A DNA stretch of 25,229 nucleotides from Moniliella sp. 'wahieum' (lineage: Eukaryota), in the NCBI GenBank assembly GCA_003971905.1, contig RSEE01000138.1:124001-149229 (forward strand). Reading direction: 5' to 3'. Under the pieces are notes generated by a model. That model made no database searches. It was not told the origin of the DNA and saw nothing but the letters and a program-made list of their open reading frames with translations. Within the stretch, counting starts at the first letter, position 1; each line of letters starts with the position of its first letter. A program made the translations under genes and the position numbers. Shown here one piece after another: positions 1-25,229 of the stretch.

Positions 1-1546
1 GCGGCCATGCCCCATCACTAGCATCATCGATCATCAGGAAAATTCGGCCCATTGAAGCCGTCGGACAGACACAGCAGTACGTGGGTGCGATTTATGGCAG
101 CACACAGGCGGGTCTCAGGGGTTCGGGGCGGCTCTTTCGGAGATGCGAGGCAAGGCGGTCATCGGAAGAGGACAGTCGGGGTGGCGCACAGTAAGTACTT
201 ACTCGGTACTACTACCAGTAGTACTCCTTGTCGCATAATACGCGGTATTCCCAGCTGTCTGTCGCGGTTGCACAGGACCGGATAGGCTGCGCAGCAACCC
301 ATCCAGGCCGCGTCACCCGCGTTAATTGTGCACTCGTAGCAAGAAAGAGATCTGGTGCGACGCCGCTCTTCTCTCAAAAAGGCCGCCACCATCCGTCGCA
401 GGCGGTGGAGGGTCGATCGTCGATGTACGCTGGCCGTCGTTGCGCCCCTTGCCCCATGCCCCCTCTCCGGCCAGCCAACCACGGGCACAGTCTGCAGACG
501 TCGAAGGATCCTCCGGGGTGGGAACAAGTGCGGGGAGAAGGCAGCGGGCAGCGTCGTCGGACGGGCACTCTACTCCCTTCGGGCCTCGGCAGCGGCGTGG
601 CCACTGATGGCGAATCCACGTCCCGCGGCAGTAGCGAGGCAACTACGTCCACCATTTTCCCCCACCCTCTCGCGACGCCTCTTGCCCATCGGCGCGCGAC
701 CTTCGCCCTTCGCAGTGCCATCCTCCTCCTCCTCGGCGTCGCCTGCATCTTCATCCGTCTCGTGGGCTTTGGACCGTGATCTTGATTCCTTTACTGGCGC
801 AATATCCCAACCCGCCGGAGCGTCCTCAACCGTGGTGCTTCCCGACCCCCTTCCTTTTCCTGGGTTCCCTACCCTACTCCCTCCCTCCTCCCCGATCTCC
901 CTGCTGCCCATCACCAGGCGCCCACTGCTCTCCTGATGGCTGGGCCAGGGCCCCCACCAAGAACCCAAGCCGACCATGGGACCGCACCCTCGTTGGGTCA
1001 AGGGCAGGGCGGCCGTGGCTATGGCCAGCCCACTGCGACAAGCAGTTCCTATCTGCACTCGCTCGTTTCCCATCGTCATCCCTACTTCCCCACTTGGACT
1101 GTTTCCCCCCCTCTCCACCAGCTTCAACCGGCAGGCGCGACTCGGCCGCCCCACCGCTCTTCCTCCCAGTCCCGCATCCGGCCCGTCTTGCCCAGACGAA
1201 CGCGGGTAGGCCGATTGGATTTGACCCGCGCCTCTGCCCTGGTCCGGCAGCAGCGATCCACATCCACTGCGGTTAATACATCCGCCTACCCACGCTCTCC
1301 TGTTCCGCGTGAGTCGGCTAGGCAGGGCGAGTAGGGCTCCCACGATCAACAACCAGGGCGTGCCTAGTATCTGTCATCCTCCCCCCTCTCCCCGCTTTTC
1401 CCTTCCTACGCTTCCCTACCAGCAAGATATCACACCTATACGAGAGAGTGGCAGAGAGAGGTGAATGCATAGTACAGTGACTAGGGTGGAGTCCCGATTA
1501 GTGCGTCTAGGTACCTGGGACGGCAGCGGCCCAGGGCACAGACGAC

Positions 1547-4500
1547 CTAGAACCCAATCTCCTGCTTATCCTTGGCTTGTTTGCGTGCGGCGCCGCGGGC
1601 AAACTTATCGTTGCGCAAGGAGCGTTTTGTGTGGGGTCCATCGCGACCGGGCGTGAGCGGTCGGAGGGACCGAACGGCACACTCGATCCGACCCAACTTG
1701 TACCCACGGAACCGACCGTTACGATGCATCGTTTTGCGCTTTGGCAATGCCGCCGTCTTGTCAAACAAGACCAGCGTCGGGGCGCGCCACCGCGCGCGAC
1801 CCGCCCCGCACGGTGCAGCAGATCCATCGTGCTCATCGAATGGCGCGCCGGCGTGTCCAGCTCGGCCCGCGTCGCCGCATTCGAGTCGGGGATAACGAGG
1901 TGCGTGACCAGCGGCGAAAAGTCAATCCCACGCGCCAACATCGAAGTGGTGATGAGCACACGTGGGTAGTTGGGCGCGGGCGTGGCAGCGTCAGCATCCG
2001 AAGCGTCGGCGGCAGGATCGGTCACGCCTCTGGTTTTTGAGTTGCTACCGGTACAGGGAACCGGAGCGAACGTTGTTCCAAGCGCTTGGCCATGGCGCGG
2101 GCCGCGACGACCGTCTTGCTCCTCCGCTCTGGCACGATCTCCACGGGCTGAGGCAAGCCCGAGCCAAGAAGCCTGCGTTGTTCCCTGCGTTTACGACGGG
2201 CGGCCTCCTTGGCCGGCTGGGCGGCAAGCTTATCGTCGTGCCGCTTGTAGGCGCGGAGAATCTTGTCGGTCGAGACGCCGCCCCGGGTAGCTGCTTCCAG
2301 CTCCAGGTCTTGGAGATCTCGTCCAGGTCGTAGTCTTTGTACGAAAACTCTTCGTCGTCTTCCTCCTGCTCCAACTCCTCCACTTGGTCTTCCTCCAGCC
2401 CCTCGGTGGCAGCTAGTTGTTCTTCGTGCCCTTCTCCAGCCACTGTGCCGTCTTCGGCCGAAAGCGACTCCTCATCGGACGCGAGGGACTGGCGGGGAGG
2501 CGGTAATAGCTTACGAGGATCCAGCACAAACCCATTAAGATGGTTGTTGCTCGTTAGGCTACGGTTTTTGGATGTGCTGGTCAAAGTGGTGTTACTGAAA
2601 GAGGAGCCAAGTTAGTAGGGTGGCCAGAACCGCGAGCCAAGGCAACAGCGAGACCGGGTAGGCAAGCCAGGGAAACCAAGACAAGAGACGTACAGAATTC
2701 CAACACGGTCCAACAGTTTGCTATAGTTGCGCACGGCGATTCGACGGTCGCAAAACACCACCACCCGCGATCGATCGGTAGGGTCAGCAAGCAACGCCTC
2801 GCGCACCTCACGCGCAAATGCAAACTGCCGCGTCGGCCCAACATTGGCATACTTGACCCGCAACGAAGTGGGCAACTGGTGCAGATGCTTGGAAAGGAGG
2901 AAAGTCGTGTCCGGGAACCGGTTGGTCAATTCCTTCTTCAGCCCCGCTCCTACCGACGCGGTGACATGGATCAGGTCGGCAGGAACAAGGGGCTTCGGCG
3001 TGGCCTTGTCCTTCCATGCCTTGAGCCGGTCGTCGTACACGGTTCGTAGGATCACCTTGGTGGGAATGTAGTGATCGTGGTCCCACAACACATCTGCCTC
3101 GTCACAGACCACGGCCCGTACGGCATCGAGCGAAATGTACTGTTGCCGAATGTCGCGCTCCACGTGCCTTTCCAGCATGCGTGCTGCCAAAAAGTCTTCG
3201 CCGAGCATGTACTGGTTGTGAAGGGCAAGGTAACGCGCATTGCGCACCGACAACGGCGTCGTCAGGTCCAACAACCGCTCGGGCGTCGTGACCAGCACAT
3301 CGATCTTCCGCACCTCATCCCACTTGCCACGCGACATGAGTCCAATGTCGTGCCGCAGGACCTTGCGCCAACTGTTCCGGCTGGTGCACACGGTACGCAA
3401 CCTTTCAATGTGCGTCAAGGCCTTGACCGATGTCTCGATCTGACGAGCGAGTTCACGTCGGAGCAAGGATGATGCTCCGTGGCCGGATGAGGTAGGGGAA
3501 TTCCGGCTTGGAAGGCGGAGTCCAGGCCTTGACTTCTTCCTTGCGCACGTGCAAGCGTCGATAGCGTCTGTACGCTGCGGCGCGGGTGCTTGCGCTCCCC
3601 TGGGAGCGCTCGAGGTGGAGAAATTTCTCAAAACTCTTCCAACTCCTCCCCCGAGAGCCAGTGGCGAGGATTGGCAATCGGCTTGCCGATCGCGCATCAA
3701 CATGGCCTCGTTCGCCTCCTTGTCTTCGTACCACGCTTCCTCGTCCTCCTCCTCCGGATCGTCATATTCATCCAGCTCCTTGGTCGCCTCCGAGGCAAAG
3801 TGAGCAGCACGAGCATTCGCACGCGCTTCCGCATCCCGATGCTCACCATATCCCGTTGGAGATCTTCCTGCTTCGTAGCAACCAGGCGTTCGAGGGCACA
3901 AGGTAAGCAAACGTCTGCCTCCGCCGTCTCGCCAGCAAGCAGCGTCGAGCTGCCGGGAGCCTTGGGGAACAGGAAGCCCTGCGCACCCTGAAACAGACGA
4001 GCACGGGTGCTGCGGGCAGTCAGAGTGTGTTCGTTTCGGTTGATGAGAAAGTGTTGGAAGGCCAGGCGCTGGATCGAGGTGGGCGCCAGGGGGCCTCTGC
4101 TCCGGCAGGATATCGAGACGGAGCGCGTTTGCGCGAACTCAGCCCTGGGCCAACAACTTGCGAAAGCCGGTCGGACCGGCAGGCGGCGGAAGATGTGGCG
4201 GAGCGGGCGAGCCCCGCGGGTCGTTCTTCACGTGAGCGCGACGAGGGGCGACTGGACCACTCGACCATGGTTGATCCGGCGCGCACCGGCTCGTGCGTTG
4301 TCGGCGCCAATGCCGGGCAGCGGCGGTACTCGGGGGCGGTGCCGGTGGCGGGACTGAGCAGACGGGTGGGCTTTTGGAGGGCGGGCGGAGGCGGGTGCGG
4401 CGGGCGCGGGCGCGGTGGGCGCGGGCCGAGGAGGGAGAAGGCGGCAGGAGTGGGTAAGGGTGGGCGCGCGGGCACCGCAATGGCCAGCGGGAGGCCCAGC

Positions 4501-4554
4501 GTAGCGCGCGTGTGCGCGGGGGATGCGCATGGCGCTGCGGGCGATGGGCAGCAT
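1547..4554 (-). CDS. MRH4: DEAD-box ATP-dependent RNA helicase, Mrh4-like (probably mitochondrial); 1 intron, several apparent indel frameshifts
   Basis: Motifs recovered in order across frames: motif I LLAGET(G)GG(K)TFAYLVP (~3945-3895, two 1-nt deletions), Ia RSIILAPT.ELARQI (~3480-3440), Ib IDVLVTTPERLL, II VVCDEADVLWD, III HVTAS, IV RVVVFCDRR, V RVLITTSMLARGIDF, VI DLLHRAGRVARGG. The basic C-terminal tail ends ...KQEIGF* at 1547. The probable start at 4554 (MLPIARSAMRIPRAH) is Arg-rich and acid-free, like a presequence. The DEAD-box call is firm; Mrh4 orthology is from recalled similarity only. Confidence 0.85.
2595..2693 (-). other. Spliceosomal intron (99 nt) in the helicase gene
   Basis: Minus strand reads GTACGT...TACTAAC (2617-2611)...TTTCAG. 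Splicing joins DRVGIL to NTTLTSTSKNRSLTSNNHLNGF in frame. Confidence 0.9.
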
Positions 4555-5762
4555 GGACGCAACGACGCTGGTGGCCGGGAAGGCTGGCCAGCCCAGTGGC
4601 GGCGCTTCTTCTGGCCATCCACCACAAATTATGCCCGCATCGGTGCAACCCACCCCGCCTCGCACCCGTTCCGCCCGGTTCCGCTCCAACCCTACCCGCA
4701 CGCCCAGCAGTGCCCCAGGGAAGCAGGCGGAACTCAAGCGCTGCTGGTAGGCACTGCCACCCCTCCTTCTTTCCTCTTCTTTTCCTCCGTCTGGGTTCAC
4801 CCGTCAACCCACCCGCTCCTGCCTTCCGTCTACCCCCATACGATATTTGGCCCTCTGCTTTAACGTGCTCTCGCGCCATTAGGGGGGGGGAAGCAAGGAT
4901 AAAAGATGTGACACAGTGGGATGAGCCACAATGCTTCGGACCTGCTGGCTACATATACACACCCGTTTGTAGTCCCTCTAGGAGTACTGCGTGTCGGGAT
5001 CAGACCCACTTTATCACCGTTTGATCACCCAATTGACTGGTCCCTGATTTGTTCTAGACCCTGTTTTCCTCCTTTGACTATGATCCCCCCGTGTGATCCA
5101 GCTCGCATGTTCTCTTTTTCTCCAAGGCATATATACCTCGCCCTCTTTCCACTCGATGAATATGATCCTCTCATCCTTTCCCCATCTCCATCTCCTGTTA
5201 CTGCAGTATTGACAGGATAAGTTGGCGCTGAGCAAATGCCACAGATGAGTGAGTCGGAGGGTGAAACTGATGGTCAAGCGCGCTGGTTCATTTCAGCGGG
5301 GATCGCGGGGACACTACTATATGATTCGAGTCGACAACGGACTCCTGAGGGTTGTCTTGGTGGGCTGATGGACTTTCCACCACCGGCGCACCAGAGCGCG
5401 ACACCAGTAGCTCAAGAGTGGCGTCACTCGCCGGGTCTTCTCCTGCAGAAAAAGAAGAGATTAATTTGCAAATAGTACTATGGGTTCAGCCACGGAATAG
5501 CGATTGAGGTCTACTGGCACATATGCTCTTTTGCTCCACTCCCAAGTTGAATCGAACCGTATCTTCGACAAGTCCCCCTAGAACCGGGATAGCTGACTGG
5601 CTCATCCGGCATGGGCTGCGTGCTGGCGCCAACGCAAGTAGGAAACCGGTGGGGTGAAGGATGCTTGGTGTCTGTTGTGCAAAAAGCGGATTCAGAGCGT
5701 GCGTGCCGAAGGTGGACCTTGCCCCTGTAAAAACAACAGGGGATACGTCCCACGCTATCAAG

Positions 5763-5809
5763 ATTGAGACTTGAGACTTGAGAAGAATTGAGAATTGAGA
5801 TCTGAGATC
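5763..5809. repeat. Degenerate 7-nt tandem repeat (TTGAGAC/TTGAGAA/CTGAGAT)
   Basis: attgagac ttgagac ttgagaa gaa ttgagaa ttgagat ctgagat. Confidence 0.75.
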
Positions 5810-6461
5810 AAAGGGCCGTACGTATCGGGTCGCACTTGCTCGTTCTGCGGGGCATGGCAGGAGGTATGTAGATGGGGGTGTTCACAACCTGGCTTGGCAA
5901 ACCCGAATGCTTGGCAAAATAAGCCTGTGGGAAAAGAAATGGCTGCTATGCTCGGTCCATTCGTACAGCGACGACGCGTACCTAGCCACTGGGCTTGCAA
6001 ACAGCGGACGTGTGGCGCCAGTGTTGTGCCGCTGGTGACGTCACGCGGGGGGGCGTCGCCTCAGAGCGTGGGCATGCGCCAGGCGACCATGTGACCATGT
6101 GCCCCGCCCGAGGCACCGCGACGCGCACTGGGCTGGTGCCTGCACCCGACTCGGTGCCGTGCGGGAGCGAGTCACCGGCGCGACGGGGGCAGCACCCCGC
6201 GCTGCTTAGGGTTGGCTGCCGCGGGCACAGTGGCCCGGTGCGCGCTCTGGCTCGGAGCGCCGGGCGTCTGACGCGGTACACCGCAGACAACCCTACTGTA
6301 CCCTGCTGCACAGCCCGTGTGCGGGGGTAATCGATAATCGTACTCGAGACTCCACCGCCGCCATCCTTCTTTGCTATGCGCACCAGCACCTCACCACCTC
6401 CATCCGTCGCTCCGTCTCCCACCATCACCACCACCACCACCACCTCCACCACCACCTCGCC

Positions 6462-6724
6462 ATGACCAAGTACGAGTACGCCATCTGCCCCCAGTGCGGC
6501 CACGTGACGCGCATCGAGACGGGCATCTGCGTCTTTTGCGACGCCGACCTGACCAATGCCACGCCGGTCACCCGCCTGTCCGTTGCTCCCGCCTCCACCG
6601 CCCTCCACAACCTCCATTCCCACTCCCACCCCCACCGCGCCGCCTCTCATCTGCGGCCCCATCGCTCCGCCCTCGGCCCATGTCCCCACATCCTCAGCCG
6701 TCCTGCCCATCCCGCCGCGCCTAG
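6462..6724 (+). CDS. Small zinc-ribbon protein (CxxC-x10-CxxC, DZR/zinc_ribbon-like); 3' end uncertain
   Basis: MTKYEYAICPQCGHVTRIETGICVFCDADL, with a good gccATG context and nearly all of the first ~50 codons ending in G/C. The frame stays open to 7190, but coding character fades after ~6720. The TAG at 6722-6724 lies in another frame and could be the true stop if one indel is present. Confidence 0.55.
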
Positions 6725-7637
6725 CTGGGCGCTCCCCTCTCGTCTTCCTTCGCTCTTCGCTCGCCTCTCGCATTGTTGTGTCTTCTCGCTTCGCATATAC
6801 CGCAACCCCCCCTCGTTCCTGTCCCGGCCGTCCCTGCTGCCACTTGCCCATTTGTCCTCTCGTCACTGTATGCGTACCGGGATCTCTTGCGGTACCGCGA
6901 CTGCAACCCTGCCCTTACCGTTCCTGTCCTCATCGCACGTCTCTCTGGCCGCATCCGTCTCCTCTCCTTTCTCAGGGGGGCAGCATTTAGCATTCCACCC
7001 CCGCCATACTTTTAAAAAGGAAGCGCGGGAGAGGCCAGGGCGGCTGTTTTTTTCGCTTCGAGTCTTCGTTTGTTTCTTTTGTCCCGCACGCAAGCCTTCT
7101 TCCACCGCGGCACTCTGTACGATCTTATCCTCCGCATTGTCTCGGCCTACCCCTTCCCGAACATCTTGCCCAGAAAGCTCTCTCGCTTGAGCGCAAACCG
7201 CATCGACGCCACTTACCGTTTAAGGGGGAGGGGGCAAGGGTTAGCTGCCCTGGGACGCTACGTACCTACCTTACCTTTGGCCCTCTGTTTTTGCCCATAG
7301 GCAGTGGACTTGCTCTTGCTCTTGGCCTGTTGCTGGGTTTTAACGTTCTCGCGTTCTCGCGTTGTGACGTTCTGGCGTTCTGGCCTCACCTCGCCTTGCC
7401 GTCGCCTTGTCCATCGCTACCCCCAGGGTTCAGGATTCCAGCTGGGAGAGTACGCGTTACGAGGAACCATTCCCAGGCCGTTCCACCCGGCTCAGCTCGC
7501 GCCGAGGGAAGAAACCCACGGATCCCCTTTTGTTTCTTACTTTTTGTTTCTTACTTCCTTGTGGGAGCGGGAAAGCCAAGACGGTGCACGCAAAAGGACG
7601 AAGACCAGGACCTGCTCTGCCGAGGTACAAGGAGGCT

Positions 7638-7750
7638 TGTCCAGATTAGGATGGTAGTACGTCTCCATCAGATCATAGGGCGATGGGCTGAGGGGCGCTC
7701 TCCGCGCTCGCCGCGTTCGTCCGGCCCCAGGCGTCCGTTGGTCGAGCATA
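7638..7750 (+). repeat. Dispersed direct repeat copy 1 (~113 nt), partner at 9772-9877
   Basis: Block 7638-7676 matches 9772-9810 at 38/39 nt. Block 7714-7750 matches 9841-9877 at 33/37 nt. The middle is variable (37 vs 30 nt). Confidence 0.9.
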
Positions 7751-8041
7751 TCACGACGTGCAGGGCTGGCGTCACCGTGGTGCTTGGCGATCGATGTATG
7801 AACCATGATGCAGGATGGTCTGCCATCTCTTCGCCTCCTGGTTCCTTGGGCCAGCACAGAACGGTAACGAGTGGCATGGAACGGTGGGTCATAGTGCGCT
7901 TCCGCTGCTCAAAAATGCGTCCGGGAGGATCTCTTAAGTTGCACATATATCATTGGCAGAGCTTAAGGCTGGGACAGGGGAAACGCTACGTCTAAACCGA
8001 ACCGTTCATCTTGCGGGAATTGCTTGGAAGCGCCATCAAGG

Positions 8042-8650
8042 TTAAGGAACCGGGGGGATCGCCAGGATATCAGGACCCTCTGGTTCTCGCCATCCGGTCC
8101 CGTACCCTAGGTAGCGCGTGTGGACACGGATGAACGTGGTTGACATCCGAGCGAGGAACCAGTTCCATTGAGACTTAGTAGCCAAATCCTTCCAATGCGC
8201 AAACAACTTGCCAGCTGTCTTGGTGCCGTAGTATCCTCACGCGTCGTCAAAACCAAAGGGGAAACGGCTCTTGAGTGAGTCTCTGGTACTTGGCGTTCTT
8301 GTCGCATAACTGCTTGTTTCAGCAGCCGAAGCAGCTCCTTCTCCCGGCATTCCAAAGGCGTCGCAGTGCTCTCATGTACCACTCTCCGGTACACGCTCTG
8401 CGCCTCCTGCGATCCCGTGTCGCGCAGCGTGTGGTCCACCTCCATTACGGATCCTCCGATTGCTCCAGTCCCCATCACACGGTAGTCGGGCCGCTGTGCC
8501 CTCCGTCTGCGCCTCGTCTTATCCTCTTCCTCCACAGTAGGTTCGTTGTGGATGCGGGTGTCGGGGATGGAGCGCACGAGCTGGAGAATGGGCTCCCGCA
8601 CTGATGCCTCATGTAACGCGCACTAAACTTGGCCTGGGAGCGGGTGCACA
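8042..8650 (-). mobile_element. 5'-truncated non-LTR retrotransposon remnant encoding the C-terminal restriction-like endonuclease (RLE; CRE/R2-group, fungal Cnl1/MoTeR-like architecture)
   Basis: Stitched translation: LCTRSQAKFSAR.HEA.VREPILQLVRSIPDTRIHNEPTV...RPDYRVMG...EVDHTL...DKNAKYQRLTQEPF.PLVLTT.GYYGTKTAGKLFAHWKDLATKSQWNWFLARMSTTFIRV. This reproduces the RLE motif order RH(D/E)-EP-RPD-D-KxxKY-FxPLV. No reverse transcriptase is present upstream. Confidence 0.8.
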
Positions 8651-8692
8651 ACGGTGGCTAAGGTGGTGATGGGGGAACGGTGGCTAAGGTGG
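8650..8692. repeat. 17-nt direct duplication AACGGTGGCTAAGGTGG (8650-8666 and 8676-8692)
   Basis: Exact copies, located at the 5' truncation junction of the RLE remnant. Confidence 0.9.
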
Positions 8693-8696
8693 CCAG

Positions 8697-8770
8697 CAAG
8701 CACCAAGCACCAAGCACCAAGCACCAAGCACCAAGCACCAAGCACCAAGCACCAAGCACCAAGCACCAAG
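8697..8770. repeat. Perfect heptanucleotide microsatellite (CACCAAG)10
   Basis: Ten exact units at 8701-8770, preceded by a partial CAAG. Confidence 0.97.
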
Positions 8771-9771
8771 CTGGGACGAAGCCCCAGCTGACCGGGCCGT
8801 AGGCCGGTGGTCTCCTCGTATGAACTAAAAAATCTCAGGCCCGATAGCGGGGGACGGGGTCAAACTCTTGACGCGGGTCGAAATACATGAAGGAGGGTGT
8901 GACGGGCCGCGTTGGATCCGAGAGGGTCCTGTACAAGCTAAGTTCCCCCTGTTCTGTTGCACAGGCACAGTAGAGCGCGTTCCGCAGTCCATCCAAGTGT
9001 GGTAATGGTTGGTTAAATTAGTAGGCTACCGTGGCCCGAGGGGCGATGCATCCGCGCAACAAGATCAGTAGTCGCCCCCCACTCTCAAGTCCAAGTCGGG
9101 TGGGCTAGGTACGGCCACCAACTTCCCAGGAACTTTTCGACTATTGTCGCCTCTGTCCCCGTTTTGTTTTCCTCTCGCTGTTGTGCCTGCGGTAACCAAA
9201 CCCTCTTTTGACATCCCTTCCTTTCTACACCCCACCCTGTTGTATCCGTTTTCCCCTTTGACCTAATTGCCTGTACCCCTGGTTGATGGGGATCCTTTCC
9301 TCCACCTTCAATTCTCATCTCCACTCTCGTCCCCTCCCACCTATCCTGTCCGACTCCTTCCCGTTTTCCACCCAATTGGTCCAGTACAGGCAGCTTCCTC
9401 TTGTTAGCGTCGGCCATCTCCTCCGACCTCGTCCTCCAGCAATCCGTCAGTACAGTCGGGCGAGCCCTCCTTTGGCCGCGTCGATTTCCAATCTCAGTTG
9501 AGGCAGTGTCTGTCCGCCGCTGCCTCCTCCCCTCCCTAAGTCCCGGAGGCTTCAGACACGTTACTACGGCCCAAGCCGGGCCGACACAGCCTTGCCACAC
9601 GAGCAGCCGCTCCACCAAAGGAATCTCCTCGTCCCTAGCGCTGCTCGGATCCACTACCTAGCCCAAGCCCGAACCTACCGTGAGTCGACCGCGACCGTCT
9701 CCCAAGGGATTTATTGTACCCATAAACCCGGGCGAGTCCCCTGGCGGGGCCCGCCCCATATGACAGAGGGA

Positions 9772-9884
9772 TGTCCAGCTTAGGATGGTAGTACGTCTCC
9801 ATCAGATCATTGGGGGGGATGAAGAGGTGGGCGCTCACCTCGTTCGTCCGGCCCCAGGTGTCCGCTGGCCGAACATAAAAAAAA
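9772..9884 (+). repeat. Dispersed direct repeat copy 2 (~106 nt) followed by an A8 run
   Basis: Homologous to 7638-7750; ends GAACAT then A8 (9877-9884). Confidence 0.9.
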
Positions 9885-10018
9885 TAGTGGGTGCCCAATG
9901 GCTGGCCCGCGAGAGCAGAATTAAGCGCAACGGGCAGGTCACGTGCTAGCGTAGAGAATGGGTGAGCACGCTGCTCGTCCCTTCTCTGGCAACCAACACC
10001 ACTTGTCCACCACGCCCG

Positions 10019-12866
10019 ATGGCCAGCCCGCTCGCCACGCCGCGCATGGAGGAGACGATGCTGATGGACCTTTCGCTCAGCCTGACGCGCCAGCTGGCCC
10101 AGCGCCTCCAGTCGTCGCCCTCGTGCTCGGGCGGGCCCGCTGCGGCTGCCGCCTCGTCGCCGCTCGCCACGCCCTCGCCGGCCAAGCGGCAGCTGCCCGT
10201 GGGATCCGAGATGACCACGCTCGCCTTCAGCCCCGAGTGCTACAATGCGCATCGCCCGCGCGACCCGCTGTCGGTGCGCGCCGACGGCAGCTCCCCGCCC
10301 GCGATGGGCGCCACGACCATCGATGCGCTGGACGAAGAGCAGCTGGAGCGTCTCGCCTGGGCCGAGGAGGCACAAACCCAGCGCCACGCGGCGCCCCCCT
10401 CCCGGCCTCGCCAGTCGGCAGCCGGCCCGAACTGGGGCACGTGCCCCCGCCGGCAAGAAACGCAGCTCGGCGCATGCCGCCTCGGTTTCTGCCGGCCACA
10501 AGACCAGCTCCCCTGCAGCAGCCGCAGCGGCCACGCGCTCTTCTCGACGCCTGGGTCCTACGCGCTGCGCTGCTCCTGCTTCTGCTCCTGCTCCTGCTCC
10601 TGCTCCTGCCCGCGCACTTCCAGGAAGCAGGCCGAACCGCAGCGTGCGGCCTGGCTTGCAAGGTACGTCCCTCTGTCTTCCCCCTCTTGCCCCCCCAGCG
10701 GCTAGGCCATGCACTCACCCCCTCCCCCTTCTTTCTAGCTTCGTCCGGTCGCTCTCCTCGCATGCCACCCAGTCGGCAACGCACCGCCGCTCTCATGGCG
10801 ATCACCACAACCACAACCACACCCACCATCCCGCCGGGCCCCGATCCCCAACCTCGTCCTCACCCTCACCCTCCAGCCGAGTCCGAGCCCGAACCGCCCC
10901 GCTTCGCTCCCCGCTCCTGCCGATGCCCGGTTCCCGGCGGCTGCTCCTGTCCAGGCTGCTGCGCCACCCGGGGCCAGGACCCAAAACCAGGCCCCGAATC
11001 AGGCGGAGACACTTGCTCCGAACCTAGGTACAGTCGATGCCTCCTTCTCGGCCCTGGGGCGCGTCGTGGGACAGAGCTTGGTGCAGCGGGATGAGGCGCG
11101 GGAACGGCGTCGGCAGCGGTTGGGTCTGGCTTCTTTGATGGCCGCTCCTCCGTCGTCCCGTGCCGAGGGAGGAACGCCAGAGGCAGAGGCAGAGGCAGGG
11201 GTTGGGGCACGGGCACGGGCAGGGAAATCCGAATTCGAATCCGAATCTACCCGTCCTGCGCTTGCCCCTGTGCCCGTAGAGCGAAGCGAGCTCAATGTGC
11301 CGCCCTGCTCTGATCCCATCGTGTCCCTGCCTTGGTCCAGCAAGGCTACGCCGGGCTACCAGGTCGAGGGTAGGCACAGTTGCTTCATCGAAGCGGTGGA
11401 TCGGCCCTCTTCTTCCTCGTCTGCGCGATCCAAAGAGAACACGGGTGCACCCAAACCAAGCAAGCCAAGCAAGAAACGTACCGCCCAAGAGGAGCCACCT
11501 CTCCCCCCAAGTGGACCGGTATGCGGCCCCGAAGACCCCATCCGTACCTCTGCACCTCTTTCCCGCCTCCCTCCTGCCTGTCCTGCAGGCAAAACACCAG
11601 CTGGCTTTGTGTTCTTGGATCTTGGCAGCCAACCTGTACCTAAGCGCCTCCCCCCTGGTTCGGGCGGGACGAGCCGCTCAGGCGCTGGGACAAGCGCAGA
11701 GCCCACTGCGTCGCAGTTGGGTTGGGAGCAGGATCGCGCTGCGCCGAGGCAAAGCGGGGAACGCGGGGAACGCCGACAAGTGGATGAACCATTGGGATCT
11801 TGCCCGTCGCCCAAGCCAGGTGTGGGAGACCCTGAGGAGGGTTTGACGGTGACCCGACGTGGCTCTTCCTCGCTGGACGTGGATGAGAAGGAGGACGAGG
11901 ACGTGGGCGTGGACATGGACATGGATTTGGTCCGGGACTCCTCCCCTCGAGTGGGCAGCGAGCCACGGCGGCGCCTCCCCCCACGCGAGCGAGCAAGCGG
12001 CTAGGCAGTAGCCAACCCCTCCGTCCGTCCCTCAGTCGTCGCACTGGTCGACCGCGCACCCACCAGGCCGCCCCAGCTGCCAAACGCACCCCCATCGCAT
12101 TGCCGCATCCAGCGCCGCTCCCACCCGGCTCACACGCGCCCGGCGCGCGCCGGCCGACCCGAGTCCCACTCCTTCCGATCCTACCGCTCCCACCGATTCT
12201 GCCGCTCCCTCTCCCCCGCCCACCCCGTCCCATCCCACGGGCTTCCGCCAAACTTCGACGGGCCAATGGGTGCCCATCTGTGCGCCGGCGCGCACCGGCG
12301 CCGCAGCTCGACTGGCAGCACGTCTCGCAGCCAAGCCCACCCGCGACGGCGGGCGCGACCAACCTGCTGTCCCGGTGCCGCGGCAGCCCCTCGCCCACCC
12401 CGTCCCCGCGTGGCTGCAGCAGCGCAAGGCCCAGATCGCGGCGGAGGCAGAACAGCGAGCGCAGCGGGAAGCCGAGCTGGTGCGGAGGGAAACGCTAGCG
12501 GCGCACCGGTTGGCGGCGCAGCGGCGGGCTCAAGCGATCGCCGGTGCAGCGAGCAAGGCCAAGGACAGTAAGGACAGCGGGACGCGAAGGTGTGGGCGTG
12601 CACCGCCGTCGGCGTTGGCGGTGCGCGCGGCCGAACGGGCGCGCTGGACCCAACTGCGGGATGCGCACCAGGCTGTGGTGGAGCGTGCGCGCGCCGAGGC
12701 GCTCGAGCAAAAGTACTTGCAGGACGAAGCGGATCGGCGCGCTTTGGCCCGCTCCCTCGCCCTTGCTCACCGCGCCAATCCCGTCCCGGCTTGGTACAAG
12801 AACCGTCCGCACAAGAACACCTCACCTGGCGTCGCTCCTGACCAGGATCACCACCAGTGCCAATGA
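10019..12866 (+). CDS. Low-complexity protein with a C-terminal TPX2-like (targeting protein for Xklp2) domain; 1 intron, apparent frameshifts
   Basis: ATG 10019 opens MASPLATPRMEETMLMDLSLSL with GC3-rich codons. The C-terminus LAVRAAERARWTQLRDAHQAVVERARAEALEQKYLQDEADRRALARSLALAHRANPVPAWYK fits the TPX2 C-terminal pattern (RA.ER...charged helix...R+ANPVP). The middle is S/P/R-rich and spread over several frames, so continuity as one gene is inferred. Confidence 0.65.
10663..10738 (+). other. Spliceosomal intron (76 nt) in the TPX2-like gene
   Basis: AG|GTACGT...CACTCAC...pyrimidine tract...TTTCTAG. Splicing removes the TAG at 10703-10705 and gives RAAWLASFVRSLSS. Confidence 0.8.
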
Positions 12867-12955
12867 CGTCCGTGTCCATGCCCACGGTCACGATGCCCAC
12901 AGCAGCAATCCCAATCATCATGGTAACCGTAACGGTAAGGACACGAAAGCCTCTC

Positions 12956-12997
12956 CCTTGCCTTGCCTTTTGCCTGCCTTGTCTTGTCTTGTCTTGC
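12956..12997. repeat. Degenerate pentamer repeat (CCTTG/TCTTG)n in the 3' region between TPX2-like gene and LYS2
   Basis: ccttg ccttg cctttt gcctg ccttg tcttg tcttg tcttg. Confidence 0.7.
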
Positions 12998-13656
12998 ACT
13001 CTGCTCTGAGTCCCTCTGCGCTGGGCGGGCGGGATGCGAGCGGGGCTGCTTGCCTGGCTCCCGATGGGCTGTGGAGGAGTAACGGGCTGGGTACTTGGCA
13101 CGGGCCATGGCTGTCATGTGCCTGTGCCTGCTGGATGCCAGACGGTTGCTCGTCGGATGCGCTTCCCCCCCCACTTGTACTACGGCTTCCTAACTGTAAC
13201 TGTAACAACGGGACTGTAACTGGAACCGGGACTAGGTGCTCAGTTCCCCTTGGTCTGTTTTGCTTTCTCCTCTCTCCCCGCGCCGGACTGCCGAGTTCGA
13301 CTGCAGGCGAGTACTCGTCTTTTCAACACTCCTGTCGTATTACATTGGCCTGCCTCAGGCTTCATGTCCTGTTCATGACGTTCATGCATGCCAGTCAACT
13401 CTGTCGGAACTATGGTTTGGTAGGTGCCCCCTCGCAGTGTCCAGGGACTGAGGACTAAGGGTGAAGCCGACCCCGCACTGGGCAGATCCGGCTTCGCGTG
13501 CACAGCAACAGGACTCAGTACTCAGGCCGAAACGGTAGATGGAATTGCAGGCAAGATAGTACGGCAGCACAGCAGAGGGGGGGAGCAGTTGCGCTAGTAG
13601 TTATACGAGCCACCTCTCCTTTAGTAGTACCTATCGCGCGAGGCGGGGGAGGGGAG

Positions 13657-16600
13657 TTAATGCGCCGAGGCGCGGCCCAGGGCCGCCTTGGCATCGGCCG
13701 TGACCTTGGGCAGAGGCAAGACGGTCCGAGGGGCGTGCTCTTCGCCTTGCTCGTGCGCGCTGGACACGGGCGTGCCCACGGCGCGCGTCGGCTTGGGCAA
13801 GAACCCAACGGCAGTGAGCCAGGCGAGGTACAGGCCCAGCGTGTCGGTCGTCATGCCGGCGACAACGCCGTCGGCCGGCGCTTCGTGGGCGGCGGTGAGG
13901 ATGCGCAGCGTGTTGCGGTCGTCGAGCGAAGGCGACTTGGTCGACGTGGGCAAGTCGTCCAGGACAAAGTGCAGGAGCGGGAACAGGGCATTGTCCTCGT
14001 CGTTGGAGCCGGTGGCGCTGCTGCTGCGCAAGACGTGTTCCTCGAGATGCTTGCGCCAGGTCATGTACTCTTCGCGCGCGACAGGCCAGCCATAGAGCGC
14101 GAGCGAGCCCAGCACCAGGTCGTACGTCACCTTCGGGTGGCCCTCGACGTGGAACACGGGCGTCGGCGTGAAGGGCTGGCCGAGCGCCGAGGCCGACTGC
14201 AGCACGCGCTCGGCGGGCAGCGTAATGTCCAGCGCAGCGAGCGCCGTGATGCGCGCCACATGGTCCACGGGCACCATGTTGACCAGGTTGCGGATCTCAG
14301 CGTACGCGCCGAGCTGCGCACACCCCTTGATCAGCCGCACCAGGAAATCGTCCGTGTTGCTCGTGCCCGTCTGCGCGTCGCCGACCACGTACCCGGGACG
14401 CACGATCCCGGCCCGAGCGCCGCGCGCGACGGCCGCCATGACCAGCTGCTCCGCCACCCACTTCGACTGCCCGTACCCCGTCTTGAGCCCCGTCCGGCTC
14501 CCGCCCAGGTCGTCGCTCTCCGGCACCCCGGCGCCCTGCCCCGACGACGCGAGCGAGTCGCTCAGATCCGTATAGTAGCTCGTGTCCAGCGCCGACGTCG
14601 ACGAGACAAACGTCAGCGTCTTGGCCTGCCCCGTGCCGGCCAGCTGCAGGAGCGCTTGCGTGCTCAGCACATTCGCCGCGCGCAGCCGCTGGTACGGGTA
14701 CACCCAGTGCACCTGCGTCAAAACAACAACAACCACACGTACCGGTCAGTACACTCCATCCAATCCAATCCACCCCGCTCGCCAGGCAAAGTCCACGTAC
14801 CAAAGCGCCATTGTGGATGATCACATCCACCTCCTTGGCCAGCCGGTCCCACGTCGGCTTGTCGACGCCCAGCCGTTCCTTTTCGAGGTCGCCTACGACC
14901 GCCTCCACCCGGCCAGCGGACACCCAGGACGGGTCCCACACGCCGCGGTTGGTGCCTGCGGCCTGGAGACGCTGCAGGCCGGCCTCGGTGTCCTTGGCCC
15001 GCACGTGGGCCAAGACGCGCTTGACGCACGTCCGCTTCCGCAGCAAGTCGGCCAACACGTAGCTGCCCAAAAAGCCCGTCGCACCCGTCAAGAGCACGGT
15101 GAGCTGCTCGGTCGCCGGCGGGCGGGCGGGTAGACTTCGGGCAAGTCGGCAACGAGCGGAGCCAGGTCCGAAGCATAGTCCGTCTCGTCGGCCGCGGCCA
15201 CCGCCTCGGCCTCCTTGGCCCCAGGCACCGACAAGCCCAACGCACCGTCCTGCGCGCGGATCGTGTCGATGGCCTGGGCGAGGCCAGCGACCGTCGGGTG
15301 GTCAAACACGACGCCCAAGGGCACGTTGATGACGAATGCCTTGCGCAGCTCAAACACCAAGCGCGTAGCCAAGATCGAATGGCCACCCAGGTCAAAGAAA
15401 CTCTCGTCCATCGGCACGGGCTGCGCAGGCCAGGCAAGAGCTGCGTCCACAGCTGCGCCACGGTCGTTTCCGTCGCACTCTGCGGCCGCGCATGGGCGGC
15501 GTGCGAATGATGCGAACGGTGCGTCGCGCCGCGCGGCATTGGCCAGCGCCCGTCGGGGAAGGGCAGTGCAGGCTTGTCAATCTTGCCGTTCGGGTTGAGC
15601 GGCATTTTGCTCATGGGCACAAAGTGCGTCGGCACGCTGTACGACGGCAGTTTGCGCTTGAGAAACTCGCGAATGTCCTTGATCAGCAGCCGGTACTTTT
15701 TCACGGCGCGCACCAGTGCCACATCGCGCGCCGACGACGCTCCGGTGGACGCCGCACCACCACCAGCAGCTTCCTCCCCGACGCGGCCGAGCTCAGCTCT
15801 TCTTCAAACTCGACCGCGCCAGCACCGGGAACAAAGTACGACACTAGCACCTTGTCCTCGTTCTTGTCGCGCCGCACCAGCGTCACATTCTCCCGCACAT
15901 GCGGGTGGCGCGACAGGTGCGTGTCAATCTCCCCGAGCTCGATGCGGAAACCACGAATCTTCACCTGGTCGTCTGCGCGGCCGGTGCACTCAACCGTGCC
16001 GTCGGGCAGGAACGACCCAAGTCGCCCGTGCGGTACATCCGGTCCCGTACGCCCTTCCAAAACTGCCCAGCCGGCGTGCCCTGCAGCGTATCGGGCCACT
16101 GCAGATCCGTCGCCAAAAAGTTCGGCACAAACTTTTCCAAACTCATCTCGGCCGGGCCTAGGTAGCCCTCGGCCAAGCCGCCTGAGCGAACGTAAATCTC
16201 ACCCACCTCGCCCACGGCCGTGGTGACCGTGCGGTCGTTCCGGTTGACCACGAGCAGCTGCACATCAATCATGCCCTGTCCGGCGGGCATAATGTCCTTC
16301 TGGCTGCGCAGAAACGCCGCGTCGGCCGTGACGCTCGGCAGGGCAAAGTAGGACACGGCACGCTGCGTCTCCGTGGTGCCGTACATGTTGATGATTGTCA
16401 CATTGGCCGCGAGCGCTTGGAGACGGGTGCAGTCGCGCTTGGTCAGCACGTCGCCAACGAAAAACGCATTCTTCAGCGTCGGGATCGACGCCACCGCCTG
16501 CGCCGACAAGAGCTGGCCCATGGCCGGCGTCAGGTGGGTGACCGTAGCCTTGGTGGCCGCCATCCACTCGGCCAGGCGGCCGGGCGTACCAATGTCCTCG

Positions 16601-18349
16601 GCCGTGGGAATGTGCAGCTCAGCACCAAAAAACAGCGGCGTAAACATGTCGCGCTGAATGGGGTCATGCGCAATGCCCGACAACATGGTGAACCGGTCCT
16701 GCTCGCTCAGGCCAAACCGTTGGCCCATCCAGGGGAAAAAGTGGGTCAGGCTGTGGTGCCGACCACGGACACCTTTGGGGATACCCGTCGAACCCGAGGT
16801 GAAGCTCAACGTGCCCACCGAGTCGGGCCCAAGCACGATCCCCGTGCTCTGGGTCGCCAGCGCTTGCGAGCTGGCCAACACGTCCGTCGGGTCCGTCTCG
16901 GACGCGGCGCCACCCAAGACGACCCCCTCGGGCGTAAGCGCCAGCGCCGGCACCTCCACACGCAAGTCCAACTCGGTTTGAATGTAGTTGCGCACGGTGG
17001 GCGCCAAGCGACCAGCCTTGGCCAGCACCACCAGCGCACGCGGCTTTGCTACCTGGAGGTAAATGTTTTGTCGGCTGGCTGGGTAGGCAGGGTCAATCAC
17101 TGAAAACGTGCGCCGGCCTTGAGCGTGCCCAGCACGGCCACCACCAAGTCCACGCCCCGGTGGGCATAGACCGTGACCACTTCTTCGCGCTGCACGCCGT
17201 GCGCGAGCAAGTGGTGGGCCAACACGTTCGGCGCGGTCCAGCTCGCCATAGCTCACTTCACGCACGCTTGCCGCTGGCGCACCCAGCTCGCCTGACTTGT
17301 GGCCGTCGACACACTTTCCACCAGACAGCGTCGGTCGGTGAACTGGGCCGCGTTGCGCTCGAAAATCGACGTAATCGAGCCCTGGAACCCACACCAGTCC
17401 AAATCCGTGCGCGGGTCGGGCAAAATCTTGGCCTCGGCCGGCGTACGCAGCGCAATCGTGCCCACCACCGAGGGGGATCGGCAGCGGCAATGCTCACCAC
17501 ATGCAGCAGCTGCTGGACCAGGAAGGACATGCGCGCTTGGCTGAACAGCAGCGCATTGTAGCTCAGGTGCAGCGCAATGTCAGGCACGAGCGACTGGCGC
17601 ATGGCGCTCGCGGTGCCAAAGGTGGCGCCGTCGGGGTCGGGGTGACGCTGACGTTGCGCCGTCGTCTTGCTCCGTGCCGGGCACGGGGGCGGGCGCTGGA
17701 GGGCGTGACAAAGATGGTCAGGTCGGGTGGGGTGGGGCGGTGGTCTGGATAAATTCGCGCCCAGCACGGCCACTGGTCTCGTCCAAAAAGCGCACACGGA
17801 ACAGGGGCGTGCGCAGCGTGTCGCCCGCGGCCTGGCGGTCGGCCTCGAGGCGCTGGGCCAGCACGTCAAAGGGCAGATTGTCGGCGGCGGCCTCGGCCTC
17901 GACGGCCTGGATGCGGCGGACGACCTGCCAGAAGGCATCGCCGGGCTCGATGGGCACGCGGAGGATGAGGGGGCTGGCGTCGAGCGGGCTGCTGGAGCCA
18001 ATGACGAGGTCCGTGTCGCCGTGTAGCGGTGGAGCAGGACGGCAAAGGCGGCGAGGAGGATGTGGAAGGCGGTGGGGCCGGCGTCCTGGTCGTTGTCGTC
18101 GTCCTGGTGGTCGTCGTCGTCGTCGTCCGAGGGGGATGCGTGGGGCTCGTCGTGCTCGGTGTAGAGGGCGAGGCGGGCGATGGCGTTGCGGGAGCGGCGG
18201 TCGAGGCGGGTGGTGGTGAGGGCGGTGACGACCTGGGCGGCGGCGGGGCGGGGTAGTCGGTGGGGAGCGCGATGGGGGAGGCTGCGCAGACGCTCCACCC
18301 AGCGGTCCAGCCGGGCGGCGTCGGCGGTGGGGGTGGGGGGGGTCGGCAT
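13657..18349 (-). CDS. LYS2: L-2-aminoadipate reductase large subunit (NRPS-like: ADA/condensation-like, A, PCP, R domains); 1 intron, many apparent indel frameshifts
   Basis: N-terminal [45 protein letters not shown]-domain [108 protein letters not shown]; reductase [47 protein letters not shown]; stop TAA at 13657. Confidence 0.97.
14713..14800 (-). other. Spliceosomal intron (88 nt) in LYS2
   Basis: GTACGT...TACTGAC...GACGCAG. Splicing restores the conserved HNGAL|VHWVYPY. Confidence 0.95.
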
Positions 18350-18687
18350 GGGCTGGGGGGGTACAGGGTGGGGGGCAGAGACGGGGGAGAATATAAGCTG
18401 CGCTGTCGCTCGTATTCAGCCGCCGCACGGATGCGTTCCACCGGAAAAAAAAAAGTCCACGGCGGAGAAAGCACCTTTCCTGCTCAATGTTCACGTGTGC
18501 GTGGCTGAGCTAACAACCCTAGTGTCCCGGGGGGCAGGATTACACACAGGCGCCGTGCTGGTCGCGCCGCCCTAGCTGCCTGTGCGGTGGGTTGCCTACG
18601 ACCAGTGGGCACGAATATAACAATCGTCCTGCCTTCGCGCGCCCCTCTGCTCCGCCTGCGCCTTGCCCCTGCCTGTCCGTCCAGGCC

Positions 18688-18951
18688 ATGTCCACCATGC
18701 CCACCACCACCACCACTCTCTTCACCACCACCACCACACCATCCTCACCACCACCACCACCACCAGAGTATGTACGCCCCCCCCCCCCCCCCCCCTCCCA
18801 TCCCCACCTTAGACCAGTCCACCACAACTAACCCCCCTCCCCCCAGTATGGGCTCTGCCCCAGCTGCCACAAGGACTCCCTCTTTGCCATCCACCCCGGC
18901 ACCAAGTGCGAGGTGTGCACCGAGTGCGGATACGTCATCCGCTACCTCTAG
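18688..18951 (+). CDS. 62-aa two-exon microprotein: Thr/Pro-rich N-terminus plus TFIIB-type zinc ribbon (exons 18688-18771, 18847-18951)
   Basis: gccATG start; intron GTACGC...AACTAAC (18826-18832)...CCCCAG. Spliced product: MSTMPTTTTTLFTTTTTPSSPPPPPPEY|YGLCPSCHKDSLFAIHPGTKCEVCTECGYVIRYL*. 31 of 34 exon-2 sense codons end in G/C. An AATATAA element lies ~70 nt upstream. Confidence 0.75.
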
Positions 18952-20268
18952 CCGCCCCTTCTTCGTCCCCATCCAGCGCGCAGGTAGGAGAACCGCCTCT
19001 CTTACCCCCATCTGCATCCCCTTGTTGCTGCCCCCATCCCCCCACACGATTGCATCTCTCCTGTCCATGACACGCGCTGGCCTGGATAACTCCCTAGTCG
19101 CGCGTTTCTCAGTCGAACAGACACGCCTGTCCAACGGCCATTATCATCGGTCATCCCCATCACGTAAACCGCCACTCCAGCTCCACACTGGCCCTGCACT
19201 CTCTGCGCCATCTTGCTGCTCACACAACATCACATCTCACAGATATCGCCGTATTGATGTAGTGAGTACGGTGTATGGGTGCGCAGGCGGCGCGAGATAC
19301 TCTACTGTACCCGTAGGGCTAGCACGATACATCCTCCACGACGTGCGTTGGCGGGTGTCCTACCCTGCTCAGCCTCGCCCACCGAGAGAGCTTACCCCGC
19401 ACATGGGAACCGTCGCTACGACGCTGGTGTGCCGCTGGCCGTGGTGCCCCTTCGCGCGCAAACAGACAATCCCTCCGCAGACGAAGACACGGGACCCGAG
19501 AGCTGCCGTTGAGTTACAGCGCTGGCCGCTCCGTCAATCTGCTTCGGGGCGAGCACCGGCGCCATAATGCACACCACTACGTCTCGTCAGCTCGAATCGA
19601 ATCCGTGTGTACGTTTTATAACAGGTAAAATGAGGGCATGAGCGTGGGGCTGCTTCATTTCGCTGCTCTCTTCTCGGCGCCTGCGGCCGCGGACGAAGCA
19701 GCGTTACGGTATGGGGTCGTGGCCTGGCCCCATTCCTAGGACGCATCCGACAAGTCCAACGGGGCAGTGCGGCACCGTACCTTGATTTCTTTACCCTCTC
19801 TGGCCTGCAGAGAGCGGCGAGCTCCCCGCGCTCACCTTTGTGCTGTGTTGGCAAACGAAAAACCCCGTCCACGAACCGTGAATTGAAGCGCAAAACCAGG
19901 GTTTGGGCACGATACGCCTGCTCTCCCCCCGGGCCCACTCTTCTCACCGGTGCTCTCGCCTGGCACACCGTCGTTCGCGTTCTCTTAAGTTCTCGTTCTC
20001 GTTTTCGTTTCGTTCTCTTTCTCTGTCACACGCGTACAGTCGGGCACAGGAGGGCAAGACTCCCGAGACAGAACTGGATCCACGTCAAGGCCGAACCCCA
20101 CCCTATCTCTTCCCTGATGCCGCCTGTACTACATTTAATCTGCGGGTCTCGCGGTACACGCACAGGCCATCACGTTAGGGTGCCAATCATGGCATGAACG
20201 TTGTTCGCGCTGCGCCTCAGACGAGGTCTGGGCCACCGCACCGAGGCGTTGAGGCCTGTGGCTTGGGA

Positions 20269-20325
20269 TTGAAGCTTGGGGCTTGAAGCTTGGGGCTTGG
20301 AAGCTTGGGGCTTGAAGCTTGGGGG
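20269..20325. repeat. Tandem repeat of 14-nt unit GAAGCTTGGGGCTT (~4 copies, each with a HindIII palindrome)
   Basis: gaagcttggggctt gaagcttggggcttg gaagcttggggctt gaagcttggggg. Confidence 0.92.
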
Positions 20326-20818
20326 AACAAGAACAACCGGGCTGGGTGGGCACACTCTACTAATTGAGTCCGTTCAGGCGGGTGACGGACGGACGGACAG
20401 ACGAAAGGGGACGCCGGCCTTGTTTCCCCCCGCTTCGGGAGGGGGCGCATGGGGAATCAGGGGTGGGGTGTGAGCGGTACGTTGGTATTGGGTGGTCGTG
20501 GAAAATGAGCGATGGGATCCGTAAGGCGTTTTTGGTTTGGAGGGCAAGACGAGTCACTGAGTTGATTGGAAGCTATGTGGATCGGGCTTTAGGCGGTAGG
20601 CGGTAGGAGAGAGGTAAGGCGCGATGATGGGGTATGTGTATCAACATGCATGGGACGTGCGCAGGGGATGGGGGGGGTAGGCAGGACACGCCAACACAGC
20701 GGCCCCCACGTGATGGATCTGACCAAGGGGGGAGGCCAGCAGACCAGGAGACCAGGAAACCCGGAGAACAGGAGAGTAGGAAAGCAGGGGGGCAGGCCCA
20801 GACGCGTCGATGGCCTCG

Positions 20819-23800
20819 CTACACGGGCTCGGCAGGGCGGTAGAGAATGGTGGTGACGTACTTGCCGCGGTAGCGCGTGGTGGTCGAGACGCTGAGCACG
20901 CCGCGCTTGATGGACGAGGCGGCGAGGTGATGGAGCACGGCATGGTTCGGAGCGGGCAAGACCGAGTTATCGTCCACGCGCACCAGGTCCGCTGGCGCCC
21001 CGGCCGCACTCACGCCCACGCCCACACCCACACCCACGCCCAAGACCGCATTGAGAATCACCTTCTCCAACTGGCGCGGCAAGGGCGGTGGACCGCAGTC
21101 GTCCGTGGCCGAAGCCTGTGCGACGACCGAGGTGACTTGCGCCGCCGCTTCGTCCGGCGGCACACCAGCGGCCACAGCGGCCGCTTCGGCATCCGCCTCC
21201 GCTTGCGCTTCCCGCTCCTCCGCTTCCTCCACCCACCGCGGCACCTCGCTCGACCACTCCCACTCGGCCTCCGACTGCGGCAGAAGCGGCGTCCAGTCGT
21301 ACGGCTGCGTCGGAACCGACTTGATTGCACTGCCATCATGCGCCAGCGCCCCCACCACTCCATGCCCGGCCCCCGTCCTGTTCCATCCCGAGCTTGCTCC
21401 TTCTTGTCCCCAGGCGGGGATGGGGGGCGGACTGGGCCCAGCGGCGCTGGCGCGCCTCTTGCTCTGCCTCTGCCGCTGCCTCCTCCTCTGCCTCCCCTCC
21501 CCCGCCCCCTCCCCCCTCGCCCTTCAGCGAGGCGACCGTCTCTGCTCGGGGGGTATCGTGCCACTGCGCACCGTGGCGGTAGCGGTAGCGGTAGAGGGAA
21601 CAGTGGATGTAGAGGCAGTGGTAGAGGCAGTGGTAGTGTAGTGACCGAGGCAGAGGGGGTGAGGGCGGCGGGCGTACCGCCTTGCGGCGAGTCAACATGG
21701 ACAAAGTTGACCAAGTGCCCTCGCCATCGACGGCCGTCGGAAGCGCATGCGACACCCGCCACCGATCGTCCACAATAAACTTTAACCGATGCGTACCGGG
21801 CGGCAAACGGACCGTTGTCGACCACGTTTCTGTCGGCGCCTTCGACCTCGCCTCGGACGCCGACTCGGACTCGCGCGCGGTCCTGGAGGGAATCGCGGCA
21901 TCGCCTCCCTCGGCCTCGTTCTGCTCCCGCTCGCCGATGCGGCCTGGGCCTCGACCCACAGCAGGCACGCGCCGGTGCAGGTGCAACGGAATCTTGGCAT
22001 GCCAATCCTCAGCAAACGTGCCTGTCACATACACGCGTTTAGCTCCGCTGCTCGTATCCGCGGAGCCGTCTGGGCCGAACCGGATCCGGCACTTGTCCCT
22101 GCCCCCCCGGACCAAGTCAGACGCACACTGACCAACCGGTCCCCCGCAGCCCCAGCCCCGGCGGAAGACGACTTGGGCGAGGGCGCATGGTGGTGGTGGT
22201 GATGGTGCCGATGCCGTCGACGGAGGGAGTGTACGTGGTGCGCACGCGCCGTCGAAGGCGTACTGCGCGCATGCTCTTCGCGCTGTTTGGACTTGGCCTC
22301 AGCCGGCGCGGCAGCCACAGACGGTACAGGCGGTGAAGGCGGTACGGACGCTTCAGGCGGTACAGGCGGGGCGGTTAGGCCCAGCCCCGTGGTGGCGCGC
22401 ATGGGCGACGGTGCATGTGCATGTGCGCCGGACGGGAGGCGAGGCGTCATGCCCAACCCCAACCCCGGTCGAGGCGGCGCGGCAGTGGGCGTGCGGTCGA
22501 GCTCGGACGCTGCCCAGCTGGCCACCGCTGGTCCAGCGGATGCAACGGCATGGCCAACGGTCGCGCCCGCGGCGTCGGCGTACGCGACCGGTCCCGTCGA
22601 TCAGGACTGGCACTGGGCACCCCCATCCCCATCCCCATACCCGTGCTGCCCGGGTCAGCTGGGGCGGGCGCAGCGGGCTCAGCAGCGATTGGGGTGAGGA
22701 CAGAGGGTGTGTGGGTGCGGGCTCGCTGGGATCGTTGGGCTCGCTAGCTTGGGGACGCGCTGGGGGGGGCAAAACGGGCGCAGCAAGAGAAGTGGAAGTG
22801 GAGGAGGATGAGGAAGAGGGGAATGGATCTGAGGAAACGGGTACTCGTATGTTCGGCGTCCGGCGAGGCGATCCAGAGCCCCGGCGGGACCGCTGGGGGT
22901 CGTGGTGGCTGCTGCACCTGGGGAGGGGCGCGTGCGCGTCGGCCAGAAGTGTTCTGCCTCGGGTCCCGGTTCGGTTCGGGCCTCGGTCCCCGCCTCGGCG
23001 TCGGGGGTGGGACGAGGATGGAGGCCGAGGTGGTGAGCACGAGGCGAGGCAGGCACGACGACGACGCGGAAGCCAGCCCGCCAGCCAGCTCCGCGACGCA
23101 CATCGGTCCATCCAGTTTGGTAGGCCGAGGGACGGGAGACGACGCTGGAGGAGCACCGGAGGCGGGGAGGAGCAGGCGGCGAGATCGCAGCGGGGATGGG
23201 TGGTCAGGAAACTCGGTAGGAATGCGCAGGTAGGAAGGCACTGGAGCAGGCTGTCCAGCCCTTCGGCCTCGCCTCAGCGTCCGCCCCGGTGCGGTAGGCG
23301 TGCCGCCCGTGCCGCTCCGCCTCGACGTTGCCGCGTGAGGGCGGCCCGAGCTCGGCCTGCGCCGGCGTAGGCGCATACGACGCGTGCGGCGAGCCGGCTC
23401 GCGACGACATTCGCGAGGACAGGCCGACGGACGAAATGGCAGAGACCGAAGCGGAGGCCGACGCGGACGCTGATGCTGAGCCGGCCGACGCGACGAGGCC
23501 GAGGCCGGGCGGGGGTGGGTGGCTGCGTGCACGCGCGGGGGCGAGCGCGGCGAGGGCGCTCGAGTCGTACACGCCCAAGGGTGCGGAGGGTGTGGGCGGC
23601 GGCGAGGGCGCGGGGCGGGCGGCGGCGGCGCCGATGGCGGCGTGTGGGTCGGAGGGGAAGTGGGGGTAGGGGCGGGTGGCGAGTGGGCCTGGCTGGGCGG
23701 GCGGTGTGGCTGAGCGGGCGCTCGGGGGGCAGCGGCGGCGGCGGCGGCGGCGCGGCGTGGGAGAGCCGCGGCGGCTGCGGGGCGGCGGCGGCTGAGCCGG

Positions 23801-23990
23801 CGTTGCGCCGGTGGGTGTGGGGCACGAGCGAGGCGGCGCGTGCGGCGGCGGCGCGGACGAGTGCGGGCGGGGCGAGGCGAGGGTGGGCTGGCGGAGGGCG
23901 ACGACGGTTGGATGGCCGCGGTCGGCGGGCGCGAGCTGCGGGCTGAGTGGGAGGCGCGCGCGAGCCAGGCGTCGACGGCACGGCACCCAT
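20819..23990 (-). CDS. GAL83: SNF1/AMPK protein kinase complex beta subunit (Gal83/Sip2 family) with long low-complexity N-terminus; apparent frameshifts
   Basis: N-terminal MGAVPS fits the MGxxxS myristoylation consensus. CBM48/glycogen-binding domain: VSVRLTWSGG..KRVYVTGTFAEDWHAKIPL...STTVRLPPGTHRLKFIVDDRWRVSHALPTAVDGEG.LVNFVHVD. C-terminal ASC/AMPKBI domain: PPPLPRQLEKVILNA...DDNSVLPAPNHAVLHHLAASSIKRGVLSVSTTTRYRGKYVTTILYRP. The symbol denotes the family, not strict orthology. Confidence 0.92.
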
Positions 23991-24313
23991 TGGCGGAAGA
24001 GGTGGTGGTGGTGGTAATGGCAATGGCATGACGGTGGTGGTGGTGTGGTGGTGGTGGTTAAGGTAATGACAACGGCGATGGCGATGGCGAGCGTAGAAGC
24101 AAGACGGCGGGACGGAGGCGGCAGCGCCGGCATGTGCATCCCATGCGTCATCACATCCACATCCCCTCCTGTGCGCCGCCCCCCCGCAGCGGTGCAACGG
24201 GCGCACGTGACCCGCCGTTCGATGCGCCAATTAGTAACAACCCTACGCTGCGCCCGCGGCAAACCACCACCACCTCGGCTGCTCCCCCCCGTGCTCCTCC
24301 TCCAGCCTGCTCG
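23991..24313. promoter_or_regulatory. Compact divergent promoter between the SNF1 beta subunit and the NDUFB2-like gene
   Basis: Head-to-head starts ~320 nt apart. Contains CACGTGAC (24204-24211, bHLH E-box) and CCAAT (24227-24231). Motif function is inferred only. Confidence 0.5.
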
Positions 24314-24733
24314 ATGCGTGCACGCCTGTCCGTCCGTTTGCGCTGCGCGTGTGCTGCGTGCGCCCCTCCGCGCGTCCCCCGCCGTCCGCAGCGGCGGCCC
24401 ACCACGCCCCGACGCCCGGCACGGGCATCTACGCGCCCAAGTTCGGGTTTGCGCCCTACCAGCCCCCGCGCGTCGAGCGCGTCTTTGCCCAGATCCTCGG
24501 CGGCTGCACCTGGCTCTGGATCCTGTTCAGCTTCAAGCGCGACGGCCTCTCTCTGATTGTGCGTCTCTTTCTTTTCTCCCGCGTCTTCCGCCTGTCTGCT
24601 GACCCTTCCCCTTCCCCCCCCGCAGGGCCTGAGCAACCCCTTCCAGGAGTTCGAGGACGATGGGAGCAGATCCAGCAAGGAGTACGACGCCGCCTGGGCG
24701 CGCAAGGTCGCCGCCGAGGCTGAGGACGAGTAG
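24314..24733 (+). CDS. NADH:ubiquinone oxidoreductase accessory subunit, NDUFB2/AGGG-like; intron 24559-24625, indels in the N-terminus
   Basis: Presequence-like ARVLRAPLRASPAVRSGG, then (frameshift) HHAPTPGTGIYAPKFGFAPYQPPRVERVFAQILGGCTWLWILFSFKRDGLSLI|GLSNPFQEFED. This matches the plant/fungal NDUFB2 pattern LGxxxWxWIxxxxKxDGxxxxGxxxP(W/F). Intron GTGCGT...GCTGAC...CGCAG (67 nt). Start codon position is uncertain. Confidence 0.78.
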
Positions 24734-24786
24734 GATGCCACAATCCCATCTGCCAATCTATAGATCGTCCCTCCCCCCCCCCCTGG

Positions 24787-25229
24787 TTAACGCCCCTGGT
24801 TGGGTTCATGCAGTAGAATGACAATGCAGTATTGATGTTCCTCAGTCGTGAATGTTGTTCGGGCGCGCTCGGGCGCTCGGTTCGGGGTCGAGGGAGTTAG
24901 GAGTGTGTTACCGTGCATATGAGCGCGGAACATGGACTCGATTGTTTGGGTTGCTTGGTCGGCTTGGGTGCTGCACTTGGCGTGCCCCGAGTGGATTTCT
25001 GTTGGTGGCGCCTCTGGGTTTGTTCGGACCGTGGCGACGACGACGGGCGGCGGCGGCGGCAAGGCAGGCCGACTGCCCGCTCGCTTTGGGCTGCCAAACA
25101 CGCTTTTCCACTCGAGCACCAAAGGGTCCGCACGGACTTGGACGGCGCAAAGCCCTGCACCACCTGCAGCGTGGCCAGCTGCGTAGCGCGCGAGAGAGCC
25201 ACATAGACCTGGCCGCGCTCAAACGCGCG
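24787..25229 (-). CDS. PIF1: 3' end of a Pif1/Rrm3-family DNA helicase (partial; continues beyond the window)
   Basis: RAFERGQVYVALSRATQLATLQVVQGFAPSK..ADPLVLEW matches the Pif1 C-terminal motif FExGQxYVALSRA...LQV..F.P.KV. There is a frameshift near 25135. The true stop could lie anywhere in ~24787-24910. Confidence 0.85.

Follow-up and report, generated by a model that had tools for sequence, protein, structure and literature searches.

The nearest described counterparts of the zinc ribbon reported here are the B-ribbons of TFIIB, TFB, Brf1 and Rrn7, in which four cysteines arranged as CPxC...CxxCGxV(I/L) span ~30 residues at the N terminus of factors of 300–600 residues, with the B-reader, linker and cyclin folds behind them. 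Other small zinc-ribbon proteins also invite comparison. Rpb12/ABC10-alpha, of ~70 residues, consists of a low-complexity N terminus, one C4 ribbon and a conserved C-terminal tail, and docks on a large complex. LysW, a zinc ribbon of ~55 residues from prokaryotic lysine synthesis through alpha-aminoadipate, has an acidic C-terminal tail, the terminal glutamate of which carries the substrate. Small stand-alone proteins with little beyond one TFIIB-like cysteine motif (CxxC-x17-CxxC) are reported from Methanosarcina mazei, where the authors, in the part of the article considered here, suggest a role in transcription (PMC12704099). Among the papers listed for zinc-ribbon microproteins, TFIIB and fungal small ORFs, we found no description of a fungal zinc-ribbon microprotein.

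We analyzed a window of 25,229 nucleotides from the fungus Moniliella sp. 'wahieum' (GenBank assembly GCA_003971905.1, contig RSEE01000138.1, positions 124,001 to 149,229 of the forward strand), in which the GC content varies between 0.52 and 0.77 per kb and the gene structure is eukaryotic; coordinates below refer to this window, which is the whole stretch of DNA analyzed. Head to head with LYS2 this GC-rich, filamentous-type fungus probably has a genuine nuclear gene of two exons that annotation lacks, predicted from its sequence to encode a lineage-restricted zinc-ribbon microprotein (Table 1). We regard it as a well-supported prediction rather than a discovery. The predicted product likewise has four cysteines in the B-ribbon arrangement over a comparable length, but the ribbon is C-terminal in a protein of 62 residues, whereas B-ribbons open much larger factors, and neither a B-reader nor a linker nor cyclin folds follow it. 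Like the M. mazei proteins, as far as these are described in the part of the article considered here, it would stand alone; those proteins, however, are archaeal, intron-less and have a spacer of 17 residues, whereas the spacer here is 16 residues and an intron is predicted, and the likeness is one of description.

Table 1. Features of the predicted ribbon gene and its surroundings (positions in the window).
Feature	Position	Strand	Remarks
LYS2 5' part	17721..18349	-	Divergent neighbour; context only, outside the ribbon gene
Divergent promoter region (putative)	18350..18687		338 nt, common to LYS2 and the ribbon gene
TATAA	18392-96		Promoter region; direct reading
TCCACCGGA	18437-45		Promoter region; one TCCRNYGGA site
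CACGTG	18493-98		Promoter region; direct reading
TATAA	18616-20		Promoter region; 68 nt before the ribbon-gene ATG
Exon 1 (predicted)	18688..18771	+	ATG and 27 codons; Thr/Pro-rich low-complexity leader; translation MSTMPTTTTTLFTTTTTPSSPPPPPPEY
Alternative donor GTATGT	18768..18773	+	Begins 4 nt before GTACGC; 79-nt intron
Intron (predicted)	18772..18846	+	75 nt; donor GTACGC, C23 run, ACTAAC, CAG acceptor
C23 run	18777-18799	+	Inside the intron
Branch point ACTAAC (putative)	18827-32	+	15 nt from the acceptor AG
Acceptor CAG (putative)	18844-46	+	Sole AG ahead of the ribbon's open stretch
Exon 2 (predicted)	18847..18951	+	34 codons and TAG (18949-51); zinc ribbon; translation YGLCPSCHKDSLFAIHPGTKCEVCTECGYVIRYL
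Zinc-ribbon core	18856..18927	+	CPSC-x16-CTEC-G-Y-V

The original prediction held that a spliced gene is hidden here from the track of open reading frames, that a 75-nt intron with an ACTAAC branch point joins its exons and that its ATG faces that of LYS2 at a distance of 339 nt. The ATG, the 75-nt interval, the ACTAAC and the second exon are all found in the sequence as described, and LYS2, starting at 18349 on the minus strand, is indeed the divergent neighbour at that spacing. The ribbon frame lacks a start codon and does not appear in the list of open reading frames, which has a minimum of 25 residues. The predicted start codon at 18688-90 stands in the frame that continues through the intron into the ribbon, and the 75-nt interval keeps this frame, yet it holds an in-frame TAA at 18829-31. 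Because the ribbon frame lacks an ATG and the intron contains this stop, the ribbon could be translated only from a spliced mRNA. The core of the prediction, a hidden spliced small gene with a four-cysteine ribbon exon, is upheld by three things together: the periodicity of the codons, the unique signals of the intron and the ribbon pattern, which is likewise unique.

Codon usage was scored with a table of 1,276 codons taken from four Pfam-supported coding stretches of the window. Over exon 2 the ribbon frame scores +6.7 bits and is the sole positive frame among the six, the remaining sense frames giving -21.8 and -15.2 bits and the antisense frames -9.2, -29.2 and -8.6 bits. In-frame windows of the known genes have a mean score of 10.8 ± 9.0, which places exon 2 at the 21st percentile; it ranks low among known genes because its five rare cysteine codons lower the score. 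The score of exon 2 is attained by none of the 1,405 stop-free windows in the 1.85 kb that follow, and by 8.9% of 29,899 windows over the whole window with its real genes included.

A composition-free test looked at the codon positions. GC1/2/3 of exon 2 is 0.50/0.47/0.91, with C in 74% of third positions, and GC3 in the four known coding stretches is 0.65–0.90. The values of exon 2 for GC3, for the contrast of GC3 with GC1/2 and for C3 were attained by 0/3,290 stop-free control windows of 34 codons (18952–20800, 0/1,406; 18350–18687, 0/193; 4950–5980, 0/625; 7995–9630, 0/1,066), of which the last two stretches were taken as non-coding solely for want of a long ORF with a Pfam match. Even among in-frame windows of real genes the contrast is matched by just 1.2% of 1,144, and binomial P values run from 8.5e-5 to 1.1e-3. 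Viewed in sliding windows, the third-position signal comes on at the acceptor and goes off at the stop codon, and there is no periodicity within the intron. With the frame-specific codon bias and high GC3 by which a protein-coding exon is recognized, exon 2 looks truly coding.

The interval ahead of exon 2 has the features sought in a fungal spliceosomal intron, and seen in the verified introns of the window, namely a GT donor, a CTRAY element 10–40 nt before a YAG and a length of ~50–100 nt (75 or 79 nt, according to the donor). ACTAAC occurs once per strand in the 25-kb window: the plus-strand copy is the one in the ribbon-gene intron, and the minus-strand copy falls within an intron of the helicase gene (2595-2693, GTACGT...ACTAAC...CAG). 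A strict search of the window for the donor-ACTAAC-YAG architecture returned three matches, which represent two introns, those of the ribbon gene and the helicase gene, because the former has two possible donors; in 200 runs of a first-order Markov simulation the mean was 0.46 and the maximum 4. From these signals, we predict that the intron is spliced.

The choice between the two donors bears on the product. The fungal donor consensus is matched by GTATGT at 5/6 positions and by GTACGC at 4/6. GTATGT at 18768 is the more canonical donor, and if it is used the ATG at 18688 and the ribbon no longer share a frame. The original prediction overlooked this donor, as it did the microsatellite in exon 1 and the frameshifts in LYS2 described below. 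The verified introns of the window, that of the helicase gene and one of LYS2 (14710-14797), both have GTACGT donors, one of them together with ACTAAC; the donor at 18772, GTACGC, thus departs from this house style by a single base. Splicing at GTATGT yields an in-frame ribbon only if 18747-18767 is read in the ACC phase, which lacks an ATG; in that phase the segment reads TTTTTTR, uses the preferred ACC codons (+1.5 bits) and ends exactly at GTATGT. This route to the ribbon presupposes a one-base correction around 18740-47. There are thus two options, GTACGC with a correct sequence or GTATGT with a miscounted CCA run, and both give a leader followed by the ribbon; we favor GTACGC because the sequence then needs no correction.

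Exon 1 is the weakest part of the gene model. Most of it consists of a (CCA)n microsatellite (18701-18765; (CCA)21 with 9% indels), and its codon score is neutral over the first 19 codons (18688-18744, -0.8 bits) and -8.5 bits over the tail (18745-18771, read SPPPPPPEY), which has six CCA codons, CCA being the rarest proline codon in the training set (9/84). A non-productive or relic exon has to be weighed here: the exon would once have been part of a working gene, or would still be transcribed, but GTATGT would be used, the ribbon would lie out of frame and not be made, and its codon bias would be a leftover. The better fit of GTATGT to the consensus, a microsatellite prone to frame changes and the lack of ribbon homologues in the searches described below all speak for such a relic. 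We nevertheless think it unlikely, since GTACG-type donors serve both verified introns of the window, and since the 34 codons form an unbroken frame with the strongest periodicity in the window, which is unexpected after long decay. The frame derived from GTATGT, for its part, scores strongly negative in codon usage, and 18848-19564 had no homologue among the proteins of 131–419 residues searched. Assembly indels, moreover, could have shifted the reading phase within the CCA run.

The cysteine codons of exon 2 start at 18856, 18865, 18907, 18916 and 18925 and encode residues 4, 7, 21, 24 and 27 of the exon, the cysteine at residue 21 being an extra one beside the four of the ribbon. In the six frames of the window, CxxC-x12-20-CxxC occurs a single time in an open frame, and in 88.5 kb from 15 other fungal loci the one occurrence is a dissimilar hydrophobic stretch. 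The original prediction took the ribbon to be of the TFIIB type. As far as the motif goes this stands, since CPSC-x16-CTECGYV fits CPxC...CxxCGxV with its spacer of 15–17 residues; membership of the profile family is not established, because the HMMER comparison with Zn_Ribbon_TF (PF08271) aligns residues 4-32 to positions 3-30 of the 43 in the profile and reaches 17.7 bits, with E 0.0026, against a curated gathering cutoff of 29 bits. The other leading Pfam match of exon 2, Zn_ribbon_LapB (E 0.0021), is a local match of nine residues, also under its curated cutoff.

Across the three libraries searched (Pfam, PDB and NCBIfam), the best full-length alignment was in each case to the B-ribbon family, all of them below threshold. 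Among structures, 1pft, the N-terminal domain of Pyrococcus furiosus TFB, is the only one to align end to end (residues 3-32, identical CGYVI, E 0.073), and the top NCBIfam match is the archaeal TFB model PRK00423 (residues 4-32, E 0.22). The B-ribbon family usually has an aspartate where exon 2 has a histidine. The TFIIB-type B-ribbon would therefore be described best as a consistent nearest look-alike, a resemblance rather than a membership. In the ESM Atlas the exon falls near generic small zinc-ribbon-like clusters (cosine 0.91–0.92, 111–137 of 256 features shared), below the level of a same-family relation, and a single-sequence AlphaFold2 model of exon 2 is of low confidence (mean pLDDT 53.7, pTM 0.22). 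The claim that no cyclin folds accompany the ribbon holds, because the TAG comes seven codons past the last cysteine and nothing downstream is coding: the next 1.85 kb shows neither coding signal nor Pfam match, and the ORFs tested in 18587-20606, as well as 20641-21009, gave no Pfam match.

That the ribbon is an accidental CxxC...CxxC in a chance open frame of intergenic DNA or of the LYS2 promoter is a reading we hold to be decidedly unlikely. GC-rich sequence does yield many open frames, by a rough calculation a few tenths of such a pattern are expected per 25 kb, the single match in the other loci has a chance-like look, every family match is below its curated cutoff and relatives were not found. 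Chance cannot, however, explain a GC3 of 0.91 confined to the exon at a level that none of the control windows attains, nor a donor, a unique ACTAAC and an acceptor placed exactly ahead of the exon, nor the in-frame ATG. The Pfam matches of exon 2 were also set against a control. When 149 of the 174 other stop-to-stop ORFs of 30–60 residues were scanned, one had a Pfam match at E <= 0.01, and this was a genuine fragment of LYS2; 0/148 non-genic ORFs matched at that level.

Relatives were sought with the 34-residue ribbon by phmmer, a query of a length that detects only relatives above ~50% identity, and gene callers that do not model splicing would miss such a protein. Among 1.84 billion representatives there was no ribbon relative above ~50% identity. 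Six matches had E < 1e-3, each made up of multiple stretches, and the two of these six that were inspected are arrays of C2H2 fingers. Their low E-values arise because 5–16 repeats are summed, the single stretches being insignificant (i-E 72–180 in the PDB search). Since no match fell below E 1e-10, the window's own product is unannotated in that collection. All six of these matches and the top PDB matches are explained by IHPGTKCEVCTECGY, which resembles a C2H2 linker with a first knuckle (H-T-G-x-K-P-x-x-C-x-x-C-G). A C2H2 finger itself was rejected: the pattern C-x2-4-C-x12-H-x3-5-H is absent, histidines lying one and nine residues past Cys7 and none past Cys27, and the Pfam score of zf-H2C2_2 on exon 2 is E 2.8.

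As a second route to relatives, the N terminus of LYS2 served as an anchor and led to 15 metagenome loci with 36–54% identity, 12 of them with >1.3 kb of upstream DNA. The original prediction looked to LYS2-adjacent synteny as a check; the sequence retrieved upstream of LYS2 at the 15 loci contains no ribbon-like ORF and gave no tblastn match better than E 0.8, and of 499 upstream ORFs from nine of the metagenome loci none had a match in the window. Being neither close enough relatives nor syntenic with the window, these loci carry no weight against the gene. The ribbon gene appears to be lineage-restricted.

LYS2 itself was identified by AMP-binding and NAD_binding_4 matches and by tblastn with intact metagenome LYS2 ORFs, to which it is 57–82% identical over the conserved parts. 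It is recovered as nine segments whose reading frame alternates. Neighbouring segments share nucleotides as well as residues at 18017/18020, 16003/16027 and 15414/15426, so that no intron would fit there, and at 18021 the DNA reads as though a short G run misses one G. Because LYS2 shows several assembly frameshifts of this kind, the frames near the C23 and CCA runs of the ribbon gene are not fully trustworthy. Such errors are the basis of another reading, in which the gene would be a single unspliced exon of ~87 codons with a TAA and frame breaks created by homopolymer miscounts (the C23 and C5-C6 runs). Single-base frameshifts in LYS2, of which one or more fall within a short homopolymer, and an intron stretch built mostly of C runs lend it some color. 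It is very improbable all the same, as it requires two separate errors and the 75-nt stretch lacks codon periodicity and bears every splice signal expected, in a combination that is otherwise unique. Hardly credible is the notion that the frame 18509-19567, open over 352 codons and joined in frame by ATG 18688 with GTATGT or entered at ATG 18848, is the true product and the ribbon a coincidence, given that long open frames are common at 60–67% GC, that both other sense frames score strongly negative over exon 2 and no stop-free window downstream attains the exon's score, that the frame has no Pfam family match and that for 18848-19564 none of 2,910 word-sharing candidates (proteins of 131–419 residues) reached E <= 0.01.

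Returning to the spliced two-exon gene, the intergenic region has putative promoter motifs (Table 1) whose function is our inference from their sequence and position. They include one match to TCCRNYGGA, which we take to be the Lys14 consensus, a motif without enrichment in the window (three matches against 1.88 expected). Co-regulation with LYS2 through the divergent promoter is plausible from this arrangement. No Rfam family and no tRNA gene was detected in the window.

Small zinc-ribbon proteins outside the TFIIB family were considered as templates. Rpb12/ABC10-alpha resembles the predicted protein in being small, with a low-complexity N terminus followed by one C4 ribbon; we rejected it, as its family is not among the eight Pfam families matched at E <= 10 and the present protein ends seven residues past the last cysteine and has no counterpart of the conserved tail. 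LysW shares the size and a link to the pathway, the ribbon gene adjoining the gene for alpha-aminoadipate reductase, LYS2. It too was rejected, its ribbon being N-terminal and its tail acidic, whereas the C terminus here reads ...GYVIRYL. At E <= 10 neither Pfam nor NCBIfam lists a LysW model, although the HMMER filters drop most matches above ~0.1.

On the preferred reading, transcription would start from the TATAA 68 nt upstream of the ATG, divergently from LYS2, and removal of the 75-nt intron would bring the start codon into frame with the ribbon. Translation would then give a protein of ~60 residues in which a disordered Thr/Pro-rich leader precedes the C-terminal four-cysteine ribbon. 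Cys4, Cys7, Cys24 and Cys27 of exon 2 would hold one zinc ion, with Cys21 as a spare or alternative ligand. The product may act as a small zinc-dependent docking module or regulator on a larger protein or nucleic-acid machine. Docking is preferred to an enzymatic role because a ribbon with no other domain is hardly catalytic, and such ribbons dock; by analogy with B-ribbons and other stand-alone ribbons, a docking module is the most likely function.

By the same analogy, RNA polymerase would be the most attractive partner. The most specific version, that of a eukaryotic stand-alone B-ribbon, detached from a factor of the TFIIB/Brf1/Rrn7 type, which, expressed from the divergent promoter common to it and LYS2, sits in the polymerase dock and tunes or blocks assembly of the pre-initiation complex, is in our judgment a long shot. 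The idea of such a polymerase decoy is speculative; archaeal factor paralogues that inhibit the polymerase follow a comparable logic. Were it true, amino-acid status would be coupled to transcription capacity, and the protein would be a natural dominant-negative fragment of a general factor.

If the gene is real, it is a functional-looking microprotein gene overlooked by standard annotation, which would miss it for being short, for having a start codon only through splicing and for lying in an assembly with frameshifts. A lone TFIIB-like ribbon beside an amino-acid gene raises the question of docking on the transcription machinery and of co-regulation with LYS2, and if confined to one lineage it bears on the origin of small domain-only genes. 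The strong codon bias of exon 2 suggests that the predicted gene may be substantially expressed.

Using the intact LYS2 (alpha-aminoadipate reductase) ORFs of metagenome loci as tblastn queries, we recovered the window's LYS2 gene on the minus strand (13789-18349) as nine pieces in alternating frames. At three breaks (18017/18020, 16003/16027 and 15414/15426) the adjoining pieces overlap at both the DNA and the protein level, which marks the breaks as frameshifts rather than introns, and in a short G run at about 18021 one G is apparently missing. Either LYS2 is a pseudogene, or the assembly carries single-base indels at roughly one per kb in this region. Given the high GC3 and the lack of in-frame stops inside the pieces, we favour assembly error as the explanation of the frame breaks. 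The two repeat runs in the 5' part of the ribbon gene, a putative two-exon zinc-ribbon microprotein gene, have probably been given wrong lengths if the assembly is error-prone, and probably differ from strain to strain. The local splice-site style is provided by two bona fide introns, both of which have GTACGT donors (see table).

Features in and around the putative ribbon gene, LYS2, the AMPK-beta gene and the DEAD/Helicase_C gene
Feature	Position (strand)	Context
DEAD/Helicase_C gene intron	2595-2693 (-)	Donor GTACGT, branch site ACTAAC
LYS2 intron	14710-14797 (-)	Donor GTACGT, branch site CTGAC
TATAA	18392-96	Divergent promoter 18350-18687
TCCACCGGA	18437-45	Divergent promoter 18350-18687
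A10 run	18446-55	Divergent promoter 18350-18687
CACGTG	18493-98	Divergent promoter 18350-18687
TATAA	18616-20	Divergent promoter 18350-18687
(CCA)21 microsatellite	18701-18765	Ribbon gene, 5' part
C23 homopolymer	18777-18799	3' of (CCA)21
TCGTTC repeat	19971-20023	Gap 18952-20800
14-nt tandem repeat, 4.6 copies	20261-20324	Gap 18952-20800
Frame holding the AMPKBI domain	20822-21523 (-)	AMPK-beta gene, one frame
Frame holding a truncated AMPK1_CBM match	21339-22298 (-)	AMPK-beta gene, other frame; profile positions 33-75 of 85

Within the promoter shared by LYS2 and the ribbon gene, one element (TCCACCGGA) agrees with the Lys14 consensus, but the window as a whole shows no enrichment of this pattern, with 3 matches versus 1.88 expected. 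In the two closest metagenome relatives, L001 and L004, the LYS2 A-domain is 78-82% identical, and the upstream neighbour of LYS2 is a fragment of a protein kinase gene. No counterparts of the window's ribbon or AMPK-beta genes were found in positions 1-3700 of either locus, and local synteny is therefore not conserved. L004 carries an additional small ORF with a CW..RD.YY.C motif, reminiscent of Cox6B/Coa6-type proteins. At its N-terminus the window's LYS2 has an acidic, Asp-rich insertion of low complexity (18060-18130, minus strand), located in the part least similar to LYS2 of the relatives (35-36% identity over roughly the first 100 residues).

On its 3' side, the ribbon gene is separated by a 1.85-kb gap (18952-20800) from the stop, at 20819, of a convergent AMPK-beta (Gal83/Sip2-like) gene, an unusually long distance among convergent fungal intergenic regions. 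Searches of this gap for coding signal and for Pfam, Rfam and tRNA matches returned nothing. The AMPK-beta gene itself (20822-22298, minus strand) is divided between two overlapping frames, a split that is consistent with an intron or with additional frameshifts.
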